From assembly GCA_037045145.1 (NCBI GenBank), contig JBAOIA010000012.1, positions 857,550 through 921,549 on the forward strand: 64,000 bases of DNA. The letters are read 5' to 3'. The notes under the pieces are model-generated. The model did not search any database, was not told the origin of the DNA, and was given only the letters and a program-made list of their open reading frames with translations. The stretch comes from Bacteroidia bacterium. GTDB taxonomy: Bacteria > Bacteroidota > Bacteroidia > AKYH767-A > OLB10. Below are positions 1-64,000 of the stretch, in pieces; within the stretch, counting starts at the first letter, position 1; each line of letters starts with the position of its first letter. Both the position numbers and the translations under genes were made by a program.

Positions 1-3000
1 ACCGTTTTTGCTTCTAAGGCACAAGCTCCTACAAATCAGGATTGTCCGAATGCAATTCCAATCTGTAACACCACCTACTCCACTGTGATTTCATACAGCG
101 GAACAGGAAATATTCCTAATGAAATTAATAGTGGCAGTTCCTGTCTGTTAAGTGGCGAACGAAATGATGTTTGGTACACATTTACGACACCATTTTTCGG
201 AAATCTTAACTTTACAATTACACCGAACAATCCTGCTGACGATTATGATTGGGCAGTTTACAATCTTACTACAGCCACTTGTGCCGATATCTTTACAAAT
301 CCTTCTATAGAAGTCAGTTGCAATTATGCACCTAACCTAGGTTGCAATGGAACTACAGGTCCTAATAATCAGACTGCCGGTCCATGTGGCGGACAAAATA
401 ATCCAATGATACCCGTTACACCGGGTCAGACTTATGTGATTAATGTAAGTAATTTTTCGTCCACACAATCGGGCTATACAATTGATTTTACTGCTTCTAC
501 AGGAAGTATTTTTGATGTCTTTCCACCTTTTTTATTAACCACCTCTTCCTTAACATGTGGTAGCAGTTCATTGACTTTGACATTTAACGAAAACGTAACC
601 TGCAATTCTGTGCAAGCAACAGATTTTGTTTTGACAGGCCCTGGTGGACCTTATATGATTACAGCAGTAAACTCTGCAGGATGTGCAAGTGGAGCTGATT
701 ACAGTAAAGTTTATACTGTTACTTTCTCACCTGCTATATCAATTGCCGGAATTTACAACTTTGCCATCGTAAATCCGGTTCAGGACTTGTGTGGCAACCT
801 AATTTCTGTTCCAACCAATAAATCAATAAATATTAATGGCGCAACAGTTTCTGCCGCACATACTGATGTTTCTTGTTTTGGCGATAATGACGGAAGTATT
901 ACACTGACTCCCGGTGGTATTGGACCTTTTACTTATCAATGGTCACCTAATGTGAGCAGCAGCAATACTGCAACAAATATTACGGCAGGAACTTATACTG
1001 TAACAATATCACCATCTAATGGTGCATGTAGCGCATTGGCCACAGTAACGGTAACAGAACCACCTGATATGGTTTTACAAAATCAAAATATTGTCTCTGC
1101 TGTCTGTGGAGCTTCCAATGGTTCTATTGCAACAACAATTTCCGGTGGAACAGCACCTTATCAATATCAATGGTCGCCATCAGGTGGCACAGGTGCTAGT
1201 GCTTCATCATTAGCACCGGGCAATTATACGCTTACGGTTATTGATAACAACAATTGTGATTTTACACAGACATTTAATGTCCCTGACAATAATAGCATTA
1301 ATGCATCAGTAAACACGATTCAAAATGTAAGTTGCAAGAACGGCACTGATGGTGAAATAACATTGTCTGTTACAGGTGTTTCTGCAAGTGCTACTTACCA
1401 ATGGTCGAATGGAGCAACAACAAAAGATTTGCTGAATATACCTGCAGGCAGCTATACCGTAACTGTAACAGATGGTAATTGTCAGACTACACTTTCCAAC
1501 CTCACCATTATAGAACCTCTTACTTCGGTAATGTCGAACCCGTTGGCTACTGCCACTACATGTGGACTAAATAATGGAGCAATCACTGTAAATGCTTCTG
1601 GCGGAACCGGGGCTCTCAGTTATCAATGGACTCCTTCAGGCGCAGGTGCTTCAACACAAAATTTAGCTTCAGGAACTTATACAATTACTATTACTGATGT
1701 CAATGGATGTACAGCAAAAAGAACGGTTGCTATAGCAACTTCAACATCACCTGTTGCTACAGTAAATTACATCAAGCAAATGGTTTCATGCTACAATGGC
1801 AGCAATGGTAGTGCAAGTATTTCTGTTAATAGTGGAACTGCTCCATATTCTTATCTGTGGTCTTCAGGATTGGGTACTGTTAATTCCATCAATACACTTT
1901 CGGCAGGAAATTATAATGTAACAGTAACGGATCAGGCAGGCTGTACAACTATTGCAGTAGTTACTATTTTGAATGCGCCACAGTTAACATTAACTGCCGG
2001 CACCGTTCAGCATGTTAAATGTTTTGGACAAAGCACAGGCAGTGCAACTTTTAATGGTTCGGGAGGTACTGGAGCACTCACCTACCTTTGGTCACCGGCA
2101 GGAGGCAACAGCAATTCGGCCAGCAACTTATATGCAGGCACCTATACTGTTTTATTGACTGATGCCAATGGATGTACTAAGAATAGCTCAGTTACCATCA
2201 ATCAACCGGCTGCTGCACTAAATAGTAGTATTACACCAACTGCAACAAACTGTGGCCTTAATAATGGAGCATTGGTTACCTCTGCTACCGGAGGCACTGC
2301 ACCATATACCTACCTGTGGTCAAACGGATCTGTAAATGCAAATATTACAAATCTCACATCAGGAACTTATACGCTTACAGTTACAGATGCAAACCTGTGT
2401 GTAAAAACCAAAACCGTATCAGTTGCTGCTTCAACAGCTCCTGTTATCAGTGTAGCTAACTTACAAAACTTAAACTGCGCAAATGCCAACAACGGTAGCA
2501 TAACCATAAACGTTACAAGTGGAATTCAACCATACAGCTATCAATGGACGAATAATGTTTCAAACAGTAATAGTGCCTCCAATCTGGCTGCAGGAAATTA
2601 TATTGTTACCGTTACTGACAACGCTGGTTGTGTAGTTACTTCTTCAAACAATATTACTTCACCTACTGCAATAACGATTCAAACTGTAAGTCAGCAAAAC
2701 GTGAAGTGTTTTGGCAACAATACTGGCAATATTAACATTGCTGCAAGTGGTGGAACAGGCACACTTTCATATTTATGGTCGAATGGTAATACTACTTCAT
2801 CTGTAACATCTTTAACAATGGGTAATTATTCAGTCACAGTAACAGATCAGAATAATTGTACAAAACAACAATCTTTTACAATCACGCAACCGGCTTCTGC
2901 TTTATCTTCTTCAACAACACCCGTCAGTACTTCATGCGGACTTAACAACGGTGCTGCACTTGTTGTTCCTGCCGGTGGCACAACTCCTTATAAATTTCTC

Positions 3001-4590
3001 TGGTCAAACGGATCGAATTCGGCACAAATCAACAACCTTGCTTCCGGAAATTATACGGTTATTGTTTCTGATTTTTACAATTGCAGTCTGACACAATCTG
3101 CCATCATACTTCCATCTACGGCAGTGACCATTCAAAGTACGCAACAGGCCAATGTTGATTGTAATGGAGGCAGCAATGGCACAGCTTCGATTACAGCAGC
3201 CGGTGGTGTAGCACCATATAATTATTTATGGACAGGTGGTCAGACATCAGCTTCTGTTCAAAATTTAGCAGCAGGAAATTATCAGGTAACTGTTACTGAC
3301 AATGTTGGCTGCACAGCATTAAATTCATTTACCATTACACAACCCTCTGCACTTACTGTTGCTTTGCCGGCAGCACAAACCGTGTGCGAAATGCAAGCTT
3401 CAACAGTTGCTGCATTACCATCAGGTGGAACTTCTCCTTATTACTTTCTATGGAGTAATGGCCAGACTAATGACACGCTATTTGCAACACCTTCTGCCAA
3501 TACTATTTTTACTTTAACTGTTACCGATAATAATGGCTGTACCTCTGTTGCATCTGCAACGATTAATGTTTTTCCACAGTTAACTTTAAATACATTTAGC
3601 CCCTACTCTGTTTGTCAAAACACATTGTTAAGTTTTACTGCAAATGTTTCAGGCGGTAACGGACAGTATCAATACAACTGGAACAATGGTGCATCAACAC
3701 AACAAACTTTTACACAAACCTATGCTTCATCAACATCGGTAAACCTTACTGCTACTGATGGATGTAATTATTCAACTTCTGCAATTATTCCTGTCAATGT
3801 AGTTCCAACCCCGGTGGTTACTTTTACTGCCGAGAATACTACAGGATGTATTCCACTTACGGTTAATGTAACCGACAATTCGCAATCAATAGCAGGCTCG
3901 GTTTATAACTGGAATACTTCAAATGGAACACTTTTGCAGCAAGGTAATAACTTTCAAATAACTTATACAACTTCAGGCGTATATTATCCTGTACTTACAA
4001 TTAGTACACCGGCACCTGAAAATTGTACTGCCACCTTTACCTACACTGACGGCATTAATGCACTCGATCGTCCTATTGCAGATTTTTCTTTTGCACCTGA
4101 AGAACCAACAATGCTAAATCCTGAGATTGATTTTAAAAATCAATCTCAATTTGCAACAATATATAACTGGAGTTTTGGTGATGGAGTAATTTCATCAGAA
4201 ACAAATCCAACAAACCGATATACAACTATTGGAACTTATGAAGTAACTTTAATTTCTTCGAACACTTACTGTGAAGATACTATTACAAAAACAATTGAAG
4301 TAACAGACCAGTTTTCTTATTACGTTCCCAATTCATTCAGCCCGAATGCTGATGGCAGAAATGATGTTTTTGCTTCGCAAGGAACCAATATTGTTTCTGA
4401 GCGCATGGCTATTTACAACCGCTGGGGGATGAAAATATTTGAATCTTCTGCATTTCCATTTAATTGGAACGGTCGCATGCAAAATACAGGGGATGAATTA
4501 CCAAGGGGGATTTATGTTTACACCATATCCATTACTGACAAGTTTGGCAAGGGTCATTCATACAATGGAACTGTCACATTGATAAAATAA
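1..4590 (+). CDS. Giant cell-surface adhesin, 5'-truncated by the window. About 13 tandem SprB-type repeats, then PKD-like domains and a T9SS type-B (gliding-motility-associated) C-terminal sorting domain
   Basis: Frame 1 is open from nt 1, so the gene starts upstream; 'FASKAQA' looks like a signal-peptide end. Repeats of about 78 aa follow the pattern C.G..NGS...GGT.PY.Y.WS.G...L..G.Y.VTVTD..GC. The C-terminal 'YYVPNSFSPNADGRNDVF...RWGMKIFES' is the T9SS type-B CTD signature. Confidence 0.85.
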   Translation, partial: TVFASKAQAPTNQDCPNAIPICNTTYSTVISYSGTGNIPNEINSGSSCLLSGERNDVWYTFTTPFFGNLNFTITPNNPADDYDWAVYNLTTATCADIFTNPSIEVSCNYAPNLGCNGTTGPNNQTAGPCGGQNNPMIPVTPGQTYVINVSNFSSTQSGYTIDFTASTGSIFDVFPPFLLTTSSLTCGSSSLTLTFNENVTCNSVQATDFVLTGPGGPYMITAVNSAGCASGADYSKVYTVTFSPAISIAGIYNFAIVNPVQDLCGNLISVPTNKSININGATVSAAHTDVSCFGDNDGSITLTPGGIGPFTYQWSPNVSSSNTATNITAGTYTVTISPSNGACSALATVTVTEPPDMVLQNQNIVSAVCGASNGSIATTISGGTAPYQYQWSPSGGTGASASSLAPGNYTLTVIDNNNCDFTQTFNVPDNNSINASVNTIQNVSCKNGTDGEITLSVTGVSASATYQWSNGATTKDLLNIPAGSYTVTVTDGNCQTTLSNLTIIEPLTSVMSNPLATATTCGLNNGAITVNASGGTGALSYQWTPSGAGASTQNLASGTYTITITDVNGCTAKRTVAIATSTSPVATVNYIKQMVSCYNGSNGSASISVNSGTAPYSYLWSSGLGTVNSINTLSAGNYNVTVTDQAGCTTIAVVTILNAPQLTLTAGTVQHVKCFGQSTGSATFNGSGGTGALTYLWSPAGGNSNSASNLYAGTYTVLLTDANGCTKNSSVTINQPAAALNSSITPTATNCGLNNGALVTSATGGTAPYTYLWSNGSVNANITNLTSGTYTLTVTDANLCVKTKTVSVAASTAPVISVANLQNLNCANANNGSITINVTSGIQPYSYQWTNNVSNSNSASNLAAGNYIVTVTDNAGCVVTSSNNITSPTAITIQTVSQQNVKCFGNNTGNINIAASGGTGTLSYLWSNGNTTSSVTSLTMGNYSVTVTDQNNCTKQQSFTITQPASALSSSTTPVSTSCGLNNGAALVVPAGGTTPYKFLWSNGSNSAQINNLASGNYTVIVSDFYNCSLTQSAIILPSTAVTIQSTQQANVDCNGGSNGTASITAAGGVAPYNYLWTGGQTSASVQNLAAGNYQVTVTDNVGCTALNSFTITQPSALTVALPAAQTVCEMQASTVAALPSGGTSPYYFLWSNGQTNDTLFATPSANTIFTLTVTDNNGCTSVASATINVFPQLTLNTFSPYSVCQNTLLSFTANVSGGNGQYQYNWNNGASTQQTFTQTYASSTSVNLTATDGCNYSTSAIIPVNVVPTPVVTFTAENTTGCIPLTVNVTDNSQSIAGSVYNWNTSNGTLLQQGNNFQITYTTSGVYYPVLTISTPAPENCTATFTYTDGINALDRPIADFSFAPEEPTMLNPEIDFKNQSQFATIYNWSFGDGVISSETNPTNRYTTIGTYEVTLISSNTYCEDTITKTIEVTDQFSYYVPNSFSPNADGRNDVFASQGTNIVSERMAIYNRWGMKIFESSAFPFNWNGRMQNTGDELPRGIYVYTISITDKFGKGHSYNGTVTLIK
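835..3800 (+). repeat. Tandem array of about 13 repeat units of 230-240 bp each, encoding the SprB-type repeats inside the adhesin gene
   Basis: Periodic recurrence of the 'PY.Y.WS.G' and 'VTVTD..GC' protein motifs roughly every 78 aa. Boundaries are approximate. Confidence 0.6.
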
Positions 4591-5043
4591 TCAGCCTCCG
4601 CTTAATAAACTTTTTACAAGCTCACTAATCATTTTATTATCTGCTTTACCTGCAAGTTGTTTTGAAGCGGCACCCATAACTTTTCCCATATCCGATGGTT
4701 GTGTTGCCCCCATTGAAGCGATGATTCCCTTCAACACTTCTTTTACTTCATCGGCACTCATCATTGCTGGTAAAAATTTTTCGATCACAGCAATCTCGTC
4801 TGCTTCATTTTTTGCAAGGTCTGCACGATTTTGTTGGGTGAAAATATCTAAAGATTCTTTACGTTGTTTAACCAACTTTTGCAATAATTTCATTTCATCG
4901 GCCTCTGACAATTCAACATTTGAGCCACTGGTTTTTGCTAATATAATAGCAGATTTAACAGCACGAAGGGCACGTAAAGCAGCCTCATTTTTAGCAAGCA
5001 TTGCAGTTTTTAATTCTGCCATAATTTTTTGTTCAAGATTCAT
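4591..5043 (-). CDS. GatB/YqeY domain protein
   Basis: 'MNLEQKIMAELKTAMLAKNEAALRALRAVKSAI...' matches the GatB/YqeY family over its whole length. The likely start is the ATG at 5041-5043; the track ORF extends 11 codons further. The stop abuts the adhesin stop, making the genes convergent. Confidence 0.85.
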   Translation of the reverse strand: MNLEQKIMAELKTAMLAKNEAALRALRAVKSAIILAKTSGSNVELSEADEMKLLQKLVKQRKESLDIFTQQNRADLAKNEADEIAVIEKFLPAMMSADEVKEVLKGIIASMGATQPSDMGKVMGAASKQLAGKADNKMISELVKSLLSGG

Positions 5044-5392
5044 GATTGCAAATTTTGAACAAAGGTAGTGATTCAATAAAAGTCAGTAAATTATTTTGTG
5101 CAAAAAAGAAAATATCTTAAATACTAAAGTAGAAGTAATAGTCTAGCTTAAAAAATCAACCAACTATACTCAATAAAAAGTATTAATTTAAAAAACAACG
5201 TATAAAACTTTTCTTATGAAGTTAATATAATGAGAAACACAGAATTTTTAGCTACCCACCTTTCAAACATTCAAGGCATGACCTACTTAAGTCATTTGTA
5301 CTTATTATAATTATCACATACTTTCAATGACTTTAATCATTACCCAATCTATAGCCAGATGCTTCCTTTGCACCGGAATTAAAATACTATTT

Positions 5393-6757
5393 ATGCTTTC
5401 ACTTTATAAAGTCAAAAATGCAGTAAATAGTGGTCTCATTGTCCTGTTTTTCACCTATACACTTACTACAAATTTACAAGCACAGGATACGCTAAAATCA
5501 GAAAATAATTTTGACATCCGAGGTCAACTGAGAACACGTTTTGAATTACGTGATGGTGCCTTTAGGCCACTTACAGAAAAAGAACAACCGGCAGCATTGG
5601 TAAGCGAAAGAATTCGCCTTACTTTTGACTACTCTTACAAAGATTTGCTTGAAGTAAAAATTTCTCCGCAGGCTGTTGGAATCTGGGGTCAGGCAAATAT
5701 GGTGCAGGGTGCAGAATACAGCGGTAATCAGTTTGCCATATTTGAAGCCTGGTCAAAAATCAATCTATCACCAAGTGTAAATGTAAAAATCGGTAGGCAA
5801 ATTATTTCTTTGGATGATGAGCGTTTTTTTGGCGAATTAGATTGGGCACAAGGAGGTCGTGCGCATGATGCTCTGGCAATTAACTTCCTTAAAAAATCTT
5901 TTGAGTTACGTGGATATGCAGCCTTCAATCAGAATTACAAAGTATTGTATGCAAACAACCTGAATAACTCCTCTGGGAATTTGTATTCAACAACCGATGG
6001 ATTTCCCTACAAGTGGATGCAAACAATATGGGCCAATATTCCTGTTGGAAAATATTATAGATTCACACTGCTTGCAAACAATCTTGGATTTCAACAAGCT
6101 ACCAGCAGCACCATAGACACCAACACCCTCTACACACAAACATTCGGCTGGAACAACTATTTCAAGAAAAACAAGACTGATATACATGTTGCAGCTTATT
6201 ATCAATACAGTGATAATTTACATGCAATAAATACAAATGCTTTTTTAATCACAGCGAATGCTGCATTTCAAATTTCCAACAAACTTAATCTGGGTCTAGG
6301 AAGTGATTATGTGAGTGGTAATGATGTTGGAAAAACAAACAAGATTAACCATGCATTTAATCCATACTTTCATACAGGGCATAAGTTTTATGGCAACATG
6401 GACTACTACTATGCAGGCAATCCACATAAAAACACAGGAATATCCGATAGCTATTTAAAAGTAAACTTTAAAACTACCGGCAAACTTGCGCTAAATGCAA
6501 TATTGCATCAGTTTATTTCTACTAACAAAATCGGTGACAGCTATAATAAAAACTACAACAGCAATCTTGGTCAGGAGTTAGATTTATTATTCTCATTAAA
6601 AGTGAATACCTTTACAACCTTTACCGGTGGATACTCATTTTATTTAGCGACATCAACACTGAAGTATTTAAAAAATACTCCGGCAGCAAACGATTATCAG
6701 CAATGGTTATGGTTTTCGCTAAACGTAACACCACACTTTTTAAAAACAAATTTTTAA
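5393..6757 (+). CDS. Outer-membrane beta-barrel, alginate-export-like family (putative porin/channel)
   Basis: A signal peptide is followed by alternating amphipathic beta-strand-type sequence rich in Y, N and G. 'QLRTRFELRDGAF' is an N-terminal motif typical of alginate-export-like barrels. Start chosen at the internal Met preceding the signal peptide. Sits directly upstream of nirK. Confidence 0.55.
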   Translation: MLSLYKVKNAVNSGLIVLFFTYTLTTNLQAQDTLKSENNFDIRGQLRTRFELRDGAFRPLTEKEQPAALVSERIRLTFDYSYKDLLEVKISPQAVGIWGQANMVQGAEYSGNQFAIFEAWSKINLSPSVNVKIGRQIISLDDERFFGELDWAQGGRAHDALAINFLKKSFELRGYAAFNQNYKVLYANNLNNSSGNLYSTTDGFPYKWMQTIWANIPVGKYYRFTLLANNLGFQQATSSTIDTNTLYTQTFGWNNYFKKNKTDIHVAAYYQYSDNLHAINTNAFLITANAAFQISNKLNLGLGSDYVSGNDVGKTNKINHAFNPYFHTGHKFYGNMDYYYAGNPHKNTGISDSYLKVNFKTTGKLALNAILHQFISTNKIGDSYNKNYNSNLGQELDLLFSLKVNTFTTFTGGYSFYLATSTLKYLKNTPAANDYQQWLWFSLNVTPHFLKTNF

Positions 6758-6769
6758 ACAAAAAATAAA

Positions 6770-7828
6770 ATGAAACACAAACATCTCACAATTTACACAA
6801 CTACATTGTTGATTACAGCCCTCCTCAGTTGTAATTCAACAAGCACAACAAAACAGGAAACAAATTCTTCGGAGGCAGCACTGGCAATGGTTGCAGAAGG
6901 CAATCCGGAAGTAGCAGAGGTTACAGCAGCACCAAAAGTTCCGGCTCCTGTCGGCACCAGGGCTGCAAAAAAACTCATTGTAAATTTGGTAACTACAGAG
7001 ATTGAGGGAATTATTGCAGACAGTATTCCTTATACATTCTGGACTTTCAACAACACTGTACCCGGAAGCTTTATACGAGTAAGAGAAGGTGATGAAGTGA
7101 CATTAAATCTTAAAAACGATGCCAGCAGCATATTGCCACATAACATTGACCTGCATGCGGTAACCGGACCGGGTGGTGGTGCTGCAGCAACTACTGCGCC
7201 TCCAGGCAAAGAAGCTTCATTTTCTTTTAAAGCAATCAACAAAGGTCTTTATGTATATCATTGTGCTGCACCACCTGTACCCATGCATATTGGTAATGGC
7301 ATGTATGGTCTTATATTGGTTGAACCTGCAGGCGGGTTAAAACCGGTTGACAGAGAATACTACATTATGCAAGGTGACTTTTACACAAAAGCTTCAGTAG
7401 TTAAAAAAGGTTTGATGGAGTTTGACAATGACAAAGCAGTTGCTGAAAATCCGGATTATGTTTTGTTTAATGGCAAAAAAGGTTCATTACTTGGAGCTAA
7501 TATGATTGAGGCAAAGGTTGGAGAAACTGTTAGACTTTTTATTGGAAATGGTGGCCCAAACTTAACATCTTCATTTCACGTTATTGGAGAAATTTTTGAC
7601 AATGTTTATCTCGAAGGCGGATCTACCGTTTCGCACAATATTCAAACAACAATGATTCCGGCAGGCGGATCGGCCATTGTAGAATTTAAATGTGACGTTC
7701 CGGGTGAATATGTTCTGGTTGATCACTCTCTTTCAAGAGCATTTAACAAAGGTTGTATTGGAAAACTTAAAGTTACCGGTGAGCCTAACGAGAAAGTATT
7801 CAGTGCAAAAACTTTGACAAAAGAATAA
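6770..7828 (+). CDS. nirK: Copper-containing nitrite reductase (NirK), lipoprotein
   Basis: The Cu-ligand motifs '[13 protein letters not shown]', '[20 protein letters not shown]' and 'VDHSLSRAF' are diagnostic of NirK. Lipobox 'LLSC'. Confidence 0.9.
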
Positions 7829-7855
7829 CCCGCTTTTGTCAGCAAAAAATGCAAC

Positions 7856-8698
7856 GTGAAACACTTAATCTTTTTTTTATTCATACTTGTTTTTGCATCC
7901 TGTTCTAAAGAAACCGAAAAGGAAACTGTTTACACTACCTTTCAGGTTAATAAAACTGATACATTACATAGTATAAAAAGCTCCGTTAAGATGGTTTATA
8001 TTCCAGGAGGGGAATATAAACCATTCTACGGTTCTAACACCACATTGGTAAACGTAGCTCCTTTTTTAATGGACGAAAGAGCCGTGACTAATGAAGAATT
8101 TCTACAATTTGTCATTGCAAATCCTCAATGGCAAAAATCAAATATTAAAAGACTGTATGCAGACACCAACTATTTAAAGACATGGCCTACGGATATTTCA
8201 TTACCTGAAAATGCATTGAAAGATGCTCCTGTATGTAATGTATCATGGTTTGCTGCTAAAGCATATGCTCAAAGTGTTGGCAAACGTTTGCCAACATTGG
8301 ATGAATGGGAATTTGTAGCTATGGCAGATGAAGTTACAGCCAATGCAAGAAAGAAACCTAAATATTCAGATGACATCATTGATCTATATCTTCAAAAAAA
8401 CAGGCAATTCAAATCTGTAAAACAAAGCCCACCAAACTATTGGGGTGTTTATAATATGTTTGATCTGATATGGGAATGGACTGATGATTTTAATGCTGTA
8501 CTGACAACCGGTGATTCGCGAAATGGAGAATATAATGACAAGAGCCTTTTCTGTGCAGGTGGTGCTACTTCGGTAACTGATGTCATGAATTATGCAGCAT
8601 ACATGCGATTTGCACTCCGTACGTCCATCAAAGCTGATTACACTATTGGAAATTTAGGATTCCGGTGTGCTAATGACACAACAATAATTAAACAATAA
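7856..8698 (+). CDS. nirV: FGE-sulfatase (formylglycine-generating-enzyme-like) domain lipoprotein, NirV-like
   Basis: 'NVSWFAAKAYAQSVGKRLPTLDEWEFVA...GNLGFRCA' is FGE/SUMF1 domain sequence. It lies immediately downstream of nirK, as NirV does. Lipobox 'FASC'. Confidence 0.75.
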   Translation: MKHLIFFLFILVFASCSKETEKETVYTTFQVNKTDTLHSIKSSVKMVYIPGGEYKPFYGSNTTLVNVAPFLMDERAVTNEEFLQFVIANPQWQKSNIKRLYADTNYLKTWPTDISLPENALKDAPVCNVSWFAAKAYAQSVGKRLPTLDEWEFVAMADEVTANARKKPKYSDDIIDLYLQKNRQFKSVKQSPPNYWGVYNMFDLIWEWTDDFNAVLTTGDSRNGEYNDKSLFCAGGATSVTDVMNYAAYMRFALRTSIKADYTIGNLGFRCANDTTIIKQ

Positions 8699-8710
8699 CA
8701 CTATCATTTT

Positions 8711-9304
8711 ATGAAACTCATTTCACTTTTTTGCATTTCGCTTTTAATGCTTGTTTCCTGCAAAGAAAAAACAGAATCCAAGCAGGATACAGAAGCAACT
8801 GAACAACTTCCTTCCAACTCAATTTTTAATCTCACCTCTGACTGGCAAAATCAAGACGGGAAAACAATAAAGCTAAATGACTTACAAGGCAAGACGCTGG
8901 TAGTAGTTATGATTTATACAACATGTAAAACTGCCTGTCCGATTCTTGTTGCAAAAATGAAAACGATTGAATCTAAATTTGATCGAAAAGACATTGATAA
9001 AATCAACCTCGTTTTAGTTTCTATTGATCCGAAAACTGATACTCCTGAGCACCTTAAAGAATTTTCGATTAAAAATGAAATGACCGGACCACAATGGACC
9101 TTTTTACGCTCTGATGAAAATGCAACCAAAGAATTTGCAAACGTGCTTTCTATGAAATATAAAAAGATTTCACCAATAGATTTTTCACATTCAAATATTA
9201 TCAGCACATTTAAACCCAATGGAATTTTGGTAAGTCAGGAAGAAGGTGATATAAACGTTGATAAAGTTGTTGCAACTGTCAATCAAACAATCAGAAATAA
9301 ATAA
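8711..9304 (+). CDS. SCO1/SenC copper chaperone (thioredoxin-like), lipoprotein
   Basis: 'TTCKTACPIL' is the CxxxC copper-binding motif, followed by '...H' in a SCO-like fold. Lipobox 'LVSC'. Fits the nirK-nirV-senC context. Confidence 0.8.
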   Translation: MKLISLFCISLLMLVSCKEKTESKQDTEATEQLPSNSIFNLTSDWQNQDGKTIKLNDLQGKTLVVVMIYTTCKTACPILVAKMKTIESKFDRKDIDKINLVLVSIDPKTDTPEHLKEFSIKNEMTGPQWTFLRSDENATKEFANVLSMKYKKISPIDFSHSNIISTFKPNGILVSQEEGDINVDKVVATVNQTIRNK

Positions 9305-9395
9305 AAACACTTAATTAAGTTAACCATCGCTTTTTAACTTAAAATTACTTTTAATGAAGTAAGTAATACTATTTGTCTTCCAAAGCTATATTTGC

Positions 9396-10061
9396 ATGAT
9401 GGCAAAAAGATATTCTTTTTTTCAGTGGTTGTTTAGCTTTCTATATCCCGTCATCATACAAAAAGATCAATCGGACGTGAATAGCGTTTTAGAGACTACC
9501 TTGGAAAATGGCAAACTGGTTCTGAACGCTGCAAATGCCAATTACAGCTACGGAAGTCTTTACCGTGTTTTTATAAAAGCATTACTTCGTTTTAATATTA
9601 ACATTAAGAACAAAAAGAAAATTTTAGTTCTTGGCATGGGTGGTGGAAGTGTTGTAAAGTTTTTACTTAAAAACAATTCGCAAGCACAACTTGATGCAGT
9701 TGAAATTGACCGGAAGATTATTAGCATTGCTAAAGAAATGTTTGACCTGACTCCCACAGACAGATTAAATATTTATGCAACAGATGCCATAGAATTCACA
9801 CAGAAATGCACAGAGAAATACGACTTGATTTTAATAGACATTTTTATTGACGATGTTGTTCCTGAGTTTTGTTTCACAGAATCCATTTGGAAATCATTGC
9901 AAAACATTAGTCTTCCAACTTGTGACATTGTATTTAATGCCAGCATGAATCATAATTCCCAAAAACATAATCTTGAATCCCTCAGGCTGCTTAATATAAA
10001 AGAGAAAATCAAATTAGAACAAAACCTTTTTTTTCTGTTACAACCTACTGTGAGTAAGTAA
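9396..10061 (+). CDS. Spermidine-synthase-like (PABS-family) SAM-dependent methyltransferase-fold protein
   Basis: 'KILVLGMGGGSVVKFL...AVEIDRKIISIAKEMF...YDLILIDIF' is the spermidine-synthase-like Rossmann motif arrangement. Confidence 0.5.
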   Translation: MMAKRYSFFQWLFSFLYPVIIQKDQSDVNSVLETTLENGKLVLNAANANYSYGSLYRVFIKALLRFNINIKNKKKILVLGMGGGSVVKFLLKNNSQAQLDAVEIDRKIISIAKEMFDLTPTDRLNIYATDAIEFTQKCTEKYDLILIDIFIDDVVPEFCFTESIWKSLQNISLPTCDIVFNASMNHNSQKHNLESLRLLNIKEKIKLEQNLFFLLQPTVSK

Positions 10062-10129
10062 TTTGTAAGTGCCACATTTTTTTAATCCATTGCATTATAT
10101 TTGCCCAATTAATGCAAACTCCATAACAA

Positions 10130-11014
10130 ATGAAAAGACTCTACACAATAATAATCTTCCTTTCAATTACCTCAGGCGTTAAAGCACAAAATGCAACCCC
10201 CAATGCAGGTTTTGAAAACTGGAATGCTGTTGGAAACCGCTTTGACCCTGCCGACTGGAATAATTTGAATCCAAGTACTGCAATAATAGGTGTGCTAACA
10301 TGCGCACGTGCCTCTGGTGCAGATGCTCACAGTGGCAACTATGCAATTAAATTAACCACTAAATTAATTCCGGCTTTTAATATCATAGCGAATGGTATTG
10401 CAAGCACAGGTACATTGATTACAACACCACCTTATGGTGTTTCAGGAGGCATTGCTTATACCGGTCGCCCTGACAGCATTACCGGATGGTATAAGTACAC
10501 TCCTGCAGGTACAGATCAGGGGTTTGTAGAACTTCAACTGTTAGGAGCAACAAACACTGACACTATTGGATATGTGAGATTTGAAACACCTAATGCCACA
10601 GTTAGTACATACACACGATTTGCGGCTGCTGTCAACTATCTTTCTACAGCAACACCTTCAAATTCTATTTGGATTCTTTCTTCCAGCAAGGGAGTTGGGC
10701 CGATTGTAAACAGTCAGATTTTTATTGATGATATAGCAATGGTTTTTAATTCGTCATCAGTAAATACTATCAATTCAAAAAATGAAGTAACAATTCTTGG
10801 CAATGTCATAAAAGAAAAAATTCGATTTAACTATAAAAACACAGGTGTTTATCAATTCAGGTTGATAGATACTGCAGGACGTATTGTAGCAGACACTCAA
10901 CTTAACTCACAACAAAGCACCGTAGATGTTACTTCTTTGGATGGTTTGTATTTTTATACCATAGAAAACAGTACAGGTATCATCAATACAGGAAAAATAA
11001 TTATCAGGAATTAA
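10130..11014 (+). CDS. Secreted hypothetical protein with a T9SS type-A C-terminal sorting domain
   Basis: Signal peptide 'MKRLYTIIIFLSITSGVKAQ'. The C-terminal roughly 80 aa, '...GVYQFRLIDTAGRIV...GLYFYTIE...GKIIIRN', resembles the Por secretion tail. Confidence 0.6.
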   Translation: MKRLYTIIIFLSITSGVKAQNATPNAGFENWNAVGNRFDPADWNNLNPSTAIIGVLTCARASGADAHSGNYAIKLTTKLIPAFNIIANGIASTGTLITTPPYGVSGGIAYTGRPDSITGWYKYTPAGTDQGFVELQLLGATNTDTIGYVRFETPNATVSTYTRFAAAVNYLSTATPSNSIWILSSSKGVGPIVNSQIFIDDIAMVFNSSSVNTINSKNEVTILGNVIKEKIRFNYKNTGVYQFRLIDTAGRIVADTQLNSQQSTVDVTSLDGLYFYTIENSTGIINTGKIIIRN

Positions 11015-11015
11015 T

Positions 11016-13412
11016 ATGCGCTATCTAAGTAACGCAAAAAAAACTTTTTTCTTAATAATCGTAATCCTCCTGTCAGGCATTTCCTGCATTGCACAAATGG
11101 GTGTGTTGAAAGGAAACGTTTATTTAAAGCAAAGTGGAGAACCTGTTGCCGGTGCCGGTATTTTTCCTCTCCATGACAAGTCAATAGGTGTGGCATCTGA
11201 TGCTGATGGAAGTTATGAGATAAATCTTCCTGTTGGAAAACAAACTATAGTATATGCACTGACAGGTTTGAGAAATGATACACTTACATTAGATATTAAA
11301 GATGGTATAGAGACTATCCGTAATATCTACCTAACATCAAACCTTAAAAATCTTAATGTAGTTGTTGTTTCTGCAAGTAAGTACGAACAGCGTATTGAAG
11401 ATATTACTGTAAGCATGGAAGTTATCAGTCCAAAGCTTATTGAAAACAGAAACACCACAAATGTAACCAGTGTGCTGGAGCAAACTCCCGGTGTTACTAT
11501 ATTAGATCAGGAGCCTCAAATTCGCGGTGGCAGTGGTTTTAGTTTTGGTGTTGGCAGCCGTGTAGCAACACTCATTGACGGACTCCCTATAATGACAGGA
11601 GATGCCGGTCGTACTGATTGGCAATTTATTCCTGTAGAAAACATTGAACAGATTGAAGTAATTAAAGGTGCTTCTTCTGTATTATATGGCTCATCAGCGT
11701 TAAGTGGAACAATTAATTTCAGGACAGCATATCCAAAAGAGCGTTATCACACCTACTTAAGAACCTATGGTGGTGTTTATGATAAACCATCAAACAGAGA
11801 AGCAAAGTGGTGGGATGGCCCTGCAACTTTTTCAGGTATCAACTTTTTACATAGTGAGAAAATCAATCGCTGGGATTTAATCATTGGAGGTAACGGATTA
11901 TATGATCACGGATTTATTGGCCCTCCTTTAGCAATGAGTTCTTTGCCTTTTCAGGATACAACTATCAGCAATAATGATGTTGCATCCCGCTGGGGCAGGT
12001 TAAACTTTAACATCCGTCATCGTTTCAAAAATATTGAAGGACTTTCAGCTGGTATCAACGGAAATTTTATGCAGTCGCACTCCAATTTTTCTTTGGTATG
12101 GGCAAATGACAGCACAGGAATTTACAATGCATTTCCAAAAACCATGACACTTACCGATTCAAAAACATTTTATATTGACCCCTACATCAGCCTTACAGGA
12201 AAGAAAGGCTCATCACATCAACTGCGTTCGCGTATTTTCTATGCCGATAATGACAATGGCAACGATCAGTCAAATAAAACAAATGTATATCTTGCTGAAT
12301 ATCGTTTTAACCGCGAAATAATTTCATTAGGAAGATTAAATGTTACATCAGGAGCCTATTTTCAGCAATCATTCAGTCAGGCCTCACTGTATGCAGGAAG
12401 CGGCAGCAATAAAAACACACTTGAAAACTATGCAGCATTTATACAATTGGAAAAAAAGCTGATAAAAAAACTTTTGGTGTCAGCTGGTTTCAGAGCTGAA
12501 TATTTTGAAATGAACAATAAAGATGCACAACTAGAACCCATTTTGCGTGCAGGATTAAATTATCAACTTACAGAAGGAACTTTTATCCGTTGCTCCTATG
12601 GACAAGGCTATCGTTACCCTACCATTGCTGAAAAATTTATAGAAACCGGTGCCGGTGGAATTTCTGTTTTTCCAAATCCGGAGGTAAGACCGGAATCAAG
12701 CTGGAATGCAGAAGCAGGAATAAAGCAAGGTTTTAAGATAGGAAATTTTTTTGGTTTTGCTGATATAGCAGTTTTTGAACAACGCTATCACAACACCATT
12801 GAATATATTTATGCATTATGGCAACCCGATCAGTTAGCCGGATTTAAATTTGTGAATACAGGAAACTCACGTGTTAAAGGGCTTGAAGTTTCCATTATGG
12901 GTGAAGGAAAACCAGTCCGCAATTTCTCCATAAGCTTTTTGGGTGGATATACATATACACTGCCCCAAAGTCTGGAGCCTGACTACATCTTTGCCACAGA
13001 CAACCCTCCAACAGATTTTTTACCCGACTCATTATCATACAGCAACACCAGCACAGACACCTCAAAAAATATTCTCAAATACCGATTTCAGCATATTGCC
13101 AAAATGGATATTGAGCTAACATGGAAATTTATTTCTTTAGGTTACGGATTTCGTTTTTACAGTTTCATGAAAAACATTGATAAAAAGTTTTATGATCTTG
13201 ATGAAACAGTTTTACCTACAGGTGTAAAAGCTTATCGCGAAAAAAATGACAAAGGCACCTTGGTGCATGACCTTCGCTTAGGGTTCAAACTAAGCGATGT
13301 TTTTAAAGCATCATTTTTAGTAAACAATGCCACAAACCTTGAATACTCATTGCGTCCATTAAAAATTGAGTCGCCAAGAAATTATACCTTGCAACTTACA
13401 GCAGCCTTTTAA
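11016..13412 (+). CDS. TonB-dependent outer-membrane receptor with an N-terminal carboxypeptidase-regulatory-like domain
   Basis: 'GVLKGNVYLKQSGEPVAGAGI' is the CarbopepD_reg-like domain. The plug motifs '...IEVIKGASSVLYGSSALSGTINF' follow, and the protein ends in an aromatic residue ('TAAF'). Confidence 0.85.
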   Translation: MRYLSNAKKTFFLIIVILLSGISCIAQMGVLKGNVYLKQSGEPVAGAGIFPLHDKSIGVASDADGSYEINLPVGKQTIVYALTGLRNDTLTLDIKDGIETIRNIYLTSNLKNLNVVVVSASKYEQRIEDITVSMEVISPKLIENRNTTNVTSVLEQTPGVTILDQEPQIRGGSGFSFGVGSRVATLIDGLPIMTGDAGRTDWQFIPVENIEQIEVIKGASSVLYGSSALSGTINFRTAYPKERYHTYLRTYGGVYDKPSNREAKWWDGPATFSGINFLHSEKINRWDLIIGGNGLYDHGFIGPPLAMSSLPFQDTTISNNDVASRWGRLNFNIRHRFKNIEGLSAGINGNFMQSHSNFSLVWANDSTGIYNAFPKTMTLTDSKTFYIDPYISLTGKKGSSHQLRSRIFYADNDNGNDQSNKTNVYLAEYRFNREIISLGRLNVTSGAYFQQSFSQASLYAGSGSNKNTLENYAAFIQLEKKLIKKLLVSAGFRAEYFEMNNKDAQLEPILRAGLNYQLTEGTFIRCSYGQGYRYPTIAEKFIETGAGGISVFPNPEVRPESSWNAEAGIKQGFKIGNFFGFADIAVFEQRYHNTIEYIYALWQPDQLAGFKFVNTGNSRVKGLEVSIMGEGKPVRNFSISFLGGYTYTLPQSLEPDYIFATDNPPTDFLPDSLSYSNTSTDTSKNILKYRFQHIAKMDIELTWKFISLGYGFRFYSFMKNIDKKFYDLDETVLPTGVKAYREKNDKGTLVHDLRLGFKLSDVFKASFLVNNATNLEYSLRPLKIESPRNYTLQLTAAF

Positions 13413-13587
13413 AAAGACCTTTACTTGTTAAAAAGGCATTACTCTCTTTATTTTAGGCTGTTAAACCGTGTCTGAACTTAACCCTTTAATCAAGTCTAAC
13501 TTAGGCTGTTAAAGATATTTTTTTATGAAGAACGATGAATACTTCAGCCAAATAGCAGAAAAATGAAAAATTTTTGCTCTATAAGGC

Positions 13588-13616
13588 TTTGAATGTAAAT
13601 TGTTTTTATACATTTG
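13588..13616 (+). promoter_or_regulatory. Putative Bacteroidota sigma-A promoter for tRNA-Glu
   Basis: A -33 TTTG at 13588-13591 is followed after a 17-nt spacer by the -7 box TACATTTG at 13609-13616 (TAnnTTTG). The mature tRNA 5' end is 21 nt downstream. Confidence 0.35.
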
Positions 13617-13636
13617 CAGCCTCAAAAAAAACGTTT

Positions 13637-13708
13637 GGCCCGTTCGTCTAGGGGTTAGGACATCTCCCTTTCACGGAGGAAACACGAGTTCGATTCTCGT
13701 ACGGGCTA
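13637..13708 (+). tRNA. tRNA-Glu (anticodon TTC)
   Basis: A cloverleaf was folded by hand: acceptor ggcccgt/acgggct, D-arm 'gtctaggggttaggac', anticodon stem tctcc/ggagg with loop cTTTCac, and T-arm acgag-ttcgatt-ctcgt. Close to E. coli tRNA-Glu. CCA is not encoded. Confidence 0.85.
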
Positions 13709-13759
13709 CAAAAATAATTAAGGATTAATATCCATCAATAAAAAGTAAAAACTGTAATT

Positions 13760-14014
13760 ATGGCAAATCACAAGTCAGCAGTAAAAAGAATTCGCGCCAA
13801 CGGTGCTAAAAAAGACAGAAACCGTTATCAGGCAAAAACTTCGCGTAATGCTTTGAAAGAACTGCGCACCACTACCGATAAGAAAGAAGCTGAAAAGATG
13901 CTTCCTGAAGTATCCGGTATGCTTGATAAAATGGCAAAAAAGAATCTTATTCATAAGAATAAAGCTGCCAACCTTAAGTCAAGTATTACAAAATACGTTG
14001 CTGCTTTAAAATAA
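13760..14014 (+). CDS. rpsT: 30S ribosomal protein S20
   Basis: 'MANHKSAVKRIRANGAKKDRNRYQAKTSRNALKELR' is a canonical S20 sequence. Confidence 0.9.
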   Translation: MANHKSAVKRIRANGAKKDRNRYQAKTSRNALKELRTTTDKKEAEKMLPEVSGMLDKMAKKNLIHKNKAANLKSSITKYVAALK

Positions 14015-14034
14015 TTCTCATAATTTTGAATTTT

Positions 14035-14061
14035 AAGCTCGCTAAAATGCGGGCTTTTTTT
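14035..14061 (+). terminator. Rho-independent terminator downstream of rpsT
   Basis: An 8-bp stem aagctcgc/gcgggctt, including one G-U pair, closes a loop 'taaaat' and is followed by the run TTTTTTT. Confidence 0.6.
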
Positions 14062-14084
14062 GTTTAACACCTTATCTTAGCAGT

Positions 14085-14774
14085 ATGGATGAACCTAAAA
14101 ACATTAAATCGTGGTCGGAGAGTGACAGGCCTCGCGAAAAACTCCTTGAAAAAGGTAAGGAAGCTTTAACCGACAGTGAGTTACTAGCCATCCTTATCCG
14201 TTCAGGTACCCGTCAGGAATCTGCTGTTGATTTGGCCAAAAGGATACTAAACAATACCCGTAACGAGCTTTCAGAATTATCTAAGCTATCAGTAAAAGAT
14301 ATGATGAAGTACAAAGGCATGGGTAAAGTAAAGGCTATTACAATTGTTGCGGCACTTGAGTTAGGGCGCAGACGCGCACAGGCTCAGGCTCTGGAAAGAC
14401 AAAAAATAATTTCAAGCAAAGATGCAGTAGCTTTTTTTAAAGCCATGCTTGCTGATTTGCCGCATGAAGAATTCAGAATACTTTTATTGGACCGCGCCAA
14501 TCAGATTATCAAGTCAGAAAACATCAGTAAAGGTGGTGTGTCGGGAACTGTGGTTGATGCACGTATTATCTTTAAATCGGCAATAGAAAATTTAGCTTCC
14601 GGAATTATCCTTTGCCACAATCATCCAAGCGGTAATCCTAAACCAAGTCAGGCAGATGTTAACCTGACTTCAAAACTAAGCAATGCAGGAAAATTACTGG
14701 AAATAAACATATTAGATCACGTGATTATTGCCGGTGACGATTATTACAGTTTTGCGGATGAGGGGCAACTTTGA
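14085..14774 (+). CDS. radC: RadC-family JAB/MPN domain protein
   Basis: The helix-hairpin-helix-like N-terminus is followed by 'HNHPSGNPKPSQADVNLTSKL', the JAMM motif typical of RadC. Confidence 0.85.
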   Translation: MDEPKNIKSWSESDRPREKLLEKGKEALTDSELLAILIRSGTRQESAVDLAKRILNNTRNELSELSKLSVKDMMKYKGMGKVKAITIVAALELGRRRAQAQALERQKIISSKDAVAFFKAMLADLPHEEFRILLLDRANQIIKSENISKGGVSGTVVDARIIFKSAIENLASGIILCHNHPSGNPKPSQADVNLTSKLSNAGKLLEINILDHVIIAGDDYYSFADEGQL

Positions 14775-14846
14775 TTTTTCAACACCCTGTTTACAAGTAA
14801 AAAATCTTATATCCGATTTAATGGTAACTTTGCGAAACTTTTCGAA

Positions 14847-15971
14847 ATGAAATACGCACATAAATCACCCGCTGTATTGTTGCTTCAAGACGGTACGGTA
14901 TTTTATGGAAAGTCGGCAGGCAAAATTGGAACTGCCACCGGTGAAATTTGTTTTAACACCGGTATGACAGGCTATCAGGAAATATTTACTGACCCAAGTT
15001 ATAAATCGCAGATTATGGTGATGACCTCTGTACACATCGGAAATTATGGTGTGTGCCAGACAGAGTCAGAATCATCAGCAGCAAAAATATCTGCATTGAT
15101 ATGCCGTAATTTCTCTGACCATTTTTCAAGAAAAAAAGCCGATCAGAGTTTACAGGATTATTTTATTGAAAATAATATGGTTGTTGTATCTGATGTTGAT
15201 ACACGTGCCATCGTACAACACATCCGCAGCAAAGGTGCAATGAATGCTATTGTTTCTTCTGAAGAAACAGACCTCGTAAAATTGAATGCATTGTTGGCCA
15301 AGGTACCCTCTATGGAAGGGCTTGAATTATCAAGCACTGTCACAACAGGTAAATCATACACTTATGGCGACCCTGCATCAGCATTACATGTAGCTGTAAT
15401 AGATTTGGGCGTAAAAGAAAACACCTTACGTTGTCTTGCTGACAGAGGATGTTATGTAAAAGTTTTTCCGATGAACACTTCTTTTGAAGAGATGGAAAAA
15501 TTCAATCCACAAGGTTATATGGTTTCCAATGGCCCCGGTGACCCTGCAGCCATGCCTGCCATGGTTGATACCGTAAAAAAGATTCTCAATTCCGATAAAG
15601 CACTGATGGGAATATGCCTGGGTCATCAGCTACTTGCAGAAGCCTGTGGGATAAAAACATTTAAAATGTTTAATGGACATCGCGGCATCAATCATCCTGT
15701 AAAAAATATGGTAACAGGCCGTGCAGAAGTCACATCACAAAACCATGGCTTCGGAGTCATTCCGGAAGATACTTTCAAAAATACAGCGATTGAAATTACA
15801 CATGTAAACCTTAACGATCAAAGTATTGAAGGTATCCGAGTGAAAAACAAAAAAGCTTTTTCTGTGCAATATCATCCGGAAGCCGCGCCCGGCCCTAATG
15901 ATGCACGCTATCTTTTTGATAACTTCGTAAATGCCGTTAGGGAAGTAAAAGAGCAGGCTGTTACGGTATAG
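14847..15971 (+). CDS. carA: Carbamoyl-phosphate synthase small subunit (glutamine amidotransferase)
   Basis: The CPSase small-chain N-terminal domain is followed by a class-I GATase with 'GICLGHQLL' (catalytic Cys) and '...HPE'. Confidence 0.9.
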   Translation: MKYAHKSPAVLLLQDGTVFYGKSAGKIGTATGEICFNTGMTGYQEIFTDPSYKSQIMVMTSVHIGNYGVCQTESESSAAKISALICRNFSDHFSRKKADQSLQDYFIENNMVVVSDVDTRAIVQHIRSKGAMNAIVSSEETDLVKLNALLAKVPSMEGLELSSTVTTGKSYTYGDPASALHVAVIDLGVKENTLRCLADRGCYVKVFPMNTSFEEMEKFNPQGYMVSNGPGDPAAMPAMVDTVKKILNSDKALMGICLGHQLLAEACGIKTFKMFNGHRGINHPVKNMVTGRAEVTSQNHGFGVIPEDTFKNTAIEITHVNLNDQSIEGIRVKNKKAFSVQYHPEAAPGPNDARYLFDNFVNAVREVKEQAVTV

Positions 15972-16144
15972 GCTGACCTCCTGTTTTTAATACCAGTTTT
16001 TATTTAAAGTACATAGCGGCCATTGGCAATATTTACTCTTGTCCGTGAGGCAGCCCTCTAGCAATTACATGACATAATTTTCCCAAGCATAATTTCCGTA
16101 AAAATAAATTTTTCGGTTGTAATTAATTAAAAAGATTCTCCACC

Positions 16145-19100
16145 CTACTGCGACAGCGTAAATCTAATCGTAATACCCACAGCAGTATTGGCATTGGGGT
16201 AAGAAGTTGACACCACCGGTGTATTGATTGTTTTCTCAAAGAAGAATCTTAAATTGAGTCGTTCACTCACCGTATAATCAGAAGCCAGCTTGATAGAGAT
16301 GATGGTTAAACCTGCAGTTGGCTGATTTGTTCCTTCAACCAATTTTCGGAGTATAGTAGTGTTCTTCCGAACTGAAAAATCTAATGTGGTATTCAAATCG
16401 TTAGATCTGCGTGAGTTAACACTCTTAAACAGTCCGAAAGGAAACTTAAAGTTTGGAATACGATAACCTGCACCAAAAGTAAACTCGCGGCCTTTTACCT
16501 CTGTTACCTGAATGCCTGCAAGTGTGAGTGAAATGTTACGATCGCGTTTGTATTCAAATCGTGTAGTGAAATTTCCACCGGAAGAACGACCACCACGCTC
16601 TGTGGCAGATTTGCTGCCTGACGATTTATTATTTCTGTTTTTCCAGGTTATGTCAATTCCAATTAATGGACTAAACTGCTCGCTTAAACTCACCTGCCCT
16701 ATTTGTCGCTTAGGAATAAAATCCATGTTGATGTCGCGTGCATTGCCGCCCGGAACATAAGAAACATCAGTAGTAAAGCTGTTTACATTATAAGTTGAGC
16801 GATAGCCGTGGTTGAGGTTAACACTCTGGAAAAGATTTTTTACAAATGCAATCTTGGTAAGTCCATCATAACGTACTGTCCAGTTTGGAAGTGGTATGGA
16901 GGGAAATAAATCAAGCGACATGCGTGATGCACTCTTTTTAGAATAGGCCGAAAGGAATGACAAAATCACAACCTCTTGTGATGTTCCGCTGTAACCATCT
17001 CTGTAGCCATCAATGCCCACACCGGAAGAGTTAGGATTTTCATTACCTAATCTTTCCGAAAGGATTTTTCTGTTTTCGGCAAAGCGCTCAAATATTGTAG
17101 ATGAATAATCTTTTCTGTCTTTGGTGAATGATGTTCCCCACATCAGATTGCTGATACTGAAATTACCTGTTTCTACTCTTGCCAATGTTTCATAATAACG
17201 ACCATTAGCACGAGGGCTGTTGAAGGCTCTGTAATTTTCAGTTGTACTTAATGAGTAATTGCGGTTAAAGTTTACATCTATATTAAATCCGGTAAAAGGT
17301 TCAAGTGTGGCTCTTCCTGTGATGTTTTGTGTATAGGTAGAAGTAAACTGACTGTTAAAAGTTGAGTCTGTTGTAAGCCAACCATTCTTTGCCGCTCGTT
17401 CTCTGATGTCCTGATTCTGACTACCGAAAGTAAATGCAAAACCCGGTGCACTGCTGCCATCCCAATTCTGACCTAACCACTCACTCTGTCTGTTAAAGCC
17501 TGGCAACAACAATCCATTGGTTTCATTCCAGTTAAACGATACATTTTTCAAACTGAAAATAACTTTCGCTAAGGCTTTTATTGCCGGATTTATTTCTTGT
17601 TCCTTCTTCTTCTCCGGAGGTTTAACGCTCTTTGTCTTTAAGCTGTCTTTTGCAGCATCAGGTGCTTTTGCTTCAACTTTTGGCTCCTTCTTTTTTGGAG
17701 TCTTTGGCTTTGGAGGTGCTGTTAACTTCTTGTACAATTTCCACTTATTGTATAGAGAAGTCATGTTCAAACTATTGTTAACCTGAATAGAATTTGAGTT
17801 TTGAATTGTATTACCCAAAGCCGGATTTGTATAATACCTTCCATTGTCAGGGTTCACTATTAATGGTGATGCTGTCCAGTGATAGGTTGTGCTGTAGCGT
17901 GTGTTTATACTAATCCAATCTGTTATAGGCAACTTATTTAATGGAAGATTGTACGATAAAGATGCATTATGCATGTAATCTGTATTGCGTCCTAAGTTGA
18001 AAAAGTTTTTCCTTACAGAATCGCGTTTTTCTTCTGAGTTTAATGCACCATCAGGTTCATCAACTTTGCTTTGATTGTTGGCATTAAATTCAAACTTCAA
18101 TGCACGGGTTATATCCCAACTTGTACCATATTGACGATTCATGGTAAATCGCTTGTCATACAACACCGGAATAGAGTTGTCTGAAACTCCCTGATTCAGT
18201 ACTGCATTTACATCACGCACTTTAAGCTCGCCATAGTGTCTGTTTACATCCCATCTGAAATTAAAGGTTGACGGCATATAATTAAAATTAAAATCTTTAA
18301 CCGGGCGCAGGTACTTCGACTTACCTTTCATTTTACTGAATGGCGTAATTGGCTTGGGGTTGGTATTAAAATTATAGCCTATTGCACCAAGGTAATCTTT
18401 CTGAATATCATATTCAGTATTGATATTTCTCCTATATACTTCAGTGTAGCCATACGTAAAATTAAAATTTTCAATATCATAAATTCTAGACTTCGATGCA
18501 TTCTTCCCAGTCTTATTTTTCTTGACGTTGGTAAAGTTCAAACTCTTCCTTCGTGTATAATCCTGAGAAAAACGTTTCCTGTTTTGCTTGCGTTTGGAAT
18601 CATCAATATTGCTGATTGACCGGCTGAATTCAATATCAGGGTCAAGAGGGTCGTATTGTGGGTTGCTGAAAACTTCACCATAGCCAAAATACATTGGCAC
18701 TGTGAGGCCTGTGCTTGAAGGGAAAAATTTACCCAACTCAAGCGATGTGGCAACATCATAATTGGTGACATCCTCTTTACTGCGCTCGCCCACCTTACTC
18801 TCTAAGCTTCCGAAACCATGTGTGGAATAGCCTCCTGAAACAGATACATTACCCAGGTCGGCAAGTTTTACCTGCGCACGACCGATGGTAGCCCAGCCGC
18901 CTTTATCATTAAAGTCAGACATACGGAATTCATTAAACCATACCTCTGCACACTTCGCCAATCCGTCATCCGGTGGTCGTGGTGGGAATGCAGGATTCTC
19001 ACCGCTTGGATTCCACAATCCCAACATCATAACTTTCACTTCGCTCAATGTAGGGTTTCCTTTTATAAAAATTACATTGTTGCCATCCAACTTCGAGTAC

Positions 19101-22100
19101 TCATCTGTAAAAGCAACACCGGCATTATTACGTTCCAGCTTGGCATCGGTTAGTTTATCCAAATCAATATCAAAATCATTCTCTTTTGGCCAAATAACGG
19201 TAGGGTCGGTGCTGCCAAAAGGAGTCATTTTTAATGGAATGCGGTAGTCGTAATAGTTGTCTGTAAAGTCAGAACCTAAACGAACAACTGCGTAAAGCTC
19301 ACCATCGTTGGTTGGATTTGCCGGTGGCAAAAACGACTCGGCATGAATAACCATTTTAACATGCTTGTAATTACGCATGTCGAGTGTTGTGTTTTTATAA
19401 CAAACCTTCATGTCACCATCAGCAAGTTCGCAAACTTTAAATGAAAGCGATTGCTCGTTAAGCTGACGCTGATTTGTTGAGGTAACATCTATTTCACGTT
19501 CAAAATCAGGTGGCAGAACATAGTTAATAGGCTCGCGGTTACTATTTTCTTCGAGTGAAACAGCTCCTACATCAAACACTGCAGGCTGACTTAGAATACC
19601 TGTGAGTTTGTAATCATACTTCCTCCACTCACCTCTCAGGAATTCAAATTTTGCCAAACGAAGAACCTTGGGGCCGCTAAATCCTTTTGCGAAAACACGA
19701 ATAAATTTTACCGATTTTAAATCAGAAATCTGTCCGATGCGCTCGCGGGTTGGATCGTTAACAGGAATTTTAATAAGATACCATGTGATGGTCTTGCCTG
19801 ATGCATCAGGCAGGTTTAATGCAGCTACATTTTCCAACACATCACTAACATAATTTTGTCCAACCACCAACTTTGAAGGATCAATGTCAACTTTATATTG
19901 AAAATAATTTTCGTCAACTTCCATTCCGTTAATACGGTTTGCATCTTCGGCATCGGGAGTTTGCGTGCTTGAAGGAACAAAAGTTCCACTTCCTGCAACA
20001 GGTGAATTATTTTCTGTGCCGTTAAAGTTTTTATAACGCTTCAAGATTCCATCGGCATTGGTATAAGCATCGCCTCTGAAATAACTGAAATCATCAGACG
20101 AAGGGTCATCATGAATGGCATCTTTAACAGTCTGATTAGTTACGTTGGCATCAATGTAGTCGAGAAAGTTGGTTAGGAAATGCAATTTCTCATCATCATT
20201 TCCCAAACCGTCTAAACCCACGTCCTGCTGCTTACGTGTACTTTCATCTCTGTCAAATGCGTATAATACATTCTGTGCAACGGGAGTCCGCCCCCATGCA
20301 TTCTGACGGTATGCTGCCGGTGTTGCTGTAGTAGGTAACCCATTCTCATAACTTTCATATCCATCGCGCAACACATCTTCAGAAATATCACCAAGGTTAA
20401 AATACAATGTCCCCGTATTGGATAAACTTGAGTCGGGTGCATCGCCATTGAAAGGGTCCATCAGCCAAAACTGAATGTACTGAATATTTGACTCTTCAAA
20501 ATTGCTGGTTTCCACTTTTCGCATAAAGCCGCCCCAACGCGATGAAGGATCTACCAGATTACCATTAGCATTAATTCCTGCAGATAATCCCGCACGTGCA
20601 GACGTTTCATAGTTATATGGTCCGCGTTCATCCGGATAAAAAGAAATATCGAAAGTATTCATATAAGGAACAATGCCATTGCTGTATTGTCGCTTTGGGA
20701 ATAATTCCTTTTCGCTTATTTGCCTAACGTTGTGATTACTTCTTTCTGCTGCTGATAATGACACGGTGCTGTTACTTCTGTAAAAAGCTGTCGGGTCTAT
20801 ATTGTACCAGGCTATTTTAGCACGATTGTAACCATAACCGAGCGTATCGTTTGTGGCACTCACATAATCAAATTCAGGAAAGAGTGTAGGTTGAAATCTT
20901 GGAACAGAAGCTAAAAACCACTGACCTGCAATATTTAATGGAATAGTACTCTGTGTACCTTCAAAGGCATCAATATAGGCATTACCTTTTTTACCAATTG
21001 CTTTACTATGTCCTGGAAGTAAATAAGCAAATTCACCATTGAGTGATACCGATGATTCTTCTTTTGTATTAATCAATGGAATTTTATCAACCAACTTTGT
21101 GATGAATCGTGAGCGAGTACGATAAGTTCCGTCCAAACCAAAAATTGAGTTCGAAATAGGTTCATCACCAATGTTAACTTTTCGGGTAATAGGTCTTTCG
21201 TTGAGGTGCATAAAGGTTCCGCCAACAGCAAAATCTTTACTGAACTTGTAATCGAACCGTGCACCCATCAATGTCTTTGACTGAACGGAAAACAAAGAAT
21301 TACTCTCTAAAGAAACTTTAATAGGTGTTGCGGAATTAAGTACTGATGTGTTGATGATTTTTACCCGACCTAAATTGTAGTCAACCGTATAATCCTGATT
21401 TTCGACTAACTCAGTTCCACCGGCAGTTACTTTTACAGAGCCTTGTGGAATGTTGATGGCATTGAGCGAAATTTCAGAACCTGATGAACTCTGATAGGAG
21501 CCTTTCAGCTTAAATTTGTTTTTGCCCTGTGCCAAGGCAATTGTTTTGGTTGAATCGTAAAGCTCTTTAAACACATATTTTGCTGCCGTTGATGTATTTG
21601 AAAATTTCGATTCAAGATAACGCCCGAATGGTTCTACAGAGGGCAGAATAATTCTTCCGGTAGCACTATTTACTGTTATTCCTTCAACATAATCAAAAAT
21701 ACCGTCACCGGATTGTGTTGCATCACCACTGGAGTTCAGGTTATCGGCATTAAGTATTCTGATAAGACTTTTATTAGCAATCTTTGGTTCGTTTGGCTCA
21801 GGCAACTGACGCACATAACTTCCGGCAGCATTGTCGAAGTAAAGAACATCCAATCTGAATTTTTCGCTTGAAATCTGAAAAGCGTTCAGATTATAGACAT
21901 TTTTCATCATCAGTTTCCACGATGGTAGTGTCGTGTTAAAATTCCTGCCTCTGATAAGTTTTACAATAAGTGGTTGAGATGGGTCAATACCAGATGTAGT
22001 GAGTTCTCCTACTCTGTAAACTTTACCGTTAACCGTATATTCAAATGCAACAGCTAATGCCTGGTCATTACGCAATTCGGAGTTAAGCGAGATAAATCCT

Positions 22101-23476
22101 AATTTTTCATTGTAAGTAAAATCTGTACTACTGAGTTTTTTTGCATTGGTAATTAACTCATAGTCCTGCTGTGGCGAAAAATTGTAAACTGAAGATAATG
22201 GGTCGAGTACAGAAGATGCAGACTGAAAATTACGAATACCACTATAGGTTGTTGTTAGTTTCTGATAGAGGTTGTTTGACAGCTGGTCTGACGGATAAAC
22301 AGATGTGCCTTGTCCAACAAAAGAGGAAGCATAGGCATTGTACTCTCCCAAATCCTGCATGGCTACGAGGTTTCTTGTCTGATCCTGTGAGTTGAAGTTT
22401 ACCTGAGTAATCCAGACTTCTATTTTGGTGATGCTGATGGGTGAAACAATGGTAGGCAATTTGCTTACCGCTTCATCATAATGTTCTCTGAAATATTGAG
22501 AGATGTAAAAGTGCCTGTTGGCTTCATACTGATCACCATCAATATCAAAATTAGTGACCTGGCCACCTCCGGGAGGTACATTGATGGTGCTTGCCTGCCC
22601 TTTTTGCTGTGAGAAAATTGTTGTAACGCCAAGTCTTCCGAACTGCAACTGTGTTTTTATCCCGAACAAACTCTGGCTACCTTTTATTAATGTCCCCGTT
22701 AATGGTAAGGTAACGTTTCCTGCTTCTATTTTTCTGATAATCTCATCTTCATAGCCTGTATATTCAAGCTTCATTTGGTTTTCGAAATCGAAACTCGCTT
22801 CGGTGTTGTAGTTGACACTGAGTTTCATCTTCTCTCCTATGTTTCCAATTACATTCATTTGAATTTTCTCGTTAAAATCAAAAGATGTAAGGCGTCTTTG
22901 TTTTTCCGGGATCTGTGGATTGTCGGTGCGGTTGATGTTAACTCCAAAAGTCAATTCTGCAGAGCCCTGTGGGCGAATGTCTATGGTGTTGCCACCAAAT
23001 ATCCTGTCAAATGTTTCGCCTGCAACATAAATTTTAGGAATTAGCGGTTTGCGGGTAATGGCATCTTCACCTTCTGCCCTTTCTTTCCAATATTGCTGTG
23101 TTGATTTACGAAACTGATCTTCTTTAAACTCCTCAAATGTCATGTAGGAAGGGTTACGGAAAAAATCTTTGCCTATTTTTTCATTTATGTCGTACTCTCT
23201 TGTTTCGGGGTTGTATTCAACTGAGGTATTAACATTGGAAGGTGTGGTTCCGTAAAGCGGGCTATGATCGTAAGGGTTGGAATATGGGTCGGTTAACCTG
23301 TCGTTAAAAGGATAAGGAAGGTTAACAGGAGTATCAACAGGAAATGGAATGGTACGTGTTCCTGTAAGGTCTGAATAGTCTGAAAAAGATGATGGACTGC
23401 CTCCGCCATTGACATACATCAACGGGAATGCAAACAAACTTAATACTGAATAACGAAGCAATTTTAGTCCTTGCAA
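16145..23476 (-). CDS. sprA: Type IX secretion system translocon SprA (Sov), 2443 aa
   Basis: The size, the signal peptide and the long beta-strand-rich sequence with a K/P-rich linker ('PPKPKTPKKKEPKVEAKAPD') are characteristic of SprA. Other T9SS cargo genes occur in the same window. Confidence 0.85.
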   Translation of the reverse strand: MQGLKLLRYSVLSLFAFPLMYVNGGGSPSSFSDYSDLTGTRTIPFPVDTPVNLPYPFNDRLTDPYSNPYDHSPLYGTTPSNVNTSVEYNPETREYDINEKIGKDFFRNPSYMTFEEFKEDQFRKSTQQYWKERAEGEDAITRKPLIPKIYVAGETFDRIFGGNTIDIRPQGSAELTFGVNINRTDNPQIPEKQRRLTSFDFNEKIQMNVIGNIGEKMKLSVNYNTEASFDFENQMKLEYTGYEDEIIRKIEAGNVTLPLTGTLIKGSQSLFGIKTQLQFGRLGVTTIFSQQKGQASTINVPPGGGQVTNFDIDGDQYEANRHFYISQYFREHYDEAVSKLPTIVSPISITKIEVWITQVNFNSQDQTRNLVAMQDLGEYNAYASSFVGQGTSVYPSDQLSNNLYQKLTTTYSGIRNFQSASSVLDPLSSVYNFSPQQDYELITNAKKLSSTDFTYNEKLGFISLNSELRNDQALAVAFEYTVNGKVYRVGELTTSGIDPSQPLIVKLIRGRNFNTTLPSWKLMMKNVYNLNAFQISSEKFRLDVLYFDNAAGSYVRQLPEPNEPKIANKSLIRILNADNLNSSGDATQSGDGIFDYVEGITVNSATGRIILPSVEPFGRYLESKFSNTSTAAKYVFKELYDSTKTIALAQGKNKFKLKGSYQSSSGSEISLNAINIPQGSVKVTAGGTELVENQDYTVDYNLGRVKIINTSVLNSATPIKVSLESNSLFSVQSKTLMGARFDYKFSKDFAVGGTFMHLNERPITRKVNIGDEPISNSIFGLDGTYRTRSRFITKLVDKIPLINTKEESSVSLNGEFAYLLPGHSKAIGKKGNAYIDAFEGTQSTIPLNIAGQWFLASVPRFQPTLFPEFDYVSATNDTLGYGYNRAKIAWYNIDPTAFYRSNSTVSLSAAERSNHNVRQISEKELFPKRQYSNGIVPYMNTFDISFYPDERGPYNYETSARAGLSAGINANGNLVDPSSRWGGFMRKVETSNFEESNIQYIQFWLMDPFNGDAPDSSLSNTGTLYFNLGDISEDVLRDGYESYENGLPTTATPAAYRQNAWGRTPVAQNVLYAFDRDESTRKQQDVGLDGLGNDDEKLHFLTNFLDYIDANVTNQTVKDAIHDDPSSDDFSYFRGDAYTNADGILKRYKNFNGTENNSPVAGSGTFVPSSTQTPDAEDANRINGMEVDENYFQYKVDIDPSKLVVGQNYVSDVLENVAALNLPDASGKTITWYLIKIPVNDPTRERIGQISDLKSVKFIRVFAKGFSGPKVLRLAKFEFLRGEWRKYDYKLTGILSQPAVFDVGAVSLEENSNREPINYVLPPDFEREIDVTSTNQRQLNEQSLSFKVCELADGDMKVCYKNTTLDMRNYKHVKMVIHAESFLPPANPTNDGELYAVVRLGSDFTDNYYDYRIPLKMTPFGSTDPTVIWPKENDFDIDLDKLTDAKLERNNAGVAFTDEYSKLDGNNVIFIKGNPTLSEVKVMMLGLWNPSGENPAFPPRPPDDGLAKCAEVWFNEFRMSDFNDKGGWATIGRAQVKLADLGNVSVSGGYSTHGFGSLESKVGERSKEDVTNYDVATSLELGKFFPSSTGLTVPMYFGYGEVFSNPQYDPLDPDIEFSRSISNIDDSKRKQNRKRFSQDYTRRKSLNFTNVKKNKTGKNASKSRIYDIENFNFTYGYTEVYRRNINTEYDIQKDYLGAIGYNFNTNPKPITPFSKMKGKSKYLRPVKDFNFNYMPSTFNFRWDVNRHYGELKVRDVNAVLNQGVSDNSIPVLYDKRFTMNRQYGTSWDITRALKFEFNANNQSKVDEPDGALNSEEKRDSVRKNFFNLGRNTDYMHNASLSYNLPLNKLPITDWISINTRYSTTYHWTASPLIVNPDNGRYYTNPALGNTIQNSNSIQVNNSLNMTSLYNKWKLYKKLTAPPKPKTPKKKEPKVEAKAPDAAKDSLKTKSVKPPEKKKEQEINPAIKALAKVIFSLKNVSFNWNETNGLLLPGFNRQSEWLGQNWDGSSAPGFAFTFGSQNQDIRERAAKNGWLTTDSTFNSQFTSTYTQNITGRATLEPFTGFNIDVNFNRNYSLSTTENYRAFNSPRANGRYYETLARVETGNFSISNLMWGTSFTKDRKDYSSTIFERFAENRKILSERLGNENPNSSGVGIDGYRDGYSGTSQEVVILSFLSAYSKKSASRMSLDLFPSIPLPNWTVRYDGLTKIAFVKNLFQSVNLNHGYRSTYNVNSFTTDVSYVPGGNARDINMDFIPKRQIGQVSLSEQFSPLIGIDITWKNRNNKSSGSKSATERGGRSSGGNFTTRFEYKRDRNISLTLAGIQVTEVKGREFTFGAGYRIPNFKFPFGLFKSVNSRRSNDLNTTLDFSVRKNTTILRKLVEGTNQPTAGLTIISIKLASDYTVSERLNLRFFFEKTINTPVVSTSYPNANTAVGITIRFTLSQ

Positions 23477-23636
23477 AATATCTGATATTTGGGGTTCCTA
23501 CAAATGAGTGATAAAAAATTTTCCGGCTAAAAATAAAACAAAAAATCAAACGGTTTAAAGGTAAAAATCAACAGTTACGGACACTTTTTTAATGCTTTAT
23601 TTTGGTTAAAATGAAGTATTTTTTACAGGTTCGTAT

Positions 23637-24221
23637 TTATAAATTTTTTAAAGCTTCTCTCAGCAAAACCTCAACAGACTGAAACTCACCACCACCAGCC
23701 ATCACTTTATTTAGCTCTTTTTCAGCCACATTTCTGTTAAAGCCAAGAGTAAGCAAAGCACTTAACGCTTCTTCCTTAATTGTATTGCCTTGTGTTAATA
23801 AAACCGGTGCAGAGGCGCCTGCCTTTCCTAACTTGTCTTTAAGGTCTATGACTATGCGCTGTGCGGTTTTGTCGCCTATGCCTTTAATTTTTTTAATTAC
23901 AGCCACATTGCCTGTGGTTATGGCACTTTGCAATTCTGTAGTGCTTAGCGATGAAAGCATGACTCTGGCAGTGCCCGGACCCACACCTGATACTGAAATA
24001 AGATTACGGAAAAGCTGTCTTTCATCTTCATCGGCAAAACCAAAAAGAAGGTGTGCATCTTCTTTAATAGATAAATGGGCATAAACTTTTGCACTCTGTG
24101 CATCTTTAAGTTTTGAATAAGTTTGCAGTGAGACCTGTAGTTGATATCCTACTCCATTGGCTTCAACAACAATGTAGGTGGCAGTTGCATGGGTTATTTT
24201 TCCTGAAATATAATCGTACAT
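23637..24221 (-). CDS. ruvA: Holliday junction DNA helicase RuvA
   Basis: 'MYDYISGKITHATATYIVVEANGVGYQLQVS' is the RuvA OB-fold N-terminus; the HhH motifs 'GIGDKTAQRIV' follow. Confidence 0.9.
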   Translation of the reverse strand: MYDYISGKITHATATYIVVEANGVGYQLQVSLQTYSKLKDAQSAKVYAHLSIKEDAHLLFGFADEDERQLFRNLISVSGVGPGTARVMLSSLSTTELQSAITTGNVAVIKKIKGIGDKTAQRIVIDLKDKLGKAGASAPVLLTQGNTIKEEALSALLTLGFNRNVAEKELNKVMAGGGEFQSVEVLLREALKNL

Positions 24222-24602
24222 TATCTTTTATAATTTTTTGCTACGCTAAAACGCGACCTCAAACGTACGGAAAGTTGATGAGTTGACGAATTACTGAACT
24301 TTTGAATTGCCATGTTGAAGAACTGATGCATGTGTCAAATGAAATTATAAATACACTAATGTTTAGTGGCTTTTCTAGATACACATTATGAAATTTGGAA
24401 AGTAAAACAAAAACAACCCTATCCTATACTCCCCATACAACTTGAAGCCTTCTTTGTTTTGATGTAAATTGAAATGAAATTTTTCATGTTTTATACCATC
24501 TTCAAACAAGTCAATGAGTCATACTTTTTGATGTAAACCTATTTCAGGGCAAGGCAAAATGGGCTCAAAGGAGCGCGACTTGACAGGTTAGGTCAAATTC
24601 AA

Positions 24603-24637
24603 GTTGAGTTGAGTTGAGTTGAGTTGAGTTGAGTTAA
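24603..24637. repeat. Pentanucleotide microsatellite (GTTGA)x7, one unit variant GTTAA
   Basis: Read directly: gttga gttga gttga gttga gttga gttaa gttga. Confidence 0.9.
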
Positions 24638-24663
24638 GTTGATTCAATTATCCTTTTCATTGA

Positions 24664-25116
24664 TTAGAACTCTCTGTTCCATTTAGGAAGTTGTCCATAT
24701 ATCTCAAAATACCTTTGTAAAATCACGCCCTCTACAAATGATGGTATATCCGCATTCTTCTTGTTAAAAGTTTCGTACCAATAAATGTCAAGTGCATCTA
24801 TTTTTTCATCTGTCAGTTTTTGTTTCCAAGTTTGTCTTCTTGGTCCGCCAAATTGTTTGCCGTTAATAATTCGGTCACAAATTCCACCTAATCTAACTTT
24901 TTTTGTTCCGTCCTGTTTTATTTTCCCTGAGCTGCCAATGTAAACCAAATTTACCCGTCCATTTTTAAGTTCGTAAACGCTATAAATTCCTATTCCGCTT
25001 TTAGGTGCGTTACATACTTCGCCAAGTTCTTCATTGGCAGAGAAAAAGAAATGGTCTTTGGATTTGTATTTTTCTAACTCTTCAAACATATAATTTTGAG
25101 TTGGTATGACACACAA
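24664..25116 (-). CDS. GIY-YIG nuclease-family protein (small, 150 aa)
   Basis: 'GIGIYSVYELKNGRVNLVYIGSSG' carries the GIY-(x13)-YIG spacing. It is the first gene of the accessory island next to ruvA. Confidence 0.55.
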   Translation of the reverse strand: MCVIPTQNYMFEELEKYKSKDHFFFSANEELGEVCNAPKSGIGIYSVYELKNGRVNLVYIGSSGKIKQDGTKKVRLGGICDRIINGKQFGGPRRQTWKQKLTDEKIDALDIYWYETFNKKNADIPSFVEGVILQRYFEIYGQLPKWNREF

Positions 25117-25122
25117 TTGCAG

Positions 25123-25356
25123 TCTGTGAAAAAATTAATTTCAAAAACATGTTCAAATATAGGAATAATGTAGTGTATTTAGATAATAAAAATTGATCAT
25201 AGCAATGCACACACTAACAGGAATAAATCGGGAGCAAATAACTTTTTTTAACTTTGAAAGTCAGGTAGCTCCAGACAACGAAATCCGTTTTATAGATGCT
25301 TTTGTTGAAGAGTTTATTTCTCCTGTCTTGGGCGTAAAGGAGCGCGACCTGACAGT
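25123..25356 (+). mobile_element. MITE-like IS derivative, copy 1. It retains the left end and the first roughly 55 codons of an IS5/IS1182-type transposase (DUF772-like N-terminus)
   Basis: About 90% identical to 27018..27258. It encodes 'MHTLTGINREQITFFNFESQVAPDNEIRFIDAFVEEFIS...KERDLTV*', which matches the 'NPVRfIDAFVd' transposase N-terminal motif. There is no DDE domain. Confidence 0.6.
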
Positions 25357-25380
25357 TGAAGTCAATTAGTGGCTATGGCT

Positions 25381-26946
25381 TTATTCATTCTGCAATACTT
25401 TAGTCAAATCTGTTGCAGTAAAATTTTTGTCTTGTGTGTCGTATAAAGTATTGCCAATCATAAATGCATTTGATGTCGCTTCAACTTCCGCAATTCTTTT
25501 TCCCTCTTTGTTTACAATCAAAGTATTTTTATCTTTTGCGAAGAATTTAAAATCGTTTTTTCGTTCGTAACAAATACTCAACTCATTAAAGTCAATTGTT
25601 TTAGATATGCTAAGTTGTTCGTCAAGTGATAATGTCTTGTACTGATTTGTGAATACAAACAACTTTGTAGAGTCAGATTGATTGAGATTTATTAAATCAC
25701 CGCTTTGAGCTGTAATAAAAACTTGGCTTCCAACAAAGTATTTCAACTCTCCAAAATCGTCTTTTGGAAATGATTTTTGCAAAATTTCATTTCCAGTTTC
25801 CATTGAGTATTTTGCGACTCTGTTTTTAAAAGTAAAATATATGTCTTTGCTGTGTAGTTCAAAACTCAATATCGGGTCGTCTTTGACATCTATTATCGAT
25901 AAAAATATTTGATTACCTGTTTGCCCGTCAAAAGCAGCAAAAAATGGCTTACCAAAGTCTAACTGTCTGTTACCCATAAAAGCCATCCCTTTATTAACCA
26001 TATATATGATGTTTCCTTTTATGAAGATTGTAGATTTGCTTGCTATGTCATCAGGAAAAGGGAACTTCCATATAACTTCTCCCGTTTGCATATCAATTTT
26101 AACCAGTTTTTCTTTTGAGGCAAAATAAATATTGCTACTATCAACTAAAGTATTTGAAACTAAATCTCGAACCAAATTGTGTCCTGTGGACATTACAAAA
26201 GTACCAGTCAGTAAGCCCAATGCCGCACCAGCCGCATTAGCTGCAACGGTTCGTGAATAATCTTTTTTACCAGTAACAGAGTAGTAGTCCCATCCTATTC
26301 CTGTTTTTATATTTATTTTGTGCTAACCTGCTGCTGCAACAATTAAAGTGGAGTCATCTATATAAAAAACATCGTTCCAGCCAAATTCCCTAAATAAATA
26401 TCGTTTCCAAAGTATGTTACCATTTTTTAAATCTATTCCTTCGAGTTCGTTTGTATAGCCTGTTGAGTTTCTAAATTTATAGCCAATACCAATATTGTCC
26501 ACAGGGTCAACGAAATAAATATTGTTTTTGACTTTCCAAAGTTTTTCTCCTGTATTTATATCAAGGCAATAACTCTTATTTCCAAAAGAATGAATTATTG
26601 TTTTACTAAACTGTTGTAAATTACTCGCATGAAATGCGATTTTTTTACTCCATAAAACCTTTTGGTTTTTAATGTCGAATTGAATAATTTTTCCACTTTT
26701 GTCAAGCCATTTTCCGTTTTTACTCAAGCCCCTTAGCTGAACTGTTAAAAGTCCGGTTGTTTCGTCTAAAAACGTTTCATGAATTCTGTCAGGGAAAACA
26801 TATTCCATACCTTTTACAACAAAACTATCAACAAGGCTTTTGCCAAACACCTTTTCATTGCTTAAAACCTGAATTTGATTTTTCTGGCAATATCCCGCTG
26901 TTGTAATTAAAAGCGAAAATCCAAAAATTATTTTTTCTATTTTCAT
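25381..26946 (-). pseudogene. PQQ-like/BamB-like beta-propeller repeat lipoprotein gene interrupted by an in-frame TAG at 26323-26325
   Basis: The ORFs 26323..26946 and 25381..26220 are in the same frame. The 102 nt between them (26221..26322) translate without any stop ('...VAAAG*HKINIKTGIGWDYYSVTGKKDYSRTVAANAAGAALGLLTGT...'). Both halves carry 'G..LW' propeller-blade motifs. The downstream half begins at TTG only in the ORF track. Confidence 0.6.
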
Positions 26947-27017
26947 GTGTTTGTTTACTGTCTTTTATTGAGGTGTTTGTTTGTTTTAGCGAGTATCATC
27001 ATGCCATTGGCTATAAC

Positions 27018-27258
27018 AGCAGTCTGTGAAAAAAAATAATTTCAAAAACATGTTCAAATATAGGGATAATGTTGTGTGTTTAGATAATAAATATTTGACG
27101 TAGCAATGTCCGCATTAACAGGAATAAATCGGGAGCGAATAACTTTTTCAAACCATGAAAGTCAGATAGCTCCAGACAATGAAATCCGTTTTATAGATGC
27201 TTTTGTAGAAGAGTTTATTTCAACTGTTAGGGGCGCAAAGGGGCGCGACCTGACGGTT
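27018..27258 (+). mobile_element. MITE-like IS derivative, copy 2 (same element as 25123..25356)
   Basis: Encodes 'MSALTGINRERITFSNHESQIAPDNEIRFIDAFVEEFIS...'. It is collinear with copy 1 from 'gcagtctgtgaaaaaa' through 'gcgcgacctgac(a/g)g'. Confidence 0.6.
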
Positions 27259-27666
27259 TGGGTATTGCCGAAGTGGCGGATTATTAGCACTAAAGTTCAA
27301 TAGAAATACTACTGTTGAACCTTGCACAATTGTTTCATAGAAGCACTTCTCCCGCCATTTTGGCAATACCGTGTTATAGCCAGTGGTTCTGTTAATCTGT
27401 CCTTGTAAACCATTGTCGTTATTGAGTTTCATTGTCTTTGTCGTGTTGGTTTGTGCGTGTTGCGGATTTTTAATATTTTCAGAAGAAGGGAGAAAAAAAT
27501 TGAATTTCTTCTTGGGTTGGGATAAGCACACTCTTTGCCAAGTTTTGGCTTGTGTGTCGGCTTCCCGAAGGGTCGGGACAGGCCGTGCGACTTGGCAATG
27601 TGTGTGCTTTTGTGCGTTGACTTTTCATTTGGCAAATGTAGTAAATGTTTTAAATTGAAACAAATG

Positions 27667-27698
27667 TTTGTTTTGTATTAAAACAATCTTTATCTTTG
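27667..27698 (+). promoter_or_regulatory. Putative promoter of the XRE-Panacea/toxin operon
   Basis: A -33 TTTG at 27667-27670 is followed after a 20-nt spacer by the -7 box TATCTTTG at 27691-27698. The ATG is at 27728. Confidence 0.35.
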
Positions 27699-27727
27699 TC
27701 CCGTTAAACAGCGAAACATAAATTGAT

Positions 27728-28531
27728 ATGAACATAAAATTGTCACAAAAGCAAATAGGTCAGAGGATAACCGAACTTCGTAAAATGAAAGGGTTGTCTC
27801 AGGAAGATTTGGCTAAAAGTGTCAAAATTTCCCGACCGTCTTTGGCTCAAATTGAGTTAGGAAACAGAAGCGTTGATATTCTTGAATTGCAAAAACTGTC
27901 ATTGGTTTTGGAGTTTTCGCTGGACGATTTTATGTCTAAGGATTTTTCTGCAAGTCAAGATGTTGATTTGAAAGAAGAAAAAAAGGCAAAGAAAGAAGAA
28001 GAACGTATTTCAGTGCCAACCTTGCAAGTCAATAAGTTTAAAAATGTCTTGTTGTATATCCTTGAACGCTGTGCAGGTAAGCCAAATGTTGGTGAAACGG
28101 TTCTTTATAAGTTGCTCTATTTCTCGGACTTCAATTATTATGAATTGTATGAGGAACATTTAACAGGTGCTAAATATCGCAAATTACCTTATGGGCCAGT
28201 TCCGCAAAAATTAGATACAATCATTGGTCAAATGATTGAAAAAGGTCAGTTGCAAAGAGTGAAAACAGAATACCATGGTTATCCTCAAACTCGCTATTTG
28301 CCTTTAGAAAAAGCTGATTTAACTCAATTAAGGGCAAGTGAAAAAGAAATCATTGACAGGGTTATAGAACAAATGAGTGATTGGTCTGCTGCTGCAATCA
28401 GCAACTATTCTCATAAGGATATGCCTTGGCTTGCTTCAAAGGAAGGAGAAGAAATAAATTATGAATTAGCTTTTTATAGAGATGCTCCTTTCTCTGTGAG
28501 AAACTATGGAGATGAAATTGAAGAACAATGA
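27728..28531 (+). CDS. HTH-XRE DNA-binding protein with a C-terminal Panacea (DUF4065, SocA-like) domain; putative antitoxin
   Basis: The N-terminal 'QIGQRITELRKMKGLSQEDLAKSVKISRPSLAQIELG' is an XRE helix-turn-helix. The C-terminal 'VLYKLLYFSDFNYYELYEEHLTGAKYRKLPYGPVP' fits the Panacea domain consensus. Confidence 0.75.
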   Translation: MNIKLSQKQIGQRITELRKMKGLSQEDLAKSVKISRPSLAQIELGNRSVDILELQKLSLVLEFSLDDFMSKDFSASQDVDLKEEKKAKKEEERISVPTLQVNKFKNVLLYILERCAGKPNVGETVLYKLLYFSDFNYYELYEEHLTGAKYRKLPYGPVPQKLDTIIGQMIEKGQLQRVKTEYHGYPQTRYLPLEKADLTQLRASEKEIIDRVIEQMSDWSAAAISNYSHKDMPWLASKEGEEINYELAFYRDAPFSVRNYGDEIEEQ

Positions 28532-28872
28532 CCTTTGACGAATTAACCGAATTTAAAAAGGATTTGAAAAACCTTTTAAAAAAATACAGAACGCTAAATG
28601 ACGATTTAGATGTGGTTAAACGAGTGCTAGAAGTTACACCCGATGAACGACCACCGTTTAGTTTTCGTATTGATAATTTGGGTTTAGAAACGTGTATCAT
28701 CAAGGTTAAGAAAATTGCTTGTAAAGCATTGAAAGGAAGAGGGGTAAATTCAGGGTTGAGATTGATTTATGCTCACTTTCCTGAAGAACAAAAAATTACC
28801 TTCATTGAATTGTATCATAAGAATGACAAGGAAAATGAAGACAAAAAAAGAATAACGGATAATTTTAAATAG
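28528..28872 (+). CDS. RelE/ParE-superfamily-like toxin, translationally coupled to the Panacea protein
   Basis: An ATGA overlap joins it to the upstream gene. 'KALKGRGVNSGLRLIYAHFPEEQKITFIELYHKNDKEN' fits the RelE/ParE core pattern 'G..R.IY......I.fi.l.H'. Confidence 0.55.
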   Translation: MTFDELTEFKKDLKNLLKKYRTLNDDLDVVKRVLEVTPDERPPFSFRIDNLGLETCIIKVKKIACKALKGRGVNSGLRLIYAHFPEEQKITFIELYHKNDKENEDKKRITDNFK

Positions 28873-28881
28873 TCAAATATC

Positions 28882-29115
28882 ATGAGTAAGAAAAATCAAC
28901 ATGTAGTCCCAAGTGGAAAAGAATGGGCGGTAAAAGGCGAAGGCAATAGCCGTAAAACTGCTATTGTGAACACACAAGCAGAAGCAATTAAAATTGCAAG
29001 AGAGATTGCCATTAACAATAAATCAGAAGTCGTTATCCATCGTTCTGACGGAACCATTCGTGATAAAGACTCTTATGGAAACGACCCTAATCCACCTAAA
29101 GACAAAAAGCATTAA
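28882..29115 (+). CDS. DUF2188-family small protein
   Basis: 'HVVPSGKEWAVKGEGNSRKTAIVNTQAEAIKIAREIAINNKSEVVIHRSDGTIRDKDSYGNDP' matches the DUF2188 consensus as I recall it. Confidence 0.65.
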   Translation: MSKKNQHVVPSGKEWAVKGEGNSRKTAIVNTQAEAIKIAREIAINNKSEVVIHRSDGTIRDKDSYGNDPNPPKDKKH

Positions 29116-29118
29116 GCG

Positions 29119-29340
29119 ATGATAGACATAAGTAAACAATCCGTAAATATTGACTGCCCTGAATGTAAACGGTCAATTTCTGTAACTATTCGGCAAGTAG
29201 CTGATGAAGCACGGATAAAATGTTCTTGCGGTCAGGAAATACAGCTGAAAGACAGTAATGGCAACAATCAAAAGGCAATCAGAGATATCAATAAGTCCTT
29301 TAGGGAACTCGAAAACACATTAAAAAAATTCGGACGATGA
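29119..29340 (+). CDS. Small zinc-ribbon protein (CPEC...C-x-CGQ), hypothetical
   Basis: It has four Cys arranged CxxC...CxC. It sits 3 nt after the DUF2188 gene and shares an ATGA overlap with the next gene. Confidence 0.4.
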   Translation: MIDISKQSVNIDCPECKRSISVTIRQVADEARIKCSCGQEIQLKDSNGNNQKAIRDINKSFRELENTLKKFGR

Positions 29341-29822
29341 AAAATTTCTACCTCTACAATAACCGCGTTGAAATTGTCAACGACAACGGAAGCATTTTCA
29401 CAATCTACTTCAACGAACATAGCGGAAAGGTTTATTACCGCTTTAAGATTGGCACTTTATCCAAAATAAAGCACCCGGGTATTTATTTGGGTGAAGATGC
29501 TTATGGCACACATTACTTTTTGCACAATCATTATCACTATGGAAAGGCACACATCACAACGGCTGCCGATTTTATTGAAGGACAAGCGATTTACATTTAC
29601 AACGAAAAGTGCAGCAATACTCCTTTGAAAGTAATTGAAATTGGGTTAAATGAAATACTCAGGGGCGAAAGCTACAAGCCCATTACTTACAACTGCCAAA
29701 CCTATACCAACACGGCTTGCCATAATCAACGCAAAAGTGCCGATGCCGAAAAATGGGTAGGTGGGCTTGTGTTGGGTTCGCTTGCTTTCCTCTTGATAAG
29801 TGCCATTGCAGGAAATAAATAA
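29337..29822 (+). CDS. LRAT/PLAAT-like (circularly permuted NlpC/P60 papain-fold) protein with a C-terminal transmembrane helix; putative phospholipase/acyltransferase
   Basis: The H-box 'KHPGIYLGEDAYGTHYFLHN' (His...His) is followed about 60 aa later by 'ITYNCQTY', a Cys in an NCEHF-like position. The C-terminal 'WVGGLVLGSLAFLLISAIAG' is a transmembrane segment. The His-before-Cys order matches the LRAT family. Confidence 0.45.
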   Translation: MKNFYLYNNRVEIVNDNGSIFTIYFNEHSGKVYYRFKIGTLSKIKHPGIYLGEDAYGTHYFLHNHYHYGKAHITTAADFIEGQAIYIYNEKCSNTPLKVIEIGLNEILRGESYKPITYNCQTYTNTACHNQRKSADAEKWVGGLVLGSLAFLLISAIAGNK

Positions 29823-29858
29823 TCATATAAAATCTGAAACTATCGAATATACTTTTAC

Positions 29859-30473
29859 ATGAACAAGAATACAATCATCATCCTAATCGTTGTCATTGTG
29901 ATTATGGGATTAGGTCTTTGGAAGGTGAATGAAACCTTACAAGAAGAAAGAAAAAAGCGAAAGGAAGCCGAACAAGCCAATGTGCGGTTGATTATGGACA
30001 GCATACGCAGGCAAAAAGGTTTTACCGAAGCGGTGAAACTGGAACTGGATAATCTGGCCAAACATTTTGAAGACATTGAACCGAATGTAACGGCTAAAAT
30101 TGCTAAAGCCATTCAGTTGATAGAAATAAACCAAACCGAAAATGCCATTGAAGATTTGGCCGTAATCATGGAAAACCTGCTGGAAGATTATTACAAAAAA
30201 GACAACGGCTTTGTTGCCTTCTTGAAAAACCGCAGGGCGGACCTACATCATTTGCTTACCTATTGCAATAAGGACAAAAAAATAAGCGATGTAGAGTTGC
30301 AGTTTTTTCTTGGCGTAAAAACCATACGCAACAAAGAAGACCACACACTAAATCAAAAGCTGGACGATTACCTGAACGCTACCGGTTTAATTGTAGGCAT
30401 CGGTGCCATTGTAAAAATTGCTTCGTTTTGGAAACAGAAAAAGCAATTGGAACTTATCCCAGTAAGGGCGTAA
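29859..30473 (+). CDS. Membrane-anchored protein with an N-terminal TM helix, a coiled coil and a C-terminal alpha-helical domain carrying an Rx4H (HEPN/DUF4145-like) motif
   Basis: N-terminal TM 'IIILIVVIVIMGLGLW'; a KEAE-rich coiled coil; C-terminal 'FLGVKTIRNKEDHTLNQ', which matches Rx4-6H. Confidence 0.4.
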   Translation: MNKNTIIILIVVIVIMGLGLWKVNETLQEERKKRKEAEQANVRLIMDSIRRQKGFTEAVKLELDNLAKHFEDIEPNVTAKIAKAIQLIEINQTENAIEDLAVIMENLLEDYYKKDNGFVAFLKNRRADLHHLLTYCNKDKKISDVELQFFLGVKTIRNKEDHTLNQKLDDYLNATGLIVGIGAIVKIASFWKQKKQLELIPVRA

Positions 30474-30478
30474 TACAT

Positions 30479-31861
30479 TTACGCTTTTACCTTTTTGTAT
30501 TTTACTTTTTTCTCCGCAGCTATTTTCATGGGCTTTTCTTCAATGGAATATGCTTTGGTTTTTTTGCCGCCTTTTTTCCCCTGAGCTTGCCGAAGGGTTT
30601 CCTTTTCTGCTTTAATCTTTTCCAATAAAACACTGGCAGGTTCATCTTCCGGATTTTGTGCAACCAACTCGCCACGGAATGCTTTTGCCAAAATGCTTTG
30701 GGGAAGTTTATCCAGCATGGCTTTGGCTTTGGTGTAGCGGGCTTCTAACTTATCGGCAAATGCAAAGAGTTGTTCTACCTTTCGGACGATTTCTTTTTGT
30801 TCTACGACTTCAGGAAGCGGGATCGATAGTGTTTTTAGTTGGGTAGTGTTTATCCTAGGTCTTGTTGCACCGTGAATATTCAAAACCAATTGTTCAAATG
30901 AACGCATTGAAGTCAATACAAAAAGCAGAAAGAACTTGTCTATTTTATTTTCATCTGGTCGAATACAAAAGCAATCAGCTTTTGCAATTGCTTTAGTTGG
31001 TAAATAAGGTAAAATGCAAGCCCTTATTTCTTCAGAAATAAAAGAAGAGAAAATTATATCACCTTCGCCAACTGTATGACGCAATAAAGACTGATATTTT
31101 TCTTTTGTTATATAAGTTTCCTTTTCGTGAACAAAATATAGATGTTCAATATTTTCAAGACGAATAACTCGAATACCTTTATCAGTGTAATCAGCAGTTT
31201 TTAAATTTGAACCAAATGGGCCATCAAAAATTCCACCTTTCGGAATTACGGAGTTTAATTCAACTTCGTCCCATTCTTTAAATCCATTCTTCTTCTTCCA
31301 TTCCTCCGTCAACTTACCACTTACAGCAGCAGCCAACACACTTTGCCGAAATCGTTTTAAAATGATTGGTATTTTTTCTAACCGTTGTTTGTTGCTTTCT
31401 ACTTTTTGCATTACCGCATCTAGCTTGGCTACTATGCGGTGCTGCTCGTCAAGGGGTGGAAGGGGGATATGTATTTCTTTTTGTGCCTTTCCCGTTTGAA
31501 CAAACGGTTGGCCTGAACCCCCTTTTGGCCAAAAATTTTCATTATTCAATAAATAGAACAGGTAGTCAACATGTTTATCGTCATTTGCAAATGCTCTAAT
31601 TACCGAAGTATTAGCAATAGTTGTCCATTGCCCATTTGCTCTAAAACATTTACCACATCTTGCTCCAACAGCACTCAATATGATAGCTTCACCTTCTTCC
31701 TCAAAAAAATCAACTTTGCCATCAGGGCCAGTTCCACTAAATGCAATATATTTCCCATCTTCTTTGTAAACCTTTTTAGTTAAAGAAGAATTACCAGAAG
31801 TAATATTAACTACTTCACCTAATAACGGGAATTCCCAACCTTGTGGTAAACTATTCTCCAT
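30479..31861 (-). CDS. hsdS: Type I restriction-modification specificity subunit
   Basis: There are two target-recognition domains, each preceded by the conserved 'LP.GWE...LGE' opening, and a central coiled-coil repeat. Its start overlaps the stop of hsdM. Confidence 0.85.
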   Translation of the reverse strand: MENSLPQGWEFPLLGEVVNITSGNSSLTKKVYKEDGKYIAFSGTGPDGKVDFFEEEGEAIILSAVGARCGKCFRANGQWTTIANTSVIRAFANDDKHVDYLFYLLNNENFWPKGGSGQPFVQTGKAQKEIHIPLPPLDEQHRIVAKLDAVMQKVESNKQRLEKIPIILKRFRQSVLAAAVSGKLTEEWKKKNGFKEWDEVELNSVIPKGGIFDGPFGSNLKTADYTDKGIRVIRLENIEHLYFVHEKETYITKEKYQSLLRHTVGEGDIIFSSFISEEIRACILPYLPTKAIAKADCFCIRPDENKIDKFFLLFVLTSMRSFEQLVLNIHGATRPRINTTQLKTLSIPLPEVVEQKEIVRKVEQLFAFADKLEARYTKAKAMLDKLPQSILAKAFRGELVAQNPEDEPASVLLEKIKAEKETLRQAQGKKGGKKTKAYSIEEKPMKIAAEKKVKYKKVKA

Positions 31862-33257
31862 TGAATTCCAGTAGGGTTAATATTTCTTTTAAATCGTCCA
31901 CCACAGCTTCCAGTTCTGCAATGGCTTCTGTGGCAAGGTCGTTGGGTTCGGGTAAGCTGTCGGCATCTTCTATGCTTTCGTCTCTCAGCCAGGTAATGTC
32001 GAGTTTGTAATTCCGTTTTGTAATTTCCTCTATTGTAAAACAACGGAAACGCCCTGTTTCGCCTTCGTCTTTTCGTTTGCTTTTTCCGTTAGGGTCGGTG
32101 CCGTAGCATTTTTCAAAATCGGTAAAATGCTTGTCGGTTAGCGGACGGTCTTTTTTGGTAATGCCTTCAATGTTGCTGCGGTTGTCGTAAATCCAAACTT
32201 TTTCGGTGGGCAAACCTTTCTGAAAGAAAATCACATTGGCTTTTACACCCTGTGCGTAGGGAGTAAAGGTTCCTCTGGGCAAACGCACAATGGTGTGCAG
32301 GTTGCAATCCTGCATCAGTATTTCAAATACTTCACCTGCTTTGTCTTCAAACAACACATTGTCGGGCAACACTATGGCAGCACGTCCACCCGGTTTCAGA
32401 GTGCTCATAATGTGCTGCACAAAATTCAACTGCTTGTTGCTGGTTTCTACCGTAAAATCATCCCGTTCGGGAACCTGGTTTGCTCCTTTTGTTCCAAAGG
32501 GTGGATTGGCCAACACCACATCAAACCTGGTGCTGTCGGGTGTGTTGTAAATGGTATCGCCCAGTTTTATTTTCGGGGTAACGCCATGCAAATACATATT
32601 CATCAAAGCCAGTCGCCTTGGCCTTGCCACCAACTCCTGTCCGTAATAGGTTTTTTCACGAATGCGTTTTACATCTTCACGGGGCAGCGCACCTTTGCTT
32701 TCCTGCATCAGCCATTCATAAGCCGATACTAAGAAACCACCTGTGCCGCAACTGGGGTCGGAAATGGTAAATGAACTTTTGCCTCTCGGGTCGGGCTTCA
32801 TTAACCGCACCATGCTTTGTATCAAAGGTCGTGGTGTAAAGTATTGCCCTGCACCCTTTTTGCCTTCGCTGGCGGCTTTTTCCAGCAGTCCCTCAAAGGC
32901 AGCACCTTTTACATCCACATCCATGCTCGTCCATTCGTCTTCTTCAATCAGGTTCAGCAGTTTTTTCAAACTCACCGGGTTGTTGAAGCGATTTTGTGCT
33001 TGTGTAAATATTTCACCTAACAGACCTTGCTCTTTGGCCAGTTCACGCAGGGTGTCGGTGTAATGGTCCATCAAATCGCCACCGCTTAATTTGGTCAGCG
33101 ATTGCCAGTTGTATTTTTTATGCAGATGCACTTCTTTTTCATCTGCCATTTTCAGGAAGAGAAGAAACGACAGTTGCTCTATGTAATCGTTATAATCAAT
33201 GCCCTCGTGGCGAAGCGTATGGCAAAAGCCCCACAATTTATTTACTACATCACTCAT
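31851..33257 (-). CDS. hsdM: Type I restriction-modification N6-adenine DNA methyltransferase subunit
   Basis: HsdM_N-type N-terminus; the motif I region 'DPSCGTGGFL' and motif IV 'NPPFG' are present. Confidence 0.9.
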   Translation of the reverse strand: MSDVVNKLWGFCHTLRHEGIDYNDYIEQLSFLLFLKMADEKEVHLHKKYNWQSLTKLSGGDLMDHYTDTLRELAKEQGLLGEIFTQAQNRFNNPVSLKKLLNLIEEDEWTSMDVDVKGAAFEGLLEKAASEGKKGAGQYFTPRPLIQSMVRLMKPDPRGKSSFTISDPSCGTGGFLVSAYEWLMQESKGALPREDVKRIREKTYYGQELVARPRRLALMNMYLHGVTPKIKLGDTIYNTPDSTRFDVVLANPPFGTKGANQVPERDDFTVETSNKQLNFVQHIMSTLKPGGRAAIVLPDNVLFEDKAGEVFEILMQDCNLHTIVRLPRGTFTPYAQGVKANVIFFQKGLPTEKVWIYDNRSNIEGITKKDRPLTDKHFTDFEKCYGTDPNGKSKRKDEGETGRFRCFTIEEITKRNYKLDITWLRDESIEDADSLPEPNDLATEAIAELEAVVDDLKEILTLLEFNGE

Positions 33258-33258
33258 A

Positions 33259-33945
33259 TTATGCTGCTATTGCTAAGTTTATTTCTTGAATCAATTTGGT
33301 GTAATCGTCTGCAAATACTTTTTTGAATTTGTTCAGTCCGCCTCTGTCAGCAAAAACGGGTAATTCCTGCAAATCTTCTTCGTCTAAAGTCATGTTTTGT
33401 TTTAGATGTTCTTTGATGTATTCCATCCATTTTTGTTGTTCGTCATTCAGCCTTTTTCCGGTTGTTACTTTCTGAATGGCTTGGTTCACCCGTTCTTCGG
33501 GGCTTAACAAAGGTTCGGTTTCTTTGGCTGCATGCTTTACCATGCTGATGATGTCAACGGCATCTTTCTGATAAACGATTTTGTGTGCCTTTTGCAAACT
33601 GGCTTCATCATAATTGCTCTCTTTTAGTTTTTGCCTTAGTTCGTTCAAAGCATTGGTGTTCCAATCTTTTGGCTTGTTTAACAAAATGCTGATGGCGGCA
33701 ATTTCATTTTCTTTTCGTTTTACAAATTCAGAAAATGCCAGTAAATAATCCATTGGTTGTAAACCGTATCTTCCTTCTGCTTCAAACAACACCATCGAAC
33801 TCACTTCGTCCTGCACCTCATACCCAACCAGAAAAACCTTTTTGGCTCTTTCGTAGTCCACCAATAGCTTTTGAAACTGCTCGTTTCGGAGCAATTCCAT
33901 CACACTGGTGAAGCTTTCAAATATTTCGGGTAACGATTTTGCCAT
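33259..33945 (-). CDS. HsdR C-terminal-domain-like protein (EcoEI_R_C/DUF3387-type helical domain) encoded as a separate ORF
   Basis: It starts in a TAATG overlap with the stop of the helicase ORF. The sizes add up: 683 aa plus 228 aa is about the length of a full HsdR. The domain identity is inferred from position and predicted helical composition, not from a recognised motif. Confidence 0.45.
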   Translation of the reverse strand: MAKSLPEIFESFTSVMELLRNEQFQKLLVDYERAKKVFLVGYEVQDEVSSMVLFEAEGRYGLQPMDYLLAFSEFVKRKENEIAAISILLNKPKDWNTNALNELRQKLKESNYDEASLQKAHKIVYQKDAVDIISMVKHAAKETEPLLSPEERVNQAIQKVTTGKRLNDEQQKWMEYIKEHLKQNMTLDEEDLQELPVFADRGGLNKFKKVFADDYTKLIQEINLAIAA

Positions 33946-35996
33946 TACTTATACTTATCAAAAAAATTAGAAATCTGCTCGGCAAATTTTCCCATATCGC
34001 CATCAGGAATATAGGTTTTGAATTTGTCACGGGCATTTCCACTCATATCTTTTTCAATTCTATGCAGTCGTTTTGCCAAACGCTTGGCATTGGCTCTGCG
34101 GTCTTCGTTGTTGTATATTTTTTCTATCAGTTCTTTAATGGTTATGGTATCGGTTCCCGGTGGGTCAATTTTAAAGTTGTAGCTGGCATCTTTAAAATAC
34201 TTTATCAATGTTCCGTTGAAACAATCAAAGATTACAAAGTGAGTTTTGCCGATGTCATCACATTTTCGTGTTCCTCTGCCCAACATTTGTTCCCAAAGAA
34301 TACGGCTTTTAACAGGTCGGAGAAAAACAATGTATTCCAGAGAAGGAATGTCAACTCCTGTGCTTAACATATCAACGGTAACCACAATTTTCGGATTGGG
34401 TCTGTTTCTAAACTCTTTAATTTTTTTCAAAGGTCTGTCCACCGTTGGGCTGCCTGTAATCTTTGCCACAAAATCGTCACCCTGATTAAAAACCTGTTTG
34501 CAAATGCTCACCAAACGGTCAGCATGTGAAATCATGGGTATGTCGTTGGATGCAAAAATCAAGGTTTTTGGAAAACGCCCTGTGCGTTGTTCCCACTCGT
34601 CAGTATATTTTTTTAGTTCTTCAATTATTTTTTGGTTGGTGTCGGGGGCTGTAATTTTTTCTTCAATCTCTGTTGAAGTAAATTCCCGCTCATCTTCCAA
34701 TTGGTCAATTTGTTCTCTGCCTGTTTCAGTGTCAATCATCCCCACTTGTTCGCCTTCTTTCAAAAAAGCTCCGTTCATCAACACTTCCGAATTGATAGCC
34801 ACAGCATCATAATCTACCAAAAACCCTTCGTCAATGGCTTGTTGCAATGGATAATTGAAAATAGGTTTTCCAAAATAGGCAACCGTATGTGATGCAGGCG
34901 TTGCAGTTAAACCAACTTTAACGGCATCAAAATGATTTAAAACATTTCGCCAAACATTCGTTTCTTTTGAAGTGTAACCTCTGTGGCACTCGTCAGCAAT
35001 AATCAAATCGAAAGCATGCGATGGAATTGAAAGCGTTTCTGCATCATCGTCTCCACTTCCTGCCTGCTCGGCAGACAGGTCTTCATCCTCACCAAATGCA
35101 CCCGCTTTGCCGTAAAGGTTAATTGCCATTCGCTGGATGGTGCAGACATAAAGAAAGGTTTTTGTTCCATCAGGATTTGTCAAATAGGAATTAGGCAACA
35201 CAGTTGGGTCGTATGCTTCCCCTTCAAAATCTTCTTTCTTAAAGCGTTGTGAGTATAATTCGTATTCGTCTTTAAACTTGATATTTCTCGGTGTGTCAAA
35301 TGATGCAAAAGCAGTAACGGCTTGTGCGGCTAACGACTTTCTATCAACCAAGAACAAAATGCGTTTAGCATAACCGGAAGCCAACATTCGGTAAACAAGA
35401 TTAACTGTGGTGAAAGTTTTTCCTGTTCCTGTTGCCATTGCTAAAAGCATCAGGCGTTTGCCGTCTTCCAAATTATTTTCAAAAGCTTGTATAGCTTCTT
35501 TTTGGTAAGGCCTAAGTCCGGGAGTATTAATGGGCCTGACTTTCAGCCATTGCAAAGCCGTATCTCGTTTTGCGTTAAATAAAGTTTCCATCGCTTCTGG
35601 CTTATGAAAACTGTAAATCTGTCGGCTTAAGTTTTTGTTGTCTCTTACATCTAAATAGTAAATCAATTCACCATTAGAAGAATACAAAAATGGAACTCGA
35701 TATTGATTCCATTCACCAATTGTCTTATCTGCACCTTTTGAATATCGCTTGGCTTGTTCCAACACATTTGCTGCACCAACCTCCAATTTCTTTGCTTCAA
35801 CCACACCTAATAAATTTCCATTTACAACCAAAGCATAGTCCGCAGGTCCGTTTTTTGTTTGCAATTCCTCAATTGCGTGATTTGTCAAAATAGACAAGTC
35901 CATTCCCTCAGAGTAAGGAATGATATGCCAACCGGCAGCTATTAGCTGCTGGTCAATTCTTTTCTTTCTTGTTATTTTCTCTGATTCGTATGTCAT
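33945..35996 (-). CDS. hsdR: Type I restriction enzyme R subunit (N-terminal nuclease plus SF2 helicase core)
   Basis: The HSDR_N-type nuclease N-terminus comes first. The helicase motifs follow: 'MATGTGKT' (motif I), 'DECHRG' (motif II) and 'QMLGRGTR' (motif VI). Confidence 0.85.
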   Translation of the reverse strand: MTYESEKITRKKRIDQQLIAAGWHIIPYSEGMDLSILTNHAIEELQTKNGPADYALVVNGNLLGVVEAKKLEVGAANVLEQAKRYSKGADKTIGEWNQYRVPFLYSSNGELIYYLDVRDNKNLSRQIYSFHKPEAMETLFNAKRDTALQWLKVRPINTPGLRPYQKEAIQAFENNLEDGKRLMLLAMATGTGKTFTTVNLVYRMLASGYAKRILFLVDRKSLAAQAVTAFASFDTPRNIKFKDEYELYSQRFKKEDFEGEAYDPTVLPNSYLTNPDGTKTFLYVCTIQRMAINLYGKAGAFGEDEDLSAEQAGSGDDDAETLSIPSHAFDLIIADECHRGYTSKETNVWRNVLNHFDAVKVGLTATPASHTVAYFGKPIFNYPLQQAIDEGFLVDYDAVAINSEVLMNGAFLKEGEQVGMIDTETGREQIDQLEDEREFTSTEIEEKITAPDTNQKIIEELKKYTDEWEQRTGRFPKTLIFASNDIPMISHADRLVSICKQVFNQGDDFVAKITGSPTVDRPLKKIKEFRNRPNPKIVVTVDMLSTGVDIPSLEYIVFLRPVKSRILWEQMLGRGTRKCDDIGKTHFVIFDCFNGTLIKYFKDASYNFKIDPPGTDTITIKELIEKIYNNEDRRANAKRLAKRLHRIEKDMSGNARDKFKTYIPDGDMGKFAEQISNFFDKYK

Positions 35997-36459
35997 ATTT
36001 CAATCCCGAAATTTACGTTTTTAATCGGTGCGGTGGCAAAAAATGGCTCTTTTGCTTTTGCTGAAGGGCTGGCTTGTGTGGTTGGGGCAAAAGCAAATGT
36101 GCCATTTGTGCGATGACAATAGAAATTCAATTTTTTTTGTGCGGTGGGGAAAAAATTAAAACACAGAAGGGTTGGCAATGAGTGTCGGTTTAATCGCTGT
36201 CCGTTTGTTGTATCGTTTCTATGTCTGTGTTCACCTGTCAAAATGGTTTACTTTTTTCTCGTCTAAGTTCGTCTTTGTCTGTTGTGTCGTGTCGTTTTAC
36301 GCTTGCTGGTAACGGTTTGGCGCTTGGCGCAGTGGCGGATTTCGGAGCACTAAACTGTCAATACACCACAAAAGTTGATGCGAGGTAGAATGTTCAATTA
36401 ACCACGTCACCCGCCATTGAGCCAAACGCCTGTTATGTGCTGCCCTTCTTCTCATTCCA

Positions 36460-38391
36460 CTAGAATAACTTATTTATCTCAGCAAACATTTTCTCAAAGT
36501 TGTCTAAGGTTTTTGGTTTGAAGTAGCTTTTGTCAACTCCAAGTTGGTTGAGTTTATTAGCTGGTCTGTAATGATTAAACCTTTCTTTACCAATTACTTT
36601 ATTTATCTGCTTTAATATAGTGTCAATAGTATTGTCAAGGTCTGCAACTTTGATAGTTGGATGTTCTTTATCGAATGCAGCATTGAAGATTTTCAAATAT
36701 TCTTCCTTATCGAAAAGGTCTTCAATGTCAGCTGTTGTTTTACCGTTGTTAGCGAACTCATTAAAGAATCTAATATTTTTCTCTTTAATAATTTTGTGCA
36801 TAATCAGGTCTGCAACTTTTTGCTTTCCTTTTTGGTCGGTGAATGTGTCAAGTAAACAAGCAACATTTAATTTAGAGCCACGAAGCAATGAAATAAAAGT
36901 TGAAACTTTGTCTAAACCTCCAACAGGAACAATTGTGATGTTGTCTTTAAGGAAAGTTCTTTTTTCTGATTCAAGTATGCTTGATATTAAAGTCAAGTAA
37001 ATTAAATCAGCCGGACCTTCAACAAGCAAATTGTTTTTAGATACAAATAAATTTTGTGCTATGTCGTAGCCCAATGCAGCTTGTAATGGGAATAATGTGT
37101 TAGGGTCTTTCTCTTGTATGGAATCGGAAATTATCGTTCCTTCCTCTGTCTCGAAACAAGTGCGAACTCGGTCAAGATGTTCTGTTTCTACCATAAAGGG
37201 AGAGTGTGTCGTATAGATTATTTGATACTTTTTAGAAAGATCGTCAAAGAAGCGAAGTAAATCAGCTTGTGCAGAGGCGTGTAGATTTAAACCTGGTTCA
37301 TCCAATAGAAGAACATAATCGGAGTTTTTATCAGCTTGAATTTTGCTGAACCAAATTATGAAGGAGAAAAACCAATTAAATCCTTTGCTCCGTCTATCTA
37401 AAGGCAGAGTTATTTTATGTCGTTGACTTTTAACTCGTATATCGAGTATTTTTTCTGGCTGTCCTTGTGGGTTAGTTGTATTCTGAATTTTGAATTCAAT
37501 GTCAAGATTCTTATTGGTTGACCAATATTTGAAAATTTCATTAGTTATTTTATTGGAAGATGCTTCCAATAGAGCGATATATTTTTCGTATTCCTGTTCG
37601 GTTGCATTTAATATTTCTTCAGGTTTTATTCTTGCTAATTCAAATAACGCCTTTGAAGTTTTATCTTTTTCGTTTGTAGGTGGTTCATTTTTCAGTTTAT
37701 TGATGTTTATTTTTCCTCTTAATGGGTAATAATCATCAAAATACCAAAACTTAGGCATTTTGGCTTTTATCCAATTTTTAGCAATATAGGATTCTAACAA
37801 ATTTGTCCAAGATGCCGTGTTGTAGCCTCCGTCAATAATTCTTTTTATTTCTGTTTTGAACGCTGCTAAATCATCATCCCCCTCTACGGCAACAATGTTT
37901 GCAATGTCTTTCAATGATGCGGTTTTCTTTATGGCTTCTTTGGTTGCATCTGATAGAGCATATTCAGAAACTTGAAGCTCTAAAAACTTTTTCTGATTAG
38001 CAGAAAGTCCTCCAAATGTGCTTGTTTTAGATTTATAATGACAGGTATAAGTAAACTCTTTTGTTGTAAAAACGCCTTTACCAAATTCTTCTTCAATCTC
38101 CTTTAACAAGTCAGTCGAAATTTCATACTTGCATTGAATAATATCGCAGTCATCTTCGCTATGTTGAAAATCAATTAACTCATTTCTTGGGTAGTCTTGA
38201 GTTATGTCGAAAACAAAGTCTGGGTCTGCGGTAAAATAGTTTGTCTTTGCAATGGCAGTTAGAAAAGAAGTTTTTCCTGCTTCATTCATTCCAACAATAG
38301 TCGTAATTGAAGGGTCAATATTTACGGTTTGTGATTTCTGAATACTTTTGTATTTGTCAATCGTAACTTGTATTAATTTTATCATTGTCAT
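36460..38391 (-). CDS. OLD-family (Overcoming Lysogenization Defect) ATP-dependent nuclease: ABC-type ATPase fused to a C-terminal TOPRIM domain
   Basis: Walker A 'GMNEAGKTS'; ABC signature and Walker B 'LLLDEPGLNLH'; the C-terminal 'LLVEGPADLIYL...VPVGGLDK' are TOPRIM motifs. No UvrD-like partner is adjacent. Confidence 0.7.
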   Translation of the reverse strand: MTMIKLIQVTIDKYKSIQKSQTVNIDPSITTIVGMNEAGKTSFLTAIAKTNYFTADPDFVFDITQDYPRNELIDFQHSEDDCDIIQCKYEISTDLLKEIEEEFGKGVFTTKEFTYTCHYKSKTSTFGGLSANQKKFLELQVSEYALSDATKEAIKKTASLKDIANIVAVEGDDDLAAFKTEIKRIIDGGYNTASWTNLLESYIAKNWIKAKMPKFWYFDDYYPLRGKININKLKNEPPTNEKDKTSKALFELARIKPEEILNATEQEYEKYIALLEASSNKITNEIFKYWSTNKNLDIEFKIQNTTNPQGQPEKILDIRVKSQRHKITLPLDRRSKGFNWFFSFIIWFSKIQADKNSDYVLLLDEPGLNLHASAQADLLRFFDDLSKKYQIIYTTHSPFMVETEHLDRVRTCFETEEGTIISDSIQEKDPNTLFPLQAALGYDIAQNLFVSKNNLLVEGPADLIYLTLISSILESEKRTFLKDNITIVPVGGLDKVSTFISLLRGSKLNVACLLDTFTDQKGKQKVADLIMHKIIKEKNIRFFNEFANNGKTTADIEDLFDKEEYLKIFNAAFDKEHPTIKVADLDNTIDTILKQINKVIGKERFNHYRPANKLNQLGVDKSYFKPKTLDNFEKMFAEINKLF

Positions 38392-38938
38392 TTGTTTTTT
38401 GTCTGTTTAAAGTTAGCAATGTCGGTCAAATAGGGTTGCACATAACATTTATATATAAGAAGTTTTTCATCTAAAACATGCCGAATACCTCACAAATATA
38501 GCGGTATTAAGAAGTTGTACAAATTTACAGTTCATACCCTATTTTGTCTAACGAGCTTTGTATTTTGCTTAGGTGTTTTTACTTACATGTGTATATATCA
38601 TGGTAGTGCACAGACTTTTATGACCTAATAGCTGTTTAATGCTCAAAAGGTCGGTGACAATTTTAAGCAGGTGGGTGACATAGTTATAGCACAGGGTATG
38701 CAGAAAGTAAAATACTTAACGTACAATGTAAAAGGAAAAAGCGATGAGGTGAAAAGTGTTAAGCCCAAATAATTATACAGCATGAAAATGTTTTATGCCG
38801 ATGCTATTAGCCCTGATGGAGACCTGCAAGGATTATGTGCGAGAGCGGTGCCATGCACCGGGGCGACAGCAGGACGGAACCACTGATGGAGTTACTGAAG
38901 CTTGTGCTCCAAAAAATTCTCTACACAAAGACAAAATG

Positions 38939-41200
38939 CTACTGTTGCTTCCTGCTTTGTGCATCAATAACAGCAATGGTAACCATGTTCACAATGTCGC
39001 GGACACTGCTGCCAAGTTGAAGAATGTGTACGGGTTTTTTCATGCCCAGAAGCACAGGGCCAATGGCTTCGGCTGCTTCCATAGATTGCAGAAGTTTGTA
39101 TGCAATGTTTCCGGCATCGAGGTTTGGAAAGATGAGTGTGTTGACACCACCATTGATGAGTTCGCAGAAGGGATAACTGTCGTGCAGCATCTGCATGTTA
39201 AGTGCAAAGTTTGCCTGCATTTCGCCATCTACTATCATGCCCGGAAATTTGTCGTGCATTATTTCTACAGCCTTTCTGATGCGTACTGCAGAGGGGTCGT
39301 TTGACGTGCCGAAGTTTGAGAAAGACAACAGTGCAATGCGTGGCTTGATGTTGAATTGCTGCACAGCTTTGGCGGTGAGCAGCGTTATTTCAACCAAGTC
39401 TTCTGATGTGGGGTTTACGTTGATGGTGGTATCTGCAAAAAACAAGGGTCCTTTTTTTGTCATCATGATATACATGCCTGCAACGCGGGTACCATGTTCC
39501 TGCACACCAATGATTCGTAAAGCAGGACGTATGGTGTCGGCATAGTTGCGTGTTAGTCCTGAGATGAGTGCATCGGCCTGTCCGGTTTCTACCATCATAG
39601 CACCGTAGTAGTTTCTTTCGCGCATAACTTTTTTGGCTTCGTAAACAGAGAAGCCTCTGCGTTTTGCTTTTTCGAAAAAGAGTTCGCCAAAGGTGTTGAG
39701 GTGTTCTGTGTCAACACGTGGGTCAACAATAGGAATGTCTGTTATGTCAATGTGGTTTTCTGTAACGATTTGTTTTATACGCTCGCGGTTACCGAGCAGA
39801 ATGGGTCGAGCAATGCCTTCTTCTTTGACCTGTTGTGCTGCTTTTAGAATTTTGTAGTTGTCGGCTTCGGCAAAGACTATTCGCTGCGGGTTTTGTTTGG
39901 CGCGTGTTACGATGGCACGAATGAGTTTGTTGTCGAGGTTGAGTCGTTTTTTGAGGTCTTCTACATAGTGTTCCCAGTTGTTGATGCTAACCTGTGCCAC
40001 CCCTGTTTCCATAGCGGCACGAGCCACAGCAGGTGCAACGGTGTAGATTAATCGTGGGTCGAGTGGCTTGGGGATGATGTATTCGGGGCCGTATTGCAGG
40101 TTTTTTGTGTTGTAGGCAAGGTTAACCATTTCCGGAACGGGCTGCCGTGCCAACTGCGCAATGGCGTGCACCGCTGCCAGTTTCATCTCTTCGTTGATTT
40201 TTGTTGCACGAACATCTAATGCGCCTCTGAAAATAAATGGAAAACCAATAACGTTGTTTACCTGATTGGGAAAATCGCTGCGGCCTGTTGCCATGATTAC
40301 ATCTTCGCGTGCACTCTTGGCATCAGGATAAGTAATCTCGGGGTTGGGATTGGCCATAGCAAAAACAACAGGTTTTTCCGCCATAGATTTGAGCATGGCG
40401 GCACTCAGAATATTTCCTTTGCTGAGACCGATAAATACATCGGCACCATGCATGGCTTCTTCCAGTGTGTTAATGTTTCTGTCAGTAGCAAATTCGCTTT
40501 TGTTGACGTCTAAACCTTCCCGGTCTTTTCTGATTACACCTGTGCTGTCGAGCATGGTGATGTTTTTTTTCTGTGCACCAAGCGAAACAAAAAGTTTGGT
40601 ACAGGAGATTGCCGATGCTCCTGCTCCATTGACAACAATTCTTACGAGGTCAATTTTTTTGTTTACAATATCCAATGCATTGATGAGTGCTGCACCGCTA
40701 ATGATGGCCGTGCCATGCTGATCGTCATGCATGACAGGAATGTTGAGCTCGTTTTTCAGGCGGCTTTCAATTTCAAAACATTCGGGTGCTTTAATGTCTT
40801 CGAGGTTGATGCCACCAAAAGTTGGTGAAATAGCTTTTACAGTATTTACAAATTCATCAACGTTGGTTTGATTGATTTCAATATCGAATACATCAATGTC
40901 TGCAAAAATTTTAAACAGAAGTCCTTTGCCTTCCATGACAGGTTTTGATGCTTCGGGGCCTATGTTGCCAAGGCCAAGGACAGCAGTGCCGTTAGAGATT
41001 ACGGCAACAAGATTTCCTTTGGCAGTGTATTTATAGACGTTGTCAATGTTTTTTTCAATCTCGAGGCAGGGCTCTGCAACACCGGGCGAATAGGCTAATG
41101 ATAAATCGCGTTGTGAGCTGTATGGTTTACTGGGTATTACTTCTATTTTGCCCGGACGACCGGATGCATGATAATCGAGTGCTTCTTTATTAACTGGCAT
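38939..41200 (-). CDS. maeB: NADP-dependent malic enzyme (malic enzyme plus C-terminal phosphotransacetylase-like domain)
   Basis: N-terminus '[13 protein letters not shown]' and the NAD(P)-binding 'GAGASAIS' are present. The C-terminal half is PTA-like. Confidence 0.9.
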
Positions 41201-41304
41201 AGTAATTTTTTACAATGTGCTAAAGTAAAGAATACAGCATCACGTTATTGTAAAAATAAACAGAACAGTTACTGAATTTAATCAGTCAAAAATCAATTTT
41301 AAAT

Positions 41305-41808
41305 TTAAAAACCGATTTTGGCAGCAGGTGATTTGAGAAGTGCCATACTCAAAGCAGTGAAAGCAGCTTCGCGCCCTTTATGTCCGTGAGTGCCTCCGCA
41401 ACGTTCAAGGGCTTGCATTTCATTGTCGGTAGTGAGTACACCAAAAATTACAGGCTTGCCGAATTTTAAAGAAACATGATTCAGTCCATTGGCAACTGCA
41501 TGACAGATAAAATCAAAATGACGTGTCTCGCCCTGAATGACACAGCCCAATGCAATGACAACATCCGGTGTATGATGCTGAAAAAGCCATTGTGCACCGG
41601 CAGTGAGTTCGTAACTACCCGGAACCTGAATGCTGATGAGGTTATTTTCTTTTACAGATGATTTTTTAAGAACCTCTGCAGCTCCGTCAAAAAGTTTTGA
41701 AGTGATTTTACTGTTCCAGCTTGCTGTAACAATTCCTACTTTTACTGAAGAAGCATCAGGATATTCAGCAGGGTTATATAAAGCATTATTTTCCTGATAC
41801 AGTGCCAT
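41305..41808 (-). CDS. ribH: 6,7-dimethyl-8-ribityllumazine synthase
   Basis: 'VKVGIVTASWNSKITSKL...GCVIQGETRHFDFI' is diagnostic of RibH. Confidence 0.9.
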   Translation of the reverse strand: MALYQENNALYNPAEYPDASSVKVGIVTASWNSKITSKLFDGAAEVLKKSSVKENNLISIQVPGSYELTAGAQWLFQHHTPDVVIALGCVIQGETRHFDFICHAVANGLNHVSLKFGKPVIFGVLTTDNEMQALERCGGTHGHKGREAAFTALSMALLKSPAAKIGF

Positions 41809-41813
41809 GAATA

Positions 41814-42545
41814 TTAGTTCATGTGTGCTTCTGCACGTGCCATGTAGGTGGCTACCTGACGGGCTTCTGTGGAGTTTGGAAAGTCTCTCTTTATTCTGTT
41901 ATAGATATCGTAGGCAGATTTATAGTCGTTGTTCATTTCTAAAATCATTGCCTGTTTCATCAGATATATTGGTGCTGTAAATTGATTCTGATCATAATCC
42001 GATGCTTTTTTATAAAAGCTCATTGCCTCTTCTTTATTGCCTTTTTCCATGTAGGCATCGCCAATGCAACCTAATGCAATGGCACCGGTAATATCGTCTT
42101 CGGCATCGTATTTAGATAAAGCAGCAATAGCATCATCGTATTGACCTTTACGAAGCAAGCTTACACCAAGGTAATAGTGTGCCAGATTAGCAGACTTTGA
42201 TGAACCATAGCTGGAAATAATTTCTTCAAAACCTGGAAAGTTTCCATCACCCTTGATAGCCTTATCCAATGAATCATTTTTGAAATAATATTCCGCCATG
42301 AACATTTGTTTTTCGGCATTAGCCTGCTGTGGCTTTACAATAAATTGATTGTATGCAAAATATCCGCCAACCAATACTACTGCAACTACAAGTATTATGG
42401 TGAGACTCTTTTTGTTTTCGTGTATATAGGATTCAGCCCTATCAAAGGATTCTTCTACATCAAAACCGGTTGATTTTTTATCAGTCATTGTTTCTGCAAA
42501 AATTTGAGCGGGCAAAGATAGTTTTTTTTCTGAAATATCAGGCAA
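41814..42545 (-). CDS. Tetratricopeptide-repeat protein with one TM helix
   Basis: There is one TM helix ('LTIILVVAVVLVGGYFAY'). TPR-like 'AHYYLGVSL...YDDAI' repeats follow. Confidence 0.7.
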   Translation of the reverse strand: MPDISEKKLSLPAQIFAETMTDKKSTGFDVEESFDRAESYIHENKKSLTIILVVAVVLVGGYFAYNQFIVKPQQANAEKQMFMAEYYFKNDSLDKAIKGDGNFPGFEEIISSYGSSKSANLAHYYLGVSLLRKGQYDDAIAALSKYDAEDDITGAIALGCIGDAYMEKGNKEEAMSFYKKASDYDQNQFTAPIYLMKQAMILEMNNDYKSAYDIYNRIKRDFPNSTEARQVATYMARAEAHMN

Positions 42546-42577
42546 TCAATTATAACACCTAATTAGCTCAATCTCAA

Positions 42578-43453
42578 CTATGTAAGCGGTGTGCAGTAAA
42601 TATCAAAATGCTGATTGGCAAAGTTATAATCTCCGGTAATATTTTCCTGAGTGTCAACTCTTACACATTGATAATTCAACTCATTTAACAGATTAATAAG
42701 TTCTTTTGCGGAAGTGCCTGCTCTCTGCAGTAGTGAATCACTGACTTCGATAAACAATGAAGGCTTCAAATTCCGAAAAGTATTTACACCACCTTTAATG
42801 ACAAAAACCTCAAAACCTTCGGTGTCAATTTTTAGAAAATCAAGTTTTGAAAGTTTTTGGTCAGCAACAAATTTATCAATTGTTGCGACTGCGACTTTGA
42901 TAGCATCGTTTGCATCCTTACTTATAAATGCCCCCCCTGAATGATTGCTTCCATGAGATATTAAATTGAGCACTCCAACTTCATCACCCATTCCTGCATT
43001 AAAAAGATTAATGTTTTTAAAGTTATTGAGACTTACATTGGTTCTCATTCGTTCAAAAACAGCCGGTGATGGTTCAAATGAAAATATCTGACCCTTGCCA
43101 TTTAACTTTTTTGCCATTTGTAAGGTGGTATCACCAATATTGGCACCTATATCCAAAATATTCGAATCAGGTTTTATGAAACGGAGAAGACTTTCTCTGT
43201 CAAAATCGAGATGATCTTGCATGCCGAAATAGATACCATGATCGAGATAATCGTTAATGTGCAATTGATAATTAATGCCGTTTCTGGTGCAGTTACGAAT
43301 GGTACCGGGTTTGTACAAATACTGACTGCCAACTAATTTCCGTGCAATACTATGTTTGTTTTGCGACTGTTGAACCAACCATTTTTCTACCAAAGGCAGT
43401 TTATTCACCATGCGAATTGTATCCAGAAAACGTGTCTTTATTGATATTGCCAT
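42578..43453 (-). CDS. FkbM-family methyltransferase
   Basis: 'ILDIGANIGDTTL' (SAM motif I) and 'FLKIDTEGFE' are the FkbM-domain hallmarks. Confidence 0.75.
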   Translation of the reverse strand: MAISIKTRFLDTIRMVNKLPLVEKWLVQQSQNKHSIARKLVGSQYLYKPGTIRNCTRNGINYQLHINDYLDHGIYFGMQDHLDFDRESLLRFIKPDSNILDIGANIGDTTLQMAKKLNGKGQIFSFEPSPAVFERMRTNVSLNNFKNINLFNAGMGDEVGVLNLISHGSNHSGGAFISKDANDAIKVAVATIDKFVADQKLSKLDFLKIDTEGFEVFVIKGGVNTFRNLKPSLFIEVSDSLLQRAGTSAKELINLLNELNYQCVRVDTQENITGDYNFANQHFDIYCTPLT

Positions 43454-43610
43454 TCTTTAATGTTACATAAAAAAACAAAAATATAGAAATAGAAGTAGAT
43501 TCGAATCAAAACAACTATTTATTCACTGAACAAATATCTGTCAGTTGAAACTAAAAATCAGATTAATTTTTGATGTTGAAGGAAGTATAATATTTATCAC
43601 AAAAAATCAA

Positions 43611-44975
43611 CTATTGCAGATTAGCATTTTCAGCTTCACGCATGCGTGTGATACGTTTTGTTTCTGCAGTGTTTATATCAATCTGATAATATTTGGCCCA
43701 ACCATTGTTGAGTGAAAAAACTATTTGTTTGCTCAAGATTTTTTCGAGCCAAAGTGGGACAAAAAATCCTCTGTCGGGTCTAAGATAATCATAGTAATGA
43801 TGGTCGTCACAGGCGCTGTCATCATACGCATGTCGTGCAGCAAAGTCGCCACAAAAAGTTGCCCAGGGAAGTCCTACGCAGCCTAAAACAAAATGCAACC
43901 ATTTTTTATTTTCATCTCGTGCAATAGTTGGCAATAAATCACGTGTACAATCAATTCGTCCCGGCCAATATTGAACAAATTCAAGATTATTAAATTGAGG
44001 GAATTTATGCTTAAATTTTTTGATAACCCTATCTATAACAATTGAAGAGTTAACATCTTGTTTAGAAAAAGTAGTCAACATATCGCCACCACCTAACAAT
44101 AAACGATTACTTCCCAAAAGTCTGAAATAGGAATAAACCACATCTGTATCCCAGCACTGAAACTTGCCTGACGGAAACAGGTCAGCAATCATAGCATCAC
44201 TCATTGGTTCACTCACAGAAAGAAATGTCTGTGCATGATAAACTTTATCGGCATAATGTGTCAATTCATGTTGTAGCTTATCAGCACAAAAAATAACCTG
44301 ATCGGCCTTAACAGAGCCTAAGTGTGTTCTTACACAATGATCTTCAATTTTAACAACTTCTGACGATTCATAAATTTCAATTCCATTTTCCAGTAACAAT
44401 TTCTTCACTCCCTGACAATACAAAAGTGCATCAATGCCAAAAGTGCCTGTGTAACGAACTGCACCTGAATAAGCATCAGATCCGATGATACTTCTAATGT
44501 TCTCTTTGGTATAGAGTTGCTGATCGAATTTCAATAATTTTCTGGACTCCATTTCTTCAATAATGTCTTGCCAGCCGCTTTTGCCAATGCCCAAAAACAA
44601 ACTATCCTGAACCTGAAAATCGCAAACTATATTATTGGTTTCAACAATGCTATGCATCATTTTTACACCTGTAGTTGCAATTTTCCAGAGGTCTGCTGCA
44701 CCTGTAATTCCAAATCTGCGAATCAGCTGTGACAACTCCAGCTCACTGTCGGGAGTCAAAAATCCGGCACTCTTTCCGGACGTATCACCACCACAAATAT
44801 TCTTTTCTAGTATAACAACTTTAAGTTTTTTATCTATGAACCTATGGGCAGCAGCCAAGCCTGCTGCTCCTGCTCCAACAATAACAACATCCGCTTTTAT
44901 GTCACCTTTTAGTGGGGGTAATATTGATTCTTCCGTTCCAAGTAATGTGGTAAACCACCAGTTTTGCAATTTCAT
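43611..44975 (-). CDS. FAD-dependent oxidoreductase (DAO-like)
   Basis: The N-terminal 'VVIVGAGAAGLAAAHRF' is a Rossmann GxGxxG dinucleotide-binding motif. Confidence 0.7.
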   Translation of the reverse strand: MKLQNWWFTTLLGTEESILPPLKGDIKADVVIVGAGAAGLAAAHRFIDKKLKVVILEKNICGGDTSGKSAGFLTPDSELELSQLIRRFGITGAADLWKIATTGVKMMHSIVETNNIVCDFQVQDSLFLGIGKSGWQDIIEEMESRKLLKFDQQLYTKENIRSIIGSDAYSGAVRYTGTFGIDALLYCQGVKKLLLENGIEIYESSEVVKIEDHCVRTHLGSVKADQVIFCADKLQHELTHYADKVYHAQTFLSVSEPMSDAMIADLFPSGKFQCWDTDVVYSYFRLLGSNRLLLGGGDMLTTFSKQDVNSSIVIDRVIKKFKHKFPQFNNLEFVQYWPGRIDCTRDLLPTIARDENKKWLHFVLGCVGLPWATFCGDFAARHAYDDSACDDHHYYDYLRPDRGFFVPLWLEKILSKQIVFSLNNGWAKYYQIDINTAETKRITRMREAENANLQ

Positions 44976-45189
44976 ATAGCTATAATTTTAAAATAACAAA
45001 ATAGATTAGTTTTGCCGTAGTGTTTATATATTCAGCAAACTTAAATTTGTTTTCTGAATATAATATTAATACAAATAATTTAACCAATAGCTAAGTAATA
45101 TTCTGACTTAAAAATATTGTGGCAACCTTGCTTTTTACTTTTTAAATTGTATTTATATTTTTACAGTAATAATTTAAACCAATATTAAA

Positions 45190-45669
45190 GTGTCGAAAAT
45201 AAAAACAGTTAGAGCTACATCACAAGATATAAACTTTAAAAAATTAGTAACAGAACTTGATAAAGATTTAAAAATTAAAAATGGAGACAAAAATGATTTC
45301 TTTGCACAATACAACCATTCAGATGCAATCAACAATGTAATAATAGCCTATGTTGATGAATTGCCTGTAGGTTGTGGAGCATTTAAAGAATTTGATTCAG
45401 ATACTGTTGAAATAAAAAGAATGTATGTTGCACCAGATTTTCGTTGTCAGGGTATTGCTTCTGAAATATTAAATGAATTAGAAAAATGGGCAACAGAACT
45501 TCAATTCAAAAAATGCATTCTTGAAACCGGTGATAAAATGAAAGAAGCAATAGGACTTTATCAAAAACATCAATTTCAAAAAACGAAAAACTACGGCCCG
45601 TATGAAAATATAACAAGCAGTCTTTGTTTTGAAAAATCAATAAGCAACAAAATTAATAACTCCTTCTAA
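45190..45669 (+). CDS. GNAT-family N-acetyltransferase
   Basis: 'MYVAPDFRCQGIASEILNELEKWA' is the acetyl-CoA-binding motif A region. Confidence 0.8.
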   Translation: MSKIKTVRATSQDINFKKLVTELDKDLKIKNGDKNDFFAQYNHSDAINNVIIAYVDELPVGCGAFKEFDSDTVEIKRMYVAPDFRCQGIASEILNELEKWATELQFKKCILETGDKMKEAIGLYQKHQFQKTKNYGPYENITSSLCFEKSISNKINNSF

Positions 45670-45707
45670 AAAAAGTATTTTATAATCACCTGACATTAAC
45701 TACACAA

Positions 45708-46298
45708 ATGAATAAAACAAGACTTGAAGCATTCAGCGATGGTGTGCTTGCCATAATAATTACCATCATGGTTTTAGAATTAAGAGTACCGCATGAAACA
45801 AGTTTAAAAGCACTTATAGTTTTATGGCCGGTATTTTTTAGTTACGTAATCAGCTTTATTTATGTTGGAATCTATTGGGGCAATCATCATCACTTATTGC
45901 ACACCGTTCATCACGTAAACGGAAAAATAATCTGGGCCAATATGGGTTTACTATTTTGTCTTTCACTACTGCCATTTACTAGTGCGTGGATGGGTGAAAA
46001 TATTACAGAGAAAATACCACTATTTATTTACGCTGTTAATTTGGCTGCTTGTGCTATTGCCTTCTATGCTCTTCAAATGTGTATCATGTCACACCATATT
46101 TATTCTACCAAACTTATTGAAGCTGTTAAAAAACAGAAAACCAAAGGAATGATCTCATTTGCAATTTACATACTAGCCGGCCTGATGGCATTTATGCAAA
46201 CATGGATTAGTATGATTTTGATTGTCATACCAGCTGTTCTTTGGGTAATTCCTGATAAAAATATTGAAGCGGCACTTTCAGAAGAAAACAAAGAATAA
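45708..46298 (+). CDS. TMEM175/DUF1211-family membrane protein (putative K+ channel)
   Basis: 'RLEAFSDGVLAIIITIMVLEL' is the DUF1211 signature helix. Confidence 0.8.
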   Translation: MNKTRLEAFSDGVLAIIITIMVLELRVPHETSLKALIVLWPVFFSYVISFIYVGIYWGNHHHLLHTVHHVNGKIIWANMGLLFCLSLLPFTSAWMGENITEKIPLFIYAVNLAACAIAFYALQMCIMSHHIYSTKLIEAVKKQKTKGMISFAIYILAGLMAFMQTWISMILIVIPAVLWVIPDKNIEAALSEENKE

Positions 46299-46513
46299 AC
46301 TTCTCTCTATTTTTTTCTGTGACTAAACCAGAGCATTAAACACCCCATTACATTGAAGTATTAGGAATAGTATATTATTCATTTCTTTTGATGGCAATCA
46401 CCAAAAACTGACGAATTACTGACAAAAATCAGTAAATATTAAAAGTATTTATTTACTTTTATTGGAATTCTTTGATTACTTTTGTGCCATTAATTATACA
46501 AACACATATTATT

Positions 46514-47476
46514 ATGCAAGCAGAAGTTGACAACATTTTAAACGTAACGTTATTAGAGCCAAGAATGAAACATCCTACCATTTTCGCACGCTTTGATGAA
46601 CTGAGTCCGGGAGAGAGTTTAACTATTCATAACGATCATGACCCAAAGCCTCTTTATTATCAGCTTTTAGGTGAACGTGGCAACATATTTACATGGGAAT
46701 ATCTGGAACAAGGTCCCCAGTGGTGGAAAGTAAAAATTTCAAAACGCATTAGTGGCGAAAGCGATGAGACCCTCGGAGAAATTGTAGCAAAAGACATGCA
46801 CAAGGCACAAATCTTTAAAAAATATGGTATTGATTTTTGCTGTGGTGGAAAGAAAACGGTTAAACAAGCTTGTGAAGAAAAAGGAATTGATGTTACCCTA
46901 GTTGAACAAGAGTTACAGAAAGCACAAAAAGTAGTTTCCAACAGACCACTACCCTACAATGAATGGAATCTGGATTTTCTGGCAGATTATATTGTGAACA
47001 CACATCACACGTATGTAAAAAATAATCTTCCTGAAATCAGCGGATATGCAGCTAAAGTTGCAAGGGTACATGGGCATAATCATCCTGAGTTATTAAGAAT
47101 AAATCAGTTGGTTGAGGCAATCAGTTCAGAGTTTTCATCACATCTGGTAAAAGAAGAGCAGGTGTTGTTTCCTTATATTAAACGTATGGTAGCAGCAAAA
47201 AACAACAAAGAATCTGTCCAGCAATCATCGATCGGATCAGTAAAAGGGCCAATCAATATGATGGAGATTGAACATGAATCGGCAGGTAAAAATATGAGTG
47301 AAATAAGAACACTCAGTAATGATTTTACTTTACCGGAAGATGCTTGTGCAAGTTACAGTTTACTGTTCAGATTACTTGAAGAATTTGAAGAAGATTTGCA
47401 TACTCATGTGCACCTGGAAAACAACATTCTTTTTCCAAAAGCACTAGAGCTTGAAAAAGAGCTGATAACAAAATAA
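46514..47476 (+). CDS. DUF2249 fused to an iron-sulfur cluster repair di-iron protein (RIC/ScdA/YtfE type: ScdA_N plus a hemerythrin-like domain)
   Basis: The N-terminal 'PTIFARFDELSPGESLTIHNDHDPKPLYYQL' is DUF2249. 'IFKKYGIDFCCGG' is ScdA_N. His/Glu-rich hemerythrin-like helices ('HHTYV...HGHNHPEL...HLENNILFP') follow. Start chosen at the internal ATG 46514. Confidence 0.7.
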   Translation: MQAEVDNILNVTLLEPRMKHPTIFARFDELSPGESLTIHNDHDPKPLYYQLLGERGNIFTWEYLEQGPQWWKVKISKRISGESDETLGEIVAKDMHKAQIFKKYGIDFCCGGKKTVKQACEEKGIDVTLVEQELQKAQKVVSNRPLPYNEWNLDFLADYIVNTHHTYVKNNLPEISGYAAKVARVHGHNHPELLRINQLVEAISSEFSSHLVKEEQVLFPYIKRMVAAKNNKESVQQSSIGSVKGPINMMEIEHESAGKNMSEIRTLSNDFTLPEDACASYSLLFRLLEEFEEDLHTHVHLENNILFPKALELEKELITK

Positions 47477-47562
47477 AAAAAACATTTAGTATTACTTTAT
47501 AGTTCATTTAATTCCGGTAGTGTTTCATTAAATCTGACATAGACGAAAAGTCAATAAATACA

Positions 47563-47633
47563 GAGCAGCAGAAAGGTATGGTTTGTTATGTTTGTGATAC
47601 CAGATGCAATTTTAGCTCTGTATTTATGTCAGG
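47563..47633 (+). other. Nested perfect hairpin in the RIC-cupin intergenic region
   Basis: Outer stem of 11 bp, aaatacagagc/gctctgtattt; inner stem tggtat/atacca with loop ggtttgttatgtttgtg. Confidence 0.5.
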
Positions 47634-47732
47634 TTACTTATGAGTGAATTTCATCTTTATAAATTAAACCTGAAAAAGCTCGTTTTTCCAAATTCAAAGT
47701 ATTCAGAACACTAAATTTTAAATAATTACACA

Positions 47733-48056
47733 ATGGAAAATACTATAAACCCTGCACTTCAAACATGGACATCAGGAAGAGTGAGTGGTTTTTACGGCAA
47801 AGATTTACTGAATCTCAACAATGGTACAGTTAAGTTAGTAAAAATTGATCCACATGCAAAGTATCCGGAACATATACATCCGGACAAAACAGAATATGCA
47901 TTTGTTTTAGAAGGCAATCCGGAGTTTTTTATCGAAGGCACTCATTATTCAGGTCAGCCGGGTGAATTTTTTATTTTCCCATCAGCGAAAAAGCATGCCA
48001 TACAAAATAATACACCTTTAGAATGTACATTACTGATTGGTGCTATAACGGTTTAA
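47733..48056 (+). CDS. Cupin-domain protein
   Basis: 'KYPEHIHPDKTEYAFVLEG...GEFFIFP' is the two-motif cupin pattern. Confidence 0.7.
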   Translation: MENTINPALQTWTSGRVSGFYGKDLLNLNNGTVKLVKIDPHAKYPEHIHPDKTEYAFVLEGNPEFFIEGTHYSGQPGEFFIFPSAKKHAIQNNTPLECTLLIGAITV

Positions 48057-48114
48057 AACAGTGAATCAAACCAATATCTTACTATAATTATGTACTGTTA
48101 TTAAATGTTCTTCG

Positions 48115-48921
48115 ATGACTATAAATGCCAATACAAAAATTGCTACTATACTAAAACACAATGCCGATGCACTTGATGCTATTGTAAGTATCAGTCCTAA
48201 GTTTGAAAAACTACGTAATCCGTTGTTAAGAAAAATTATGGCAGGTCGTACAAGTTTGGCAATGGCATCAAAAATTGGTGGATGTAGTGTAAATGACTTT
48301 TTTGTAAAGCTGCAACCTTTAGGTTTTGAGATTGACAGCACAATTCAAGCAATTGAGAAACCGGTCAGTAAAATGCCTGAGGTTTTTAATTCATTAAAAA
48401 AGGAGAATATTGTTTCACTTGATGTAAGACCTGTTTTAGCTACAGGCAGTGATCCATTAAACCTGATTCTTGAAAAAGTCAACAGTCTGGAAGCGGGAAA
48501 ATGCTTAAAAATCATTAACACTTTTGAGCCTACTCCACTCATCAACATGTTAGAGAAAAAAGGTTTTATAACTTATACAGACACCATTAGTGATGACCTC
48601 ATAGAAACATACTTCTACAAAAAGTCAGACAACAAGGGCGAAATAAATCCTGCTATTAACGCTTCTGGTGGATGGGATGAAATGATACAACATTACAGCA
48701 ACAAACTTCAAACTATTGATGTTCGTGCTTTGGAGATGCCACTTCCAATGTTAACCATTCTTGATTCATTAGAAAAACTACCATCTGATTATGCATTATA
48801 TGTTTATCATAAACGTATTCCTGTATTTTTGCTACCCGAATTAGCTGAAAAAAAATTCGATTATCGAATAAAAGAAATTTCTGATGGTGAAGTGCACCTG
48901 CTTATTTTTAAGATGTTATGA
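48115..48921 (+). CDS. DUF1858 domain protein with two C-terminal DUF2249-like modules
   Basis: The N-terminal 'IATILKHNADALDAIVSISPKFEKLRNPLLRKIMAGRTSLAMASKIGG' is DUF1858-like. Two DUF2249-like repeats follow ('DVRPVLATGSDPL...', 'DVRALEMPLPM...'). Confidence 0.6.
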   Translation: MTINANTKIATILKHNADALDAIVSISPKFEKLRNPLLRKIMAGRTSLAMASKIGGCSVNDFFVKLQPLGFEIDSTIQAIEKPVSKMPEVFNSLKKENIVSLDVRPVLATGSDPLNLILEKVNSLEAGKCLKIINTFEPTPLINMLEKKGFITYTDTISDDLIETYFYKKSDNKGEINPAINASGGWDEMIQHYSNKLQTIDVRALEMPLPMLTILDSLEKLPSDYALYVYHKRIPVFLLPELAEKKFDYRIKEISDGEVHLLIFKML

Positions 48922-48929
48922 ATTAAAGT

Positions 48930-50210
48930 ATGATCATTACTGATTCTATAAAAACAACCTCCTATAAAGTAGTGTTGCCCTTTTATATTTATGCCGCATT
49001 TGCTTTTTTAATTTCTGCCATACTACTTTTAACGTCTTCTTCTGCTTTTACAGATCATTACTTTCAGCCTCACATTTTAGCCATCACACACCTGATGGCA
49101 TTGGGTTGGGGAACAATGATTATTCTAGGTGCTAGTCATCAACTTGTACCTGTACTGATTGAAGGAAAACTTTACAGTGATAAATTAGCATATGCTTCAT
49201 TTGTTTTTGCCGGAATTGGTATTCCATTACTAGTCTATGGATTTTATGCATTCAACATGCACAATCCTGCCAAATGGGGTGGCAGATTCATCTTATTGTC
49301 AATCATTGCATATTTAATTAATCTTGGGGTAAGCATGTCGCATAGCAAGAAAGAAAACATACACGCTTTATTTGTTTTTACCTCGGTATTGTGGTTGTTT
49401 CTTACAGGTGCTTTAGGACTTGCCTTAGTATATAACTTTACTTTCAATATGTTTCCGCATGATTCTTTACACTACCTTCCACTTCATGTGCATGCAGGTG
49501 TAATTGGCTGGTTTCTGATGTTGATAATAGGTGTAGGCTCAAGACTGATTCCCATGTTCTTGATTTCAAAATATACCAGCACAAAACTGCTGAAGTGGAT
49601 TTTTGTACTCATAAACGGGGCGCTAATATCTTATATCCTGATTTTCTATTTTATTAAAATTACAGAAGTTATTTTATTGCCCTGGCTAATGCTTTTTGCA
49701 GGAATTGCACTCTTCATTTTTTATTGCTATTCGGCTTTCAAACATCGTATAAGAAAACAGGTTGATGAGCCCATGAAGGTTTCATTACTTGCTGTAATGC
49801 TGATAATAATTCCATTAATATTGTTGCTTATTGCTATTGTTACTGCCACCTTATACGCGCAGGAAAATATTGCATTGTCTTTGAGTTATGGATTTTTAAT
49901 TTTCTTTGGATGGATAACTGCAATTATTTTGGGAATGACCTTTAAAACACTACCATTTATTGTGTGGAATAAGGTTTATCATAAACGCTCCGGAATCGGA
50001 AAAACTCCTAACCCAAAAGATTTATTTAGTAACACAGCTTTTAAAGTTATGAGTATGTCCTATATTGCAGGATTACTTTTATTTGTAACAGGTAGTTTAA
50101 TGATTCAACTGTTATTAATTCAATGTGGTGCTGTTCTCATACTTACTGCAGCCTCACTATACGTGTTTAATGTTTTAAAAGTAGTTACACATAAACCCCG
50201 GCAAATATGA
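48930..50210 (+). CDS. Polytopic membrane protein, possibly NnrS-like (NO-response heme-copper membrane protein)
   Basis: It has about 12 predicted TM helices with conserved His in several of them ('HLMALGWGT...ASHQLVP', 'HVHAGVIGW'). The family assignment is tentative and rests mainly on genomic context. Confidence 0.35.
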   Translation: MIITDSIKTTSYKVVLPFYIYAAFAFLISAILLLTSSSAFTDHYFQPHILAITHLMALGWGTMIILGASHQLVPVLIEGKLYSDKLAYASFVFAGIGIPLLVYGFYAFNMHNPAKWGGRFILLSIIAYLINLGVSMSHSKKENIHALFVFTSVLWLFLTGALGLALVYNFTFNMFPHDSLHYLPLHVHAGVIGWFLMLIIGVGSRLIPMFLISKYTSTKLLKWIFVLINGALISYILIFYFIKITEVILLPWLMLFAGIALFIFYCYSAFKHRIRKQVDEPMKVSLLAVMLIIIPLILLLIAIVTATLYAQENIALSLSYGFLIFFGWITAIILGMTFKTLPFIVWNKVYHKRSGIGKTPNPKDLFSNTAFKVMSMSYIAGLLLFVTGSLMIQLLLIQCGAVLILTAASLYVFNVLKVVTHKPRQI

Positions 50211-50530
50211 ATGTAAAAACAAATAACAATTTAAAGTGTACAGTTGCTTTGGCAGCACTTGAGCATGTTGATGATCCTGAAATAGGACTCAATGTTGTTG
50301 ACTTAGGATTGATATATGAAATTAATTTCGATGAGGAAGCAAAAAAAATAGCATGTACAATGACCTTAACAACTGAATTTTGTCCGATGGGTGAATCCAT
50401 AACAGAAAATGCTAGAAATGCAGTACAACAAGTGTTTCCGGAATATTCAATAGATTTGAACCTGACTTTTGATCCATCATGGAATCCGGAAATGATTTCG
50501 GAAGAAGGTCGAACATTTTTAGGACGATAG
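50207..50530 (+). CDS. DUF59 (MIP18/SufT-like) Fe-S assembly-associated protein
   Basis: 'VDDPEIGLNVVDLGLIY...TMTLTTEFCPMGESI' contains the conserved DUF59 Cys. An ATGA overlap joins it to the upstream gene. Confidence 0.75.
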   Translation: MNVKTNNNLKCTVALAALEHVDDPEIGLNVVDLGLIYEINFDEEAKKIACTMTLTTEFCPMGESITENARNAVQQVFPEYSIDLNLTFDPSWNPEMISEEGRTFLGR

Positions 50531-50532
50531 TT

Positions 50533-50964
50533 ATGCTAAGTTTAAGTTGTAAAGCCGCAATTAAAGCAGTCATTTTTCTCGGTTCGAAGTATGAATCGGG
50601 AGACAAAAGCGGTATAAAAGAAATTTCTAAACACATCAATGAAAACGAACATACCGTTGGGAAAATTTTACAAAAGCTGGTAAAGAACAATATCATAAAT
50701 AGCGTTAAAGGTCCTAATGGTGGTTTTTATATTACACTAAAACAACGAAACCAATCCGTCATTAATATTGTTGAGGCAATTGACGGCAAAGATGTTTTTA
50801 AACAATGCGGCTTAGGTTTAACAAAATGTTCAGAGTCGCATCCTTGCCCTTTTCATAATGATTTTAAACCGGTGCGTGAGATGTTCAAAAGTATGTGTAC
50901 ACAAAAAAGAGTTTGTGATTTATATCAACATGTCAATAGCGGACTCTCCTATTTAGTTGGATAA
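50533..50964 (+). CDS. Rrf2-family transcriptional regulator (NsrR/IscR-like, 3 Cys)
   Basis: 'MLSLSCKAAIKAVIFLG...ISKHINENEHTVGKILQKL' is a winged HTH. C-terminal 'C...C.....C' cluster ligands are present. Start chosen at the internal ATG. Confidence 0.8.
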   Translation: MLSLSCKAAIKAVIFLGSKYESGDKSGIKEISKHINENEHTVGKILQKLVKNNIINSVKGPNGGFYITLKQRNQSVINIVEAIDGKDVFKQCGLGLTKCSESHPCPFHNDFKPVREMFKSMCTQKRVCDLYQHVNSGLSYLVG

Positions 50965-51053
50965 AAAACTAATGTCCTGACGTAAAAAGTTATTGATGCC
51001 TTTTATTAATATAAAAATTGCTTTCGGCATAACAGAAAAAGTGAAATGAAAAA

Positions 51054-52046
51054 CTAACTGAAGACTTTACGTGCTATAATAAAAATAATAGCTGCCAAAG
51101 CCCCGGAAACAGGAATGGTAAGAACCCATGCCCAAACAAGTTGAAGTGTAACACCCCAACGAACTGCAGAAATTCTTTTTGTAAGTCCAACACCAATAAT
51201 AGAACCTGTAATGGTATGTGTTGTACTTACCGGTATTTTAAAATGTTGTGTAAAAAACAATGTAAATGCACCTGCTGCTTCAGCACTAAATCCTTCAAAG
51301 GGAGTAAGCTTGGTTACCCGTTGTCCCATCGTTTTTACAATTCGCCATCCGCCAAACATTGTTCCTAAAGCAATAGCTGTATAACAAGAAAGAGGAACCC
51401 ACTCAGGTATGTGGTCAATATCCGAAATCATTCCATGTGAGAGCATAGCAGCTCCAACAATTCCAATTACTTTTTGAGCATCGTTGCCACCATGTCCAAG
51501 GCTATATGCCGCTGATGATAGCAATTGCAATTTTCTGAAAATCCTATCTACCTGAGATACATTTGATTTTCGGCACAAATGAATTGTAATAACAGAAATT
51601 ATCCACGACACAATCATTCCAAGAATTGGAGCTAAAATGATAAAATAGACCGTTGGCATTACTTTATCAACCTGCAACGCACTAAAGCTTCCTGCATTTG
51701 CAATACCTGCACCTGCAAAACCTCCAATAAGTGTATGCGATGAACTGCTTGGAATTCCCCACCACCAGGTAAGCAAATTCCAAATAATAGCAGCAACAAG
51801 ACCCGATGCAACTACCATTAAGGTTACACTGTCGGGTGTTACTGTTTTGGCAACGGTGTCTGCGACTTTTAGTTTAAAAATCCAATAAGCAAGAAAATTA
51901 AATGAAGCCGCCCAAATAACTGCTGTCAGCGGGCTTAACACTTTTGTTGATACAACTGTGGCTATGGAGTTTGCAGCATCATGAAACCCATTAATAAAAT
52001 CGAAAACTAAGGCAAGAATGATTATCGCAATAAGTGCATGGGTCAT
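51054..52046 (-). CDS. Inorganic phosphate transporter, PiT family
   Basis: 'LVFDFINGFHDAANSIATVV' is the PiT signature, and it recurs in the C-terminal half. Confidence 0.9.
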   Translation of the reverse strand: MTHALIAIIILALVFDFINGFHDAANSIATVVSTKVLSPLTAVIWAASFNFLAYWIFKLKVADTVAKTVTPDSVTLMVVASGLVAAIIWNLLTWWWGIPSSSSHTLIGGFAGAGIANAGSFSALQVDKVMPTVYFIILAPILGMIVSWIISVITIHLCRKSNVSQVDRIFRKLQLLSSAAYSLGHGGNDAQKVIGIVGAAMLSHGMISDIDHIPEWVPLSCYTAIALGTMFGGWRIVKTMGQRVTKLTPFEGFSAEAAGAFTLFFTQHFKIPVSTTHTITGSIIGVGLTKRISAVRWGVTLQLVWAWVLTIPVSGALAAIIFIIARKVFS

Positions 52047-52050
52047 ATCA

Positions 52051-52689
52051 TCAAGCCATTTTAACTATAATAGAATCTATGACATTGGCAGCATCTTCGC
52101 ACATATCAGTTGCCGTTTCCAGTGCTGACAAAATTTCCTTGGTCTTAATTATCTCAACTGCATTAGTTTCTGTTTCAAACAGCCTTGCTACTGCATTATC
52201 AAAAATATCATCAGCATGATTTTCAATTGAGTTAATCAGAACCAGCGACTCTGAGATATTGCGCATATTCTTTTTATTCTTCAGCTCATAAATAACACGT
52301 CTTAGCTCTTCTGTTTGTGTTTGAAGCAACTCAGAAAGTTTCACCATGTCTGAAGAAAATTCTTTCACTTTATATAAATCTATTCTTTTTGATGAACCAT
52401 GAATATAATCAAGTATATCATCTATAGCACTCACCAGTCTGTGAATGTCTTCTCTATCAAAAGGTGTAATAAAATTTCGGCTCAGTTCCTTAAAAATCTC
52501 ATGTGTAATTTCATCTCCACGGTGTTCAAGTCTTTCTATTTCACGAATTAATTGTTTGCGTTGAGTGGCATCGGTTGAGGTAACTAACTGACACATGGTT
52601 TTTCCGGCTTCCTGCAGGTTTAATGCTGCCTGGTCAAAAAGTGGAAAAAACTTTTTATCCTGAGGGATAAAATATTGAATAAATGACAT
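52051..52689 (-). CDS. DUF47 (PhoU-like) phosphate transport regulator, partner of PiT
   Basis: Start 'MSFIQYFIPQDKKFF...'; the usual pairing with PiT, with a 4-nt spacing between the genes. Confidence 0.8.
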   Translation of the reverse strand: MSFIQYFIPQDKKFFPLFDQAALNLQEAGKTMCQLVTSTDATQRKQLIREIERLEHRGDEITHEIFKELSRNFITPFDREDIHRLVSAIDDILDYIHGSSKRIDLYKVKEFSSDMVKLSELLQTQTEELRRVIYELKNKKNMRNISESLVLINSIENHADDIFDNAVARLFETETNAVEIIKTKEILSALETATDMCEDAANVIDSIIVKMA

Positions 52690-52800
52690 AAACCGATGTT
52701 TATTTAAAAGAATTATGCCGCAAAACTAAAAACACTGAGCAAAAATCGAAGTAATGTTAATAAAAAGTTATTCAAATAAATACATTATTTTTGAATCCTT

Positions 52801-54201
52801 ATGAATATAACTTTTTATGGTGCTGCCCGAAATGTTACAGGCAGTAAGCACCTGATAGAGACTTCATCCGGCAAAAAAATATTACTTGATTGCGGATTTT
52901 TTCAAAACAGAGGTAAAGATAATGACAGGCTTAATCGCAGCTTTAACTTTGACCCTCAACAAATTGACCTGATGATTTTGTCACATGCCCACATAGATCA
53001 TTCCGGTAATATTCCAAATCTTGTAAAACAAGGATTTAATAAAACCATCTTTACCACACAAGCTACTATTGATCTTTGTGAAGTGATGCTTGCCGATAGT
53101 GCCTATATTCAAAGTGGAGATATTGAATATGTCAACAGAAGACGAAAAAGGAACGGACAAAGTGCACTTGAAGCCATTTATGAAATTGAAGATGTAGAAA
53201 AAGCCATGAAGCTTTTTGCACCTGTGGCTGTCAACAAACGTTTTCATTTTGACGATGAAATTGCCTTTGAATTTACCGATGCAGGCCATATTTTAGGTAG
53301 CGTGAGTGTACATGTTTTCATTACAGAAAAAGGCAATACAAAACAAATAACTTTTAGTGGTGATGTAGGTCGTTTTAATGACTTAATCTTAAAAGCCCCT
53401 GCCCCTTTTTCGCAGGCTGATTACATTTTGTGTGAATCTACCTATGGAAACAAACTCCACGACCAATCAACAGATGCACGACAGAAATTATTACAAATTG
53501 TCAATAAAACATGTGTTGATCAAAAAGGCAAACTGATAATACCGGCATTCAGCCTGGGCCGTACTCAGGAAATTATTTACACATTAGACCGTTTTAAGAC
53601 AGAAAACAAACTGCCATCAATACCTGTTTTTGTTGACAGCCCTCTTGCTATTGATGCAACTAATATTATGCGCAAACACAGTGAGTTTTTTAATGCTGAC
53701 CTTGTAAATTACCTTCATTATGATGATGACCCATTTGGATTCAGCAATCTCAAATATGTTAGAAAAGTTGAAGAGTCTAAAAAAATTAATGACCTGAAAG
53801 GTCCTTGTATCATTATTTCTGCTTCAGGAATGATTGAAGCCGGCAGGATAAAACATCATATTAAGAACAACATTAATGACAGCCGAAACACCATTCTTAT
53901 TGTTGGCTATTGTACACCTGAGTCAATTGGCGGGCATTTAATGCGAGGGGATAAAATCATTAAAATTTTTGGTAATGAATACCCTGTGAAAGCCAATGTT
54001 GAAGTAATTTCTTCCTTCAGTGCACATGCCGATTATTTGGAGTTGATAAAATATCTGTCTTGTCAGGATGCCTCTGCGGTTAAAAAACTTTTTTTGGTAC
54101 ATGGCGAATATGAAGTTCAAAAAGAGTTTAAAGAGAAATTAATTGAGGCTGGTTTTAAAAATGTTGAAATTCCGGAAGAATTACAATCCTTTAAACTTTA
54201 A
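52801..54201 (+). CDS. MBL-fold metallo-hydrolase of the beta-CASP RNA-metabolising family
   Basis: 'LSHAHIDHSGNIP' (HxHxDH), the beta-CASP motifs and the C-terminal '...SAHAD' are present. Confidence 0.75.
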   Translation: MNITFYGAARNVTGSKHLIETSSGKKILLDCGFFQNRGKDNDRLNRSFNFDPQQIDLMILSHAHIDHSGNIPNLVKQGFNKTIFTTQATIDLCEVMLADSAYIQSGDIEYVNRRRKRNGQSALEAIYEIEDVEKAMKLFAPVAVNKRFHFDDEIAFEFTDAGHILGSVSVHVFITEKGNTKQITFSGDVGRFNDLILKAPAPFSQADYILCESTYGNKLHDQSTDARQKLLQIVNKTCVDQKGKLIIPAFSLGRTQEIIYTLDRFKTENKLPSIPVFVDSPLAIDATNIMRKHSEFFNADLVNYLHYDDDPFGFSNLKYVRKVEESKKINDLKGPCIIISASGMIEAGRIKHHIKNNINDSRNTILIVGYCTPESIGGHLMRGDKIIKIFGNEYPVKANVEVISSFSAHADYLELIKYLSCQDASAVKKLFLVHGEYEVQKEFKEKLIEAGFKNVEIPEELQSFKL

Positions 54202-54775
54202 GATTACTCAAGAAGGTAATCATTTTGCCTAATGCAATTTGTCTGTGACTGATTTTATTTTTTTCGTCAGCTGTCATTTCTGCAAAGGTTCGATTATAGC
54301 CATCAGGCATAAAAACAGGATCATATCCAAATCCTGAACTGCCACGTTCTGTATGGGTGATATTTCCATAGATTCTTCCTTCAAAATAATTTGCCTTACC
54401 ACCACAAATTAGGCAAATAACGGTAACAAAACAGGCCTTTCTGTCCTTTATTCCTGAAAGATCCGCCAACAACTTCCTCCTATTTTCGGCATCGGTGGCA
54501 TTTTTACCGGCATAGCGTGCCGAATAGATTCCCGGTGCATCATTTAATGCTGTAACACACAAGCCACTGTCATCAGCAAAACAATTCTTCTTAGTAAGTA
54601 ATGCAACGGCACTGGCTTTTAGAAAGGCATTTTCCTGAAAAGTGGTTCCGGTTTCATCAATATCGGATTCAATTCCGGCCTCAGAAAGAGAATGAAAAAT
54701 GTAACCGAAGGGCAGCATTTTACGTATCTCTTGCAATTTATGATTATTGTTGGAACAAAATATTAACTCATTCAT
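54191..54775 (-). CDS. rdgB: Non-canonical purine NTP pyrophosphatase (RdgB/HAM1)
   Basis: 'FGYDPVFMPDGYNRTFAEM...KNKISHR' is the ITPase signature. Confidence 0.85.
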   Translation of the reverse strand: MNELIFCSNNNHKLQEIRKMLPFGYIFHSLSEAGIESDIDETGTTFQENAFLKASAVALLTKKNCFADDSGLCVTALNDAPGIYSARYAGKNATDAENRRKLLADLSGIKDRKACFVTVICLICGGKANYFEGRIYGNITHTERGSSGFGYDPVFMPDGYNRTFAEMTADEKNKISHRQIALGKMITFLSNLKV

Positions 54776-54826
54776 TTTTTAAGTCAAAAATATATACATT
54801 TACTTTGTTTTAAAAACCACCTTAAA

Positions 54827-57800
54827 ATGCAGAAAATATTTTTTGCTTTATCACTGTTATTCAGTTTAAGCAGAAATGCACAAGCACAATGCCCTACTGC
54901 CTCATTCTCATTACCTGACACTGTTTGCAGCGGCACTGCGCTACCCCTGATAAATACCTCTACAGGAAACGGATTAACCTATCAATGGGATTTCTGTCCA
55001 CGCGAAATTCATGGCTTAACATCCTATAAATATTTCAGGTATAGCAACTATGTCTTAAATACAATGACTGATATGGATTTGCTAAAAGTAGGAAATGGCT
55101 ATTATCTGATAACCATGGACAGCATAAGCAATAATTTTGTGGTAGGCTATATTGGTAACCATCTTTCAAATGAAGCAATCAGCCCAATAATTAATGGTGG
55201 TTTTACAAAATTAAATTGCTTTGACTTTATTGTTGAAGGCGATACCAATGTTTATGGATTAGCCGCCTACTCTCCTACCAGCACATTATATTTGATGACT
55301 TTCCCGGGTGGAATTCAGTCAACACCTGTTTTAACTCCATTGCCATCATTTAACTCAATAGCAAACCCTGCAGATATTAAAATTGTTCATGCTGACCAAA
55401 ATTATTATGCCTTTATAGCAAGTACAGGGAACGGAAATGTTTCCTGCCTTTCATTTGGCAACACAATGACAAATACGCCTACAGAATTATATAACTTTAA
55501 CATTTCCGGAAGTATTAAATTATCAGACATTGACATTGTAACAACTTGTGCACCACCTGTAGGTTTTGTTACTGATTCAAAAAATGGCGATCTGACTAAA
55601 TTGTCGTTCGCCAATGGATTTGGCAACGCCCCTACCTTATCTGTTTTTACAGGCACAGGCTCAATTGGCAACAAATCTGTTACAATTACACAAGAATTTG
55701 AAAGCTATTTTGTTTGTTTTACAGATTCAGCTAATAAACAATTAAAATGGTTGCAGTTTAACGATAATAACTTCGCTAATACACCAACCGTTTATACATC
55801 ACCTGCTTTTTATTTTGGCCCCAACCAAGCCGAATCAATTACTGATTCATCAATTACAAGGTTCATTGTAAATGACATTCCTACCCTGAACTTTGTTGAC
55901 ATGCTTTATTTCGATAGTTGTTATACCAAATACAGTGAAGATCAAAATCCTGTTTACAGTTTCTTCAATACAGGGTGGAATAAATTATCATTGACCGTTT
56001 CTGATTCAAATGGATATCAATCCATCGCCTTCGATAGTGTGTTTGTTATAACCGGACCCACATCGCAGTTTAGTTTTTCAGGCAATACTTGTTTTAACCC
56101 TAATGACAGCATCTCTTTTACAGATCAATCTTCTTCTCCCTCCGGACCAGTTACAGGATGGCTGTGGGATTTTGATGATGGAACCACCTCCACACAACAA
56201 AATCCACAACATGCATTTACCTCACCAGGAACCTATCAAGTTAAACTCACCATCACTGCTGGATGTGAAAAAGATACAGTAATACCGATAACTATTCATG
56301 CACTACCGGTTGTAAACTTCACTTATAATTTATCGTGTGCCAATTCTGCAACAACATTAACAGACCAGTCTTCATCGGCTGCAGGCTTACAGTCGTGGGT
56401 ATGGAATTTTGGTGATGGCAGCCTTAGCAGTCAGCTGCAAAATCCTGATCATATATTTCAGTCTGGTGGTAATTACAACGTGCAACTCACAGTAACAGAT
56501 AGTTTGGGATGTATTGATTCCTTAGTCAATACTGTGCAGGTAAAAGCAACCCCAAATGCTGCTTTTCTGACATTGCAAACATGCCTTGGCGACACAGTAA
56601 ACCTAACAAACACTTCAACAATTAGTGACAGCACTGCACTAAGCTACTTTTGGGACTTTGGCAGCGGTATTACTTCAACGCAAACAGATACTGTTATTTA
56701 TTTTACCACAGCAGGAAGCTATCCGGCAACATTAATTGCATATTCATCACAAGGTTGCTCCGACACACTCAATCAGAATATAGTCATTTCAACACCGCCC
56801 TCTGTAAACTTTGGTTTTCCAACAAGTAACTGTCAATACAATGCTATTGCTTTCAGTGATAGTACAATTGGTTTTAATCTTTCATCATGGCAATGGGATT
56901 TTGGTGATGGTGATACTTCTTCTCTTCAAAATCCATCACACGTTTATAATAATGCAGGCAATTACACAGTGCAACTAACCGTTTCTTCAGGTAATGATTG
57001 TGCTGCATCCTACTCTCAAACTATACAAATTCTCGAAGGGCCTTCTGCAGCATTCGTTACAGGCAACGGCTGTCAGGGAGTTTTAACCAATTTTACAGAT
57101 CAATCAACTGTAAGCAGTGGTTCCAGCATTGTGCTATGGAACTGGTATTTTGGTGATGGTGATTCTTCTCAGACACAAAACCCCTCACACATTTACGCAG
57201 TTCCGGGAAGTTATAATGCGTTATTGCGTGTAACATCAAACAACGGTTGCCAGGACACCACATCACAGTTTGTTCAGATTTTTGAAAATCCTGTTGCAGG
57301 CTTCTATGTTCAACCGCTACGCTGTGCCAATACAGAAATATATTTTCTTGATACCAGCATTATAAGTAATGGCAGCATTTCACAATGGCAATGGCAGTTC
57401 AGCAATGGCAACACAAGCAATCTTCCCAATCCGTTTGCTATATTTAACAATGCAGGAAGTGCTTCAGCAACATTGACTGTGACGACATTAGATGGTTGCA
57501 GCAATAGCAAATCATTTAATTTTACTGTGCGATCACAACCGGATTTTACCATATCACATAACGGTGTTTGTAAAGGAAAACAAACTGCATTTAATTATTA
57601 TCCGAATGGAAATATATCTGCCTATGCATGGACATGGTATTTTGGTGACAACACTTATGCCTTTACACCTAACGCCACACACTTATATGCTTCCACAGGA
57701 ACCTATCCGTTTTCAATGGCTGTGACAGATTCATTCGGTTGCCAAAAAACAATTTACGACACATTGACCATATATCCTACTCCTGATGCAGCTTTCATAT

Positions 57801-58846
57801 CAAATGGAATCTGCCAGAATTCACCTGTTGATTTTATTAACCAAACAGATAGTGTTAGCGCACAGATAAACGGATGGCATTGGTATTTTGGTGACGGCAA
57901 TACTTCTTCACAACATTCACCTCAAAATATTTATAACGGTACCGGCAACTACACAGTATCACTAATAGCTTACGCTGCCGGAGGTTGTAATGACACCGTT
58001 GTTTCAGTAGTGAATATGAAACCTGTACCGGTCATTGCATTCAGTATTGTGCCGCCAACAGGTGCTCCCGGCAATAATGTTCAGATTATTAATAGTACCA
58101 CCGGTGCAACATCCTATTCATGGGATTTTGGCGATGGATCACCCTTGAACCTAAATGAGAATCCAACGCATATTTTTAATGATACCGGAAGTTATGTAAT
58201 TACACTTACTGCCTCAAGTATTTTTAATTGTACCGCTCAAATGCTAAAACCTTTTGATGTTATTGTTCCTTATGTTGACCTTTGGTTAAAATCATTGTCT
58301 TATACCATTAACGACAATTATCTTTCATTATCTGCATTATTGTCAAATGTAGGAAACACAACTGTCAACAATTTTGATTTATTGATACAGCCTGAAGGAA
58401 AAGGTTCTTTTATAGAAAACGGTAATGAAACAATACCTTATGCAACAGAAAAAAATTATGACTTACATACCAGTATTGCCATCAATCCGTCAGATTTGCC
58501 CGACTTTATTTGTGTGCGTATAAAAAATGTAAACAATAGCAATGATCTGAATCCGGATAACAACGAGAAATGCATTTCATTAATGCCGGAAAATGGAAGT
58601 ATGACGGTAAGTCCTAATCCAATTGATGATTTATTATCTATTCAGTTGAATTTACCTGCAAGTGCAGAAATAACCTTAATACTTTATGATGCAGCAGGTA
58701 AAAAATTAAGCACACTTTATCAGGGTGCTTCAGATGCCGGTTTCAAAAACTTGAGCTTTAGACTCCCCTATCTGAGTAAAGGTGTTTACATTATTGGAGC
58801 TACATCAGAATCATTAAATAAAAGAGTAAAATTTATCAGACAGTAA
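54827..58846 (+). CDS. Large secreted PKD-repeat protein with a T9SS type-A C-terminal sorting domain
   Basis: A signal peptide is followed by about 9 PKD units ('W.FGDG..S...NP.H.Y...G.Y.V.L.V....GC'). The C-terminal 'VSPNPIDDLLSIQL...GVYIIGATSE' is the Por secretion tail. Confidence 0.8.
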   Translation: MQKIFFALSLLFSLSRNAQAQCPTASFSLPDTVCSGTALPLINTSTGNGLTYQWDFCPREIHGLTSYKYFRYSNYVLNTMTDMDLLKVGNGYYLITMDSISNNFVVGYIGNHLSNEAISPIINGGFTKLNCFDFIVEGDTNVYGLAAYSPTSTLYLMTFPGGIQSTPVLTPLPSFNSIANPADIKIVHADQNYYAFIASTGNGNVSCLSFGNTMTNTPTELYNFNISGSIKLSDIDIVTTCAPPVGFVTDSKNGDLTKLSFANGFGNAPTLSVFTGTGSIGNKSVTITQEFESYFVCFTDSANKQLKWLQFNDNNFANTPTVYTSPAFYFGPNQAESITDSSITRFIVNDIPTLNFVDMLYFDSCYTKYSEDQNPVYSFFNTGWNKLSLTVSDSNGYQSIAFDSVFVITGPTSQFSFSGNTCFNPNDSISFTDQSSSPSGPVTGWLWDFDDGTTSTQQNPQHAFTSPGTYQVKLTITAGCEKDTVIPITIHALPVVNFTYNLSCANSATTLTDQSSSAAGLQSWVWNFGDGSLSSQLQNPDHIFQSGGNYNVQLTVTDSLGCIDSLVNTVQVKATPNAAFLTLQTCLGDTVNLTNTSTISDSTALSYFWDFGSGITSTQTDTVIYFTTAGSYPATLIAYSSQGCSDTLNQNIVISTPPSVNFGFPTSNCQYNAIAFSDSTIGFNLSSWQWDFGDGDTSSLQNPSHVYNNAGNYTVQLTVSSGNDCAASYSQTIQILEGPSAAFVTGNGCQGVLTNFTDQSTVSSGSSIVLWNWYFGDGDSSQTQNPSHIYAVPGSYNALLRVTSNNGCQDTTSQFVQIFENPVAGFYVQPLRCANTEIYFLDTSIISNGSISQWQWQFSNGNTSNLPNPFAIFNNAGSASATLTVTTLDGCSNSKSFNFTVRSQPDFTISHNGVCKGKQTAFNYYPNGNISAYAWTWYFGDNTYAFTPNATHLYASTGTYPFSMAVTDSFGCQKTIYDTLTIYPTPDAAFISNGICQNSPVDFINQTDSVSAQINGWHWYFGDGNTSSQHSPQNIYNGTGNYTVSLIAYAAGGCNDTVVSVVNMKPVPVIAFSIVPPTGAPGNNVQIINSTTGATSYSWDFGDGSPLNLNENPTHIFNDTGSYVITLTASSIFNCTAQMLKPFDVIVPYVDLWLKSLSYTINDNYLSLSALLSNVGNTTVNNFDLLIQPEGKGSFIENGNETIPYATEKNYDLHTSIAINPSDLPDFICVRIKNVNNSNDLNPDNNEKCISLMPENGSMTVSPNPIDDLLSIQLNLPASAEITLILYDAAGKKLSTLYQGASDAGFKNLSFRLPYLSKGVYIIGATSESLNKRVKFIRQ

Positions 58847-58851
58847 AAATT

Positions 58852-59982
58852 ATGATTCCATTTAACAAACCACATCTTACCGGCAAGGAAATAGACTTCA
58901 TAAAAGAAGTATTTACCTCAGGAAAAATTTCGGGTGATGGGAATTTCACAAAACGCTGCCATCAGTTTTTACAACAGAAATATAACTTTAAAAAAGTTTT
59001 GCTTACCACATCATGCACTGATGCATTAGAAGCATGCGCTATTCTGCTTGATATAAAAGAAGGTGATGAGGTCATTGTGCCATCATACACATTCGTATCA
59101 ACAGTAAATGCTTTTGTGCTGCGAGGTGCTAAAATAATTTTTGCAGACAGCAATCCTGATACAGCAAATATTGACGTAAATAAAATTGAATCATTAATTA
59201 CATTGCGCACAAAGGCTATAGTACCTGTTCATTATGCCGGTGTTGCCTGCGACATGGATAGTATTAATGCCATTGCAGCAAAGCACAACTTATTTGTTGT
59301 TGAAGATGCAGCACAGGCAATTGATTCTTTTTATAAAGGAAAACCATTGGGCAGTTTAGGCCATTTGTCTGCATTTTCATTTCATGACACAAAAAATATT
59401 ATAAGCGGTGAAGGCGGAATGTTGGTTATCAATGATGAGCGATTTGAAAAACGCGCTGAAATAATCCGGGAGAAAGGCACAAACCGTTCTGCGTTTTTCA
59501 GAGGAGAAGTGGACAAGTACGGTTGGGTTGATGTAGGTTCATCTTTCTTGCCAAGCGAAGTTACTGCAGCCATGTTGTTGGCACAACTAGAATCAATAGA
59601 TAAAATTCAAACCAGAAGACTAGAAATTTGGAATCGTTATTTTAACTTACTGAAACCACTTGAAGCAAAAGGCTTTTTAAAGCTTCCTGTAATTCCGGAT
59701 TATGCTACCAATAATGCACACATGTTTTTTATTGTTTTAAACGATCTTGAAACCAGAAGTAAGTTAATTGATCATCTTAAAAAGAATCATATCAGTGCTG
59801 TATTTCATTACATTTCTTTACATACATCTGCATACTATGCCACTAAGCATGATGGGCGTGTATTGCCTGTTTCGGATATGCTGACCAATCAACTATTACG
59901 TCTGCCTATGTTTTATGATTTAAAGAATGATGAAGTGGAATTCATTTGTCAGAAAATAACCGATTTTTTTACAACACTTTGA
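58852..59982 (+). CDS. DegT/DnrJ/EryC1/StrS-family PLP aminotransferase (WecE-like sugar aminotransferase)
   Basis: 'FNKPHLTGKEIDFIKEV...TSCTDALE...SFHDTKNI' places the lysine of the PLP motif. Confidence 0.85.
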   Translation: MIPFNKPHLTGKEIDFIKEVFTSGKISGDGNFTKRCHQFLQQKYNFKKVLLTTSCTDALEACAILLDIKEGDEVIVPSYTFVSTVNAFVLRGAKIIFADSNPDTANIDVNKIESLITLRTKAIVPVHYAGVACDMDSINAIAAKHNLFVVEDAAQAIDSFYKGKPLGSLGHLSAFSFHDTKNIISGEGGMLVINDERFEKRAEIIREKGTNRSAFFRGEVDKYGWVDVGSSFLPSEVTAAMLLAQLESIDKIQTRRLEIWNRYFNLLKPLEAKGFLKLPVIPDYATNNAHMFFIVLNDLETRSKLIDHLKKNHISAVFHYISLHTSAYYATKHDGRVLPVSDMLTNQLLRLPMFYDLKNDEVEFICQKITDFFTTL

Positions 59983-60506
59983 AAAAAATTGCACTGCTCT
60001 CAGACACACATGGGTTTATTGATCAGACAATAGTAAAATATTTGTTAGATGTGGACGAAATATGGCATGCAGGTGATTTTGGCAATATGGCAGTCAGCGA
60101 TTTTTTAGCTTCTATAAAACCGTTGAAGGGGGTTTATGGAAATGTTGACGGGCAGGATGTAAGGAAAGTTCATCCGCTTCATCAGAAATTTCAAGTCGAA
60201 GGCGTTAAAGTCTGGATGACACATATTGGCGGTTACCCCGGAAATTATGCATCTGAAATTAAGAAATCCATTTATACGGAAAGACCTTCTCTTTTTATTT
60301 CCGGTCATTCACATATTTTGAAAGTTATGCCAGACCCTAAAATTCCGGGGCTGCTGCACATCAACCCTGGGGCAGCTGGTGTTCATGGTTTTCATCATGT
60401 ACGCACAATGGTAAAGTTTACCGTTGATAAAAATAAAATTGGTGAGCTTGATGTGATTGAGCTCGCGCAAAGAGGCTCTCTCGAAAACAAAAATATCTTA
60501 GCGTAA
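59979..60506 (+). CDS. YfcE/MJ0936-family metallophosphoesterase
   Basis: 'KKIALLSDTHG...WHAGDFGN...GHSHI' matches the phosphoesterase motifs. The start is uncertain, either TTG 59979 or ATG 59946. Confidence 0.7.
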   Translation: MKKIALLSDTHGFIDQTIVKYLLDVDEIWHAGDFGNMAVSDFLASIKPLKGVYGNVDGQDVRKVHPLHQKFQVEGVKVWMTHIGGYPGNYASEIKKSIYTERPSLFISGHSHILKVMPDPKIPGLLHINPGAAGVHGFHHVRTMVKFTVDKNKIGELDVIELAQRGSLENKNILA

Positions 60507-60968
60507 CCGGTCAGCTGAACGAACTAATTCTTCGTCCTTCTTAATGGCCTTTGAAGCAAGAAAAACCCAAACTATTGCAACAACTGTAATATAGGTTCCA
60601 ATATGATAGACTACATGTGTAACGTCTGTTGCTCTGGTCTCTGATTGTTGAAAAATCAAAACCACAAGTACTACAATCAATAGCATTATCAACTGGCAAA
60701 GTCTGATTTGCTTTAAACGGTGTTTATATAATAACAAGTTCAATAAACTTAAAGCAATAACAACAGGAGTCAGAATCAGAATAGGGTAAAATGGTGCATT
60801 TTGAGTTTGAATATTGTCCTGAAAAGTTTTATGCCCCATAACATCAAAAACATGCATGGAAACAACACCATTTTCAGCGGTTTCTACCGAGCTGAAAGGC
60901 AGGAAAAACAAGCTGGCCATACTAGCAGCTACTGCAAGAAGATAGATTGACTGTATCCTTTGAATCAT
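60498..60968 (-). CDS. DUF4293-family membrane protein
   Basis: 'MIQRIQSIYLLAVAASMASLFF' is the characteristic start of the family; there are four TM helices. Confidence 0.6.
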   Translation of the reverse strand: MIQRIQSIYLLAVAASMASLFFLPFSSVETAENGVVSMHVFDVMGHKTFQDNIQTQNAPFYPILILTPVVIALSLLNLLLYKHRLKQIRLCQLIMLLIVVLVVLIFQQSETRATDVTHVVYHIGTYITVVAIVWVFLASKAIKKDEELVRSADRLR

Positions 60969-61179
60969 GTTTCTGAAATTTTAATGTGTCAAAAATAGGT
61001 TATGTGGTGAAATTATGCTTTTTAAAGAATCTTTTTTGCAAAAGAAAAATAATTGTTTTACGTTTGCACAGAATTTGAACGAAAGCCAAAGCATTTTTCC
61101 CCGTTCAAAAATCCGATTCCAATATAATATTTTATCATCCACAAGAACATAATTCTTTTTACTTTATACCTACAAATTC

Positions 61180-62895
61180 ATGTACGATATTCTCGAACTT
61201 AGTGACAAGCTTGTAGCCGAGCTACGCGAAATTGCCAAAGAGCTTAACATTGAAAACTACGAAGGCTTAAAAAAACAGGACCTTATCTATAAGATTCTTG
61301 ACCATCAGGCTATACATCCGGAATTGGCAAAATCAAAAAAAGCCGATAAGCCCAAAGATGAAAAACCGCGTCATGAGAAACCGCGTCATGAGAAAAAGGA
61401 ACATAAACCTGCTGCCGCACCAGCTGCTGCAGAAAAACCTGTTGAAGAACCTGTAACAGCATCTGTTGCTAATGAAGTAACATCAGAAACAAAAGCCCAG
61501 GATGATGCCGATAAGCCTAGAAGAAAAAGAATTATTCCTGCCGGAGTACCACAAAAAAATGAATCTCCTCAACAAGTTGTCAATAAAACAACTGAAGTTA
61601 CTCCTGCACCACAGGAAGTTATAACACCACCTGCAAAAACAGCTATTGAAGAAAGACCACAACAAAATCAACAGCCGCAGCAACAACAGCAAAACGATTT
61701 TCAACAAAGGAACAGAGAGCGTAGATTTCCGGACAATCAACAACAAAATAATTTTCGTCCGCAGAACGACTACTTTGAGTTTGATAATGCCATCAATGCA
61801 GAAGGTGTTTTAGAAATTATGCCTGAAGGATATGGCTTTTTGCGCTCATCAGACTATGACTATTTAAGTTCACCGGATGATGTGTATGTTGGACAATCAC
61901 AGATTAAAGCGTTTGCATTAAAAACAGGTGATACTGTAAAATGCAAAGTTCGTCCACCACGTGAAGGAGAAAAATTCTTCCCACTGACGAAGGTAGAATT
62001 GATAAACGGCCTTGAACCTACAATTGTTCGCGACCGTATTCCATTTGATTATCTGACACCACTTTTCCCATTTGAGAAACTAAATCTTTCCGGAGAGAAC
62101 AGCACCATGAGCACAAGAATTATGGATATGTTTTCACCTATTGGAAAAGGACAACGTGGGTTAATAGTTGCGCAACCGAAAACAGGTAAGACAGTACTTT
62201 TAAAAGAAGTTGCCAATGCTATTGCGGCCAACCATCCTGAAGTATATCTGATAGTATTGTTGATTGATGAAAGGCCTGAAGAGGTTACAGATATGGCACG
62301 CAGTGTGAAAGCCGAAGTTATTTCTTCGACCTTTGATGAACCTGCCGACAAGCATGTAAAAATTGCCAACCTTGTTTTAGAAAAAGCTAAACGTTTGGTA
62401 GAATGTGGGCATGATGTTGTAATTGTATTGGATTCCATTACACGACTGGCTCGTGCCTATAATACCACTGCACCTGCGTCCGGAAAAATATTATCCGGTG
62501 GTGTTGACTCGAACGCACTTCACAAGCCAAAAAGATTTTTTGGTGCAGCACGTAAAATAGAAAAAGGCGGTTCATTAACCATCATTGCAACAGCGTTAAT
62601 TGACACCGGTTCAAGAATGGACGAAGTAATCTTCGAAGAATTTAAAGGTACGGGTAATATGGAGTTGCAGCTTGACCGCAAGCTAAGTAACAAACGCGTT
62701 TATCCGGCAATTGATTTAGTTGCTTCAAGTACAAGACGTGAAGATCTTTTGCTGGACAGAAAAATGTTGGAGCGTATGTGGATTTTAAGAAATCACTTAG
62801 CCGACATGAACCCAATGGAAGCTATGGAATTTTTGCTTGACCGTTTAAGAGGAACAAAATCAAACGAAGAGTTTCTTATTTCGATGAACAGTTAG
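61180..62895 (+). CDS. rho: Transcription termination factor Rho (with the Bacteroidota-type N-terminal insertion)
   Basis: The Rho_N N-terminus '[40 protein letters not shown]' is followed by a low-complexity Q/P insertion. Walker A '[16 protein letters not shown]' and the Rho C-terminal domain are present. Confidence 0.9.
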
Positions 62896-63032
62896 AAGTT
62901 TGAAGAATTTGGAAATTATCGTGTTGGAGAATTGGTGATTTGAAGAGCGTGAAATGTGGAATTTAATGGTGTTTCTTTAATTACGACTATTTGAGCCTTG
63001 CAACCTGACAAATACAAGCAATTCACTATTTA

Positions 63033-63956
63033 TTATTGTTCTGCATTTTTCAATTTCCAAATGGATCCGTTTTTTGTTGTAAGTTTTTCTAACTTACCAT
63101 TTGCCACCAAATCAGTAAGTACTTGTTCGCTTTGTTGTCTTGCTGTTCCTGTCAGTACAGAAAATTCCTTTGCTGTTAATGACTGATAGTGTGAAAATAC
63201 TGCTGCCGTACTTTTGTCATAGTTGATTTTTTGTACATCAGGCAGAAGTTTAATGATTGTGCTCTCAAAGGCATCATAGGGTTTTGATCCAAATACAGTT
63301 TCTGTCCTTCCCAATGTATCTGTAAAAAACATAGTCGGAAAACCTCTTACACCTAACTGCTTGCCTAATGCTAAGTCTTCATTAAAAAGCTCTTTTGCTC
63401 TTCCATCGTAATCTTCTTTAAACTTATTTAAATTTAATCCCACAGACTTAGCTGCCGATTCTAAATTTTCCCACTTTGTTATATTCCGTTTCTTTAGAAA
63501 AACCATTTCTCTTATCTCTCTTAAAAACAGAATTGCTTTCTCATGATCTTGCATTTGGGCTGCCTTTACTGCAATAGAGGGTGGATAGGATGATTGTAAT
63601 GGGTCTTCTAACCAAACATCACCGTCAATTGGCATATCATAATAAACACTAACCTCATCCCAATGGTGAGCAACATCTGATGGCTTACTTATTCCTCCAC
63701 TATTGTAACTCCAGTCGGGCAACAAACCTCCCATTCTGTATTCTATTTCAATAATGTTACCGTACTCCAATTTTAATTTGCGTAGCTGTGGCTCAATGCC
63801 CCAACAAGAAGAACAAATCGGGTCAGTATAGTAAATTACTTTTATTAGTTTCTTTTCTGATTTTATGTTGCTGCTTTCTGTTATAGTATGTCCTTTAACC
63901 GGGATTTCGCAAATACCACTGTCAGGATTGCATAATAAAGGATTGTTTTTCTCCAT
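63033..63956 (-). CDS. DsbA-like thioredoxin-fold protein (CSSC active site) with a C-terminal extension
   Basis: 'YYTDPICSSCWGIEPQLRKL' is a CxxC motif in a DsbA-like context; 'GVRGFPTMFF' follows. Confidence 0.65.
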   Translation of the reverse strand: MEKNNPLLCNPDSGICEIPVKGHTITESSNIKSEKKLIKVIYYTDPICSSCWGIEPQLRKLKLEYGNIIEIEYRMGGLLPDWSYNSGGISKPSDVAHHWDEVSVYYDMPIDGDVWLEDPLQSSYPPSIAVKAAQMQDHEKAILFLREIREMVFLKKRNITKWENLESAAKSVGLNLNKFKEDYDGRAKELFNEDLALGKQLGVRGFPTMFFTDTLGRTETVFGSKPYDAFESTIIKLLPDVQKINYDKSTAAVFSHYQSLTAKEFSVLTGTARQQSEQVLTDLVANGKLEKLTTKNGSIWKLKNAEQ

Positions 63957-64000
63957 TTTCTTTTTTGTTTGAGCATGGCAATTGATACTGCCGAATGCAA

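Follow-up and report, generated by a model that had tools for sequence, protein, structure and literature searches.

The window, i.e. the whole stretch of 64,000 nucleotides of Bacteroidota DNA that was analysed, encodes a small membrane-anchored HEPN protein, which is probably a membrane-tethered HEPN RNase functioning as a single-gene abortive-infection or back-up effector; both the RNase activity and the role in defence are inferred. Few effectors of bacterial immunity are as common as HEPN RNases, and the only characterised bacterial protein that combines a transmembrane (TM) segment with a HEPN domain, Csx28, is a pore rather than a nuclease. The novelty lies in an unannotated family of considerable size, most of it from Bacteroidota, that combines a minimal TM-linker-HEPN build with the full catalytic signature. 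What is already known is the DUF4145-like branch of HEPN domains, for which members in R-M operons as well as TM-containing architectures were recorded by Anantharaman et al. 2013 (PMC3710099). The family offers a compact test case for the control of a HEPN nuclease by a membrane tether, and for a PrrC-like back-up of R-M systems in Bacteroidota; if its members are simply further Abi-type HEPN RNases, the finding would be useful for annotation and unsurprising.

The catalytic-type Rx4H motif of the query protein, R157-H162, lies within the peptide LGVKTIRNKEDHTLNQ and was confirmed at the DNA level (Table 1). The motif alone would be weak evidence, because an Rx4H arises in 16% of 20,000 shuffles of the query protein, and because the protein contains a second one, R125-H130, which is not conserved; the pattern R[NDH]x3H arises in 2.7% of 20,000 such shuffles. 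The signal lies in conservation. A word-indexed search returned 67 close homologues, all of ~200 aa, unannotated or named 'hypothetical', and mostly from Bacteroidia metagenome-assembled genomes, while a phmmer search of 1.8 billion representatives (E<=0.001) yielded 118 clusters at 50% identity, nearly all of 190-220 aa. In an alignment of 98 relatives (A2; ~20-75% identity to the query, with most rows at 20-40% and ~25% for the family overall), H162 is present in 98/98 and is the sole invariant position, R157 is kept in 96/98, N158 is likewise kept in 96/98 (with H in one relative and D in another), and position 105 carries E in 94/98, replaced by D in 3/98. At position 109, 72/98 relatives have K or R (66 and 6, respectively) and the query has E; the family consensus reads IIENLLK (which corresponds to Ex3K), followed further on by LKxIRNxEAHEL. 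The family is essentially confined to Bacteroidota, including Bacteroidales, Flavobacteriales, Pedobacter, Pseudopedobacter, Chitinophagaceae, Paludibacter and Vicingus. One close family copy was found in a Leptospiraceae MAG. No copy was detected in plasmid and phage collections by tblastn, looking up the clusters of ten distant members yielded no informative names, the listed relatives carried no precomputed Pfam annotation, and little was gained from repeating the word-indexed search with the 98-sequence profile.

The HEPN domain has been defined as a four-helix up-and-down bundle with an Rx4-6H motif at the end of helix 3 or at the start of the loop to helix 4, a polar residue (N, D or H) directly after the conserved R, an Ex3[KR] motif in helix 2, and commonly an insert between helices 2 and 3 (PMC3710099). 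The query family displays the Rx4H in helix 3, the polar residue after R and the acidic residue in helix 2. The query itself found no informative match in Pfam, NCBIfam, PADLOC or PHROGs; in particular, no DUF4145 or other HEPN-clan Pfam family was matched at E<=1, and no PADLOC defence model was matched significantly. Among the A2 members, DUF4145 (PF13643) is by far the commonest family match, being found in 34/98 at E<=0.01, and its gathering cut-off of 23.1 bits is exceeded in two of the ten members scanned individually, P0100 (31.0 bits) and P0143 (24.3 bits). P0100, which matches the query with E=1.4e-11 in the 1.8-billion-protein search, aligns over its residues 85-163 to positions 12-82 of the 88 in the PF13643 profile, and this span includes an IIENLLK helix and an RNEEAH at 146-151, which in the family alignment are in register with E105 and R157-H162 of the query, respectively. 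Some homologues also show weak matches to other families of the HEPN clan, namely HEPN_Swt1, Ribonuc_2-5A and Hypoth_Ymh. When the PDB was searched with sequence profiles built from the close (A1) and the wide (A2) alignment, only low-complexity or coiled-coil noise came up and no solved structure. These results support the assignment of the C-terminal domain as a HEPN domain closest to DUF4145; the query, for which the PF13643 cut-off is not reached directly, can be placed in the DUF4145-like branch by transitive homology. They also show that a sizeable family branch escapes the DUF4145 model of Pfam.

Structure prediction points in the same direction. The AlphaFold2 model computed with the family alignment has a pLDDT of 94.2 over the full length and of 93.9 for residues 72-204 alone, and comprises helices at residues 3-51 (anchor plus linker), 53-70, 75-89 (HEPN helix 1), 93-112 (helix 2), 116-122 and 129-138 (the insert, 116-138), 144-162 (helix 3) and 170-198 (helix 4). 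The modelled C-terminal domain is thus a four-helix HEPN bundle, in which R157 and H162 are situated at the C-terminal end of helix 144-162 and E105 inside helix 93-112. When the full-length and domain models were compared with the PDB by Foldseek, the best 50 matches of either were almost all HEPN domains, including AF0298 (2HSB), SsR10 (2Q00), the HepT toxins (7AE6, 7BXO and 5YEP) and TTHA (1WWP), as well as Csm6 (5YJC and 8PE3), MtlR (6KCR), the sacsin HEPN (3O10) and HepS (9OIJ). The TM-scores reach 0.65-0.70 and the probabilities are mostly 0.9-1.0, with modest E-values of 0.004-0.01 at best.

The N-terminal part of the protein would serve as an anchor. Kyte-Doolittle hydropathy in 19-residue windows rises to 2.67 at residues 5-23 and exceeds 1.6 in 89% of the family. 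Across the family, K+R average 1.7 before the anchor and 4.3 in the 15 residues after it, and because of this positive-inside charge bias the C-terminal HEPN domain is predicted to be cytoplasmic, i.e. the topology would be N-out/C-in by the positive-inside rule only, with ~4 residues outside the cytoplasm. The TM helix, which ends in an aromatic belt at positions 19-21, shows neither a conserved polar residue nor a small-residue pattern in the family alignment, and resembles a simple anchor. A cleaved signal peptide was considered and rejected, given that the hydrophobic stretch is ~19 residues long and that the small residues of the query at positions 17 and 19 are not conserved. The linker that follows is predicted to be an amphipathic helical segment; hydrophobic residues are conserved at 37, 42, 45, 49, 55, 59, 63, 66, 70 and 73, and its pLDDT dips to 80-83 around residues 41-60. 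Helix 4 of the HEPN domain is itself unusually hydrophobic, with a window score of 1.69 and values above 1.6 in 32% of the family.

A preliminary description of this DNA had proposed a protein with a TM segment, a coiled coil and a C-terminal Rx4H of HEPN/DUF4145-like type. The TM segment and the motif are both found and are conserved, and the HEPN/DUF4145-like call agrees with the DUF4145 matches of the homologues, with the HEPN-dominated list of structural matches, and with the position of the motif at the end of helix 3, in the helical hairpin of the model. The coiled coil holds in part: residues 24-73 are indeed helical and amphipathic, but the hydrophobic periodicity peaks at 3.6 residues rather than at the 3.5 of a coiled coil, so that a canonical coiled coil is not supported.

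Table 1. Features of the HEPN gene and its surroundings in the 64-kb window.
Feature	Position	Strand	Basis or remark
HTH + SocA/Panacea antitoxin-like gene	27728-28531	+	First of six-gene array
Overlapping 114-aa ORF		+	Second of six-gene array
DUF2188 gene		+	Third in array; PADLOC candidate PDC-S16, E=1e-36
73-aa zinc-ribbon protein gene		+	Fourth of six-gene array
161-aa PPPDE-like protein with C-terminal hydrophobic tail	29337..29822	+	Directly upstream of HEPN gene; context, not a proven part
Membrane-anchored HEPN protein gene, 204 aa	29859..30473	+	ATG start; ORF list and sequence
Predicted N-terminal single transmembrane anchor, residues ~5-23	29871..29927	+	Hydropathy
Predicted amphipathic helical linker, residues ~24-73	29928..30077	+	AlphaFold; conserved hydrophobic positions
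HEPN domain, DUF4145-like, residues ~74-200	30078..30458	+	AlphaFold; Foldseek; PF13643 matches of homologues
E105, conserved acidic residue, HEPN helix 2	30171..30173	+	Family alignment
Rx4H catalytic-type motif R157-N158-K-E-D-H162, end of helix 3	30327..30344	+	cgc aac aaa gaa gac cac
Terminator-like hairpin + T-run over HEPN stop codon	30462..30500	+	12-pair stem, then CTTTTTGTAT; between HEPN gene and hsdS
hsdS	30479-31861	-	Type I R-M; context, not a proven part
hsdM	31851-33257	-	Type I R-M; context, not a proven part
hsdR, split in two ORFs	33945-35996, 33259-33945	-	EcoEI_R_C E=3.4e-36; type I R-M; context, not a proven part

In the window, the HEPN gene is the last of six tightly packed genes on the same strand, and it is convergent with hsdS, the two stop codons being separated by 5 nt. 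The hsdM and hsdS genes match N6_Mtase and Methylase_S genes of other loci. The 161-aa product of the gene directly upstream matches Peptidase_C97 with E=0.0012 and 19 bits, which is under the cut-off of 29.2, and several of its homologues carry a precomputed PF05903 annotation. Terminator-like sites in the region, counted by consensus match only, number 4 versus 2.9 expected, and a sigma-70 promoter scan found 11 sites versus 8.4 expected, which is uninformative; the scan does not cover Bacteroidota promoters.

We compared 22 further loci with a family member by ORF clustering, and found no neighbour that is conserved family-wide among them. The trio of DUF2188, zinc-ribbon and PPPDE-like genes accompanies the HEPN gene only in the closest clade (at least 75% identity), and does so in shuffled order, the HEPN gene following the PPPDE-like gene in the window, L009, L011 and L013, and an HTH-M78/DUF3368-PIN pair in L005-L008, L010 and L012. 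The trio is also present without the HEPN gene, in which case other cargo occupies the downstream slot, and in the loci compared it is never found beside HEPN homologues at 20-50% identity. R-M genes, on the other hand, were present in the fetched flanks (<=7 kb) for 11 of 20 distinct loci, and absent from those of the others. In two distant relatives the linkage is direct: L041 has the order hsdR-hsdM-Abi_C-hsdS-HEPN, with the HEPN gene on the same strand and 10 nt downstream of hsdS, and L042 has the order hsdS-hsdR-HEPN, with the HEPN gene on the same strand and 10 nt downstream of hsdR. The defence neighbours of distant homologues are diverse, including type I R-M, type ISP R-M plus PLD, Mrr, CBASS, Hypoth_Ymh plus UvrD, a multiubiquitin/ThiF system, DUF2971, FRG, ABC-3C/SMC, a YobI ATPase and NACHT. 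Also among them is a pair of an OLD-family ATPase/TOPRIM and a UvrD helicase, which we read as Gabija-like. The defence contexts of the family further include toxin-antitoxin-like pairs. No antitoxin or inhibitor of the HEPN protein is evident, and no MNT nucleotidyltransferase antitoxin gene is adjacent. The HEPN gene behaves as stand-alone cargo of defence islands, often at or near the 3' end of a type I R-M operon.

The comparison bears on two further proposals of the preliminary description. Its framing of the gene in terms of R-M and abortive infection is supported by the frequency of R-M genes in the flanks and by the two relatives directly after hsdS or hsdR. Its suggestion that the HEPN protein and an LRAT-like neighbour form a paired effector is not supported, as the two genes lie side by side in the closest clade alone and either can be found in the other's absence; the neighbour itself, with its weak PPPDE/Peptidase_C97 match, is not clearly LRAT.

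Based on these observations, we propose the following mechanism. The protein would be a bitopic inner-membrane protein with a short periplasmic N-terminus, one TM anchor, an amphipathic linker and a cytoplasmic HEPN domain, and would act as an autonomous, horizontally shuffled defence cassette. Its most likely activity, by analogy with PrrC, RloC, the RNase L/Ire1 KEN domain, HepT, Csm6 and Cas13, is RNA cleavage. Catalysis is favoured because E105, R157, N158 and H162 are near-invariant, and because HEPN branches without catalysis tend to lose the motif, having usually lost all or part of the Rx4-6H (PMC3710099). In characterised HEPN RNases the active site is generally assembled from two domains (PMC3710099; Csx28 paper), and we infer that activation of the HEPN protein is dimer-dependent: two HEPN domains would meet to form a composite site, which would then cleave RNA in a metal-independent manner. 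The membrane tether, a single-pass anchor with a flexible linker behind it, may limit or control this encounter, or may place the enzyme at the site of phage entry. A more specific version, which we put forward as tentative and rather unlikely, is that the tethered HEPN domain is a guard or back-up of type I R-M in the manner of PrrC, triggered by membrane perturbation linked to phage entry or by loss of R-M function. In such a case the trigger would drive the tethered HEPN domains to pair without any NTPase, sensor domain or antitoxin, and this, if true, would be a novel way of switching on HEPN effectors in bacteria, similar to clustering of the Ire1 type.

Some observations speak against a membrane-tethered RNase: the query directly matches neither a HEPN model nor, by sequence profile, a solved structure, the Foldseek E-values are modest, no antitoxin or inhibitor is evident that would protect the cell from a constitutively encoded RNase, helix 4 is unusually hydrophobic, and Csx28 is a pore. 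Several other explanations have to be weighed. The one that survives best, though we regard it as unlikely, is an effector like Csx28, in which the HEPN domain would be a scaffold for oligomerisation or sensing, protomers arranged in a ring would contribute their N-terminal helices to a pore that depolarises the membrane on infection, and R and H would be conserved for structural reasons or for binding RNA ends, not for catalysis. The Csx28 protein (PDB 8GI1/7S92) of type VI-B2 CRISPR-Cas is a Cas13b-dependent octameric pore with face-to-back packing, whose HEPN motif is not catalytic. We recovered PbuCsx28 (177 aa) beside cas13b on a metagenome contig by means of a primer from a preprint supplement, and confirmed its identity with 8GI1. 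The two proteins share the same build, an N-terminal TM helix followed by a cytoplasmic four-helix HEPN-like bundle, at similar lengths of 177 and 204 aa, and their motifs are found at similar positions, R152/H157 in Csx28 and R157/H162 in the query. R152 of Csx28 pairs with E122 of helix 2, in parallel to E105/R157 here; helix 4 of the query is hydrophobic; and the host of Csx28, Prevotella buccae, belongs to Bacteroidota, the phylum of the query family. However, the motif of Csx28 is divergent (R-M-K-K-I-H), its R not being followed by a polar residue, whereas 96/98 relatives retain N158 here, and the TM helix of the query family lacks a conserved polar or small-residue pattern. Furthermore, 8GI1 is absent from the best 50 Foldseek matches of either model, which is better evidence than the hhalign probability of 0.5% between the family profile and Csx28, as that comparison is insensitive, uses a single template and also misses the HEPN protein Hypoth_Ymh. 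Finally, tblastn found no similarity to Cas13b or Csx28 in the window and 29 related loci.

Less probable still is a non-catalytic HEPN adaptor or regulator that binds RNA or nucleotides, for example one that tethers or modulates a type I restriction enzyme, or one that resembles MtlR. The frequent linkage to hsdR, hsdM and hsdS, including a position inside the operon, and the presence of MtlR among the structural matches are consistent with such a function, and some HEPN families are indeed not nucleases (PMC3710099). Nevertheless, in about half of the loci there is no nearby R-M gene, the partners vary, and the strong constraint on E, R, N and H is at odds with the loss of the motif that is usual in non-catalytic HEPN families (PMC3710099). 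That the protein forms an obligate pair with the upstream PPPDE/LRAT-like membrane protein, or is a toxin with a small upstream antitoxin gene, seems to us very improbable: the 161-aa gene immediately precedes the HEPN gene in the window, L009, L011 and L013 and shares an array of small genes with it in L005-L008 and L012, and both proteins have a hydrophobic anchor, but the gene order is shuffled among the loci, and the trio and the HEPN homologues occur apart from each other as described above. Lastly, we give hardly any credence to a helical membrane protein with a chance Rx4H and no HEPN domain, which could be argued from the frequency of Rx4H in shuffles, the lack of a direct Pfam HEPN match of the query and the weak Foldseek statistics that helical bundles give, but which does not account for near-invariant R, N, H and E, for DUF4145 matches above threshold in homologues, for HEPN-specific placement of both motifs in a confident model, or for the dominance of HEPN domains among the structural matches.

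It is instructive to compare the putative membrane-tethered RNase with known systems. One anti-phage system that combines HEPN and transmembrane elements, as the query does, is HEPN-TM, which is found in Enterobacteria and consists of two separate genes; we take the 'HEPN-TM' of PICIs to be FS_HEPN_TM of DefenseFinder. The PICI-encoded system is mentioned in PMC12948488, and is compared here by description only. With DUF4145 (PF13643, clan CL0291) the query shares the four-helix fold, the R-N-x3-H ending helix 3 and, at the level of the family, the Ex3K; it differs in that it and its close clade are below detection by the Pfam model (NCBIfam and PADLOC models likewise fail to recognise them), in its build of an N-terminal single TM, an amphipathic linker and a HEPN domain, and in being without fusion to REase, helicase, TIR or zinc-ribbon/SH3 modules. 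The best structural matches of the query are the HepT/HEPN-MNT toxins (7AE6, 7BXO and 5YEP) together with 2HSB and 2Q00, the TM-scores against the HepT/AF0298/SsR10-type structures being 0.57-0.70 over ~120-130 residues at a sequence identity of 8-15%. Both HepT and the AF0298/SsR10-type proteins are, like the query, minimal single-domain HEPN proteins with an Rx4H; unlike them, the query is membrane-tethered, and it has no adjacent MNT antitoxin gene.

PrrC and RloC are anticodon nucleases, i.e. HEPN RNases linked to type I R-M, and EcoprrI keeps PrrC latent. Like them, the query family has a HEPN domain of Rx4H RNase type, its gene lying within or next to type I hsd genes in the window, L041 and L042, and a back-up role that is presumed for cases where restriction fails. 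On the other hand, the query is much smaller (204 aa) and membrane-anchored, it matches no NTPase family and lacks their regulatory N-terminal NTPase (ABC-ATPase-like) domain, its N-terminal half consisting of the TM helix and the linker, and its linkage to R-M is frequent, not obligatory (11/20 loci). As for the membrane anchor, although the query is without a kinase or lumenal sensor domain, the weak Ribonuc_2-5A matches of its homologues are a likeness to the KEN domain of Ire1 and RNase L, and Ire1, a membrane-anchored HEPN RNase that is switched on by oligomerisation, provides a conceptual precedent.

The array of small genes that ends with the HEPN gene opens with two ORFs (see the table). 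The product of the first, 267 aa long, combines an XRE-type HTH with a SocA/Panacea antitoxin domain (E=1.9e-22); the second, a 114-aa ORF whose sole match is a faint one to RelE-like proteins, overlaps the end of the first by 4 nt. Together they look like a Panacea-type toxin-antitoxin pair, and the same pair likewise lies upstream of the array in the comparison locus L013. Further upstream in the window, two short ORFs have near-identical products (…TGINRE.ITF.N.ESQ.APDNEIRFIDAFVEEFIS…) and look like repeated fragments of a single gene; between them lie two opposite-strand ORFs of unknown function (25381-26946).

Coordinates of the features in the window and in comparison loci
Feature	Location	Strand	Source or occurrence
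Two short ORFs with near-identical peptides	window 25193-25369 and 27106-27303	+	ORF list
HTH + SocA/Panacea protein and following 114-aa ORF	window 27728-28872	+	family match
DUF2188, zinc-ribbon, PPPDE-like trio	window 28882-29822	+	trio or its last two genes also in L034, L036-L039
Type I restriction subunit in two ORFs (683 aa + 228 aa)	window 33259-35996	-	ORF list, domain match
HEPN homologue after hsdR	L042 / L043, 6001-6696		Flavobacteriales MAG
Genes directly downstream of HEPN homologue	L009 8241-11044	-	
P0144	L046 6001-7119		

The trio consists of a DUF2188 gene matching the PADLOC candidate PDC-S16 (E=1e-36), a gene for a 73-aa zinc-ribbon protein and one for a 161-aa PPPDE/Peptidase_C97-like protein with a hydrophobic tail at its C-terminus. 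In other genomes the whole trio, or the zinc-ribbon and PPPDE-like genes alone, repeatedly adjoin HTH/M78/DUF3368 modules; the slot downstream of the trio differs among copies, being occupied by DUF2971 or by an unknown of 276 or 115 aa, and relaxase or integrase genes lie near some of them. DUF2188/zinc-ribbon/PPPDE-like neighbours matching those of the window also accompany the HEPN copy on contig JANMOF010000533.1 (L011; 79% identity to the query). This contig is binned as Leptospiraceae, all remaining loci being from Bacteroidota; either the copy was transferred horizontally or the contig was assigned to the wrong bin.

The two ORFs of the window's type I restriction subunit, the 228-aa one carrying the EcoEI_R_C domain, have one base in common, at 33945, and the split could represent translational coupling or a disrupted gene. 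In the Flavobacteriales MAG, a 989-aa hsdR ends 10 nt before the HEPN homologue, which is followed by an ORF of 36 aa that matches T1RH-like_C weakly, as if the cassette had been inserted near the hsdR 3' end. At L009, Hypoth_Ymh, another HEPN-family protein (E=1.9e-40), is encoded immediately downstream of the HEPN homologue, and therefore two different HEPN genes are adjacent within one island; the same downstream stretch encodes a UvrD-type helicase and an HsdR-like protein.

Two family members, P0144 and P0079, are longer, at about 370-390 aa. P0144 bears a DUF488 domain at its C-terminus, and DUF1643 is matched by one member, possibly P0079, of the alignment of 98 relatives (A2). The P0144 gene is followed by DUF488, DuOB and DUF4238 genes, and itself lies closely downstream of a CBASS operon (SMODS-HORMA-AAA-SAVED).
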